DNA of 62,081 bases, counting the filler, from Sphacelaria rigidula (Eukaryota): the NCBI GenBank assembly GCA_964200075.2. It is 6 parts of 6 records of this genome, joined end to end, with 100 filler letters (N's around TTAATTAATTAA, not from the genome) between each part and the next. Parts side by side here need not be neighbours in the genome. Positions count along the whole stretch, not along the records: positions 10,365 to 20,628 come from CAXNAA020006834.1; 5 more parts are not named here. One strand, 5' to 3'. Positions 1 through 62,081 of the stretch are shown piece after piece. The notes under the pieces are model-generated. The model worked only from the letters and a program-made list of their open reading frames with translations. It had not been told where the DNA came from and made no database searches. The position numbers and the translations under genes are program-made. The first letter of the stretch is position 1; each line of letters starts with the position of its first letter.

Positions 1-238
1 TGGGTACACAAAATTCGACTTAACGGTCGACGAGGGAAAGGAACTGCTGAACCCCTCTCGCGATAAAAAATAAAGGCAAGCACCGCAGAAGGAAGGCGGG
101 GTATTAAAAACAAAAAATAAAATAAAATAACTCCTGTGTTGACCTTCCTTCTGTGTGTGACCCCGGCTGATGCGCCCACTTATCCCGAAAGGGGTAGACT
201 GGCGCCCAGAATACATGGGACGACAACACACACACATA
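1..238 (+). mobile_element. tRNA-derived SINE, 5'-truncated by contig start
   Basis: Colinear with the body and (CA)n tail of the full SINE at 35112-35466 (TGGGTACACAAAATTCGACT...GGGACGACAACACACAC). Confidence 0.85.
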
Positions 239-639
239 CTTTAATGTACTTTCTTCCACACCATGGATAAAATATTCCCTTGTCAAAAAGTGTATAGCGT
301 AGAGCAAAGCGTCTATTGCAACATACAATGGATTCCGTACTGTGTGGGCAGTACAGTTTGACAATGGAATCTATTGTTCGGGGTGTGCTTTTTTCAGGAA
401 TCGGGAAGGTTTGTACGGCAATGTTGCAAGACATGAGAAGAAACAAAGTATGTATGTCCCGGCAAAGTGACCGCTGCGACTCGAACAGGGAAAAAATCGT
501 GGACGAGTTTTGACCTGGAAAACTCAGTTCATTCATTTTTTCGGTAGGTATTTGATTATAGTCTCATTCATTGCTCTCATTTCGCATTTGTGACCAATGT
601 GGTACATCAATCCAGTCGCAGACCCAAATAGCGAATAGT

Positions 640-731
640 GTGTACTCATGATCTTGCATGCCATAATCCAGATTGACCTCGCATCCTCCCTACAAAGCCG
701 GGACGGAATACGCCGGTTTTCGCTGGACCAG
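640..731 (+). repeat. Dispersed G-tract/GTACTCAT repeat family copy (subtype I)
   Basis: GTGTACTCATGATCTTGCATGCC...TTGACCTCGCATC...CCTACAAAGCCGGGACGGA matches 59430-59526. Confidence 0.7.
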
Positions 732-2937
732 GTGTATAGAGGGGCAATGAACATTGCCCTTAACTGGAGACTAGCAAAAATCTAGCTTACCATGAGATGT
801 TGCGGGGAGGAGTGAAGCGAGCCGTCCATACGTGTGGAATAACGCAGACTCAAACCGTCATTGAGGGATAACGGGACTGCAACATACAGAAGCGAATATG
901 ATAATCGTCCCCGGTCCCCGGTACAATTACTCTCCGTGGAGGCGTATTTCGTGCGCCGCGGACGAAAAGGACGAATACTCCACAGCCGTCACAAACGACC
1001 TCCAACATCGGAAGGTGAGAGCTCGCGATAGGTCGGCCTAACGAAACAAGCTGAACTTGTCGATCCCCATTGAATTTGCGTCATGTTTACTTAGCAAGTA
1101 GCCTCTGTTTCACTGCTCCGCCCACACGTGCTCTGAGGTATTTCGAATCAAGTGCCCGAAGTACCAAAACATACCGATCGTAAGGAGTCCGTATTTCGTT
1201 ATCAATCCGTGAGTAAGGCTACGGCATTCCCACGAACAATTCGCCCCTTTGGAAGTCAGATTGCGTTCACCCCAAAAGTGGTGGGGCAGCTCATGGGGAG
1301 ACTCGCCTGTTGTTATCTCGAGGCGTCGCAGTGCGGGTGATGATAGCTTTGGGTGCTGACCGCACCGGATGTCTCATGCTTCCTACACGTGTTTCACTTG
1401 ACGAGCGTACAGAAGTCGCACTTTTCCAAATTTTGCTCACGGTAAGAGATGGTCGTTCTTGACGCGTCATGGATGGGTACAGTGCAGTAGCCAACTGTCA
1501 CGTCACGGTCTGCACGAGTACCGTTGTGTCCCCGCTCAGCGTGTAGTCGTTCACCGAAATGCCTTCCGGTCAATGAAGACTAATATCGCTACAGTTCTGT
1601 ACAGGCAGTACCGTAGTATGACCCTGTTTGTTTGACGATGTGTTGAACGATCCCCTCCCTCCCTCCGCGCCGAAAACAAGTACGGTAGAGTACTTCGAAA
1701 AACCTGCAAGCGTTGGGGGTAACTTATGCCCATGTTGAAGTTGCTGGGTTGTTCCTCGCGTGCCTCCTTTCGGTGATGTTTGCAGTCTCCCACTATCACG
1801 AGTGTAGACCCTCGCGTGCGCTAGCTCAAGCTTTGAGGGGCACAGTGGGTATACCTGGCTGTCATGCAGTCAACTCGGTTCAAGGCAAGGGTTGACAGTA
1901 TGCTTTCCAATTTGACCAAAAAGGCCCGTCTATGGGAAAATTTGCCATGCACGTGGTGGTGGTTTGAAGGCATTTAGTTTAGACGAATGTGGAAGTATCG
2001 GTCCCATTTTTCGCCCCGAGAAAGTACTGATTAAGTTGAGCTGGAAAAGCACCCAGCATCACGCAGTGTGCCAGAGTGTGACAGCAATCAGATGTGTTGC
2101 AAGTGGCTATCATGGCGTGAGTCCACAGCTCAGAGCGATTTTGGACTCTGTTGACTGGTCACCTACTCGTATCATGGTATCCGTATTGTTCTGTCTGCAC
2201 GTGTGCATGTAGGTTCCGGGTTTCTCCGCTCCGACTGTCAGACTGTTTCAAACAGTCCTTCCACGCAAACATCCTGCTAAGCGAGGGTAGCTGTCTTCTC
2301 TGGTTGAGTATAGTGCTGTATTTGTTTATATATGGGTAATGCTGGTTGTGCTTGCTTAGGACCCAACTGATTTTTCTCTCCGTCGACGTGCCTCGTCTTG
2401 AACATATATTACTCTTTTTTTGCGGGTGGTACGGAGGTCCGTGTACATGTTTCTCCCATCCATTTTCACGGCGCGATGTTGCTTGTGATGCTTCCACGTG
2501 TCGCGGAGGGAAGGATTGATATGGAATAACATTACCCCAACCGTTCAACTGTCGATGCCGAGTGTGTCATCGATTGAACCCGACTTCCCCAAGAGCGTGA
2601 GGATATTCACCGGGAAAGCAGCCGTAGACAAGAGATGCGACACCAAGTGGCGTCATGGCATATTTCACATGTCGAATCGTAGACAAAGATGCGGCAATAA
2701 GTGATGTCATGGTATACTTCTCATGTCGGACTCACTGACCGGCAAACGAAGGATACATCCTTGAAGGGATTTATTTCCTCGGTTACAGGACTTACTTTTT
2801 GAAGTACCGATGCCCCATCGCATCTCCCACCCGCTTGATGCAATTAATACCTAACATGCATCACTCGAAAACTGATGGTGAAAAGAAATTGCTCCCTGGA
2901 AGTCTTCCCCGCCCTGGGGTGTCTCGCTAGACGGGGC

Positions 2938-3085
2938 CGGGGTGTAATCATCATGCATGCCACAGTCATCAGACCGGGCGGAGACGGGGCGCGGGGGGGC
3001 GGGGATGGGGGGGGGGCGCGAGGGGGGGGGGGCGTACTCATTTGTCGCTTGCCTCAGTCGTGTGACCATCGACTACGCATCCCTC
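2938..3085 (+). repeat. Dispersed G-tract/GTACTCAT repeat family (subtype I then subtype II)
   Basis: GGGGTGTAATCATCATGCATGCCACAGTCATCAGACC, then poly-G + CGTACTCATTTGTCGCTTGCCTCAGTCG...CGCATCCC. The same motifs occur at 57121-57185 and 62020-62081, and inverted at 30842-30932, 38760-38813 and 51819-52119. Confidence 0.75.
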
Positions 3086-3513
3086 GGGGCGGGGGGGGCG
3101 GGGGGGGCGGAGGGCTGGGCAGGAAATATTGCTACCTTTGAAGACGTCGGAAATAGCCTGCTGTTGCCTTCTTACACTTTTCTTATCGATAGCAGGAGAT
3201 ATGCTCTGAAATTGCTGGCTCACCCATTGAGTCCAGAGTACCCAGCTGCCCCCAACACCACAACTCATCAAGTCTAGATACGTTTGATTCCAATTCCGCC
3301 TGTGCGGCACGTATCTAGACTCCCGAGCCTATTTAGCTGGAGGGTGCACCAGCACAGCCTCCCAGGAAGCATTTGGGCACACGGAGGGTACACGTCTCTC
3401 CCATCCCATCATTCTGCTACATGACACGCGTCATAAACCCCCTTCCCTCCCCATTCCATCTCTAAAGCAGAAAAACGCACAAGGCAAGGCGAACGGTACG
3501 CGACAAAATCATC

Positions 3514-6500
3514 ATGAAGTTTTCATCTACACCAACACACGTCCTGAGCCTCCTGCTAATGGCCGCAACATGCAGCTCCGCACACCAGCACGACTTGCAC
3601 CACCACTCGGCGGTTTTCCGTGGCGTGTCGCACGATGACTTGAGGGCGACGGTCCAGGGTGAGGAGCACGATCTCCTACACCCCCTCGAGTACTACTCGC
3701 CCAAATTTATTGGGTGGGCACTCAAGCACGGGGTCTGGTTTGACAGCGTTTCCGAAGGGGTGCACGCTCTCAAGGTCAGTTTTTTGTACCAGTTGTACGA
3801 AGTACGTTGTTTGGCACGGAGTCTAAAGTTGAATCCTGAGCACGAGATAATCCCGAGGAGAAGAATTGTCTGTGTTTGTATCTGCTATGAATGGAACCCC
3901 GACTTTGCTTCAAGTGATTTCATGGTGGACGGGTCAGTAGTCTCGTCTTGGATCTAACCGGTATGAGGCAACATGACTGTGGGATATGGTGGGACTTCGA
4001 GGCGCCAAGGAACATCTCAGATCCACGCCCAGTCTTCCGGTATGATGCCGGGCACACCACGAGTACGTGAGATCTAAGATATTTGACAGCTATGCCACAC
4101 CGTCAGCCCGCGCATGCAAAGAATGTAATGCTTGTTCCAACACCGTTCAATCCCTCCTTGGTCATATTTATCAAAGCGATGGGTCCTCATCATGCCGATG
4201 CTCCACATGTTTTCTCGTGTCCAGAACTTCGCGCGGGCGGATGACAAGATCGCTTTGCACGACAGCGAGGAAACGGGCTACACAATCGGCCACAACGCGT
4301 ACTCGCACATGTGAGGAAACATACTGCTGCTTAATGTGTGGAACAACACATTGATGAGAGAAAGGATATCCTTGAGTCGTGTCTCGTGTGAGGGGAGGAT
4401 GTGTTGTGCTGACGGTGGTATCTCGACCTTGAGTTGTGTTAATGGCCCCAATGGTAAAATTTGGCATCTTCTCTGGATGTTTGTATTATAAATCTGAAAA
4501 CATCTGGGCCGCGCCGAGTCATGATGTGGTACGGGTACGTGGAGTATGTGTTTCCGGAGTGGACACTTGATTTCGTTGTGAGTGCGCGGAATGCCAGTTT
4601 TGACCACGTACATGTGCATTGCTCCCAGCTAAGTGTTGCTCTTGATTTGCCTGTGCACTACTTGCATGAACGGATCCGTTCATTTTCAGAGAGCTGTTCC
4701 ACCTGTCCCTTCAGTCGTCGATTTGAAGAGCTGATTTTGCTCTCTTCTTTTTGGCTCTGCGCAGGTCTTGGGAAGAATTCAGGGATCACTTTTCCCTTGG
4801 CAAAGGCATGGTCTTGCCTCCTCGAGGGCAGCGTAGTCCTGACTTCAGACCTAGGCTTGCAGGGGAGGCGCCCCCCGGTCCTAAACTTGGTGTCGAGGAC
4901 CTGCCTGAAGAGGTATGTCTGGTGTCACGCTTACAAGTGTGAACTTCCGTCCTATAGAACGGCAATTGTGTACCGCGCCCAAAACGCTTCATTCAATATT
5001 CGCGCAGAAATGGATCATACGATTTTCAATGTAATGATGAAATCGCAGGTGGACTGGACGAAAAAGGGTGGTGTGACCGAGGTTAAAAATCAGGGTTCCT
5101 GCGGTAGCTGCTGGTCCTTCTCTACTACGGGTTCTATGGAAGGGGCACACTTCATCAAGACCGGCGACCTTGCCGTTCTCAGCGAGCAGGTGCGTACCCG
5201 AAATGATGGAGGGATCAAGGACAGGGGGGAAAGGGGGGGGCACAACTGGCGAGTTTCGAGCAGTCGCTGTTTAGCTTTCTCACATGTGAACGAGAACTCG
5301 CAGATCAATCTGCGACATCCTGTTGACCTTGATTTCTTCACAATGAATACTGACACTCGCACTTTCTGAGGGAGGGTGCGCATTTATTTCTGCGTGGAAG
5401 TCGGAACAGCACACAGTTCGAAAGCTGGGGGAGGGCAGGGCTCTGTCGTGAGGGAACATCCATTCCGCAAAACGTCCCCGGACTCGTCCCGAGGCGACCA
5501 CAGCCTAGCGCGTGTGTATGTTGGGGACGAGCATATGTTCGTCTTTACAACGGTATTTTTTTATTCGTAGATGCCCGCTGTCCCCGTTTGTGCTGCGTCC
5601 GTAGGAACTGGTGGACTGCGACACGTACGACATGGGGTGCCAGGGTGGACTGATGGACTACTCCTTCCACTGGATCCAGCAAAATGGTGGTATCTGCAGC
5701 GAGCAGGTGCGACGGTGTTGAGTGGGTGTTTTTCACAGACGACGTTACAGTGGAACGTCAGTGAACCACGTCGTGGCGGGTGATGATTCCTCGGGGCACG
5801 GTCAATCCTTCCCTGAGTGTATGTACTAAGGTGTCTTGTTACTGACGTAATCTTGCGGTGCTATGGATGTTCAAACAGGACTACCCCTACATCGCCACGG
5901 GCGGGATCTGCCAGAAGTCATCTTGCGACGTCGTTCCGGGTACTGGGGTGGACAAGTGGATTGACGTGGGCACCACCGAGGAGGTGGGTGCTGGTCTGCT
6001 CGACTCTTGTTGCCCGTTGTACGAAAGAATAGCGCGTCGTAAAGCCGGTGTAATTGACTGTCAACGCAACCTGCTACGATTTTTGTAGGTTCGTGACAGC
6101 TAATATCGTGGCACATGGACTACGAAGGTTCAAGCCCTGGTTTTCGCAAAAAAAAGGGAACAACACAACCAGGACGTGAAACGTGTGACCCCCACAGTAC
6201 CCTCTAACTCTAACCGAACCCTCACGTGTTCGCAATGGGTTGCAATGTCGCAGGAGCTAATGGCGGCCGTCGCTCAGCAACCCGTATCCATCGCGATTGA
6301 AGCCGATCAGGTACGGACTCAGTGATGCTATTATGCTAGCGGATGGGTCGATGTAACGGGCAGGTTGCTCGAGCAGCCCCCGTGTGTGACAATTCTGCGG
6401 TTGGAGTATAATTTGTTGAATGCTGCCAACTCAAACGTTAGAATGGGCTGAGGAGTCACTAATCACTTCGTAAAAGTGCTTTTTGTACGTCGCAAGGGCT

Positions 6501-8386
6501 CGTGGGTCTGTTGCGCCTGAACCATCGTCCGCCAGTTATTGTGCTCATGTGGGTAGGCAAGATGTCTGCACTCGAGGTAAGGTCAACTAAAATTCATTTT
6601 GACGGTAGCATGCGCTCCTTACGTGTTGTGTTCGTAACAGATGAGCTTCCAGCTGTACTCCGGAGGTGTCCTGACCGCCACGTGCGGCACCAACTTGGAC
6701 CACGGTGTCCTGCTTGTGGGATACGGCGTGTACGAAGATGGCACCAAGTACTGGAAGGTGAAAGTCGAGCATGCCACATGCGGTACAATAGTCAGCGTAA
6801 GAAGTATGAAGAATTCGTAGTTTCTTACTTTCTCGAAGATTTTCCAAAATTGTAGTTTGCCATCGCTCATCACAGTGACTGTTGTATGCCAAAAAATAGG
6901 CATCTAGAGAAAATTTAATCCTCTTGACAAATATTGAAAGAAGAGTTATCTGGGCTTGACCGATCTTCGGGGGACCTGCGAAAGTGCAACCCCAAGTTTG
7001 AGCTTTTTGGTATTTTCGGTGGACCGACTCGACACCGATGAAGTAATTGAAGACTCAAGAAGGATATATTTTTTTTAATTCCACCTGGTCACTGCGCTAA
7101 AGCCGGAAAACCATGTTTCTTGAACCATTTACGGTCAATGACACCCTCCTGATGGACGGGGTCTTTACTCCGTATCGCCCCCACAACACCAACTTGGGCA
7201 TTGTGGTTTGAGCACGGTCTTCTTATTCCGCCAAAACTATCAACGATAGCACTTTCGAGTGCCCATGGAAACTGTTATACACAAACCCTCCGAAAAGAGG
7301 CCATCCGCAGAAGATGATGGACTGAGGTCTGTGCAGTATAGGAAGGAAACACGATCTCGATCGTTATTGTGAAAAATTGTACACGTTCATTTATCTTGAT
7401 ATCTACCGTTTCGTTGCGGGAGAGCCAGAAAAGTGCTATAATTGGGCCAAGAACGGTGTTGGACACCCTCCTGATGAACGGGGTATCTAGCCCGTATCGC
7501 CCCACAAACTCCGGCTTGGGCACTGCAATTGAAGCGCGGCCTACGCTTTCCTCCTGAATCTATCGGCGCTAGCACTTGTAAGTAGTAATGAAAAACAGTA
7601 CTGTCGAGAAACTCGAAAACTACAACAATACGGATTCTCAAAACTTCTGATGCTGACTACTATAGCCTGATGTCTTCGAGTGTTGGCATGCACAGGAATT
7701 GTGCCGAACCTGTCGACTTAAGAGAGAGCTAGTTTTGATTTTCTTGCGATTCAAGCCATGCAGTTGTATGGGACGAACCCCATCCATCTTTCAACATTCA
7801 TGGACGAAGCACAGAAAAGTACGTGGTTAACCAGCCTCGGCTACCGAAGGCGCTTCCGTGGTGTAGATGTTATACTACTAATGCCACAAAGTACAATTGG
7901 TAATCACACCTCACGCGTCTTTCGAACGACGCATACTTGGGTTCCGTCATCCAGTGTGTCGTGAAGCGAGACTGCCGAGGAGCTGCCCTGTACCTGAGGT
8001 AACGGAAGTTGAATTCCCCGGGAAAAGTCTCCATGCGGATATTCTACTTTCCCTGAAGTAGTCCGAGTAACCTGTTTTCTATGCGAAGGTATCTGTTGCA
8101 CAAAGCTTGTCATGCAAAAACATTCGCCCCCCCAATGTCAAATCAATCATCGGCTGAGGTGCAGTCGTGTCAAATATCTGGATCAAGTCCGGATTCGTTC
8201 TGCTGGAGTCTCCCCCCTTTCTCACACTTACTCGCGCCGCGCGTTGGCTCTAATTGAATTTAGGTGAAGAACTCCTGGGGCGGTGACTGGGGCATGAAGG
8301 GGTACATCCTTCTCAAGCGCGAGGCTCCCCAGCACGGTGGCGAGTGCGGCATCCTCATGCAGGCCTCCTACCCCGTGCTTGCATAA
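3514..8386 (+). CDS. Papain-family (C1A) cathepsin L-like cysteine protease, pre-pro-enzyme, 9 exons, 379 aa
   Basis: Exons 3514-3774, 4225-4310, 4765-4912, 5049-5189, 5605-5706, 5879-5983, 6254-6310, 6641-6757, 8264-8386. All introns are GT-AG, phases are compatible, and the total is 1140 nt ending in TAA. It has a signal peptide ([23 protein letters not shown]), an I29-like prodomain and the mature start LPEEVDW. Further motifs: [11 protein letters not shown] (oxyanion Q, catalytic C), [27 protein letters not shown] (H), YWKVKNSWG (N), [10 protein letters not shown]. Confidence 0.96.
7140..7542 (+). repeat. Two diverged ~80-bp direct repeats (7140-7220, 7462-7542) in the long last intron of the protease gene
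   Basis: GACACCCTCCTGATG(G/A)ACGGGGT...CCGTATCGCCCC...CTTGGGCA occurs twice, 322 bp apart. Confidence 0.7.
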
Positions 8387-10264
8387 GTACCAATTGGATA
8401 TATAGCCGATCTTATCCCCATCGCCACTCCTCACCTGTAATGCTGATGCGTGCTCAAGTGGAAGACCTCCGAGCAGCGCTAGCCAAGTACGATTATGAGT
8501 CGGCTGGGGGGTGGAGGGGGAGAGTGGAGAGGGCAACGGCACGGAACAGACACTGAAACGGTGGTGTCGGAGAGGTATCAGAGTCACGATTTTGAGCTCT
8601 AGTGCACGCGGTTACGTCCAGGGCGATGACTGAGTCAAATTTTGTGCGCCTGGTCGCAACATGGTGCCGTGCTTGACGCAGACTTCCCCGAGTTGGAGCG
8701 TGCCGCTTCTGCTGTATCATACGAAAGTCGCAACTAGTAGCAATGCATTTGCTATCCTCATCTCCGTTCGCCTTCAGTCCTTGTTGGTAGCGCGGACACG
8801 TACCGTCGCAGCCTAGGAGACGAGATGAAAACATGATCAAATTGTCGATAGCGGGCACGTGAGGGAGACGGATTCGTTGTAAATTTTCGCACTGTAGATA
8901 GCAGTTCCTGAGAGTACGGAACTCGACCGCGCGTGCTTGTTCGCTTGATGTCTCGTAATATGTGTCGGCCTACCCAAATTGTAAATGTTGTCCGAGACGT
9001 GTATTTGCCCTAAATGAGCCAGCGCCGTACGTGATGGTATTCTCCGGTTCCTTGTGAAAACGTCTGAGTCGAGAAATTGACGAGTGGAAGGCGATGTAGC
9101 CGTTGCGTGAAAGAATTATTGATCGACCAATCCCATCATGAAATGGGAGGGGACTTGACCGATGACGATGTGTTCAGTGTCCCCGTTTCGAGGCTTGACA
9201 GCCTTTGTAAGGCGCACTGTTGGTCGAACAGTTGCGATCCCATACTAGAAAAGGTGTCAGACGGTGTCCGAGAAACGAAGTTGGCATTTATTTGGTGTCC
9301 GGATTAATTTCTCTGCCACCAACCGAAGACTGACTCCCGGTACATGAGGTACTTGAGTCAGAGATGTTGTGTCAACAAAAGGGCATGTTTGTTGCGTCAA
9401 CTCGCGACCACTGGATGGTGCCGATGGCGTTGGTGGCTCGAGTTCGTACCTCTAAACCAATGCCCACTACATCGATTCATTTCATTGATTTGTCACACTG
9501 CAACCGATCCTCTGGAAATCCGGCCGTGGTTACACGATGGATGTACCCGAGACATGAAGGATTCGAAAGAACACGCACACGAAGATTCTTGTTGAGATAA
9601 CCCAACTTACCAAGGGTTGTGGCTCGTCCCCTCGTGGGGTTCAGTGCATCATACCTGAAGGCCTCGGCACTTTGATCATACCTCGCTTATTTCCTTCGAA
9701 TTTTCATGACCCGTCTGGCCGTGTTGTACGTTAGAATCATGGTGGGGTATCAAGTATTGATATGAAGTGTTCAACGAAGCAACTGCTCGCATACTTCGAG
9801 GGGGACAAACATGATGAGAAGTGTACTCTAAAAAATAGTGGAAGACGATGACATGTGTGAATAAAATGATCCACATAATATTGACATATTCTTGCATGCT
9901 TCGTGAAGTCAAATGACATGGACGGAGAGTTTTTCTCTTTCAACATTGAGTATTTCAAAGTCTGCAAGATGGCCCAGCCTGTATAGAAAACGGACTGGAG
10001 TCACAGCCGTGTCTCACCCACGTGGACAAACCGGGCCGTGATCCGCATTTCTTTTCGATCTTCCAATAATTAAGAGGAATGCTACGGTAAGGGTCCACTT
10101 TTTGCCCGAAACTTTGTCTGGTTCAGAGTCCTAACGATTCTAGACATACAAGAATATGTGCCAGGGCATCCCCATTTGCAGATTTATTCGGGATATCCCC
10201 AGCACATTGGAATAGTAATCCTGGCGTACTCTCGCATATTGTCCTACGTCGCGTTTTGGATGAG

Positions 10265-10364
10265 NNNNNNNNNNNNNNNNNNNNNNNNNNNNNNNNNNNN
10301 NNNNNNNNTTAATTAATTAANNNNNNNNNNNNNNNNNNNNNNNNNNNNNNNNNNNNNNNNNNNN
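10265..10364. other. Artificial contig linker
   Basis: N44-TTAATTAATTAA-N44, giving stops in all six frames. Confidence 0.98.
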
Positions 10365-11571
10365 GGTTCGAGAGATCGAGCTAATGTGATGGATATAACA
10401 TAATAATAATAATGTCTTGCTCTTCAGAGCTGCACTATTTTCCATTATGGTCTGTCGATTTTTAATTGTGCTCTGCACTCCTTATGTTTTTCTTTCGGCT
10501 GTGCCGATGTAGGCTATCCGCATGGCCCTGTCGATTGCGTTGACTGTACACATCATACTTGATAAGGGATCCGCTTCCAATCCTTTCATCTGTATGGTTC
10601 GAAACGTCGAAATTATCGCCCGGCGCAGGACCCTTCGATCTGCGTCAGGTGGTACAAAAAAATCAAGCCGTGTTTCCATGTACCCCGAGACTTCCAACGT
10701 GTACCAACCTTGCCCTCTATCACCGCCGACTTTGTTTCACCTACATTCTTGTCCTCGGTTTGTGTCGCATCCCGATGAGGGAGCCGGCGCTGAACGTGAT
10801 TGCGTCGGGGAGGACAAGCAGGAAGCACTGAACGGTTGGCCGATGACGGTATGCCCCGGCGTGTAGTGTCAGAGTTGTGGTTTTGGTTTGACTTATCCCG
10901 TGCACTTCTTTATAGCATAACAGGGCTAATACCTTGGTGCAACCGAAAATGGTCCTCATTGTATCCCACACAGGTGGTTGATTGTATGTTTTGCTATTCG
11001 CCAGGTATGACTTCTTGACGTTCCCTAAACCGTAGTTGGATACTACCTTGTTTCCTTGCTTGAAGCTTGGTTTTCAGTATCACGCAGCCACGTATCTTCC
11101 CGTGTATTGTCCTGTCATGGCTTATTCAGTACGCAGACCTACGTAGTTTTCCTATTTTACTTTTCTGCCCTTCATGCCCAGCGTTGCCGCAAAACAGAAT
11201 TTTACCTTGCTTCCCATTTTTAACATACAGGTACATGTGTGAGCCAAGGCGCGTTGGCCCTAATACCAGTAATATAGGCGTCAGTAGTTATAAAATAGCA
11301 TCCCCCACAGAGACTGCACTCCCATAACTCTTGATCAGTTCGTGGAGAGGGTGTTTTAGCGATCCAGCCAGTGCTGGATATGGTTGAAGCCCCGCACTAC
11401 CCCGGAATCCGGTATAACTGATCCGGGGTGTCGACGCACGATTAGTTAGCTAGCTATTCGTTCTCCAGTCGAACTGAGATCCCGCGAAAACGACAGCGAC
11501 CGCACTTGCCTGCTGTTTCTGTTGTTGGAAAAGGCGATATACATTGTTTCCTCTCGTAACGGATAAGGCTA

Positions 11572-12848
11572 TACCTTGCAGTCGAGTCCAGTCAAGAGTC
11601 CCATCATTATCAGTTAAAAATATCCGTTAGCGTTAAGCACGCCTTGCGGCACCCTCGTGGGGGTGAAAAGTCCGTCGGGAGTCGCAATGGTGAAAAATTT
11701 CTAGGCTTCACGCCGCTAGCGGCATTTGCCAGTAACCCCTGTAGCATATAAAGCTTCCCAAAACACGATGCACCCAACAAATCGGCCATTTTCGTATCAT
11801 GATTCGGCATAACACTGGGCACCTTCTCGAGCTGCCTGTTGACTGCTCCGTGATCACTCACCAGACGATAGCTGCAATTTTTGGGCGCAGTCATAACTAC
11901 GCTTGCCCACACCGCCTGGATATTGCGGAATACCAACCCCAGAATCACCAGCGTAGCCATGCACCTTGCCAACCAGCTCTTCTTCACTGGAGATTATGTT
12001 CTCGGGCTCGCCTTGACTGCTTTAGCCCCCGGTCTGAAATGTACCTGCAAAGGCTCCGCGCGAGCAGGGGGGTCACCTCGCAACGCTCGTCGGGAAGCAT
12101 TGGTCCGACGGTCGACAATTTCTCGTAGCTTGCTCACCACGTTCTCCGACCTGCCATTATCCGACGCAGCTCGCACCGCCTTCTCCAGCGCCACTTTGCG
12201 CTCAACAAGCTCTTGCTGTGGTGGCATAAATATATCCGGACCCCGTGACACCAATCGCTCGACAGATGAGTCCACCGGTTCCTCGTGACCGGTCGTCTCC
12301 TGGAGCTCCTCCACCGCGAGACTCACACGCCAGCACTCGCGGAACTCATGCGTCTCGATACCCCGCAAAGAAAGGTGTTCTGCTTGCGCGCATACGCCCA
12401 GATCATTGTAGATATTGATGCCGATTTTCGCCAGAGTTTTGCTCCTGATAGTAACCACATGACCGGCGCCGGGCAAAATCGCATACCGGTAGGGCTCAAG
12501 CACCACCGGCCACCAGCTCGTGTGGAGTGCCGTACGAATCAGACACGTTTTCGAGTGCATGGTTTTTACGTTACCGTCAGCCAGTCTTACCGGGTGTCCA
12601 CGTGTCATTGATGTAACAATTGACACTCCAGGAAATGCGTTTTCCAACTGGGTTGCCACCCGTTCAGACATAATGGTTATTCCAGCTAAAGAGTCCAATA
12701 CAGCCTTGACCGGACAGACTGTCTGTACGGCGGAACCTGGGACAGACAGATCACTTCGGTAGCATTGCCGCCTATTTTCCACGCCCAAACCCTCGGCCTC
12801 CAGCTCTGCCACCTCGGAAGCAGTGTGTAAGCCCCGCCACGCCGGCAC
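11572..12848 (-). pseudogene. Retrotransposon pol fragment: aspartic protease + partial reverse transcriptase
   Basis: ORFs 11994-12848 and 11610-11987. RT homology stops just before the expected catalytic DD motif. Confidence 0.88.
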
Positions 12849-13259
12849 TGCCGCCGATGTCCACTCCTGAACTGTTTCTGTCGACGGCGGAGGCTGTACC
12901 GTAGAAGCCGGAACAGTTGGCTCGGGCTGAAACGTACTATCAACACCATTGGTGCCCCCTTGACGACCACCCCCTGGAAAAATAGCCCGGGTAGGGGTAG
13001 GACCCTGGCTCCCACCCCGCGGAGCTTGCGCCAGTTTCTGTTGTTGTTACCGTGGCTGTACGTGTCCGCCATCCCCACCGCCGGTAGCTGCAGGTTTGTT
13101 TTTCTTCTTACAGTCTTTCCTAAAATGAACTTTGTCCCCATACTCGAAACATCCTGCGTAATCAAGACCGGGTCTGCTAGATTTTCTAAGTTCGATCCGC
13201 TATCACCTGATGCAACAGTCGCAGCAGCTGCGGTGCTAGCTGCCGTCAACAGTTTCTTT

Positions 13260-14021
13260 TATCCTTGCGTTCCCACCTCCTTGTTCTTGAGCTGTGGAGC
13301 GGATCTGCGCTGCTTATCGACCTCCTCGACAGTTCGCCACAGTTCCGCCATCTCACGAGCGACATCGTATACAAGTTTCGGTTGCTCTTTCCGCCCCCCA
13401 GTCATTTGCAGTTCGTTTCAGACTTTAGTTTTGAATTTCGGAGGGGTCAGGCCGGCAATCATGGCTCTAGTGATGATGTGTGCCGGGCCTGGTTTATAGG
13501 TACGGCCACTTTCGCGGAAAACACGTTCAGCACCCTCATTTTCCTTGAAATACTCTTGCAAGATTCTCTCTCCACTTTCCTTCCACTCGACGCAGGGCAG
13601 TTGAATCGAATCGTGCAGCAAGTGCCTCTTTTACACCGGCTACGGCCTCGGTTGAAGTCATTTCCATTCCTACCAAGCATTTCGCATGCCGTGCGATCCC
13701 TTCCCTGATTCAGGCGTTAGAGAGCTCTTTGCCATCAAAAATAGTGTCCGACAGACAATTTTGTACATGCCGAGGCACTAGCTCCTCCATGGTCAATAGT
13801 GCGCTCTTTACAGTTCGAGTCTTGTTTCGTCACAGAACAGCCTGTTCGTATTCCTTATATTTCTGCAGAAACCGTCGCGATGCTTGCTCACTGAACAAGC
13901 GCCCACACTCAGGCACCTTGAGTGATCCCCCCGCATTCCAATCCGTCACATTGATTTTCACCTCCTCGTCGTCCCCCTCCTTGTCAGAGGTAGACTGCTT
14001 GCTCACTTTCGTTCGCGCCAT
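13260..14021 (-). pseudogene. Gag-like protein, disrupted
   Basis: ORFs 13830-14021 and 13418-13621 plus read-through segments. It lies between the LTR and the protease and is homologous to ORF 15405-16382. Confidence 0.75.
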
Positions 14022-14150
14022 CTTTCAAACGCTTCCTGCACTCGTGCTCCGTCGTTTCTGCCCCCGTGTTATTCAACGAGTATCCTCGCTTTTTTTTCAG
14101 GGTTCAACGATGCCGTTCAGAACCCACAAGTTTCTTGAGCAAACGTTTAC

Positions 14151-14367
14151 TATAAACTTGTCTGGAATCAGAACAAGGTCTAAGTGCTTGCTCCCGAGGC
14201 TTCCTCCCCAGCAGGGCTTCAGAGACTCCAAGACAGAGCAGTTATACAAACAGTTGTCTTCATTAAACCGGAAGTAAGCTTCATGGGCTTTCCTTACGAA
14301 CACGATATGTTACGCATCAAATAATCATCCTCCAAACAATCAATCCAGGATCCACCACATATCTACA
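14151..14367 (-). repeat. 5' LTR of the minus-strand Gypsy relic (LTR-B related)
   Basis: Termini read TATAAAC...ATCTACA on + (degenerate TGTARAC...GTYTACA). Shares GAATCAGAACAAGGTC...GCTCC(C)GAGGCTTC with the LTR-B copies. Confidence 0.75.
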
Positions 14368-14523
14368 TGTTGCATGTATACTTAAGATGGACTACTCTTC
14401 AGGCTTAAGAATTTGAAAATCGTTGACGTTTGAGATTTTTTGCCGGTTTGGAGTCAGAAAACTTGTTTGAGGCACTAGTTTGAGACTTGGGCGTCAGCTA
14501 TCGCTCCCTGATTCGGAGTGGTG

Positions 14524-14666
14524 TGTGAACCTGCCTAGAATCAGAACAAGGTCACAGTACTGCTCCAGAGGCTTCCTCCCTGTCCCGGGCTCCAGAGACT
14601 TCAAGACTCAAGCAGCTACACAAACAGCATGTCTTAGTTAACCGGAACTGACCTTGTACCTCGTAT
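14524..14666 (-). repeat. LTR-B copy interrupted by insertion (resumes at about 19256-19277)
   Basis: Matches the reverse complement of 19851-20135. The match continues (GCAAACATCATACATCACGGAG) directly after the inserted element. Confidence 0.8.
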
Positions 14667-14921
14667 TGTAGACCTAGCTACCATTGTTACCAAAGGTCAG
14701 GGACTTTGTAGGTGGAGTTGCGGGTCTGATTGCCGGGCTCTGTGATGGTGACCTCCGTGACGAGTAGAGCCGGTTTTGCTACTCCGGTGGAAAGAGGCTA
14801 TGGTCCTGTTCTCCTGTACTATGCTGAGGGTTAATGCATGAATAACTAAAGCTGCTGAAGTCCATGTGCGTGATGGGAGGAGTCCACATGGTAATTTGAT
14901 CTTGAGTAACAGAAGTCTACA
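14667..14921 (+). repeat. 5' LTR (LTR-A)
   Basis: Direct repeat of 18994-19251, roughly 90% identical by eye, with a 7-bp terminal inverted repeat. Confidence 0.93.
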
Positions 14922-15404
14922 ATGAACATTCATTAAGTCCGCTGATGGCGGTAGATCCGCTGAAAAGCAGCTAACACTTCAAGATAGAGAAGTCTGCAGG
15001 CCTGATCAGTTTGCAGCAAAGAAGACCAGCGCAAGGCGTGTTAACGTCGCGAGGAGTTGGAGAAGTAGAGCCGAGGAGGTTCTGAGACAGTGCTAGGGTG
15101 GGCTGTGGTATTGCTCGTGCGAGAGGTGCGGGGGTTGACCGACAGCTGGCGAGCCCGTGCGCATTCCAGAAAAAGGGGCGCAATTACCGTACTGCCTAGT
15201 GGAGCCAGCGAGGGTTGCGTGTTCCACGCTTGGCCAGGTACGGCCAGGAAGAGGAGTCTAAGGACTTCAAATACGTGGTGCGACCTGCGTGAGGACGAGG
15301 CGCTGTGGCCATTGTTGTTGTAAGGTGGTACAGCGCGTCTCGGTGTAAGGAGAGGGTTGTTCTTCCTGTGAGCGTGAAGCAATTTCGTTTATGAAAAAGG
15401 CGGT

Positions 15405-16382
15405 GTGGAGTGCTGTATGCTGACCGAAATGAATCAGGCGCAGGAATATGTCATCGTCGATGGTCGTGTTGTTCCTGCACTGGCGCTGGAGATGCCGTAC
15501 TACGGCCGCAAGTTTTCGAGCGAGGAATCGGCCGAGTTTCTACGCAAATACGAGCAATATTTGCGACATGTAGATCAGGTGAACGCCCGGTGGACAAACC
15601 TCTTTGAGGTGGCAGCAGTTTCTGAGCTCATGCCGAAACATCTTGTGAAATGTCTGTGTGACACGTTCTTGAAGCATGATTATGATGTTGAGGATGAGCA
15701 GTTGCTTCTCGCGTTGCGGAAGCATGCGCCGTCCGGTGGGACGCATTGCACTGTGAAGGGCGAGAAGCATGTGTCTGCCCGAGGGGACAGGCCCGACAGT
15801 GCACCCGCCGAACGTGCAGTAGGTGCTGCGCGTTTGAAACAACGATACAGGGCAGCTGCTTGCACTGTGAAAGCCAAGAAGCATGTGTCTGCCCGAGGGG
15901 ATAGGCGCGATCGTGCACCCGCTGAACGTAGAGTTGGTAGGGCGCGTCTTGAACCACGATACAGGGCAGCTGTTTTCACTGTGCAGAGCGGGAAGGAGAC
16001 AAAGCACGTGTCTGTCGAAGCGGGGAGGCATGAGAACACGCCCCTTGAAAGTACCACGGTAAGCATTGGTTTGGACGATGTTGGTATTGCTGCTAGAGAG
16101 AACGAACATGCCAAGCAGCTAGAGCGGACTGCAGGCAGCTCACCTGCCGCTGTTGCAGTTCAGGAGTGCGCTGAGCAAAAAGTGGCGGCTGTAGCGAGTA
16201 TGGGTGATCCTGCTGCTGCTGTTGGCGATGTTGAGAGGGCGGGGCCTACATGGGTCAATGAGCAAGTACTGGTGGGCGGAGGTCCCAATTGCTTGTTGCC
16301 GCCGGACCAGCGCGTAGCTGGAGATACTCCTTGCATGCCCAAAGCTGCAGGGGGGTGTTATTCGCGTATGGCGAGCGAGTAG
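15405..16382 (+). CDS. Gag-like N-terminal domain fused to 38-aa and 70-aa repeats (325-aa ORF; later repeats broken)
   Basis: LEMPYYGRKFSSEESAEFLRKYEQY...SELMPKHLVKCLCDTFL...LRKHA aligns with the neighbouring gag LKVPECGRLFSEQASRRFLQKYKEY...EELVPRHVQNCLSDTIF...IARHA. ATG candidates are 15417 and 15429. Confidence 0.7.
   Translation: MECCMLTEMNQAQEYVIVDGRVVPALALEMPYYGRKFSSEESAEFLRKYEQYLRHVDQVNARWTNLFEVAAVSELMPKHLVKCLCDTFLKHDYDVEDEQLLLALRKHAPSGGTHCTVKGEKHVSARGDRPDSAPAERAVGAARLKQRYRAAACTVKAKKHVSARGDRRDRAPAERRVGRARLEPRYRAAVFTVQSGKETKHVSVEAGRHENTPLESTTVSIGLDDVGIAARENEHAKQLERTAGSSPAAVAVQECAEQKVAAVASMGDPAAAVGDVERAGPTWVNEQVLVGGGPNCLLPPDQRVAGDTPCMPKAAGGCYSRMASE
15747..16030 (+). repeat. 114-bp in-frame tandem repeat (about 2.4 copies)
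   Basis: TGCACTGTGAA...AAGCATGTGTCTGCCCGAGGGGA starts at 15747 and 15861, with a partial copy at about 15975. It encodes CTVKxxKHVSARGDR...RYRAA. Confidence 0.85.
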
Positions 16383-17181
16383 GGTGGGCTAGGAGCTTGC
16401 CGTGCTCATGGTGAATATATCTGCGCCAGTGACAGGGCGGGAGATCGTTCAGATGATTCGCAGGGGTGTCTGCTTGAAGGATAGGTGGATGCCGAGTTGG
16501 CGGAATTGCCGCCGGACCAGCGCGTAGCTGGAGATACTCCTTGCATGCTCGAAGCTGCAGGGGGTGTTATTCGCGTATGGCGAGCGAGTAGGGTGAGCTT
16601 TGGGCTGGCCGTGCTCATGGTGAATATATCTGCGCCAGTGACAGGGCGGGAGATCGTTCAGATGATTCGCAGGGGTGTCTGCTTGAAGGACAGGTGGATG
16701 CCGAGTTGGCGGAATTGCCGCCGGACCAGCGCGTAGCTGTGGACACGCCTTGCATGCTCGAAGCTGCAGGGGGGTGTTATTCGCGTATGGCGAGCGAGCA
16801 GGGTGGGCTAGGAGCTTGCCGTGCTCATGGTGAATATATCTGCGCCAGTGACAGGGCGGGAGATCGTTCAGATGATACGCAGGGGTGTCTGCTTGAAGGA
16901 TAGGTGGATGCCGAGTTGGCGGAATTGCCGCCGGATCAGCGCGTAGCTGTGGACACGCCTTGTATGCTCGAAGCTGCAGGGGGTGTTATTCGCGTATGGC
17001 GAGCGAGCAGGGTGGGCTTGGGGCTGGCCGTGCTCATGGTGAATATATCTGCGCCAGTGACAGGGCGGGAGATCGTTCAGATGATACGCAGGGGTGTCTG
17101 CTTGAAGGGCAGGTGGATGCCGAGTTGGCGGAATTGCCGCCGGACCAGCGCGTAGCTGTGGACACGCCTTGCATGATCGAA
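16296..17181 (+). repeat. 209/210-bp tandem array (about 4.2 units)
   Basis: TTGCCGCCGGAYCAGCGCGTAGCTG starts at 16296, 16506, 16715, 16925 and 17134. Confidence 0.95.
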
Positions 17182-18993
17182 ACAATAGGGGCGTGTGACC
17201 CGCGTGAAGCGGGTACGCAGAGCGAGCTGCAAGCTCGTGATGCTGTTAGCGATCACTATTCTGACGGCGACGACGAGTGTTGCGTGGTGTCGGGGTGGTC
17301 GTATGTATTGCTGCACGCAAGGACAGGTTTGGCGTATTTGGAGGCGTTGACTGCGGTGTCTTTGCCGCTGTACGGTTAGGTACTGGAGAAGGATGGCGTG
17401 ATGCCATCGGGAGGTGTTGCTGTGCGGGACTCTATGGATGTTCCCGTTTTGCCTCTTGTTTCCTCGAGAAAAGCGAGTGAAGCGAGCGTTCGTGAATGCG
17501 CAAGCATCTGTGGGGGCGGAGGATTTATCGCATCGGTTTGGCGGTGCGAATATACCTTTTAGAGGCGTGTTGAGCTACACCATGAGGGTGCAAGGAGGGA
17601 GTGTCCGAGAGGAAAGGATGCTCTCCGCTGTGCACTGGGTTGTGGTTCGAGTGCTGCTGTTTCTCAGGAGCGGGCTGGAGGACTACAAAGAAGGCAGTAC
17701 CTGAGGTGTCTGCTGTTGTCGTGAGCGCCGAGTTGGGTACTGATGTTGAGGAGCAAGTGCTGTGGTGATTAAGTGCTTGTTGAGAATGAGAATATACCTC
17801 ATGACTGGTAGTCGCGAATCATTTTGAGAACAATTGCAGCTTGTCATTGTGTGGTTTGTGGTCATGTTTGCGCATGAAACATGGTTGTTGAGCGAGTATG
17901 ATCGTATCGCGTGTGCAGGGTAAAACTCTGGCGCACAGGTAGATATTTGGCATGTGTGTGTGGTGCTGATGTGGTTGGCACGGACGATGCATGGTGTTTG
18001 CTGCGAGCAAGGTGGCATTGCATGTGCTGAGTGAAGTATTGACATGCATGTGCGGATCTTCATATGCAGAGTGAAAATTCGGCAGGCATGTGCGAATTTC
18101 TGCTCGAATGGTACTGATATGAATGGTATTTGGTGACGACCTAGGGTTGGGCAGTTTTCAATATACTGCTGTATGCTAATTGAAGTGAAGCTCGTATTAT
18201 CTTGTTCGCGCAGGAACACAGTCGAACCATATTTGTGCAGTTTGCACGTGCTGACTGCAGGATATATGGATTGCGGCTGTTAGCGTGAAAATGAGCTGAA
18301 ATATACGAAATGCCTAGGCCTGTTGCCGTTGTTGGATTGGTATACATGGCTTGAAAAGCGATTTGAGCCATGGCTTTCCCTTGATTGTCTTTATGAAATG
18401 AAGGCAAGTTGAAGCATTGAAGCTTTGACGGCGGGGAGGCATGCGATGCATACGTGTTTTACGGGGTTGCAGAAGCAAGAGGCCAGGTGCGTATTAGACG
18501 TGTTGGGTGCTTATTTCCTTCTAGCGTGAGGGCGATGTATCATTTGCCTGTTGCACTCCGTTGCGCAGGTGTTGAACGTACAAAAAGTGCATTTTGTATG
18601 TTGAGAAGTACCTCGTCTCGGACGAGAGGGACGATGAGTCACGAATGCTCTGGAATTTGACGTTTGCTGACTGTTCCGGTTTCGTGCCGATGAAGAGTCA
18701 AGAGACTTGTTTTGGGCATTGGGCAAAGATTTGAGAATTCGGCGCTAGCTTTCGCTTTGTAACTCGAAGTGGTGCAAGTAGCGTGATTACCTGTTCATGA
18801 TGGACGATATTTTCTTGGGATCTCTTGCGAGTTGTTCGGAAGAGGGGCAAGCTTGTATGGAGCTGTTGTCGAAAGCAGCGGACAAGATTGCTATTCTTTG
18901 CGGAGAACGACGGTTCTATCAGGCACCAATGATGTCTGAGTTTGTCAAGCTCTGATGCAGCTACTTGTTGATAGTAGAAAGCTTTGGGGGTGC

Positions 18994-19251
18994 TGTAGAC
19001 TTCAGCTACCATTGTTACCTAAGGTAAGGGACTTTTTAGGTGGAGTTGCGGGTCTGATTGCCGGACTCTGTGATGGTGACCTCCATGACGAGTAGGCCCG
19101 GTTTTGCTACTCTGGTGCAGAGAGGCTATGGTCCTGTTCTCCTGTACTATGCTGAGGGTTAATGCATGAATAACTAAAGCTGCCGAAGTCTTTGTGCCCG
19201 TGATGGGAGGAGTCCACATGGCAATCTGATCTTGAGTGACAGAAGTCTACA
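18994..19251 (+). repeat. 3' LTR (LTR-A)
   Basis: Preceded by the PPT-like tract and followed by the TSD. Confidence 0.93.
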
Positions 19252-19429
19252 GTATGCAAACATCATACATCACGGAGTTGACCGTCCATTCGCGTGGCCT
19301 GCGCCTCTCTCTCCGCCGCTTTCTCCTCCCCCTGTTATTCAACGTGAGTGTCCTCACGTTCTACAAACGGTCGGGTGCGACGTCAAAAACCTAATCCAGA
19401 AATAACAAGTTTCCTTAATAAACGTTTAT

Positions 19430-19633
19430 TGTAAACCAGTCTGGAATCAGAACAAGGTCACAGCGCTGCTCCAGAGGCTTCGTCCCTGTCACGACAAACA
19501 TCATACATCCCGGAGTCCACCGATCATACTCTCAGACCCGTTATCCATCAACTAGACTATAAACACCTGCTATGCAATTTCTCCACTGCAGCCATGTACC
19601 GAATCAAGGTAATAATTCTGCCCGCAGTTTACA
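19430..19633 (-). repeat. LTR-B copy with internal deletion; 5' leader adjacent (about 19330-19429)
   Basis: Termini TGTAAAC...GTTTACA. The flank ACAAGTTTC..AAACGTTTA matches 14126-14150. Confidence 0.8.
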
Positions 19634-19850
19634 GGTGCAAGTAACGTGATTTTGTGTTAATGATGGACGTTTTGGATCTCTTGCCAGATGTTCTGAAATT
19701 GGACAAGCTTGTATGGCTGCTGCCATCGTATACTGCGATAGGGATTGCAATTCTCGGTGGAAATTGATGGTAGACCTTGGCAATAATGATGTCTGAGTTT
19801 ATGAAGCTAGACTGACTAATATGTTGGTAGTAAGCGAGCTTTGGGGGTGC

Positions 19851-20135
19851 TGTAGACTCCGGGCAATATTGTTACCGTGGTTAGGTACATGACTCCAGTG
19901 AAGAAAATGCATAGCAAGCGTTTATAGGCTGGTTGATGAATAACGGGCCTGAGAGCATGATCGATGGACTCCGTGATGTATGATGTTTACACACAAGGTG
20001 CGCCGGTCACTTCTAGTTTTAACAAAGACTGCTGTGTGTATGACTGCTTGAGTGTTGAAGTCTCTGGAGCCCGTGACAGGGAGAAAGCCTCTGGAGCAGC
20101 ACTGTGACCTTGTTCTGATTTCAGACAAGTCTACA
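19851..20135 (+). repeat. Full LTR-B preceded by PPT and 3' internal region
   Basis: GCTTTGGGGGTGC|TGTAGAC...GTCTACA. The upstream 19634-19850 resembles 18770-18993. Confidence 0.85.
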
Positions 20136-20628
20136 GGTAGGGATTGCCACTCTACGTGAAACCTGACGGTAGACTTCGGCAACAATGATGTTTGAGTTAA
20201 TCAAGCTCTAGGTTGACTACTTGTAGGTAGTAAGCGAGCTTTGGGGGTGTTGCAGACTCCGTGCAACATTGTTACCTTGATTCGGTACATGACTGCAGTG
20301 GAGAAAGTGCACAGCAGGCATTTATAGGCTGGTTGATGGATAACGAGTCTGAGAGTATGATCGGTGGACTCCGTGATATATGATGTATGCAACACGTGGT
20401 TAGTCATAGCTTTCTTTGCATCATGCTCATGAGTTGAGTGGTGCAATGAAGCTTTGAAGCTATCACGAAGAAGAGGTGTGCGATGTATACATTTTTACGG
20501 AGTTGAACAAGCAAGAGACCAGCTGCGTCCTAGACGTTGTAGGCTCTAGCCACCATTGTTACCTAAGGTTAGGGACACTGTGTAGGTGGAGTTGCGGGTC
20601 TGATTGCCGGACTCTGTGATGGGTGACC
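20136..20628 (+). repeat. Further fragments: PPT + partial LTR-B (20251-20390), internal piece, start of a third LTR-A (20538-20628)
   Basis: Direct matches to 19740-19990, 18410-18505 and 14667-14755. Confidence 0.8.
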
Positions 20629-20728
20629 NNNNNNNNNNNNNNNNNNNNNNNNNNNNNNNNNNNNNNNNNNNNTTAATTAATTAANNNNNNNNNNNNNNNN
20701 NNNNNNNNNNNNNNNNNNNNNNNNNNNN
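20629..20728. other. Artificial contig linker
   Basis: N44-TTAATTAATTAA-N44. Confidence 0.98.
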
Positions 20729-21011
20729 GTACGATTCGAATCAATTATGCTAAAACCAAGTAATTTCCAGACGAATCATTATTTGTCCGCCGCTTGAAAC
20801 AAAGCATTTTGCCGCTCACGGCCCCACGCTTCCAGCGACAGAAATCAGATACACCGAGCTTAACCCCTCGACCGCGAGGGTAGTCCATCTATATCATGAA
20901 TACCTTCTTCAAGTGAGATCGATGTCGATTCAAAAGATGATGTCCTCTCGCTGTCTAAGGGTCAACCCATCTGGCGGGAACCAAACCCACATTTTGTCGA
21001 TCTAATTGTGT

Positions 21012-21193
21012 CAATTTTGCACACCCTGGACAGTATATGGTCGATAGATGCAACACACGGAAAATGTACTGTGTAAAGTATACGCCTATCGCAACTATTG
21101 TCGACCGTTGCAATAGGCGTATACTTTACACAGCACATTTTCCGTCTATTACGTCTCTTGACCATATAATATTGTTCAGGGCGTGCAATTTTG
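21012..21193. repeat. ~180-bp imperfect palindrome (MITE/hairpin-like)
   Basis: Centred on GTCGAC at 21100-21105. TGTGTAAAGTATACGCCTAT pairs with ATAGGCGTATACTTTACACA. Confidence 0.85.
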
Positions 21194-21647
21194 CCATGAG
21201 ACCACCTGGGCGCGGCGGCTGCCTGCGGATGGTAGATTACCGTGAGGAGTGTGCTGCTTGAGCACAGGCAAAAATTCTGTCAACTGGGTCGCACATGTCA
21301 TTGTGCAGTACGCTAGTACGCAGTTGGACGAAAGCGGCTCTTGCACCCCAGCTTGGTCATCGCACGCCATGAAAAAGTTGATCCGCGTCACCGCGGTTGT
21401 CCTACGACCACTGTCGCTACGATTCGCGTCATTCTCGGAGACGGAATAGGCTTGAATATTACTGAAATATTTGAAAATTCTGAAAAAGCCGGCACGCGTC
21501 AACAGGACTAGCAGCACGCTGCCTACTGTTCATGCCATGTCCCGAGACTTGGGGTATACCTTGTTGACGGTGCGACATGCGAAAGAGCTGAATTTAATCG
21601 TCGACGTGCGTGGTGCGCTGTGGTTCGTGAGCTACGGGCACAAAAAA

Positions 21648-21712
21648 CACCACCACCACCACCACCACCAACAACAACAACAACGACGACGACGACGACG
21701 ACGACGACAGCA
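21648..21712 (+). repeat. Compound microsatellite (CAC)n(CAA)n(CGA)n
   Basis: Read directly from the sequence. Confidence 0.95.
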
Positions 21713-24700
21713 ACTATTCTCTTTCGATGTCCGGTAAAGATAGGCCCACAATTGGCTCATCTTGCGGGCTTCAAGACTGGTGGTGGTATCGATGAGTTGT
21801 GACGCAAATAATATCTGTGATGCAAAATGTCATGCTTTCGACACCACTTACTCGCAGTACGAACCCGCTCGCGAGAGTTGCGGCTTGGCGTTGAGCGCGA
21901 AATTGTAACGTCGTGGCGATAGGTCGAGTTGGAATCACACTAGGAAAACCCATAAGCGAAGAAGGAGGTATAGATAGCAACGCCTGTGCTAGCCTTTCAG
22001 AGCAGGCAAATGGAGTCGTAAATGCGCTCTTCCAACACCCGTGAACGGCAAACCTCTTTTCGGAACAACATCGCCAGCTGACCTTCAACTCCCGTTCAAG
22101 CACGACGGAACGGGTAGCTGACCCGCTCCTCTATGCCTGGGAGCACCAGCTCCAACGAAGACAAAACGCGCAGTCCGTGGTCCCAAACCCCATGTGATCG
22201 AACTGAAGCAGCTTGTGTGCACTTGTTTTTATTCAGCGGTCTAACCAGGACCCATTTCCGGGATCTGGCACACGAGGTTTACTGTAGAACACAGAACATA
22301 AAATCCTGTCTCCGACGCCCGCTCGCGTACTCGTAGTCAGTACTGCTATGTCTCTCACGTCCTACGACAGTACTCCGTGTTATAATACGGCGGTTGTACC
22401 TTGGCATCGCTGAGCGGGATGGGAGTCGGTCGGCATGGTAAAATCCAGCTGTACACCGAGAATGCGTAGGAATGTAACTGCACCTGTTTGTGACGGCGAC
22501 AACGCCCTCCAGCTGCACCGACGGTGCCCAGCAGCACATGGAGGTGCTTGGCTTTGTCGAGTATCGCTGCGGCTGATTTGCAAAGGATTGCATGCAACAG
22601 GAGATCGTTGATGTTGCTGTGGTTGATGTTGCTGTTGTTGCAGCGCTTCTAATCGCACAGGCGGTACAAGTGCTGTAGCAATACCAATCAATCCCCGTCC
22701 TGTTGAGCTGTATATGAGCATACAGGCTACTGCGAGCTTCGACATGGATGTACTCATCGCGCTACCTTGCGTCGACACAAAGCATCAGGAGACCTCGCAT
22801 TGACAGTCGAGCGGACACCGACCAAACCAGCTAAGAGAGTACTGTATGACAACGCGAAGTATCCTTATCCAAAAAATACGTCATTTTCCAATAATGTCCC
22901 AAGCAACACTGTTGTGCACTACGAGAAAACATATATCTACATCCAGTGATTGCCGTGATAATGAGGCCAATCCTATCCAGTGAACGTGCTTAAGTAATAA
23001 AGTTGAAAAAAATATTAGGGATACCCAAGATCATTCGTGTGTGTCGCAGAAACACTGTAGTGCAGAGTGTATTGACCACAACGGGACGTGACATATATGA
23101 ATTTTCGAAAGTGGTAAAAACAAACATAGGCATAGCCGTGTACCTGACCTCTCAGATGCCAACTTGGTTGCTTGCTTCCGGAAGCGATCTCCACCTGAGG
23201 CAGAGAAGGCTTGCACCATCGATCTTACAGGTCTGTCCAGCTGTGGAATTTATTCTAAAAACTTAACCGTATTGTGATAAAAACCCACTGGCCCCATATT
23301 TCTGAGAGTCCTGATTCTGAATTAGAGGAAGCACCAGGAGGTGGGGTTGATAGCAAAGCTCGGCCAAAGCTCAAGAGTTCAGGTATGCCACTACTGCTAC
23401 TGATGTAGACTACGGTTAAGTGGATAGCACTTGAATGATCAATTGGTTGATATTTGCTCTTGCCGAATTCGGATCATCCATGTGTCGCGTGCTGTGGGTT
23501 GCAGTTCCCACGCGTTCGCCTTGAGTCGACTAGTGTATCATGTCCAAAAGTATCATACCGAACCTTACTCTATGCAGCTCTCGTGCTTGCTGTACGCCAA
23601 GTGTGAGGCAGGGCAAGCCAGGATGATGTTGTGATGCACATAGGTAGATATCGCGAAGTGATGGTTAGTCCCTCACCTATTTGCCCCAGACGCGAGTGTA
23701 CTGTACCATGTGAGAGCTCAAGTACAGCACAGCATCTTATCCAGAGTACAGTACAGTACAGTGTACAGCACGCACAGGTGGGAACACGATATCATCTGCA
23801 CCTTTTTGTCCACTTCTTTCGCAAGAATTACCTCCGGGCGTTTTGTTAGAACTGCTCCCGAGCCCAAACCTGTATCTACGGTAGAACACGATGTATCGTC
23901 ACCTATATGCCATATATCACCCCCTGGTCACCACCACTTAGTCATGAATTGTCGGCTATTTTGGCACCATGCCTGCATTCTTCAGCGGTACGTTGAATAT
24001 CACCCCCAAATGTGGCACGGGTGCGGTACACGCTATGTGTTACGTTACCTTCACGGGCGATGAGATTCGTGACATCTACGCTATTGGATACTTGTGGGAG
24101 TGTACGGGGCTAACGAGTCGCGCATTAGCAAGCGGTGTTGATCTCAATATGTCGTCACGATATTCAAGATATCACAATTACCGTCCAGTTACCGTGTGAT
24201 GCTCTACAATAGAGCATCATAATTGTCAGGTAACGTACAAGCATTGAGCATTGGTAATCACGTATGTATTCAAAGAACAAAGCTTGCTGCTATGTGTCGG
24301 TGTTGATTCCCTGACATATAAGCGGTTATATGCACTGGAACGATTTGCAGATCGACAGTACCTTATTAACCAGGCAGTTTTTGCCAACGGGGTCTTCACG
24401 GAGTGCTGGATTGTATTTCTCATTAAATTCGAGGATGAAAATTCTTTCAGGCAGTTGGAGTGGGGTACCATACCTCACAGACCCTGAAGTTCGGAGATAT
24501 TTGCAGTGTTAAGTATTCCAGGGTGCCTGGGAGATCAACTGCCGAAAGTATCGAGTACTCTCGGGTACCTTGGGGATATCGGTTAGCGGCAGTAATGGAT
24601 CTTCCAGAGTACGGTACAGCGCAGTACAGCGACAACGATTTGCCGGAGAAAATTGAGATATGCTTAAGGTGAGCAAGCACTCTCCCGGAAATAGGAAACT

Positions 24701-25187
24701 GCTCAGACATAGCTGAAGAGTATGCTGCTTGCGAATGTTGTAACATTTCCCTGGAATTGCGGAGTATCTGCAACACCGAGTGCGATGGGGTACACAGGGT
24801 ATCGACTGACGGAAGTACCCACTATTCCAGGAGCATCATATATGGACAAGCCCAAGTTCCTGACGCTCAACCGTTCCCTACTTACCCGTCGTTGTAGAAT
24901 TTTCACCGCGCGTGTGGCATGTCACCACCTTGGGTACATTCGGCTGTACTTCATCAGAATATACAAGGGCGCAACCCGCCTTGGCATAGAGCGCTGGGAA
25001 CGCGGCAGGGGAGACGCGGTATTCATGGTGAAATCCTGCGTAACGGCTGCGTTTTTCGCGTGAAGTCTTAAGCCGATATCCCATAGGTAATTTTGTCAAA
25101 AGATATGGGTGGAAAGGGGGGTGACGAGCTGTGTACACCGCCGGGACCATCGCCCTCTTCCGCCCCCTACGTGCGCAAGTTATAATT

Positions 25188-25902
25188 TGCTTCTCTTGTG
25201 AATCTGGAATAATTTTATTAAATTTTCCTCGGCAAGCATGCAAGGAAACGGTGCGAAATGCTACTAATCTCGAACTCAAGATAGAGGCAGTATATCGCCT
25301 CCGTCTCTAGCATTTCTACAATCTGGTGCCCCTTGTGCACGTGCACGCCCATAAATATCTTGTACTTGTATGCGTATAAACCCAAGAAAGCGCATTTTGC
25401 TATCCTACATGGTTACCACGATACTACTTCCCCGCTGGGAGGGGGGGATGGGAAAACGAAATCGCCTGGTGCGTTGCTTGACGATATTGTTGAGTAAAGG
25501 CCGTACTGTACTTTCGTTACCACTCCTTTTCCCGATTACGCTGAATCCGATTCTTGCTTCGCTGTTATCCGGCAACTTGATCCGTCGCACTGTGCAGCGA
25601 TTCGTACCGATACACAAACCGCAGATCCCGCTACGCTCCGATCCTTCACTCTGCTTCTCTTGTGAATCTGGAATAATTTTTATTAAATTTTCCTCGGCAA
25701 GCATATGCAAGGAAACGGTGCGAAATGCTACTAATCCCGAACTCAAGATAGAGGCGGTATATCGCCTTCGTCTCGAGTAGCATTTCTACAATCTGGTGCC
25801 CCTTGTGCACCGCACGCCCATAATTATCTTGTACTTGTATGCGTATAAACGCAAAAAAGCGCATTCTGCTATCCTACATGGTTACCATGATACTACTTCC
25901 CC
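25188..25902 (-). repeat. 3' split direct repeats B1-A2-B2
   Basis: B is ~250 bp (TGCTTCTCTTGTGAATCTGG...ATACTACTTCCCC) at 25188 and 25652. A2 is ~190 bp and matches 29784-29972. Confidence 0.95.
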
Positions 25903-26074
25903 ATTTTACAATCATCACCCCTTTTCTCTTCTCTTCCTCATCACGTGTATCGCTTCACCGGCTATATTGACTGTCATCACCCCACATTAAAATCTGGTCA
26001 CTGCCATCTCCCCATTTCGTTCCTTGCCCGGGTTGAATGCCACCGGCTAAAACGTCCTCTGTTAGCGCCTGAGA

Positions 26075-27129
26075 TACTGCCCCTGAGTCTTCCAAGTTAG
26101 CTCGAACGTATTCCATGAAAGCTCCACTACGCCAACGACCTTCGCGTTAAATAACGGCTGGTAAAATGCCTGCCGCGGCCAAACGCGTTGCTCCCCCGAT
26201 ACGACCCGAATGAAGTGTATATTCTGAAGGGTTCACACCATGCTGTTGCACTAACTCCCGCAGAGCGGTTGCTGCTTGCTCACGCGTCCACACCCTCCAT
26301 TTTGATTGTGAGGGGTACGTGGTGAGCGGGGCGTTAGCGTCCAATTCAGGGTGAACTAGCATCAGCGCGGTCATTGTTTCCAACCCGCCACCTTGCGCAC
26401 CTAAGGACCGACCGATGTCTACTGCCTGCTTGTTGGGTTGAGTTACGGCACGATTTCTGCTCAACACGGCCCCTCGTCTTTTCTGGTCACCCTTGTGCAC
26501 CTTGAAACGTACTTCTACGCTATCAGCTGTTTGCCATTCTGCGTGCTTGTGCAATTGTGTCCCGCCCCTCTTGAATGCAATATCCCTGTGTGTCAGACCA
26601 AAGTCCTTGTGGATTTTTCCGTTACTGTACGCGAACAATTCGGATGCCCTGCATAGAAAGAAGTATGAAACGCATTAAGATAACCACAGAACCGTACCTC
26701 CTTCACCCCACGAGGAAATTAAGCTGTGTCCTTGCTTCAGCATTACCCAAGTCAGGGGGCGCCTCACGCGTGCCCCTTCCCCTTTTTGTGCACTCTCTTT
26801 ATTTAGTCCCTATTTGACTGCTCGTAAGAAATAGTGTGTCAGTGGCAACTCTATGCCTATTAGTTTGTGAAAATATTGTACCGCCGATGCCCCTGGAAAA
26901 ATATAGGTATGCAACGAATTTTGCCAATTCCTGCGCCATTGCGTCTTTTCCTAGCTGGGGCTAAGTAAGCTTCTCTCCCGACGCCTTCTTGCCTGAATTG
27001 TTTCCCTAACTTCCAACCCCCACTGTAAGTGGCCAAAGTCGATGGTGCAACCCCGACGCGTGCGAGAATGTCCGCAAGGCCTCGGAACAAATCGTCGCAC
27101 CTTGCTCGCCCAAATGCGCCTCCTGCCAA
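26075..27129 (-). pseudogene. Tyrosine recombinase (frameshifts/stop)
   Basis: N-terminal VAPSTLATYSGGW; SYFFLCRASEL (catalytic R); FKVHKGDQ (K); YTLHSGRIGGAT (HxxR); after the TAA at 26147, GRWRSGAFMEYVR (W...Y). Confidence 0.92.
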
Positions 27130-27169
27130 TATGGGGATGGGTGTATTGCGTACAATTTCGACGAGATTT

Positions 27170-29133
27170 CACTACGCGGCCAGCGGGATAAACCATCGGC
27201 AATCACGTTTTCTCTGCCCGCGATGTGGTGTGCCCGGTGGCACTATCCCCCGCGCATATTTAGGGTGCCGAGCAGGCGCATTAGTGCTGCTGCTCGTGGG
27301 TCACGCGTGCCTCCGCAGCGATTGACCCAAGCTACTGCGGATGCATTATCTCCGTTGAAATACACGGTGTCATTCTCTGCCGTGGGCCCGTCGCCCTTGG
27401 CGATGGTCATGGTCCATGCTGTCATTACCATCCCCAACAATTCCAATAGATTAATATCAATTGCGTTGTGCTGGGGACCGTGCCACGTTGCTTGTGTTCG
27501 TGCTATCTCGTCGGGTGTGAGGTCGTACCGCCACCAGATTAAAATCTCTGGGCAGTACCCGCCTATTGCCCGCAACGATGCGTCAGATATTCGATGCCTC
27601 GTGATTGGTCGTGAAATGTGACCGAATACTGGTGAGTATAACGACATGCCATGCTTTGGTACGTTATGCCCTACCGCCTCTTTCCACCACGCTAGGTCGT
27701 GGTGAAATTCCGCTGCCAGATTAACCAGCTGCCCCCCGTGCTTGATCGGAACGTTGTGGTCCTCGTAGTTCCTGTTGTCCGTACCCGAAATAGATAACAA
27801 TCTCCACACGAAATATTTCCCTGGTCTTACGACGGTGGATATGTGACGTAATTTGCCCGCTAAACTCCACACCTCTCTCGCTTGGGCTACTCTCCTGTGT
27901 TCCGGCCATTTGTCCAAGATTATTTTTATCTCATCTATCTTTTTAGCCGGGATAGATATACGCATTAACTGTGTGTCTACTGTGAAAGTCAGTACCTCTT
28001 GCGTGGTTGCCCAGTCTGTGAGCTTGTGTGGTGACAGAACGGGGTTCTCTGGGCCCCGCTGAAACCCTAACATGCGCAAATGGTCTGAAATGGCCGATTG
28101 CGACGCCCTCATAAGTCTCGTGTCGCTGTCACCGAGGAGGGCCTCTACGAGAATAGTATCGTCTACGTACGTTTCGCAAAAGAAATTGTCCTGCCGTCCT
28201 CCGCCTGATGTGGGGGCTATTCTGGTCTGGGGGGGGGGGGGGTGATACTGTGTTCAACTTGCGGACGCCTCACACCTATTGTACTAGCGATTTCTATTGC
28301 TTCGGGTAAAATTATAGCCGGTTCAGGAGACGTATGATTGTGTGAGTATGCTATTGCTGAAGCCGGAATACCCCACCATCCTGCTGATGAACGCCAACCG
28401 AATGGTAATCTGCAGTCGATGCAAATGTAATCTGCGAAGGCGTATGATAGAATCGGTGCTCTGTCCAATCTATCCGGAGCTGGCGGTATGCTGCTGCTAC
28501 GTCCATTTTGGCTACGTATATGGGTGCCTTGGCGCCGAATTTATGCCGCAGGCCGCAAATTCTCGCAAACATGCTGGGTAGAACGTGCCCCAGGGGAATC
28601 TTTGGCACGGCGTCGAAGTTTGTGTCTCCGTTTACCCCCAACTTCGCGTCCGCGCCGCCCCCCTGTCCAAATGACGGATCTAAAATCAAACGCGTTCTTG
28701 ATGGTGACACTACTAAGGCTAGTGGCGATATTCTCAAGCCTTGGATTGATTCTGCCATTCGGCGGTGTACGAATAATATCCGCCCGAATCGTATCTCGTT
28801 GACGATGAGTGCTGCGACTTTGGAGTCTACAGCGCTGGAATGGTTACCGTACTCTAATGCGTTGACCAGATCATCTTGCCCTTGAACATCTACCGGAACA
28901 CCGACATCTACGATTCTCAGTAACTGTTGCATCTGCGGGAAGAATTTTGCGCCAAAGTGGTCGCTGATTATTTGCCTGTTCATATGTGGTGCCGTAAATT
29001 CTCCGCCCAGTATGCGCGCTACATTCCCCGCTCGTCCTCTATGCGTGATCAAAAGGGTAGAAGTAATGTCCGCTAGCCTGCGCATACATTCGTTGATGCT
29101 ACCGCTTTTTTGGTCTGCATGTACGATATTCAA
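27170..29133 (-). pseudogene. Reverse transcriptase-RNase H (disrupted)
   Basis: RT motifs ISPLALV..RLILD, KMDVAAAYRQL, RLPFGWRSS and TYVDD (about 28158-28172). RNase H motifs SDAS, INLLEL, GDNASAV and HIAGRENVIADGLSR (after the TAG at 27243). Confidence 0.93.
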
Positions 29134-29619
29134 CTGCTCTAGTGCTGCGTACCAATTGCTCCGTGTAACCGCATGGGTGGCTGCTGATCGGGAGTCCCTC
29201 CCTTGGGTTGGGCCTGATCCGTCTCCCCTGTTCTGTTGTTGCCAATCCGGTTCCCATGATACAGTAGTCCTATGCGAATCCGGATGATCCGGACCTGTAT
29301 ATATTAGTTTAAGTACGTGCGTTGTTGGCGTTTATCAATAATCTGTCCGCTGTTTTCTGCGGCATCATATCTCTTGCTGTAGCGCCTGCTGGTCGGGGAC
29401 TCAGCGGGTGCGTGATATTAACAGGGAGGAGACTATTCGTTGCGTTGCGCGTAAAGCGTATTTTGAATCCGTGATTTGTCTTACTGTGATGCTATACCTC
29501 TCTCTGCCGCTCCTGTGTAAGTCGGGGGCCGAGTGAGTGCCTATGCTGTGGTATGTTCTGTCTGCAGCGATTGTGTGTACATGACTCATTGGATGCGGGT
29601 ACCATGTTGTGCCCCCTTT

Positions 29620-29782
29620 ATTGCAGCGCCTGTTATCGATACATGGACTCAGTGGGTGCTAATGCGGTACGATGACCCTGGCTGCAGCGCCTGTATCAGT
29701 GATCGATACAGGGACTCAGCGGGTGCTAATGCGGTACGCTAACCCTGCCTGCAGCGCCTTTATCATTGATCGATACAGGGGC
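29620..29782 (+). repeat. ~60-68-bp tandem repeat (about 2.5 copies) next to repeat A1
   Basis: TGCAGCGCCT...ATCGATACA(T/G)GGACTCAG(T/C)GGGTGCTAATGCGGTACG repeated, with a related fragment at 29378-29410. Confidence 0.8.
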
Positions 29783-29783
29783 T

Positions 29784-29972
29784 ATCACCTGCTGCGTTGC
29801 TTGACGATATTGTTGAATACAGGCCGTACTGTACTGTCGTTATCACTCCTTTTCCCGATTACGCTGAATCCGATTATTGCTCCGCTGTAATCCGGCAACT
29901 CGATCCGTTGCACTATGTAACGATTCGTACCGATGCACAAACCGCAGATCCCGCTCCGCTCCGATCCTTCAC
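29784..29972 (-). repeat. 5' split direct repeat A1
   Basis: Matches 25461-25649. Confidence 0.95.
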
Positions 29973-30895
29973 GGTATCACCTGACATAAATGCAAGGCAA
30001 TCAATCGAAGCTTGTGCGTGCAAGCTTTGTACAGATATGATGAGCTCTAAATGACTCTTTCGAAGAGTGTGTCAGCAGCGAAGTCAGATGAACGACAAGG
30101 AGAAAATTCGGAATAAAAGAATTGGAACAGGAAAATACGTACCGAGTATGCACAATTTCTCACACCCGATATCGGGTATGTGCTGGCGGAGGCCAACTGA
30201 ACTTACTTGTTCCCCGCACAGAAGCGCTCCCGCTCAATTGCCATGCTCTCGCGAAAACTTATGATTGATGCACATCCCCACCCCCCTCCCACAGGCTATA
30301 CCTGGCACAACGTCTCGGCTCGAACTTATTTCAGTGCCCCCTTGTCCGCTTCTGTCGTTCATTTTAACATTCTATACCTCTGATAAATCATGGTCTGGGT
30401 TAGGTATCGTGTACAGCTCACGCCGTCAAAAGATGTGCAGATGAACTGCCCTCTTAAAGCTCAAGCCGAGGAATGCGTGTAAAGCTCGTGTGGCTTCCTA
30501 CGGCTCATCACGGGGACAGATGAGCTAGCTGATGAAGCTCTCTATAGCTCACTCTGGGTATGTGCAGATGAGCTATCTTCTTGCAGCTCAAGCCGGAGAT
30601 ACAACATGCACAGCTCATATGGCTCCAACAGCTCACTCTGTGCAAAATATATAGACATACTAACCCTTCGGGCGCCGGATTTCGTTTCCCCACAAGTATC
30701 AATACTTACGGCTGTCCCAAGGGATATGTGAGACCGTATACTGTATTAGGAAAGGTTTTAACAACGTGCTGTTCTGTCTGCAGAAGCTCAGATGCAGGTG
30801 TCGTGAAAAAACTCCCCCTGGACCCCCCCCTCCCATCTGTAGGGATGTGGGTAATGGTCATATGACTATGGTATGGCAGGCATTATCATGAGTAC

Positions 30896-30933
<38 letters not shown>

Positions 30934-30992
30934 ACACGATTTTCTTCGCCCTGCTTTTTTCTTTTTTTCTAATTGTTGGTGGGGATGGTGCG

Positions 30993-31092
30993 NNNNNNNN
31001 NNNNNNNNNNNNNNNNNNNNNNNNNNNNNNNNNNNNTTAATTAATTAANNNNNNNNNNNNNNNNNNNNNNNNNNNNNNNNNNNNNNNNNNNN
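30993..31092. other. Artificial contig linker
   Basis: N44-TTAATTAATTAA-N44. Confidence 0.98.
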
Positions 31093-31199
31093 AATGGAAC
31101 CATATTTCGAAGATTTAGTGTGGATACGAAGATTTTAATCCTCCGGGTTCTCATCCTCAATGAAAGCACCATCCTCAACATAGATGATCGGCTGTTTAA

Positions 31200-32371
31200 T
31201 TCGCTTTAACCTAGCCATTTTTTCGTTCCGTATGTGCTTTTCTTTGCCTCAGTCACTAGCGTGTGCTCACAGCTACACGTCGATATCTTAGTCAGGGCTA
31301 TCAAGGGCCTCAGTGGCAAGCTGCTACAGAAAGCACATCAGGCCTCGTGGAGAGGCATTTCGAAACTGAAACGACTCATTCACTAATTGACCGCTTTTCA
31401 CCCTCATTCGTATCCTCTACTCTCAATCTCACGAAAACGTTGATTTTTATGGCAACGAATCTCGATTTGTACAAATGTGAGGATTTCAGCCCGCAGGCGA
31501 TTTTCTCCCGTGGATTGATTTTTCGGACCTCAGTCCGTTGGGCAATGTTTTTCGGCTAAATTTAGCTGTGGGCAAACCAGATCAGTTCTCCGATTTCCTG
31601 GGCGTTGACGTTCGATACATCACTTTTTTGCCAAAATCGGGAAAATCCCGCATCTCCCCCGATTTTTCGAGAAAATCGGGGGAGATGCGGGATTTTCTCG
31701 ATTCTAGCAGAAAGTCGGTGAACCAAAAGTCAACGCCCAGAGAATCGGAGAATTGGTGGTCTGGTTTGCTCACAGCTGGGCGAAAAACATTGCCCAACGG
31801 ACTGGGATCCGAACAAAACAATCCACGGGAGAAAATCGTCTGTAGACGTGCTGACATCCTCATCGTTGTACAAATCGAGATTCGTCGGCATAAAAGTGGG
31901 TCTTAAGAGCCCCTGAACCAGACAAGATTTTGCGCAAAAAGTGCACCCCTACCGTAGCATTGCTCGCACCAGAATTATAGCGGTTGAAAACCGCGAGGGT
32001 GAGTGGATCGAACTTCGGCATACCACGACATGGCACAGGGAACAAAGTCTCCGTGAAGATGAGACCACGTTTCTTGGCAGCTAGGGAACGCTTTTAACAA
32101 CGTTCTCGTGAGATTGAGAGTGGTTTTGATCACTCGCTTTAACTCAGCCAATTTTTCATTCCGCGTGTGCTCTTTTTTGCCTTCATCACTTGCGTGAGCT
32201 TACAGCTACACGTCGATATCCCACTCAGTGTTATTAAGGGTCTCAGTGGCAAGCTACTTCAGAAAGCATATTGCGCCTCCTGGAGGGGCATTGCGGAACT
32301 GAAATGATTTACTCACTCATTGACCGCTTCTCACTCTCAATCGTATCCTCTACTCTCAATTTCACGAAAAC
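31200..32371 (+). repeat. ~240-bp direct duplication (31200-31439 and 32135-32371) bracketing the foldback
   Basis: TCGCTTTAAC...CAGCTACACGTCGATATC...CGTATCCTCTACTCTCAAT(C/T)TCACGAAAAC occurs twice. Confidence 0.85.
31445..31895. mobile_element. Foldback/palindromic element (~225-bp arms)
   Basis: Outer ACGAATCTCGATTTGTACAA pairs with TTGTACAAATCGAGATTCGT. The inner stem GAAAATCCCGCATCTCCCCCGATTTT / AAAATCGGGGGAGATGCGGGATTTTC is perfect. Confidence 0.85.
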
Positions 32372-35111
32372 ACTGTTTTTTTTCTAGTTTTCTGCAATTG
32401 TGAGCCGAGCGACGGGTGATTTAAATGCACCCCGGACAAATACTCAGGCCTCTGTGGAAACGAAATACCATGCCTGATTTGTCGACTCAACCATCTGGCG
32501 ACGTTAAAGCGAGAACCCACATGAAAAAAGACGCTCACTTTTGTTAGTAGCCCGTCATGTGGGCGGATCTGTAAACTTTTGCTGTTTAGCGTCGGATTGG
32601 CAAATTAGACCCAGCATGGTGTTTCCACGAGTAGGGCTCCAACATTAGCTCAGCGTAAAACCGCACTATACTACGAGAGGGTCGCCGGCTTGGAATATAC
32701 ATGGTGTGTAAGTAACAAAAATTGTTTTTATGGACAACATGTAATGGCAGATCACGAAACATGATGCCACTACCCAGATGATAGTGTCGCATGTAGCCGT
32801 TGACCTCGGCGCGTATCGCCTCGCACAGACGCCAACGGCACAAAGTTGCGACGAGTGATATTTGGTGACAACCCATGCCTCTTTCGGCAAATGCGATGGC
32901 GCGTTTTTTACAGTTCGAACAGAAGCATGCACGGTTCGAACGATCACTTTCACAACTCAGGCGTGATTGCTCGAAAGACAGAGAAAAGTTGACCGCTGGT
33001 CAGAAAGATCCCCACACGCAATTTTTGCAACATTCCACGTGCCTGGGCTGCCGGCGCGTACCTGGGTTGCAACGCTGAAAACAAAGCCCTCACGGTACGA
33101 ATCAATTACACTAAAATCAAGTAATTTCTAGACGAATCTTTCATTCGTCCGACCCTTGGAAGGATTTGGGCTTGTCAGGTCCCGGGTAATCGTTTTGTGG
33201 GAACGAGGTTCACGATTTTCATCCGCTTATGCATTTTCTCGATCCCAAGCCGCGAGGCTCGGTCACAGGTGCAAGTCGTCACCACAAGTGACAATATCCA
33301 TGACCGTGCTAACACATGGCCATGTGCAGAACAGCACCGGGTGCATTACCCAAATGAGACACTCGTGTTCCGCTAATATTTCGGGTCACAACAACTGCTT
33401 CATGCGTCATGGCGCTGGTTGCAGGAAAATTAGACACAACTAACTCTCGTACACACGAGTGAAACACCTCAAAAAGAACGAAGCATCTTACTTCATTCCG
33501 CCTCGAGAGCAAAGACAGCAACCGCTACACCGCATTTCCTGCCACCCGCCCACTCTCAGTATTTCAGCATCATACCACGGTATGGCACACGCTTACACAC
33601 GCAACGGAAACAAATTGGTGTGGGTGTCAGCCAACGCGGTGGCCAAGTAACTCCTGCTCAAACGCCTCCGGAGCTTGAATCTGCAGCGTTTGTAGCAGGA
33701 GGGCGCCCCTCGTCCGTCCTTTGATTACCGTTGCTGGCAGAGGCAACAGATTTCTTGAAGGGAGAACCATCAGGGATGACGGTGACCCAAGTACAATCTT
33801 CCTTCGGCGGCAGTCCGGCGATCGCCAGCTAACAAAAAATGTACACCTCCAGGCGCGACAAGGGCGCGTCCCGTAAATGGCATCGCGTTCACAGCAGCAT
33901 TAACACTGCTATCAATAAAATTGTCCCTCTCCCCCCTCCCCCCCACAGAGATTCAGCGCCTCATGATGTCTGGGCGAGGCGCCGTCGCCTTTCCTGGATG
34001 AAAGAATACGTTTCATGACGCCCCGCATCAGTACCCACCTAACCTTCGGGCCAAAAGCAGGTGCAGTATGTGGGAACGACAAAGATTCCAGCTGGAGATT
34101 AGCCGCAAAAGCAGTGCCGATTCGAACATCCATTTCGATATATACATTAATTTCGAGGGGTCTAACCAACGGCGCAGCTTTCTTCATTTCCTCAAACTTT
34201 TTCTGGAGAAACTCGGGAATCCTTCTTCGACTCCTCACGAAAAAACGTACCCAAGAAAAAAAAAAAACGCTAGATTGTCGGATAAATCTGTAGTCAGACT
34301 TGAATGTACTGCCTAACGTCGTCCAAGAACTCTGCTCTCATATTTTTTAGAGTTCTTGTTTTTACCCCCGGAAAGAAATAGTGAATTTCGAGGAGAAAAG
34401 TAGACGCGTCAATTGCACCCATCCCTTACAAGAACGAAAGGTTTTTTCGCCGGACAGTCTCTCTCCATCGTGAGTGTGTTCGGCCGCCCTCGTGAGTTGC
34501 AAGGTTTGTAAGATTCATTCATTTCGGTTCGAATGTTAGATTGGGCGCGCTCCACATATTGTTCGATTGTGCAGGAATATTCTCAATAGCGCAACGAGTA
34601 CTACGGAGGTGTGGCACTATCCGCCTTGCGGTCTCTTCACGCGACAAAACGCCGCCGATGGGGTCAAGACAGGCACTTTCGATCACAACACACATTTCCA
34701 CACGTGGGACAGCTCATGATTTACCTGAATATTACTTCTCAGTGTACTGATCCGAACCATGAGCTAGCTCATTTGTCCCCTTGCTCCATATTTGTTCCGT
34801 ACAGAGCTGGACGCCGACCACGCGCAGTAGCGCATACGTCGCACTGTGGCTTCTCGAACCCCGCTATTACGTATTGTGTGTTCTAGAACAACGGGTCTGA
34901 GGGTCCTCTTCGATAAGCTATTTCAGGTAGCTCATGAGCTGTCCGACGTGTGCACGTGTCCATCCCATAAGGAGTGACCCCAGTCGGGGTTTCTTTGATC
35001 GGGTGGCGTGCGCCGGAGGTATATTGGGCGACAATTTCCGCGATACCTCCTCCCCCCCGAAAGAAAACGCGATTGGTTTGGGGAGCAAAAAACTAAACGT
35101 ATATCTGTAAG

Positions 35112-35466
35112 CCGGTCGCCATGGTGGCTCAGTGGGTAATCTCGTTACCTTCCAACGGTTGAGAAGTGGGGTTCGATTCCCGGAGCAATCTGGGATTTTT
35201 TCTTACACCATGCTTAACAGTGGAGAGCGACCATGTCGTGGGTACACAAAATTCGACTCAACGATCGACGAGGGAAAGGGACTGCTGAATCCCTCCCGCG
35301 ATTAAAAAAAGGGGCAAACATCGCAGAAGAAAGGTGGGGCATTAAAAACAAATAAAAAAGAAAAAGCTCCTGTGTTGACCTTTCTCCTGTGTGACCCCGG
35401 CTGATGTGCCCACATATACCGAAAGGTGTAGACCGGCGTCCAGAATAGATGGGACGACAACACACA
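35112..35466 (+). mobile_element. tRNA-derived SINE, full length
   Basis: A box TGGCTCAGTGG (35125-35135), B box GGTTCGATTCC (35170-35180), ~350-bp length, CA tail; several copies in the window. Confidence 0.88.
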
Positions 35467-35635
35467 TAAGACACAAAACCGTAAAATTTGTTCAGGAAAC
35501 TGCCACCACGGTAAATTTAGCTAAATAATGACAAAACCGAGGCAACCACAGGGAACATACGTTATGTAGGATCATATATGGCATTCATATACCACTCATT
35601 CCTTGAATATGGCCAGATGATGGCACAATCGGTGT

Positions 35636-36011
35636 GTGTTGTGTTGTGTGTGTGTTGTCGTCCCATCTACTCTGGGCGCCAGTCTACACCTTTCGGTATG
35701 TGCGGGCGCATCAGCCCGGGTCACACAGGAGGAAGGTCAACACAGGAGCTTTTTCTTTCTTCTTTTTGCTTTTTTTAATACCCCACCTTCCTTCTGCGGC
35801 GCTTACCTTTATTTTTTATCTCGAGAGGGGTTCAGCAGTCCCTTTCCCTCGTCGACCGTTACGTCGAATTTTGTGTACCCACGACATAGTCGCTCTCCAT
35901 TGTTGGGCACGGTGTGAGAAAAGATCCCAGATCGCTCCGGGAATCGAAACCCACTACTCAACCGTCAGACGGTTACGAAGTTACCAACTGAGCCACCAGG
36001 GCGACCGGTTG
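35636..36011 (-). mobile_element. tRNA-derived SINE, full length, 10-bp TSD
   Basis: Inverted copy with A box TGGCTCAGTTGG. CAATCGGTGT is duplicated at 35626-35635 and 36012-36021. Confidence 0.9.
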
Positions 36012-36895
36012 CAATCGGTGTATCCGCCAAAACCAAACTGCGTGTAAGATAAAATGCCTTCTTCAGATATTGCGCCCACAAGGAACATAGCCTGATGACT
36101 AAATGCCGGCACAGTCGTAATTTGCGTACTCCCTACAGAGTTGTATGTTCGATTCCGACTCTGCCACTCAGCTAAACACGGCCAAATGGTGACAAAACCG
36201 GTACGCGCACTAAGGAGCATGCCAAGTTCAGCACCAGATATGTATACATATACGAAGTATATGTGGAGATACCTTTGCTTTCTAGGGAGCGGCACTGAAT
36301 CTCAGCCTAGCAGGGAAGGTTGGTCTGTTTTCATGTCCTCTCTCTTTTTCTTTCTTTCCTCTCTTTTTGCCGTTAGCAGATGATTGTTATCTCCTCCGTT
36401 CTTTTCCGTTCCTGTCCCTCAAGCTTCGATCAGCAGATACTTGCGTTTATTTTGCCTTGGATACGTCTATCTTGTGACCACGGCTGGAGTATGACGCATG
36501 CTATGGCGGATCAGTTGGGGTACGACAAACACTCAAATCGATTTGCTCAAATTAATCGAATTATAACTCTTTTACACACTGCTTTAATTCTAATTATAGC
36601 CTAGGAATTACAAAGTCGGTGCACTCGCGAAAAGTATACGTCGTATGGGACCATACGCTGCACTCATTTGTACTCCCTGTACAGACTGAAACAAGGCCAG
36701 TGGATACAACACCGGTACACCGCATGAAGTATACCTTGTCTTGACCCATGTTTTGCGTTAAAATACTTCCCCGGCAATATCTGACTGTACCCTAATGATT
36801 AGTTACATCGCCGATTCACAAGCGAGAAGGGGACTTTCTATATGGCAGGCACATACTGTCTATGACTATGCTTCCTGCACGGCCACCTACTGTAC

Positions 36896-39800
36896 CTGAA
36901 GAGCAGCTGCGTCGACGTTGGCGCAAACAAAGCAGCGAAAAATCGCCCTTAGAACTTCTTGTTCGTCCGCGTCCACCCCAGACGTGCAACCAAACGCTCT
37001 GGACGACGCCTCCGTGCCAATCATAGCTCGAAGCTCCGGATACCTCCGAAGGTTATACACTGCATATCATTGAATTAAATCGAACCGAGTTGAAGGATGG
37101 ATGGGTTGACTGGTTCATCAATCGATTGATCGATCTATTGATTGGATGCCTCACATCATCTGGTTCGCACGATCTTGATGTATATCTCCGAAGGTTGTAC
37201 ACCGCGTATGGTTGGATGATTGACTGGCGCCCGATTCTCCGATTGATGGGTTGACCGAATGTGTCACAGTCACAAATCTCCAACGAATATTACCGTTTTT
37301 ACAAGATGCAGACGTAGGCGAAAGTGAATAGACGGGGACGTTCGCCGAACAGAACTTGAAACTACGAAGAAGAATGGTTGCTGTTGATGGGGTAATCGGG
37401 TAAACGGATAATCGGGCGATCGGGTATGATACGAAGCTGAGTATTGACACGTTGTTCTTTTGAGGGAATAGCGCTGAAACCAAATTGCGAAAGTTGCATC
37501 GCGGGCAAGATTATATAATAGAAAAGTTGTGACGCGACTCTCGTCCAGGAGGCAAAAAGTTCACCCATTGAAGCCGTGAGCGCTCATTTGTTCAATGGGC
37601 AAACGTTTCGCTTCCTTGACAAAATATATGCGATTCAAATCTCGGCTGTTCGCTTCCTCGACAACTATTTCCCCTTGGAAAGACAAGTGCTAACTTTTTG
37701 TAAGTGATACCTAATGTATCAGAGCACGTTGGCCAGCACCGGAGCACACAATACCAGTACTAGTGTGCGTACTACCGCAATTTGTTACAGTTTGTATTTA
37801 CGAGAAAATACATTCACGACAGCTTTGTCGACCCGGCGTTGATTCGGAGTTGAGGAAAAGACGACATCGACAAAGGGACACGAAACCCGGAGTTGGAATA
37901 TGACAGCATCGAGTAATGAATAACAAGGTCGATGTTGGAAAACGACAATATCGAATAAGGAAGACGAAATCTTCTGTTGGAAAATTGACTATTACTGCAA
38001 ATGAAGCGCGAATTGTAGCGGTGAAAAATGATAGTAACAAAGAAGAAACACGGGAATATATTTTGGACCGCAACAATATCGGAGGACACAACCTCCCAGA
38101 ACAAATGCTGTAATGCATCCAAGATTGTATACACAAAAATATTGACCAGACATGCGGGGCTCGCGTCCATAGCAACAGATCAAACCCCTCATTGATGAGA
38201 GAAGAAAGGTGTTCCCCGTACTACAGTTGTTGGTGTATTGCACGTGCATAGCATAAGCCTGCTTTGTACCCCATTCCTTACCACACCGAGACACAACCAC
38301 ATGATAGGCGCCGCAGATTGCACGAATAGCGGGTCTGAGCCCCCTCTTGCCTGAGCTATGGCTATGGAATGGAAGTGTTTCGTAACGACATTCCACATAC
38401 CAACGTAACACAGCGATTTCGCTCTTTGGCATGCAGCACACGTCAGGGTCCGCTCTCGAGAGAGCACCAACCCCGCTTGACGAATGATTCGTTGCAGAGC
38501 AGTCGCTCGGGAATCTCGAGATCATTTAACCGTTGAGCATGCATATCGCGATGGCAGCTAAGGCAGGTTCTGAAGTATATGCCTTGGCTACTTTGCACCC
38601 GTAGTTGTGCCACATGCCTTTCTACGTATGTCAGAAGTGCATACACCCCCTGTGTCGAAAGGCACTGATACCTAGGGTACGCCGTGGCTACGGTCTTCAA
38701 CTTGCGTCATTCCCCCTCCCTCCTTCCCTCCCCGCCGTGCTCCGTCGCGAAACGAATACATGATCAACGATCAAATGACTAAAAGGCGAGAAACAAATGA
38801 GTACGCCCCCCCCTGCCCCTCGTCACCATCCGGGCGTTCTTCACGTATCGCTGACCCAAATCCGTCGATCGCCTATCGTCAGATACTACAGTACATGTGT
38901 ATAGAATTATCGGGATATGGTCCGAGCGTGTGTGCATATCCCGATAATCCATTTATCTCGTATATGGTAACAACTAGTGAAATGTTCGTCCCGGCCCCCA
39001 ATGCACTGATTCCACCGGGGTACACCAAAGAGCTAAATGTTTGTCCCAGACCTTCGAGGTCTCGATTTGTGGAAAGGTTATGAGAAGTAGACGTATTCTG
39101 GGCAAACATTTGTTACCCAGGCCGGATCTCTCGGAAATCAGCAAAAATATAACAATCAATATATGAATCAAGCAAACAAGCACGCCGTGAAGCTCGCACA
39201 AAAGGCTGTATTCCTGTTGTTGCAAATATCGTGTTGCTCGCCCACAATAAACGTTCTCAGTATGTTTTCGTATTGTCCATTCACCCATCGTTTGTCGTGA
39301 ACACACATCCGCATATTTCAACACATAATCTTCCACACTTGTCCGGTGACTTGGGCCCGTGAATTTTGAGCCCATCATTGACAGCATCAAGGAGTTTTGC
39401 GCATCAAGCCTCAATCTACAACGCATACACCTGAAACCCCAGCAAAAAAAGACGCGTCGGTATTGAAAATCAACTCGAAAACATTGTTCAAAAACGCACA
39501 TGAAGCGTCAAAAGGATGAGAAGAAGAGGCAAGCCGTAGCACGGATACCAGCTGAAGTGCTATCTATCGTGCACACACACGGTACCTATCTCTTGGAAGG
39601 GGCGAAACCCGCACAGGCCCTCGAAGTCCGAAAGCGCTACGGCCATTTCAGGCTTGTGATTGTCATCTTTGTACAAATCCGGCCTCGTCGCGTACAGTCT
39701 CTCTGCCAGCTTTTTGTCGGGGTGTGCCTGTCAGTCCACCATCACGGAAAAAGACGAAAGTCGGGACGAGTGAAAAAACGTCAGCGCAAAAGTAGCTTCA

Positions 39801-40775
39801 GGAAGCGCCACTATATGAGGATACTTCCGACATACAGGACGACTCTACGATAGTAAATGAAGCAACGAGATGTGACAGCGTTTCGGTTGTGCGCTTATTC
39901 ACGGGCTCTTGTTTGAAACCGCCTCAGGGTTCTATTGTGATGTTTGTGCGTGCTTTGCAGCGACATGCATCAAAGGTCTACTATGGTACTGAACAAGCAC
40001 TGTGTGGCTTCCGTCTTCAGCGCTGTTTGTGTGCGAGTGAGCTTGTGTCGATTTGTCCAGTGCAAATTATAGTTCCGTTCGATGAACGCTGGATGCATGG
40101 TTGATAGAGGCAGCGGTTTGACTATGAATCGGTTATACTGTCAGACAACCAATCCATTGATTAGTCGACTAACTAGCCAATATCTTCAATCGGATTGCCT
40201 AGAACCTTGTTGTTGATAGAGGCAAAACCTGGTATATGAATAACCACAACACCAGATGATCAATCAACCAACCCAACAATCAATCAGCTGTCCTTCTGAA
40301 TACTTGGAACCATGTTGGCAGAGGCAAAACACCTTGAATGAAAATCGATTACAAATGCCAGACAAAACACACGAATCGGGCATTCCATCTGCATGCTGAA
40401 GGCCTCATTGATACATGCAGCGCCTTGGATATGACCCCGTCTCAGCGTCAGACAAACAATCGAATTGAATCATCAATGGATGAATAACGGTCCAGCTGGA
40501 TTTCCACAGACCTTCTGAAAGAGAAAGTACATAAAGATTTGAATCACCCACAACGGCAGACATCCAAGGGATCGATCAACCAACCACCCAATCTGTCAAC
40601 CAATCGACTATCGATTCATCGATAATTCACCTGAATGCTGAGAGCCTTGTTGATAGAGAGGACTTTAAACATAAATGGCAGGTCTCCGATATCCTCCTGC
40701 TCCCCAAGGTAGTGAGGATACGTCTCCAAGAGCTCGATCAAGAACATCCCGGGGGAGTCGGAGAGGTCCGCACGT
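36896..40775 (-). CDS. MPI: Mannose-6-phosphate isomerase (type I PMI), three internal exons, partial
   Basis: Exons 40775-40631 (...[19 protein letters not shown]), 39727-39586 ([47 protein letters not shown]) and 37059-36896 ([15 protein letters not shown]...AAALQ). Introns are GT-AG and phases are compatible. The SIQAHP and NHKPE zinc-ligand motifs are present. Confidence 0.93.
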
Positions 40776-41355
40776 CTATGGACAGTAAGGTATATTGGGC
40801 AAGAAAGCGCCGGTTCCTCCGTGACCGGCATCAATGGTCACACACGAGCAAAGTACCGTAGCCGCTCCGTTCGAAAGTTGTTATCGCACTAACATTCAAG
40901 ATCACTGTTATCGCATGCAACCCATCATTTTTCACACCCGACTTGACAGACATGCACCACACAGCGTGTTCAATTTCGATTTGATCCGTTTGCGGTGAAA
41001 AGTGTTCAACTCTCGTACGTAATCGGTGGGAACGGTTCCATTCAAATTTGGCATCGAGAGAGTGCCAGAGGGGCCGTGAAGACTGCTGGAAAAACGAGAA
41101 TAAATGAGCAAAAGTTGCCAGTTCCCTAAACGATCATTACTGTGGTGCAAGCAATGTCACCGGCTCAAATCACCCCGCCCCCCCCCGAACCATCAGCGCC
41201 AAGTCAAGCGGGAGTTAATACCCAAGTATTGTTCAAGACCCCACTGCTGTTCATATGTCCACATGGGGGGGGGGGGGGGGGGGACCTCTTTTTTTGTTTC
41301 CTTAGTTATTTGGCCAATTACCCACGAACCCCTTCAGGCAGGGACCAAAGGGGGG

Positions 41356-41455
41356 NNNNNNNNNNNNNNNNNNNNNNNNNNNNNNNNNNNNNNNNNNNNT
41401 TAATTAATTAANNNNNNNNNNNNNNNNNNNNNNNNNNNNNNNNNNNNNNNNNNNN
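41356..41455. other. Artificial contig linker
   Basis: N44-TTAATTAATTAA-N44. Confidence 0.98.
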
Positions 41456-42410
41456 GTTCAAATATTTTGTGATGTTTATGCATCCCTCTTGTATTGTACC
41501 TCTAGCACAACTCGTAATCCTCCTCAATGCAACAACGCCCCCCCCCCTCATTCCCCCCCCCCGCGCTCACGGTCACGTTGACAGACGATTGGAAAGGAAT
41601 ATTTTCCACTGTCGACCGGAATCAAATGGGGACCATGACACCCTTGGACGAGAACAAGCGACGCAGGTTGGTTGGAGAATGCTTATTGCGATCCACTACA
41701 GTCGTACAGAATGATTGATTGTTGCACATTGGCTTATCTTCGAGGGACGCATTCTTAAAACTCACTCGTCCTACTTTGCTGGTGTATGACCCTATTCCTC
41801 CTCCCCATTCCCAGGGAAGAAATTAAATCATCCCCTCCCCAGACATCATCAGCGGAAAAGGGGTATTTCCCAATGTATTGGCCCTCTGCGACGAGACAAG
41901 AATGAAACTGACCATGTGATATGTAACGCTACTCAGCCTACATCCTACCCCAAGTAGTGATGCCCCCTCCCTGATCTTGAAGGAACAACATCCCGAGGAC
42001 GAGATCGTCCCATCCCCTCCCCATTGGCGCTCGAGGGTTGTCATCTACTATCATGGTATCTAACACGCGATTAGTTATGCCGCCTAAGACGTGGGAGGCG
42101 TTGTTAGCAGGTATTCACCCTAAAATACTCCCTCCCGCTGCCCTCTTTCCCGGAGATGGATTCAACGCGTCTTCTTCCCAAACATCGTCACCGGGAAGGG
42201 GTGTCTTCTTGGACGCATTTCAGCCATTCGCGGGTAGACTACACGATGCCTCTGGGCACGTGAGAGGTATCACCAAAACGTCGACACCGTACACCATGTA
42301 TCTTCAGGAAACTTACGGAAAAGCCTTTCGCATGTGACATATAGGCTGGTTCACGTTTATCACCCAAAAAACACTCATGGGCGAAACACCACGTCGTTTT
42401 AAGGAGTTGA

Positions 42411-42883
42411 GCTACTTCTCATGTATCAAAAAATGAATCTAGGTGAAAAGTGCATTTTTGACCCTTTTCCGTCGTTTTTCCCCGAAAAGAGGGCTAGGCG
42501 GATGTGGACACCTTCGAATGACTTGCTCTACTCGCTGAGACGGTTTCAGAGCACCTCTGCGTTTCCCGTAGGTCACAGTTTCACAGTTTCGTTCTTGGCC
42601 AAAATTGCATTTTCAATGAAGCGGCCAAGTTATAAAAAAACAGGGTGAAAACTGACGGTTTTTTGGTAACTTGACCGTTCGTTATTGAAAATGCAAGTTC
42701 GACCAAGAACGAAACCGTGACCTACGGAAAACGCAGAGGTGCTCTGGAACGTCCTCGGCGAGTAGAGCAAGTTATTCCGAGGTGTCAACATCCGCCTAGC
42801 CCTCTTTTCGGGGGAAAAACGACCGAGAAGAGCCAAAAATGCACTTTTCAACAAGATTCATTTTTTGATACATAAGGAGTAGC
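42411..42883. mobile_element. Foldback/palindromic element (~230-bp arms, ~15-bp loop)
   Basis: ATGTATCAAAAAATGAATC pairs with GATTCATTTTTTGATACAT. CCCCGAAAAGAGGGCTAGGCGGATG pairs with CATCCGCCTAGCCCTCTTTTCGGGG. Confidence 0.87.
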
Positions 42884-43038
42884 CTTAGACCCTGAAAATT
42901 TGCACGAATGTTCTATGGGTAATTACGCAACTTTCGAAGGTCGAGGTTTTTTTTACTTTTTGAAAATTTTAACCGTTTTCCGAGGATACCAGTTTTGGAG
43001 GGGAACCTCGACCCAATCGAACCCCCGTAAAAACAATT

Positions 43039-43592
43039 AAGAAAAAAACTCGCTTATCCTAAGTTTTGCCATGACCCAAAGCACAGTTGTACAAAAATTC
43101 AGGGTCCAACTCATTGAAACGGCGTGAGGGTTTTCGCTTTTGTGAGATGAAAAAATAATATCGTAGGGCTGTGTTTCTGAGGTCCCAGAATGGAGAATAT
43201 TTCGAAAATCGGGTAGGCACCGTCGCTCGGCGTAGTGACTCCCGTAAAATGGTTAAAAAAAAAAAAACTCGTTCATCCAAAGTTGCGTCATGACCCAAAG
43301 CATAGTTGTGCACAATTTCAGGGTCTAACTTATTCACACGGCGTGAGGTTTTTCGCTTTTGTGCGATGAACGTTGCCGTACCGCGGTGAAACCGCAAACT
43401 ACTTGATTTCAGTAAAGAAAACGGCGTTTTTGGGCCTTCTTTAACGTGAACACGGGAATTCAAGCATCAGTTTATCGAGTTTTGCGACGAAAATTTGTGG
43501 GGTCCATCCTTGGGCCATGTGGAGGCAGATAGTTCGCGAAAAAATGAAGAAAAAATATCGTAGGGCTGTTTTTCTGGGGTCCCAGGATGCAG
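43039..43592 (+). repeat. Interleaved direct repeats (~110 bp at 43039/43258; ~45 bp at 43151/43550)
   Basis: CATGACCCAAAGCA(C/T)AGTTGT...TTTTCGCTTTTGTG occurs twice, and AATATCGTAGGGCTGT..GGTCCCAG occurs twice. Confidence 0.75.
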
Positions 43593-44288
43593 ACTACCTC
43601 CAACATAAATTAGTTACGCTTCCTTGAGCTAACACGGCTGTCGTTAATCCATGGAAGCTCTTTCTCAACGACTTATGGTAGGAGACTTCGTAGGGCAGCA
43701 TCACGTACGTTCGTTCTGCCCCCCTTCCCCCCGTAAAAAGGAGAATCGTGCCTTTCCTGCGGTCACACGGCGGAGGGCTGTACCTCCATATCGACCTCCG
43801 TTCGGCATAAACTGCCAAAAAACGTGAAACGTCATGACCGTTGGGCGGACGAATTGTTATTTATTAATGTATCATCGTTTCCGTACATTATTCGGATATC
43901 TCGAACCCGTGGTCACAAACGTAAGCTCGTCTTTCCGGTACCGCCCCTGCTATTCCTTACAAGACATATGGTTCTCATCGTATATCTGCAGACTCGACAC
44001 AAGAGAAAACAACACAACACAACATATTAATGCGAAGAGATACGCCAAAAAAACAGAAGGGAACTACAGTAGCTTTCCGCGAGTGTATCGGGTGAAAAAA
44101 AAAAACAGACCTGCTACCAAAGCGTACAGAACAAAAAAAAGAGGGGAAGAAACAAGAGAAAAGAGGACAAGCTACAAGTGCAACAAAACACCACACTTCA
44201 CGCCCCCCAAAACACAATAGTGCAACTCACAGGATGTAGAATTTGTAAGCCCTTGCGCACGTCACCTCCACAGACAGCGTCCATCTAA

Positions 44289-45692
44289 TTAATTGTTCTG
44301 GATAAATGTAACTTCTATGTCCACGATATTTCGGTGCGCCTTGCACAATGCCACCATCTCCTCAATGAGCTTGAATCCCTCTGCCCCACCGTACTTTCGC
44401 TTCAACTCCTCTAAGTCAGTACCGCCAAGTAATGCGTAGGTACGGCGGTATTCCCTCGTACGCCGCGCAAACCTTCGAATCCGGCCTAGGGTGAGAATCG
44501 TCTCCGTGTTCAAGGCCTTCAGCATGTTATCTTTCAAATTCTCAGGCTCCTCGTCGTTCATCCTACGCCAAAACTCAAGCTTCCCCCTTCCCCAGGAGTA
44601 CTCGATAGATACCCCTCCCAACTCCGGGTGGCATTTCGGTGACATAATCAGTATATGCCCGCGACTCTCGAATGCGTACTGCAGCGCAGTCCTCTCCTCT
44701 TTGAAATCTGAGCAGTCTCCCAGCACGGTAAAGATGTTCTTGCCACTTATAGGGTCCGCTGAACCCGTCATGCTATCTTCCCATAACCCCCTCTCCCACA
44801 GCATCTGGCGAATTCCCTTCGGCTTGCCCTCGTATCCGATGATGGGTTCATCCAGCGTTTTGGGCGTTTTCCTTCCGCCCTTGGCCGCAGCACACACTCG
44901 TACTTCACGGCCTTTCTTTGCACTCTTCGCCGGTGCCGTGGGATCATAAAACGGCGGAGCGTCTCCAAACTGGAAGGTGGCGTGCTGCATGTCGCCCAGT
45001 TTCAGCTTGCAATCCACTTCCTTTCCCTTCCACGTCATGGTCGCCGGCTTCAGCCCCAAGCAGCCTGCCGTCACCGTTGTACTGCGCATACTCGACCCCT
45101 TTGCTCCGCCCCACTTGACGTTCATGTTGCCGACGTGCAAGCCATCCTCCCGATACTTGGCATGCCCGCTAGGGTGATCCACCTCCATCACCAGCTGCCA
45201 GTCTGGGTACAACACCTCGAAGCAGTCCATTATGTCAACGCACTGCTCCGCAAACATGCCGTACTTCCAATAGTACTCCTTGTTATTCCCGTACTTCAAA
45301 AACCTTGTCCCTGAGGTCTGCTTGAGGGTACCGCGGCCCTGGGTTGAGCGGAAAGCGTTCACACGCGCCAGTTCGTCCCCCGTCATCTCAAATCCAAACC
45401 CCCGAATCTCATCCTGAAAGGCCGAGACCATGATCCCGGGACCTTCTGTTTTCTTCCTTATCCCACGCACACCGGCGATTTCCCACTCCTTCCCCTCTCC
45501 GAGATACGCTTTAAATATGCACTCATCCTGCCCCATATGCCACGGAGGCAAATAGCATTTGCATACGCCCTTGTGGTGCGCACGACACGGACTTTCCGCC
45601 TCCGCCCTGAAACGTACGCTGAAGTTTCCGCCGTTCTCCGATTTTGCACGCACAATATCGAACGCACTGTCGGCATCCAATACTCTACTCAA
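44289..45692 (-). CDS. IS630/Tc1/mariner-like DDE transposase catalytic region, N-terminally truncated
   Basis: 467-codon open frame with GQDE (D1), KKTEGPGIMVSAF, MEVDHPSGH (D2), PKGIRQMLWERGL and GHILIMSPKCHPELGGVSIEYSW (E; compare the PxYSPDLNPIExxW consensus). The first codons come from the adjacent repeat. Confidence 0.82.
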   Translation of the reverse strand: MSRVLDADSAFDIVRAKSENGGNFSVRFRAEAESPCRAHHKGVCKCYLPPWHMGQDECIFKAYLGEGKEWEIAGVRGIRKKTEGPGIMVSAFQDEIRGFGFEMTGDELARVNAFRSTQGRGTLKQTSGTRFLKYGNNKEYYWKYGMFAEQCVDIMDCFEVLYPDWQLVMEVDHPSGHAKYREDGLHVGNMNVKWGGAKGSSMRSTTVTAGCLGLKPATMTWKGKEVDCKLKLGDMQHATFQFGDAPPFYDPTAPAKSAKKGREVRVCAAAKGGRKTPKTLDEPIIGYEGKPKGIRQMLWERGLWEDSMTGSADPISGKNIFTVLGDCSDFKEERTALQYAFESRGHILIMSPKCHPELGGVSIEYSWGRGKLEFWRRMNDEEPENLKDNMLKALNTETILTLGRIRRFARRTREYRRTYALLGGTDLEELKRKYGGAEGFKLIEEMVALCKAHRNIVDIEVTFIQNN

Positions 45693-46411
45693 ATTTTGAG
45701 TAGGCCGAGTACGGGGTCAAATACTGTACTCGAATTTTGAGTAGGTCGAGTACGACCTCAAATACTCTACTCAAATATTGAGTAAGTACTCTCAATAATG
45801 CTTGAGTATAGAGTATCGCTTGAGTATGACCTCAATATTGTACTCAAATTTTGAGTAGGTTGAATATGATCTCAAATACTTTGCCCAAATTTTGAGTACG
45901 TGGAGTACGGCCTCCAGTACTCTACTCGAATTTTGAGTAGATCGCGTACGACCTCAAATACTTCAAGGGTAGGTCGAGTAGAGTATACTCAATTGCGGGG
46001 TATTTTGAAAGCCATACTTGGAGTACACGAATTGGGGGTAGGGTTCCAGGGATCGCTTTCCAGCTATATGTTTGATACGACTCCCAACACTCTATCCTCA
46101 TTTGAGTACCCCATGCACGTCTTCCAAAATCCCCCGCAATTGAGTATACTCAACTCGACCTGCCCTCGAGATATTTCACTCAAATATTGAGTAAGTACTC
46201 TCAGTAATACTTGAGTATAGTAGTATCACTTGAGTATGACCTCAATACTCTACTCAAATTCCGACTAGACTGAGTATGATCTCAAATACTGTACTCGAAT
46301 AATTGAGTAGGTTGAGTACGACCTCAAATACTCTACGCAAACATCGAGTACTAAAAGTGTGACTCTTCAAAAATACTGAGTGTTGAGTATACTCTACTCG
46401 ACCTACCCCTG
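45677..46411. mobile_element. One end of a hAT-like TIR element with a ~41-bp subterminal tandem array
   Basis: The unit CTCAAATACTCTACTCAAATTTTGAGTAGGTCGAGTACGAC is repeated. The terminus TTGAGTATACTCTACTCGACCTACCCCTG ends at 46411 (reverse CAGGGG...). Confidence 0.7.
45964..46168. mobile_element. Nested 205-bp MITE sharing the same TIR
   Basis: CAAGGGTAGGTCGAGTAGAGTATACTCAATTGCGGGG pairs with CCCCGCAATTGAGTATACTCAACTCGACCTGCCCTCG. Flanks AAATACTT/AGATATTT match at 6/8, consistent with a decayed 8-bp TSD. Confidence 0.78.
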
Positions 46412-47803
46412 CTCCTTTTGACTTTAGTGCCTCGTGAAAATGACCACTTTGTAGCATGTACACTCTTTGCCGGTTTTTCCGGTCGACCCTTTGTTAGTGT
46501 AATTACTACGTTTTAGTATGAAATTGTGATATAAAAAAAAAACACAGCAAAACTCGGGAACGCCCTACTGTGTGCAAGTAATATCATGTAACCAAGTTCC
46601 GACTGCACTATACTTGGAAACCTGAAAAGGCTTATCTCGGCCAGGGATAGGGCCCCCACACGATCTTTGCTGTGGCATCACACTCGCCAACAATCCTCGC
46701 GCTGGCTGTTCGAGTCTGGTCGAAACATTTCGCCTCGCCGTGATTGGGCAGGTCGCTCGAAGACTTATTTTTAATTATTTCACTAGCACAGGGTCAGCCC
46801 TGTGTTAGTGGGGATCGGTCCCAAAAGGGTTAATTCGTATGAATTTGTTGGGATTCGTCGGTCGAAGTGCTGCAATCGTCATTCGGTGTTCGCGGACCCG
46901 AACTTGAGCTAGTTCTGACAAAAATGATGTCTACCCCCACATGTTCGATAGCGCAGATTCGACTTCCATCGTGCCTTTTTGTATCACCTGCGTTCAACAC
47001 CGCGGAAAGGATTTGTCGAGTATTCAAACGGCCATTTTTCTTTGAATGAGAAAAGATATAAGGGATGTGGGGTTATGTATCGGTAGGATTGAACAATTAT
47101 ACATATGGGCAGATTGGCGCTGTCGATACGGCGATACTGTTGCAACATGTCGTCGAGGTCGATGAATGTCGGACACTTTGCCTTCTGGCGCCGGGCTAGT
47201 GCCACAGGCATGAGGATTTCAGCCCGAGCCAATACAGCCCCCACTGGCTGATGAGGGGGGCTTGCTTGAAGCGCCGCCAGAGGTGGAAAAATACGCGATT
47301 TGGCTCCGTGGCCCTTCAAAATCAGGCCCACAATGCTCGAGAAATCGTCGTGCAGCAACCGCGCCAAATATCTACAACAATTCAGCCGGACCAATGAACT
47401 TTTGCGGCGTATCAAGGAAATCGTCCGTTTTGTTCAGTTATTATTATCCTATTTGTTAATAGCGTAATGTCGCCAGCTCCCACACTGCAAACGAGTACGA
47501 GGGTGTCCGGATTACCCATACTGTAGCCGAGTCACAAATGATCCTTATCGGAACAATATTTAGTACCAGACTCGGACCGAAGAGGAGAAAATTATCACTC
47601 TTCTCTATCGTCCCGCACAACCAGGCCGAAAGATGATCCGTGCCGAACGGTCAAGTTTCATGGATCCCCATGGAATTTGAAAACCCTGTGGTCTGCACAG
47701 CACCGAAACGACGAAATGCACCCGTGCACAGAAATCCAGCGTTTTACTGAGAGAGGAAGGATTGCCCCATGTGAACGACGGAGGTTTTTTTAAATCAAAT
47801 GTA

Positions 47804-47971
47804 CTGTACAAGAGTAGCACTATACTATAGCGTACAGCATGTACAATGTGTTAGCTCCTTCCACGAAATCGTGGTCTGCACAGCTGTACAAGAGTAGCAC
47901 AACACGATAGAGTACAGCATGTACTGTGTATTACCTCCTTCCATGGAATCGTGGTCTGCACAACTGTACAA
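47804..47971 (+). repeat. ~80-bp tandem repeat running into a 10-N gap
   Basis: CTGTACAAGAGTAGCAC...TACAGCATGTAC...CTCCTTCCA..AATCGTGGTCTGCACA occurs at least twice. Confidence 0.8.
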
Positions 47972-49550
47972 NNNNNNNNNNTCAGGGTACGGTACCTCCC
48001 TTGCAGGATTGGATGATCAGTGGTATGGCGAGAGCACTGAAGGACGAGAGCGTGTACAGTATCTCTACTATCTGTATGACAAACAAAACTGTAGCACAAA
48101 TTGCCGCATACAAAGCGAACTTAACCAGCTTGCTTGCCGCATACAAAGAGAGAGTCAGTCCAGTAGTTTCATAACTATTTTATACACGTTTTGACTATAA
48201 AATTGGACTGCGCCTCGAAGAGTACGCAATTGGATCGTTGCCGCCAAACATGGAGCAACTGCTATATGTACAGTCGCTCTTACGGCTTGCGGCTCTTGCA
48301 CTACAAAACAACAGTATTTGTATGTGCGGTCGCTCTTGTGGCTTGCATCGCTTGCGGCGGCAGCGACTCTCTGGACAAGCACAACAACGGTGAGCGGGCA
48401 TCACAACCGGTGATCAGTCATCGGCTCTTCAACTGCACGATAACAGTGCAGTCGCTGTTGTGGCTTGTGGCATAACCTCTCACGAAGCCGGTTGGCATGT
48501 TCTGCTCGCCTTTCTCAAAAATGAAAACGCCACATATATTTGAAAAGAGCACACCTGCTATTTATGCTCACGGCACCGACTGTAAAAGAGCACCAGCCAC
48601 AGCAGTTCTTTATTGCTCAGTCGCAATCGCTGTCGTCAACGTGCTGCACGTGCGGCATGACGACCGTACTGGGAGTTCACCCTCTTCACTGTACACGAGA
48701 ACGGTCTTGCACCTTGGAACTCTTTATTTGTAGTCTATTCAATAAAAATTCAGTTTTTGGTGATCGGCTATTGCATAATACCAAACGGTAGTTCGTATCA
48801 AACGGTAGTTCGTATCTGCAGTCGATCTTGTGGCTTGCGCCATCACCTCCCACTAAGTAGGTCGGCGTGTTCTGCTTGCCTCTCTCAACAATTAGAACAT
48901 CACATGGGTCGTAAAAAAAAACAGCTATATGTGCTCACCATACGGATTGTAAACGAGCACCTGCGATAGAGTACTCATCACGACACAGACTATGAAAAAG
49001 CACCAGCTAAGAGCACCAGCCACGCCGAACTCAACGTCGAGCGCGTGGTGTTTGCTGGAACAGACAACATGTCATGAAGCGTATTATGTGCTTCTGTTTG
49101 TTCTGAGAACCCTCGGGGTGTCACGAGGTCTGAGTTTGTTTATCTGCTGTCGCGGTAACATACAAACATTTCAGTCAAGCATAAAAATCGAATGAACTAA
49201 ATGCCGAGCAATACTATGAAATCAACAGAGTTGCGGAGCAACTGTGCTCCGTCACAGACCATCACGCACCCGTGGACAGATAGCACCCTGTGGTGCGCAC
49301 TGTGCAGGGTCTGTACAGGGTCCTCCACAGTCTTTGTGAAAAAACCCTGACAGTGAAAAGCCAAATATGTACCCCTCGTATCGTTTTGATGGGGTTCTCC
49401 CCAGGGTTGGATTTGCAGCCCTGTGTAGGCACGTCGGCAAAGCCCTGCACAGTCCTGTGGTAGTGTTTTGGTGAAAAATCCCTGACGTTTTTTTTTTTTT
49501 CAATTCCAAACATTTTGGTACAAAATCTGTAAATTTATACATTTTCAATA

Positions 49551-49788
49551 AATAGCTTGTCCTCCTGTCCGAGGTAAATTCCTCTTGACCCGACTTGAAT
49601 CGAGCGAAAAGGAATGTATTTTGGACAGGAGGACAAGCTATTCGAAACAGATCCTTTTTTCGCCCAATTTATTTCGGCAAGAAAAGGATTTATTTCGAAC
49701 AGCAGAAGAAGCTGTTCAAGATCGATCCTTTATTCGCCCATTTGAAATGGGCGGAAAAATGATCTATTTCGAACAGCTTCTTCTGCTG
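49551..49788. repeat. Two adjacent ~90-bp hairpins
   Basis: AATAGCTTGTCCTCCTGTCC pairs with GGACAGGAGGACAAGCTATT (49551-49642). CAGCAGAAGAAGCTGTTC pairs with GAACAGCTTCTTCTGCTG (about 49700-49788). Confidence 0.85.
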
Positions 49789-51718
49789 CGCAAATCCCAC
49801 GCACACTGGCAGATTCGGAATTTGAACAGCAGAAGAAGCTCGGAATAAATATTTACTTTTCCCTCTAATTCATCCAGAGATTTTGGGGAAAGAGATTTTA
49901 TTACGAGCAGCGTCAGCTGCTGGGCTAATCCCGCATACTGCATCGTCACCAGCGCATGGGATCCGACACGCAGAAAAAGTTGTTGAAAGGTATTCATCCT
50001 TTTGCTCCCCAGTCCGTATGTACATGGGCTGAAGGATGAATAGCTCTCAACAGCTTTCGCTGAATAAAGATCCCAGACGTTGGATACGTGTGTATGTCCA
50101 CACCTGTGCTTCGTCTGAAACCCCTGGGAAGGCGTGGAAAGATGCTAGACGGTCGGGTATACGTCGTCCATGTATGCACATTTGCCCCAAAACCCTGTAT
50201 TGCATCGTCCACCAACACGAACCATGTTTAGAAAATATCACTCGATCAATCCTACATTAACAATATATGTAGACCAACCATCATAACTCAAAGATATATC
50301 TATACTCCGTATATATATCACTGCACACAAATCGAACATCAATGAACGCACCCGCCCGCACAACAGTATTATTCCGCCCGGCTATATCACCACAACCCCG
50401 CAGCAAACAGCACGGGTTGGGCACAGGGATATAGACACATACACACTGCCGTGCGGGTGGATATGGTATATTTCCCGTTGATGGAAAACTTGAGTACCTT
50501 CTTTCATGGTCGCGACATCGCGCGGCGACGACATACGCGGGGTGCGTATATATAGGCGCGGGTGCGAGGAACAATAATCAATCGGCCGCCTATGTTATGC
50601 ATATACACACTCACCATCATATGTATGCTGCGGACGCACCGCGATAAAACATAGTGCAACATACAGGCCGCGGACGATATGCTGCTCGTTGTTCAAGTCC
50701 TTTTCACGTCGCACTGTAGGTGAAGAACATACGCATACATTGTCCTGCGCTGTCTGTACTGTACTTTTCCCCTTCCCTTTCACGCCCTACTTACTGTGCT
50801 GCAGCAGCTGTGCGCGCAAATATGATGTGGAACGCGCGCGTGAAAAACTGAAGTTCGTGACGGTATATAACACCCGCCCCATATATCAAAATATGCTGCA
50901 GGCATCTACATTGTACTTATAGCCAGCCATCTGTAGTACATGGCGCCGCACGTATAAACACGGCGGCATAGCGCACTGTCCCGCATGCAATGGTATTGTA
51001 CAGTCCAGTTCAGTATTGGTGTGAATATATATCCCGAGTACGCAGTATCAAACGCACGATGAGATGTTTCATTATCCCCTGTATATTGTTTTAGTTTCGT
51101 CGACGCGGGACTACGGGGTTTTCATCAGGTATATGCATCTATGACCGAGGTCAAATGCGATCCATTACCATGACGTCAGCTGGAACAAAAGCTTGCGTGC
51201 TGTATGTGGGACTTGAACAGCTGAAGCTGCTCGCGAGCAAGTTCTTTCTCCACCCAATTTTAGGTATTCTTGGTGGTGTACAAATTCCATCTGCTATATA
51301 CAGTGTATATGGAATTATCTATACAGCTGAAGCTCTTCGAAATGAATCATTTTCCCCCTATATTCCAAGTTTGGGATTAGGATTCATTTCGAACAGCAGC
51401 GGCTGTCCAAATTCCAGATTTCCATTGCACGTGTGCCTCTAAAATCTATTCGGGGGATTTCAGTGTTATTGACACGGACCTTCGAGGGCCCCGAAATTCA
51501 GAAGTACAAAAAATTAATTCAATCCTCATCGACTACCACGCGTAGCTCCGTGTGTAACCGGTTAACTATACGACATGAAGTCGAGGGTTTGATTCTCCGT
51601 CCAACCTAATCAGTTCCTTTTTCCGCCAGTACCTTGCGCCCGCAGCTGCATGTGGAGGGTAGTGTTTGTGCATAAACACACTGCACAGCATTGCCAGCAG
51701 CGATGAACTCTTCACGGG

Positions 51719-51818
51719 NNNNNNNNNNNNNNNNNNNNNNNNNNNNNNNNNNNNNNNNNNNNTTAATTAATTAANNNNNNNNNNNNNNNNNNNNNNNNNN
51801 NNNNNNNNNNNNNNNNNN
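51719..51818. other. Artificial contig linker
   Basis: N44-TTAATTAATTAA-N44. Confidence 0.98.
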
Positions 51819-52119
51819 GGGATGCGAGGTCAATGGTCTGATGACTATGGCATGCATGATCATAAGTACACCCCCCGCCCCTGCCCCCGCGAGAAAACGA
51901 TAGTTATACAAGGAGATAGGTGGTGGCCGTAGGCGGCGAAATAGGACGGGGATAAGATATGCAAAAGATTTCTGTGCAATGTATGGAAGAAACGTAATGA
52001 GCGCCCAAATGTTGGAGGTGTGCCTAGTAGGGGTAGGAATGGTGCTCCGTCTCGCAAGGGATGGGTGGTTAATGGTCAAACGACTAAGGCAAGCAACAAA
52101 TGAGTACACCCCCCCCCCC
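51819..52119 (-). repeat. G-tract/GTACTCAT repeat family, two modules (51819-51876, 52058-52119)
   Basis: Reverse complements of the modules at 2938-3085 and 62020-62081. Confidence 0.75.
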
Positions 52120-52407
52120 TATCGTAACATCACTCAGAAGTAGTTCACCACAAGACACACCTTCCGTCTTGAACCCTGGGTGTCAATTATGCTCACATGA
52201 GTGTGATTCCAAAGACGGAATATATCCTCAGGCATGAAAACTGCTTTACTCAGTCATGCCCTCCCGTACTGTACCTCCTAGCAACGTAGCATTCAGTGCT
52301 ACGCAGGGAGATACATGCGATCATACGGCCCGCATATTTTGCGGGATCACTTCTGGCGACACCGACGAAGACAGTATCCTGAGAAATATAGTTGACACTT
52401 TCTCCGA

Positions 52408-52622
52408 TAGCCCCCCCCAAAACCAGCCCAAAACTGTCACGAAGAAACTGATCATGCAATACCTGATGTTCGGTTTTTTGCTGAATGAAGCGCCTTATAT
52501 AGGCGGCATTAGCGGAAGCGAACCCAAGCGTGAGAATTTCCAGCTGCCCGTTATGCTCGGTTTTTTATTTCGATTTACGTGTATAGATTTTGCATCTCCA
52601 AACCAGCCACTTTTGGAGGGTG
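52408..52622 (+). mobile_element. ~215-bp dispersed MITE-like repeat
   Basis: Inverted copy at 61805-62030 (CCAGCCCAAAACTGTCACGAAGAAA...GATTTACGTGT...CCAAACCAGCCAC); fragment at about 35040-35105. Confidence 0.75.
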
Positions 52623-53330
52623 TACTCATGATGGAGGGGGGGGGGGCTATCGTAGAAAGTGTCAGTTGAACAATAAAATGAGCTTTGCTGCTGAAAATGA
52701 GCTTTGCTGCTGGGCGTTCGAGTGCGCAGAAAAAGGATTCAGGGAGAGGTCACACAATCATAGAAAATGTACATGCAGTACAATAGGTCGATCTTTTTTC
52801 TTAACCCTCTAGACTATGTTTCGTTCATCCTGCAGATCGAGGGCCCATCGACTTTCCGCAAACAGGGGTTGACTTCGAGTGCGTCGGTGGGGGTCTTGCA
52901 AGATTTCGCCTTGAACCGTACGCCTAACGGGATTGGGGGCATGACTATGGTTTCCGAAGAATCACCAAGGCCGGACGAAGATGGGTCGATTGGCTGGTGA
53001 GGAAAAGACACCGCAAACTGCCTTTCCGCCCGAATGGAAAAAAACTCGATAGTCCGAGTAATTAGTAGCTTCGCCCTCGGAGCGTTTGGGGGAAGATGGC
53101 GAGAAATGTACACGAACATCGGCTCGAATGACAAATATATATATATATATATTTCAATACACGGGCAACGTCTGATTTTGAAACAAAATTGTCGCGTAGG
53201 CCCATTAATAGGGTTCTTATTAACGGGGTTGTTTTTTTTCCCCAGGCTTTTCCGACTTATTCGGCAAAAAAGAATAAACTTCCTCCCCGAAAAATGTGAT
53301 AGCACATTTCTCAACCAGGCCAAGGAATCT

Positions 53331-53422
53331 GTTGTGTGTGTTGTCATCCCATCTATTCTGCACACCAGTCTACACCTTTTGATATATGTGGTCGCGTCAA
53401 CCGGGGTCACACAGGAGAAAGG
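53331..53422 (-). mobile_element. SINE 3' fragment
   Basis: GTGTGTGTTGTCATCCCATCTATTCTG...CCGGGGTCACACAGGAGAAAGG matches the SINE tail. Confidence 0.75.
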
Positions 53423-54750
53423 CCTACACACTTGATCGGTTGATTGATTGTCCCGAAGGCTTGGCTAGACCACCTCGCCGTAGTCATGGGGGGAAGGCGC
53501 CTCGAGCGGTGGCTCTAGGGAGTGTGGGGGATGCTCCCACAAAAACCCCTTATCAACATGGCGCAATACACGCGCCGCCCTGCCCTCAGGAGCTTCCGTC
53601 CAAGGGCGAGCTGCCTCGTGTGCACGCCGTGGCGCTCACGAGCGTTCGAGCGTCACCAGATCCCGAAAATTTCGGAGATGTCCGAAAAAAATGTGTCGAA
53701 AATAATGGACCTCAGGGTGTGAAATTGTTCCCGCGTTGGGGACTGTGTGGAGTGGGGGGGGAGGGGTTGTTGGTGAAAGCAGATGCTGTAGAAGTGTGGC
53801 ATGATGGGAGAATAGAGTTCATGCTATGGAGTACTGTAGCTCGAATGTTAACTTCACACCGCACGGGTTGATTGAATACTTGATCGGTTGATTGATTGTC
53901 ATTATCCACGTCAACTGATCCCCGAGGGCCCCAGCCGTGATTGGTCATTATCCACAAGATAGATTTTCCCAAGGTAAACAAACAAGGGTAGGTTGTGCCA
54001 TTCATGGCATTCGGTCAATTACGCCACTAGTAGTGTCTTGGCTTTACTAGCGTAAGGTCGTTCCTACAATTTAAGGGGTACAATACCTTTGCAGAACTTA
54101 TAAGGCACAGGAACCCCGTCGTAGTGTTTCTTCATTTCATCAACGCATGTTTTCCCCGGTAGCTACTCCTCTGGGCTCGCAAAAACAAACTGACTGGCGC
54201 TTGTTTCGCTGGATATTATTCGCAGCTGCTCGAATTGACTTCCGAAAAAACGTGCTCTGAAACGACCGCCATGGTCATCACTCCGCTACACGTGGTTCAT
54301 CCCATGCAGTCAGCTTCCAGCGGGGTTGCTTACCCACCCGCTGTTTATATTGAGGTATGCCTTCGATCACGCACCCGGCGCTATTCATTGCCGTTACACT
54401 CAGCTCTACGTTGGTCAGTCAGTCGACATCAACGAGCGCCTTGATCGCTAGGGTTCACGAAATGATCAAGACGGGAGAGCTTCGGCCGATTCCGCCCGAC
54501 CAGGTGCGTTCCTGAGAAACGTACCGTAGGTCCGCATATCTTGCCTCGCTCGGAGCTTTTGGCCCGATAGCGCATCAGGTCCGCCCTCCACTCAATTTTC
54601 TGCCTTCGGAGAATTCTCCTTGTGAATAAAGCAGCAAACGGCAAGCACCCCTGTCTCTTACTACAGTGGATCGAAAATCGTTTGCGTACGTATCATCATC
54701 CGTTTTGCAGTACGAAACTTGTCCATCTTTTTTCATCTGTGTTTTTCCAG

Positions 54751-57700
54751 ATATTTGCCTTCCATGCCGAGTACCAAGTAACGAGCAAGGCGGAGCGACG
54801 ACGCGCATGGGCCATCACGGAGTTCGGACACCCCCTCATCCCAGATGAAAACGAAGGTGACGACAGAGGCGATAACAACAGCGCCAACAGCGATGGTCAT
54901 GCTCCGAGAGCCCAAGATGAACCTGTCGGGGAGGCCCTCAGCTCTGTCGTCGGGACAGAGCCATCCTCATCTACTGCCATCAGCGGGAGGGGAACAGAAA
55001 CCGGCGACGACGACAGTATTTCGGCTATCACGATTGGTGACGTTGTCCAAGCAAACAACAATGCCGAGCGAAACCGGGAGAAGAGCGATCAGGTCCAACA
55101 GAACGAAGCTGAAGCAAATCAAGGTAGCGGAAGCTTCGGCGGCGGCGGCGGTGGTGTTGTTGCTGACGGTGAGGGCGACGGTGACGAGGAAGGTGGCAAC
55201 GGCAACATCAGCGGTGATGCGAAGAAGACACGCGGCTCGAGAGAGACCAGCCGCGCGGGGAAACCGAGGCACGACGAGGAGAGCGGTAAGATCGCTATCG
55301 CGTGTGTATCTGGCACTTCCCGTCCCGGCGGTCGAATCGCTACATCAAGGCCGGTGTGAGCTGATTTCCGTTGGGCTCGAATTCCGAGAGTATTGCGTCG
55401 GATTTTCTGTTTTCCGTGGCCCCGAAAGCGCGAGCACAGGAACTTTGGCAGAGTACTTAGTATGAAGACAGTTGAAGATATCCTGCAGGAGTGCTGGCTA
55501 GTCCGATGCTCGAGGTAATGAAACACGAGGCGGGTGCCCGGGGGAGGTGATCGCTGAGACTACGGAGTTTCCCCGAGGAGGGAGGGGGGAGATAGGGTGT
55601 TAAATGATTTGACGACAGGAACAACAAATTGCATGCGCCGAAGAGGAGCCAGTTCTGTTTGTGGGCACACCGAGTGCGATCTTGTCATTGAAGCACAGTA
55701 GCCGAGGTGCACCCGGGTGAGGTCATTGATTGGCCATGAGAGACATGCAGATATCCAAGGGATGTCGACCGGCCCATGCTCAACCATTTATACGTCGGAC
55801 GAGCACGAGTATGACTCGTGGCACTCGCGCTCGTTGGGCTGCTCGTTGGCCGTTTTTTAAAGTCCTCGAGCACTCGAGTCATGGCTTGTTGTGGAGAAAT
55901 TAGTAGGGCGAGTACTCGAGTCATGGCTTGTTGTGGAGAAATTAGTAGGGCGAGTACTCGAGTCATTGCTCGTTGTGAAAAAATCAGTAGGGCGAGTACT
56001 TGAATCATTGCTCGTTGTGAAAATATCAATAGGGCGAGTACTCGAGTCATTGCTTGTTGTGGAAATATCAATGGGGCGAGTACTCGGGTCATTGCTCGTT
56101 GTGTTTAAAACAACATAAACGAGTGCACTCGTTTCGACGAGTAATGACTCGTCCGACGTGTGGAACAGTTCCAAAACACAGAAATGTTCGCCAGTAAAGC
56201 TCTAAGAGGTTCGATGACATCATTCATACAAAGCAACAGCGCAATCCAGGAAATCTTATTACACGGTATGTTTTTCAAGTACGACTGAAAATTAAAACAA
56301 AATATTCCCCCCTCCCCCCCCTCTATTTTCCGTTGATGTCGTTGGAGACGTAGACACGACGGGTGCTGCCACAGCAGTGAGCTCGGAGGATACGGGGGCA
56401 GCGACAGATGCGTCACGGAAAAGGTTCGCACTTTCATACTATCTTACTCCAAGCGCCACATGCGTGATCATAATGGGAGCAACGTGCCACAACATGCCAT
56501 ATCTACGGCAATTTTTCTCCAAACCGAAGCACCTAACAAGACGTTTCTCTCGGTAACAGAGATATCATATCATCCTTCAAAACGCCATTTTTATTCGTGG
56601 TGTGTTCCTTCAATACCATCGAGATACTCGCGTCCGAACATGCATGTTTTCGGGCATCTACAGGCGACACAGGCCTCTCAGTCGGGACCGGTCGCGGCAT
56701 GTTGCTCCCCGTTTAACACCACTGGCTGTTGAAGTTTTGGGTGTCGTATCCCATGGTTAACCTATGGGTTCTCTTGATTGACTGCAACAACGTGTAAGAG
56801 TTCACCTGTAGCCCTGGAGAAGAGCCATCAACCGAATGCAAAAGTAGATGCGTTGCTGCCAATCCCCACCAACCACTGATCAAACACAAAGCATGGTGTG
56901 TGACCCCGTCCGATGACGGTACAAGGTGGCGCCGTTCCCGAATGGCCCACGCGAAGAATGATCTTACTCCGAACAATGATCCGACCATGTGATGAGCTGA
57001 ATCGGAGAGAGTCTTCCGGCCTCGGTCAAGTAGTGCGAATATCAACCGGAGAATCCCCTAATAGCGCCAACGTTGTTATATCCTTGAATGCAAACGAGGG
57101 TGGCGGCGGGGGGAGGGGGGAGGGGGGGGGAGACGTACTCATTTGTTTCTTGCCTCAGTCGTTTGACCAGTGACCACGCATCTCTTCCGAGACGGAGAAC
57201 CGGCCGGGGGCGGAGGACCCCAGGGGTTCGACAAGATGACAGAGAAAACAATAGATTTGCTCGAAATGGGGGGGGGAAAATAGCGCAGGGGAAGGTTCTT
57301 GTGCAGTTTGAGTATGTGTGCGTGTGCTGTCATCCCATCTTTTCAGTGTGCTTCGTAGAAAAGTCTATTTGCAATTCTCTTTTTTGAGAGTGTCATGTCT
57401 GTCGTCCTTACTCTAGTGACCTCAACAACCTTCTGCAGCCCCTTCCGACCCCCCCCCCTTGTCCACGCGCGCGCTTGGCAGTGACAGTGGCCCGAAGCAC
57501 GCTCTCGATTATTTTCTGCTGCCGTGGCTTAGTTTTTCCGCACACTCAACGCGTTCGTGTGCAGCGCGCCGTCAAGACAAGAAGAGGGGAGTCCAGCCGC
57601 GAAGGTTGTGGTCGTGAGCTCCAAGCCCAACTTCGGAGATAAGCAAAGACCGCTGTATCATCATTCCTTGCTGTGGCGAAAGGTCATCGGGAAACCGAAG

Positions 57701-60700
57701 GTACGGAAATGAATATAATATATTTTGTAGCTCGCTTGAATTGCTACCGAAATAAATCTACCCTAGCTAAGAATAGCGCTGTGCTGATCGACTGCACTAG
57801 ACAGGAGGTCCATCGAAATCATACTCCCGACCCGGGTCATTGGCGGGGGACTAGTTCGGCGTGTGTGGACGGGTGCTGGCCGTGCTCTCTTCTCTTTGTA
57901 ATAAGCAAATCAGGTGCCGATAGGACCGCTATCGAGGGGTGCATCAGTTTCCGCTAAATACCCATTTCTTGCTGGAGAAAACCCAAAATGGTGAGGCGAA
58001 GTGGGAAGTCCTACAATATCTGCTCTTGCACGGCGCTTGCGAGATGAACTTACTAAATCTGATAAGCATCGCATGTGAAATGAAGGCGCTGTTCGTGTTG
58101 CTATTTCATTCTGAATGCACAACAGTGTTTTTTTTTTATGTTCTACACCTACTGTTGTTACTCGCACGCCTTCAATAACATACGGCAGTACGTCCAGGAC
58201 TACAAGTTCGCCTTGAACAAGCTCTGCGAGCTACAGGTGCAGATGCTGCACCATTGGCTCACGGTCACCCAGGTGGGGGCAGTCGATGTAACCGGTACGT
58301 TGTATTATAGGAGTACCTACGGTACTCTCTCGAAGACGTTGAAGAAACTTGAAGCTACCTAGAAAGCACAAACCCCGTATCCAGGGCAACCGTAGGGCCT
58401 CTTTCAACAAGGTAAGATGAGGACTGGAACCCCCGGCTTGGCCAGCTACCGGCGGACGTGGACCCCAGACAATCTTCACCGGTCTCTATGCCTTGCCGAG
58501 TGAGACATACTGACTTCAGAGAATGACGCCAAACGGTTGTCTGTACCTGTAAAAGTTGGAGCTCGGAAATGGTTTGTCTAACCATTAACCAGATACATGG
58601 TTACGCCTAGGGCAGCCATTAAGCAATATAATGGAACATACTGGTTTGGTCATCGAGCGGAGCAGCCAAGAGCCAAAAAGCCCTCCCCCCCAGGCAGAGG
58701 GGAACCCGCCGGAGGCGCCGTGCCGGAGGCACGTTTTTACGCGATTTGACTTTACTAGAACTAAAAAATACACAAAATTCGGGCCAATTTTCAAGGGTTG
58801 AATGTAGCATACGTAGCGGGTGACTGCTCATAAAGCCGGTGACGGTAAATAAAAAATAGTTTGAAAACATTATTCAAATTTTTCATATAACCTTGACCAT
58901 TATTACCATTGTAACGATAATGACTAGTTATAACTGGTACCATTTCCGAGCACAAGCACAAGACCTTCTATGCTGCAGGAGAAGCTGCCACCCTGGCATG
59001 GCAACCCTCGTGGCCAACATCGACGTTCTCGGAACCGCCAATAGTGGTGTTCTTACGCCGCGGATTCGCCGAGAAAACGTTACTAAACCAGGCGCGAATG
59101 AAAGCCTATTAATACGTTGAATACATGTCCATGTGCTGATTTCACCTCGAGTGTCAGAGTTGATGTACAAGCCACGACACGTGACTCTCTATTTATTGGC
59201 TGAATCCTAGATACAGCGGCCGTATGTGCGCGATACGTACTGGTAGCGCAGCAGAGAAGATATATACGTTTTTGTCAAAGCATCACTATTCAACTAAGGT
59301 CCTCATGCACTGCTGCAACGCATCTGTTGTGTAGCACGGTATATATATATATACATACTTCATATGTATGTGCAGGATCAACTCAGTTTGTCTCGCCTGG
59401 TGCTCTTATGTAGGGGGGGAGGGGGGGAGGGGGTACTCATGACCATGCATGCCACAGTCATAAGACAGTTGACCTCGCATCCCTACAAAGCCGGGACGGA
59501 GCACGCCGGTTTTCCGCCCGACCAGGCTCGTAATCACCACGCGCGAAGCGCCGTGATGTGTTCGGCGAGTCGTATGAAGGGTGAGCTGCATCTTTGTACG
59601 ATTGTTCCGTCCGAAGCTTACTGATTATCTTGCATATGAATGAGGGCCTCCAAGAGTTTCTTCATTTCCTGGTATCGTCACTTCCCGAGGCGGCCATGGG
59701 TTACACACGACCTCATCGGTGTCTCACCTTATCTAAGGGGGGAGGGGGGCGGGGCCACTACGATCTGTTTGTCTTGGATGGAGCAGGTGATGACGATTGT
59801 CTGCCTTTTCCCAAGGTGCGACTTTCTGAGGGTCATCGTCGCGACCAAGCTGTTCGACCGCATCGTGGACATCGAAAACATAGACCTCCTTCTCCAAGAG
59901 TTTACACAGGTGAGAAAAAAAACAAAAAAAAAAGGCAGCAATCCACGGCAAGGGAGGATGATGTGTAAGTCTTGCCCTACGTATCGGTATGAGACTGACG
60001 TCTTCAAGGAATTGTTCTGTTTACACAGCTGAGCAGTTCTTACATTCCGCACGTTATCGTCTCCGGTGATCACCATAGCTTATCCTGCTCACGCAGATAA
60101 GCAGTTGCCTCAGTAGTACGATCCGCGGCGCTCACCACCCGTTCCGCGCCCCTGGGCTCACTCCAGCTTCATATCCATCGTTGAACGTGCCGTTTTCTTA
60201 CCGGACCGACGAACATATCCAGCACCATAGATTTCCACGTGGGTAGAGAGAGATATGGAGTGACTTTCGGCAATGTTGACCCAATACGCTGTGTGTTGCT
60301 CGGTGAAGTAGCTCAGTACTCCGTAGGGGGCGTATGCGGTGTTTCATTCGAATACCCTTCTGTACGCGGATGAGTGGTTCGTCGTCGTTCGCGGTGACCA
60401 TCCTGTGACGTTAAGCGAAATCAGCTTGCTCTTTCCCTCATGAGTGGAGTACCACTTGTGGATATGAAGAGGGCTGCAGTCATCTCCGATGTTTATTTTC
60501 ACTTCTTTCTTCCCAGAAACCCACATATGTGATTCACCTGCAAGCAATCTCTACCCTTTTTTTTTTTCATTTTCCGAGATTAGGGCAGGTTTCTCGTGGC
60601 GGTACCTGTTGTCTAAACCACCGACAACCGTTAGATTGGAACTTGTTCGTCACGTGGTTTTTTTTGTGCTCTCACAGGCTGAAGAGGACGAGTTTCTGTG

Positions 60701-61495
60701 GAGGATCGGACCGCTGAACATCTACAATCCCTTGAAGCCGGACCGGCTCTACGATCTAGATCTGACGCACCGAGATGAGCGGGAGGTTTGCAAGGCAAGT
60801 GCTTTCCCCCACAGTGCAAAATACTATCCCAAGGTTGTGTTGTACCCGGAAGTGGGGAATTCTTGGTTGGATTACAAACCCATACCGAAATGTGTACCGT
60901 ACATTCCGGTATGGTCCGGCAGGGCATTTACCTATAAAAACAATACATATGTTATACTTCTGTACATACCCTGATTTCAGGCGGTATACCCTACAGAACA
61001 CAAACTTGCAATATACAACTATATATTTTGTTACTTCGAGGGAGTGGTGTGTGGCACGGCGAACCCATCGGGGATAGCTACACCCGAACCACTGGAATCC
61101 TTTTCAGTCTGGGACATGCATGTAAAGGTAGCACATGTACGTGTATTTCAGAGTATAGTATTACCGAACAGGATTTCGCTGCTTCGAGTACTCGATGAGA
61201 GCTTGTCGGACGTGATTTTCCCCTGTCAACATTGACGGTATAACCCCCCGCCATTTTGGCAGGTTTAACTCCACAGTACCTCCTTACAGAAAGCCTCGAA
61301 GGCGCACCATCCCCTTTCGTCGGGAACGCACCGCTAAGGCAGTGGAGCACCGACACTGCTTGCTCATATGCTTGCCAACTTTTCTTGTGTTGTTTCCTGC
61401 CATGTAATGTTGGAGCAGTTGCTGGCGAGACTGGCGGCGGAAGAACCGGGAGAGAATTTCGTCGATGAACAATACAGCTGGACGTTCGGACTAAG
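54751..61495 (+). CDS. Partial multi-exon gene, conserved uncharacterised protein with a DUF4476-like region
   Basis: Phase-consistent exons: 57565-57700, 58189-58272 (YVQDYKFALNKLCELQVQMLHHWLTVTQ), 59787-59909 (VMTIVCLFPRCDFLRVIVATKLFDRIVDIENIDLLLQEFTQ), 60678-60794 (AEEDEFLWRIGPLNIYNPLKPDRLYDLDLTHRDEREVCK) and 61419-61495 (LLARLAAEEPGENFVDEQYSWTFGL). A low-complexity acidic exon at 54751-55285 lies upstream but needs an intermediate exon to connect. Weaker candidates are 52836-52996 and 54226-54354. No start or stop codon is in this contig. Confidence 0.8.
55791..56160. mobile_element. MITE-like element with 12-bp TIRs enclosing a 42-bp tandem array
   Basis: ACGTCGGACGAG pairs with CTCGTCCGACGT. 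The unit CGAGTACTCGAGTCATGGCTTGTTGTGGAGAAATTAGTAGGG occurs about 5.6 times at 55867-56104. Confidence 0.8.
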
Positions 61496-61804
61496 GTAAG
61501 GCGACGAATGAAACATACGCGCGCAAGGTAAACGTTAGCTTGATATTATCCTGAGTAATACATACAGACGTTAACCGTGGACGCTATGGCACGTGCGCTA
61601 AGGTAAGCACTTGGTACGTACTTATTTGAACTCTTGAGTTGAAAAAGGAAGTGGACCGTCAGAGATGCTGGGTTGATCCACATCCCGTGCGGGAGAACAT
61701 GTGAACTAAAATGAACTGCGCCATCTGAACCGCTTCAGGGTTTCAGGTTGCATGGCTCCCATATCCCGCAATGATACTGGTGTACAGGACACTTTCTACG
61801 ATAG

Positions 61805-62081
61805 TCCCCCCTCAAAACGTGGCTGGTTTGGGGACGCAAAATCTACACGTAAATCGAGATGAAAAAAGCCGAGCACAACGAGCAGCTGGGAATTCTCACG
61901 CTTGTGTTCGTTTTCGCTAATCATGTCGCCTCCATGAGGCGCTTCATTCAGCCTACAATAAAACCGAACATCAGGTCTTGCATGACCATTTTCTTCGTGA
62001 CAGTTTTGGGCTGGGTTTGGGGGAGGGGGGCGTACTCATTTGTTGCTTGCCTTAGTCGTTCGACCATTGACCACGCATCCC
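61805..62081. repeat. Inverted copy of the 52408-52622 repeat joined to a G-tract/GTACTCAT module at the contig end
   Basis: Direct sequence matches. Confidence 0.75.

Follow-up and report, generated by a model that had tools for sequence, protein, structure and literature searches.

A pol-less LTR element with a Gag-derived reading frame in the brown alga Sphacelaria rigidula, a probable member of a non-autonomous Ty3/gypsy family

Pol-less LTR elements in plants and brown algae

In angiosperms, TR-GAG elements are described as LTR-bounded, pol-less elements shorter than 4 kb with a single gag-derived ORF whose product is a complete GAG, including a Pfam gag domain and a zinc finger; their movement is presumed to occur in trans (PMC4350172). 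The same report mentions, for Ectocarpus, one TR-GAG-like sequence reported earlier and four predicted TR-GAG families. LARD elements, abundant and non-autonomous, are given as exceeding 4 kb and enclosing between their LTRs a long interior without retrotransposon proteins (PMC4350172, PMC13570524). For sugar beet, a continuum of non-autonomous LTR elements is reported, where 43 of 115 families keep coding remnants; these are limited to GAG/PROT in 28 of the 43, and many such families exceed 4 kb (PMC13570524). Several Copia families of Ectocarpus, e.g., Copia-N1_Ec32, are described as having one ORF each, part of which resembles by homology the gag of autonomous relatives (PMC12477816).

Here we analyse an element of 4585 bp (14667-19251; interior 14922-18993, 4072 nt) found in a 62,081-nt stretch of Sphacelaria rigidula DNA (GCA_964200075.2), hereafter the window, which is made of six joined pieces and along which all positions are counted. 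Like TR-GAG as described, the element is LTR-bounded and pol-less and has one gag-derived ORF; unlike TR-GAG, it exceeds 4 kb, and instead of a complete GAG precursor it encodes the first ~100 aa of the Gag region followed by repeats, where neither a Pfam gag domain nor a zinc knuckle was found. With LARDs it shares a length above 4 kb, the bounding LTRs and an interior devoid of retrotransposon proteins save for the gag remnant, but LARDs are defined in those sources as non-coding, whereas here the gag remnant lies in an ORF and the interior contains tandem arrays. It resembles the sugar beet families in being non-autonomous, longer than 4 kb and in keeping a domain remnant; those, however, are plant elements with remnants recognised by plant domain libraries, while the present element is brown-algal. 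The gag-only Copia families of Ectocarpus are likewise brown-algal LTR families with a gag-related ORF, but they belong to Ty1/copia, whereas our element comes from a chromodomain-bearing Ty3/gypsy lineage and, to judge by the nearest named proteins, from a different brown-algal order. The original prediction that such an architecture might be undescribed in stramenopiles thus fails, since gag-only LTR elements have been reported in Ectocarpus (PMC4350172, PMC12477816). The element probably represents a non-autonomous, gypsy-derived LARD/TR-GAG-like family, of a kind already known from plants and brown algae, so that the current understanding of such elements is unchanged.

Two further classes were considered and rejected. 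TRIMs have a total length under ~1-1.5 kb, which the element far exceeds. Cassandra elements and retrozymes carry a 5S rRNA-like sequence or a hammerhead ribozyme in the LTR; the Rfam search (both strands of 14000-20628, E <= 1) gave 0 matches, thus indicating that the element is not of the Cassandra or retrozyme type.

A single insertion into a relic of another LTR

The element shows structural features of an LTR retrotransposon, namely two direct LTRs with TG...CA ends and a 4-bp target-site duplication (4-6 bp by the structural definition). Its boundaries and the terminal parts of its interior are as follows:

14524..14666, minus strand: left half of the target, a reverse-oriented LTR-B relic that continues at 19252-19289
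14663..14666, no strand: GTAT, 5' copy of the target-site duplication (direct read)
14667..14921, plus strand: 5' LTR (LTR-A), 255 nt, with TGTAGAC...GTCTACA ends; blastn E 1e-104 against the 3' LTR
14922..15416, plus strand: 5' untranslated leader, which opens with the near-palindrome ATGAACATTCAT
18771..18993, plus strand: 3' end of the interior, common to LTR-B-type elements; 72% identity to 19634-19876
18994..19251, plus strand: 3' LTR, 258 nt (LTR-pair alignment)
19252..19255, no strand: GTAT, 3' copy of the target-site duplication (direct read)

The LTRs are identical at 238 of the 255 aligned positions (93%) and differ by 11 transitions, 6 transversions and 3 gap columns (K2P = 0.070). 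The flanks 14524-14666 and 19252-19289 jointly align to a reverse-oriented LTR-B copy at 19852-20135, which is uninterrupted and has one GTGT at the insertion junction, and is therefore an empty-site paralogue. Contigs from public runs also contain the joint 14629 -> 19255. Hence the locus is one LTR-element insertion into a relic of another LTR, and the alignment together with the empty-site paralogue confirms what had been proposed at the outset: paired LTRs with TGTAGAC/GTCTACA ends, a GTAT duplication and one integration event. The element end had also been placed correctly at 19251, the 3' LTR starting at 18994.

Since repeats are nested in this region and the window consists of joined pieces, the LTRs might stem from two different insertions or have been brought together by an assembly join, with unrelated captured DNA between them. 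This is extremely improbable: the flanking 4 nt are identical, the flanks are contiguous in paralogues, the whole element lies inside one joined piece (10365-20628, with linker from 20629), and junction contigs of other copies tie the LTR end to the same post-LTR sequence. A further LTR-A start was observed at 20538..20628 (plus strand), where it is cut by the end of the piece (blastn, 89% over 91 nt, E 2e-26).

The leader shares its first ~16 nt with the sequence that follows the LTR in LTR-B copies. No tRNA-type PBS was found adjoining the 5' LTR; no TGG directly follows the LTR, and the near-palindrome stands there instead. ARAGORN found 0 tRNA genes in the window, so there was none to compare with the PBS region. 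At the other end, AGCTTTGGGGGTGC (18980-18993) abuts the 3' LTR and contains a G5 tract that is invariant at 3 of 3 related junctions. Being short and interrupted by pyrimidines, this sequence is PPT-like rather than a classical PPT.

The reading frame, the repeat arrays and the search for pol

The remaining interior and a neighbouring element comprise the following features:

15417..16382, plus strand: ORF of 321 aa; two 38-aa repeats and a linker follow the Gag N-terminal domain, and a stop comes after 28 aa of the first 70-aa unit
15495..15728, plus strand: coding region of the Gag N-terminal domain; tblastn with P0017 aa 27-103, 33% identity, E 4.4e-9
15746..15983, plus strand: 114-nt tandem repeat (38 aa), 2.1 copies, in frame, 84% matches
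16296..17181, plus strand: 209/210-nt tandem array, 4.2 units, with the best score for a 419-nt dimer in 2.1 copies
17206..18770, plus strand: rest of the interior, without recognisable coding content in six-frame Pfam and in tblastn with P0017; covered by family contigs
11572..14021, minus strand: decayed Ty3/gypsy element with gag, a degenerate zinc knuckle, protease and part of RT; tblastn with P0017 aa 25-822

For the domain, HMMER in a library of 1.84 billion proteins gave 16 matches, all of them fragments of 71-294 aa, and a profile of the domain relatives retrieved a single long protein, P0017, among 8000 scored candidates. P0017 is an intact related Gag-Pol of 1661 aa in the order PR-RT-RH-INT, with RVT_1 at 718-871, RNase H (RT_RNaseH) at 954-1100, Integrase_H2C2 and rve at 1205-1376, and a weak Chromo match. 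As judged by these alignments, the ORF domain has its homologue in the N-terminal part of a Ty3/gypsy Gag-Pol, which upholds the predicted Gag-homologous domain of ~100 aa, and the element is of Ty3/gypsy derivation. The homologous part of the ORF covers only aa ~24-105 (~80-100 aa). The ORF also matched the gag of the neighbouring element (tblastn, 36.5% over 63 aa, E 5.6e-7); its identity to the Gag domains of the neighbour and P0017 is just 33-37%. No Pfam family and no CCHC motif or zinc knuckle were found in the ORF. Most family contigs have an extra base after 15417, thus indicating that the family does not conserve the first ATG.

The domain was modelled with confidence (pLDDT 83, pTM 0.72) as a predicted beta-hairpin, a long helix and three short helices. 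A fold search of PDB and BFVD with this model gave no match at E <= 0.001 (best E 2.5 in PDB and 2.3 in BFVD), and there was no capsid among the PDB matches listed; a longer model (pTM 0.40) had the PNMA2 capsid at rank 11 with E 1.0. Accordingly, the N-terminal capsid (CA) fold was not recognised against CA, Arc and PNMA structures. Since the domain has neither a Pfam family nor a fold match, the term "capsid" is unproven, and the capsid N-terminal part that had been envisaged was not borne out despite the confident model; the domain may be called the N-terminal domain of the Gag region solely by its position in P0017.

To search for pol, six frames of 14922-19003 were compared with Pfam (stops read as X, E <= 1). 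No family reached its cut-off, and the two entries listed for the interior, unrelated and with E 0.042 and 0.22, were both below their own cut-offs. The negative Pfam result alone is weak, since Pfam found nothing in the neighbour (11572-14021) and so missed its obvious PR-RT. A tblastn search with P0017 (E <= 10) likewise detected no pol in the interior, the only matches being the Gag domain and one 13-aa chance match (E 8.1), although this single probe could miss pol more decayed than that of the neighbour or of a very different type. The identical search detected the adjacent gypsy element (E 1e-72 to about 1e-83), which makes that element its positive control. The pol-less interior is thus upheld by both the six-frame scan and tblastn.

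The 38-aa repeat was confirmed as an in-frame repeat of 114 nt, and it also occurs in P0013, P0014 and P0018 from other copies. As to the second array, the 70-aa peptide is found in every unit only by a change of frame, the unit starts being in frames 0, 0, 2, 2 and 1 relative to the ORF; in-frame stops fall in units 1 and 3 and frameshifts in units 2 and 4, giving 2 frameshifts and 3 stops in total. Because the ORF closes after 87 nt of unit 1, the ORF protein of the window copy is not fused to the 70-aa modules. The "70-aa repeats" believed to be fused to the Gag domain are therefore 209/210-nt DNA units with stops and frameshifts. Open frames of 189 and 128 aa run on the minus strand over the same GC-rich repeats, so that openness of the repeat region is weak evidence of coding.

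A repeated family and its candidate helper lineage

In the predicted proteins P0013, P0014, P0018 and P0019, all from other contigs, the 38-aa repeat is found again, as are the linker, the 70-aa unit and the segment after the repeats; proteins assigned by name to Sphacelaria rigidula carry the repeats of the element. P0019 passes stop-free through one 70-aa unit, within which the window ORF ends, and continues into the post-repeat segment. The frame is open through the first 38-aa repeat in four copies, as far as gene callers, which report open frames only, can tell, and an ancestral protein could have mattered.

Master copies might encode a working chimera of the Gag N-terminal domain and the 38-aa/70-aa modules, acting on helper particles as an adaptor for packaging of the parasite's RNA or as a dominant-negative inhibitor, and the window copy would be a dead descendant of such copies. 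The confident fold, the recognisable conservation of the domain between the autonomous Gag-Pol and pol-less copies, the stop-free P0019 and the frame kept in four copies are consistent with this. We nevertheless consider such a chimera unlikely: all 16 of the 16 relatives in the library are short fragments, a protein search for longer forms of P0019 gave 0 matches (weak evidence), the window ORF is stopped and its array interrupted, the repeats are just as open on the opposite strand, and neither a zinc knuckle nor a capsid fold was matched. The Ty1 copy-number-control factor p22/p18 is the C-terminal half of Gag and is made by the autonomous element itself. By analogy, our element encodes a Gag fragment that could act on the particles of full elements, but this fragment is N-terminal and belongs to a pol-less element. 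The p22-like co-assembly or interference originally suggested found no evidence, given the ORF stopped where P0019 reads on and relatives of only 71-294 aa. Quite unlikely is a high-copy brown-algal gypsy-derived family with a chimeric master-copy protein, combining a lineage-specific Gag domain modelled as well folded with putative newly arisen 38-aa and 70-aa modules, which would act in trans as a hitch-hiking adaptor or a copy-number brake.

The contigs of two DNA-type runs that fell on 14400-19600, 8939 and 7517 of them, are short; they cover 30 of 30 bins with 88-100% likeness. In run X1 the summed depth, which is not equal to copy number, was 10,116-167,037 in the interior bins and 110,137-239,360 in the LTR bins, i.e., of the same order, vs. 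6,422 in the flank bin 19272-19445. The best run contained 0.36 of the sampled words of the element, and none contained half or more. Moreover, 26 and 27 contigs continue past the end of the 3' LTR into differing sequence (consensus agreement 0.43-0.44), which suggests many insertion sites.

Nested and rearranged LTR relics around the element, and internal tandem duplications, which reflect local change at the DNA level, would fit a one-off internal deletion or rearrangement of a once autonomous element after its insertion, with no transposing pol-less family. This is very unlikely, because the same non-pol segments appear in proteins predicted on other contigs and family contigs reach every interior bin, at depths comparable with those in the LTRs; the same two lines of evidence support the repeated pol-less family that had been predicted.

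The neighbouring gypsy element follows an LTR-B fragment, with the LTR-B end and post-LTR sequence at 14080-14190, and its gag start is homologous to the ORF domain; the neighbour itself is dead and truncated. The LTR-A element has its LTR termini in common with LTR-B-type elements, and the same holds for the post-LTR sequence, the PPT-like tract and the N-terminal domain of Gag. We infer that LTR-B-type gypsy elements of the same region are the best candidate helper lineage.

Taken together, the data make it probable that the element is an old, decayed copy of a repeated non-autonomous LTR family, Ty3/gypsy-derived and mobilised in trans. Such a family would have kept in cis the LTRs with their terminal inverted repeats, the post-5'-LTR sequence, a long leader reaching into the first ~100 gag codons, and ~220 nt at the 3' end of the interior, including the G-rich PPT-like tract. 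The rest of gag, including the zinc knuckle, as well as protease, RT, RNase H and integrase, would have been lost and replaced by tandem-repeated and unassignable sequence. The RNA of the element would then be packaged, reverse-transcribed and integrated only by the proteins of an autonomous relative. RNA signals extending into the start of gag are known for retroviruses and Ty1, and the gag start may have been kept here mainly for such signals (packaging/dimerisation) rather than for a protein.

Outside plants, non-autonomous LTR elements are under-annotated, and the repeat annotation of brown-algal genomes would gain from a curated pol-less family of gypsy origin together with its candidate helper. 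A defined parasite/helper pair would allow the study of the cis signals sufficient for mobilisation. The Gag N-terminal domain represents a small protein family that lacks annotation and is a marker of one gypsy lineage of brown algae; it could be used as a probe in cases that Pfam misses, as with the neighbouring gag-PR-RT.

Insertion of the element into an older LTR relic

The window is made up of six pieces of ~10.26 kb joined by linkers with a period of ~10.36 kb, across which the flanking sequences are possibly not genome neighbours; a separate run of 10 N is found at 47972-47981. The element lies entirely within piece 2 (10365-20628). Its own LTR type is termed LTR-A, and a second type found in the same piece LTR-B.

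Features of the window referred to in the text
10265-10364, 20629-20728, 30993-31092, 41356-41455, 51719-51818: linkers, each 44 N, TTAATTAATTAA, 44 N
11572-14021, minus strand: neighbour, a decayed Ty3/gypsy element; gag, a degenerate CCHC knuckle, protease and the initial portion of RT remain
14667-14921 and 18994-19251: direct repeat pair, the LTRs (LTR-A) bordering the element
14922-18993: interior of the element, 4072 nt
5′ of the ORF: leader, 495 nt
15417-16382: ORF, 321 aa
19430-20391: nest of LTR-B relics
19430-19633: part of a reverse LTR-B
19634-19851: adjoining forward interior end
19852-20135: LTR-B
20136-20251: interior, 116 nt only
20252-20391: second LTR-B

The two LTRs are identical at 238 of 255 aligned positions, with 11 transitions, 6 transversions and 3 gap columns (K2P 0.070). 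Both copies start with TGTAGAC and end with GTCTACA, and the target-site duplication GTAT is present before the first and after the second. Moreover, the flanks on the left (14524-14666) and right (19252-19289) align jointly to one unbroken sequence, the reverse complement of LTR-B (19852-20135), which bears a single GTGT at the position of the element. Such an empty-site paralogue is a stronger test of insertion than a 4-nt match. Contigs from public runs also link 14629 directly to 19255. The GTAT duplication, the empty-site paralogue and the contig joins thus show that the element arose by a single integration into an older LTR relic, in agreement with the original prediction. The nest of LTR-B relics itself yields 139-nt inverted repeats.

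Before the 3′ LTR, where a polypurine tract was proposed, lies AGCTTTGGGGGTGC, which does not vary among three related junctions of interior and LTR. It is short and not purine-only, and so PPT-like at most. Directly after the 5′ LTR there is no tRNA-type primer binding site, and a near-palindrome takes its place. ARAGORN gave no tRNAs and Rfam no matches, and by-eye inspection of the post-LTR sequence against the LTR revealed nothing convincing as a Tf1-like self-priming match. The post-LTR palindrome is imperfect in the element (ATGAACATTCAT, 14922-14933) and perfect in an LTR-B copy (ATAAACGTTTAT, 19418-19429). It occupies the place expected for a tRNA-type site, and could serve as a putative dimerisation or unusual priming signal.

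Elsewhere in the window, an open frame on the plus strand (4458-5366) matches the papain-family cysteine proteases (Peptidase_C1, E 4e-16) at profile positions 1-54 of 220 only, and probably represents a single exon of a gene of the host.

The search for pol and the Gag N-terminal domain

When the interior was translated in six frames with stops read as X, a Pfam search at E <= 1 found no family that passed its own cut-off; the only two entries listed were unrelated, below cut-off and on the minus strand. Taken alone, this is a weak negative, because Pfam is insensitive here: it was also blank on the three frames of the neighbour, although their translation visibly has protease-like and RT-like stretches. 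We therefore took as a probe P0017, an intact related Gag-Pol polyprotein of 1661 aa, which was found with a profile of the domain's relatives and carries RVT_1, RNase H, Integrase_H2C2, rve and a weak chromodomain match. In tblastn against the whole window (word size 2, E <= 10), the neighbour served as a positive control: on the minus strand, hits between 13919 and 11572 covered residues 25-822 of P0017 (E 1e-72 to 2e-83). This neighbouring element, missed entirely by Pfam, is truncated near residue 822 of the probe. Within the element, the same run gave only 15495-15728 (residues 27-103, 33% identity, E 4.4e-9) and a chance match of 13 aa (E 8.1). Since the positive control was matched in that run, the absence of a gypsy-type pol is well supported, as far as the single probe P0017 reaches, in line with the original remark that no pol motif could be recognised; a far more decayed or very different pol could escape it.

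The matched segment (15495-15728) is the counterpart of the N-terminal ~100 residues of P0017, which precede the CCHC knuckle of that protein, and it also resembles the beginning of gag in the neighbour (36.5% over 63 aa, E 5.6e-7). Its position and homology mark it as Gag. When 1.84 billion representative proteins were searched exhaustively with HMMER, just 16 relatives emerged at E <= 0.001, ranging from 71 to 294 aa, and Pfam on 8 of the 16 gave no family at cut-off. The domain was modelled confidently (pLDDT 83, pTM 0.72) as a beta-hairpin, one long helix and three short helices. At E <= 0.001, neither this 110-aa model searched against PDB and BFVD nor a 278-aa model (pLDDT 63, pTM 0.40) searched against PDB had a fold match, and searching PDB sequences with a profile of the domain produced chance-level rows only (SAMHD1, E 0.053; a PI3K subunit, E 2.6). 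The original description of a capsid N-terminal part is thus right as to Gag, while the capsid label is unsupported; in one gypsy lineage, this domain makes up the N-terminal part of the Gag region.

Repeats in the interior and the family of copies

The 38-aa repeats described earlier are borne out as a 114-nt unit present in 2.1 copies, in frame within the ORF. They differ in this from the 70-aa repeats of the same description, which belong to a tandem array at 16296-17181 with a period of 209/210 nt (top score as a 419-nt dimer, 2.1 copies). A 70-aa peptide is readable in each unit, but the units start in frames 0, 0, 2, 2 and 1 relative to the ORF, stops occur in units 1 and 3 and a frameshift in units 2 and 4, and the ORF stops 87 nt into unit 1. 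On account of the frameshifts and stops, the idea that the 70-aa repeat functions as protein here was rejected for this copy. Openness over these GC-rich repeats is poor evidence of coding, because the minus strand is open there too, for 189 and 128 aa. From the end of the array up to 18770, the interior has no recognisable content. On the plus strand, G strongly exceeds C at 16001-18000 (skew 0.31), across the tandem arrays and interior sequence that has no assignment.

Among named proteins, the ORF is closest to two 'unnamed protein products' from the brown alga Sphacelaria rigidula, and several predicted proteins on other contigs have the same non-pol interior. Three of them (P0013, P0014 and P0018) contain the latter half of the domain and, after it, the 38-aa repeats; P0013 continues into an alternative-frame reading of the 209-nt unit. 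In another, P0019, the linker, one 70-aa unit and the post-repeat segment are all in one frame. This open reading through the repeats, together with a frame retained in four copies, would speak for an ancestral ORF of domain plus repeats that encoded a working protein. We consider this quite improbable: the relatives are uniformly fragmentary, the window copy is broken, and a search for longer forms with P0019 gave no hits, which is weak evidence.

Parts of the element also occur in public runs, whose labels are 'organism A' and 'algae metagenome'. The named relatives and these labels agree with the stramenopile origin assumed at first. Two DNA-type runs yielded 8939 and 7517 short contigs on 14400-19600, with 88-100% likeness and 30 of 30 bins covered. 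Depth is similar in magnitude for interior and LTR bins and far lower for the flank bin at 19272-19445, summed contig depth not being equal to copy number. In these two runs, 26 and 27 contigs extend past the end of the 3′ LTR into sequences that are unlike one another. The shared interior, the full coverage and the varied exits support the proposed pol-less family, and a one-off deletion is unlikely. Another LTR-A starts at 20538 and is cut by the piece end. A search of metagenome contigs matched 45 pattern stretches, none of them confirmed. No run listed with element sequence is recorded as RNA; two small runs, X6 and X8, which are RNA by guess only, cover 30 of 30 bins, a coverage indistinguishable from DNA carry-over, with contigs lacking strand.

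Known relatives and possible mobilisation

TR-GAG elements encode a complete GAG that includes a zinc finger and are < 4 kb long; the element departs from them on both counts. It fits LARD in size and in the absence of pol, the gag remnant being the exception. A recent sugar-beet survey describes a continuum of such non-autonomous families, where 43 of 115 keep coding remnants, 28 of these GAG/PROT only (PMC13570524). The idea that this architecture was new for stramenopiles must be abandoned, as two reports describe TR-GAG-like elements (PMC4350172) and gag-only Copia families (PMC12477816) in Ectocarpus. The kind of element is already known; for a gypsy-derived stramenopile version with such a repeat-filled interior, we found no description in the literature searched.

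The element and the LTR-B-type elements, a group to which the gag-PR-RT neighbour belongs, have in common the LTR termini, ~16 nt that follow the 5′ LTR, the G5 tract and, at about 72% identity, ~220 nt before the 3′ LTR. Shared termini and cis parts are the usual signature of a parasite/helper pair. Because these cis parts are common to both, an autonomous gypsy relative may mobilise the element in trans. Signals at the RNA level are known at the gag start of retroviruses and Ty1, and by analogy the leader and gag start would be kept mainly for such signals. Taken together, the data identify the element as a genuine, old and decayed member of a repeated non-autonomous LTR family derived from gypsy.
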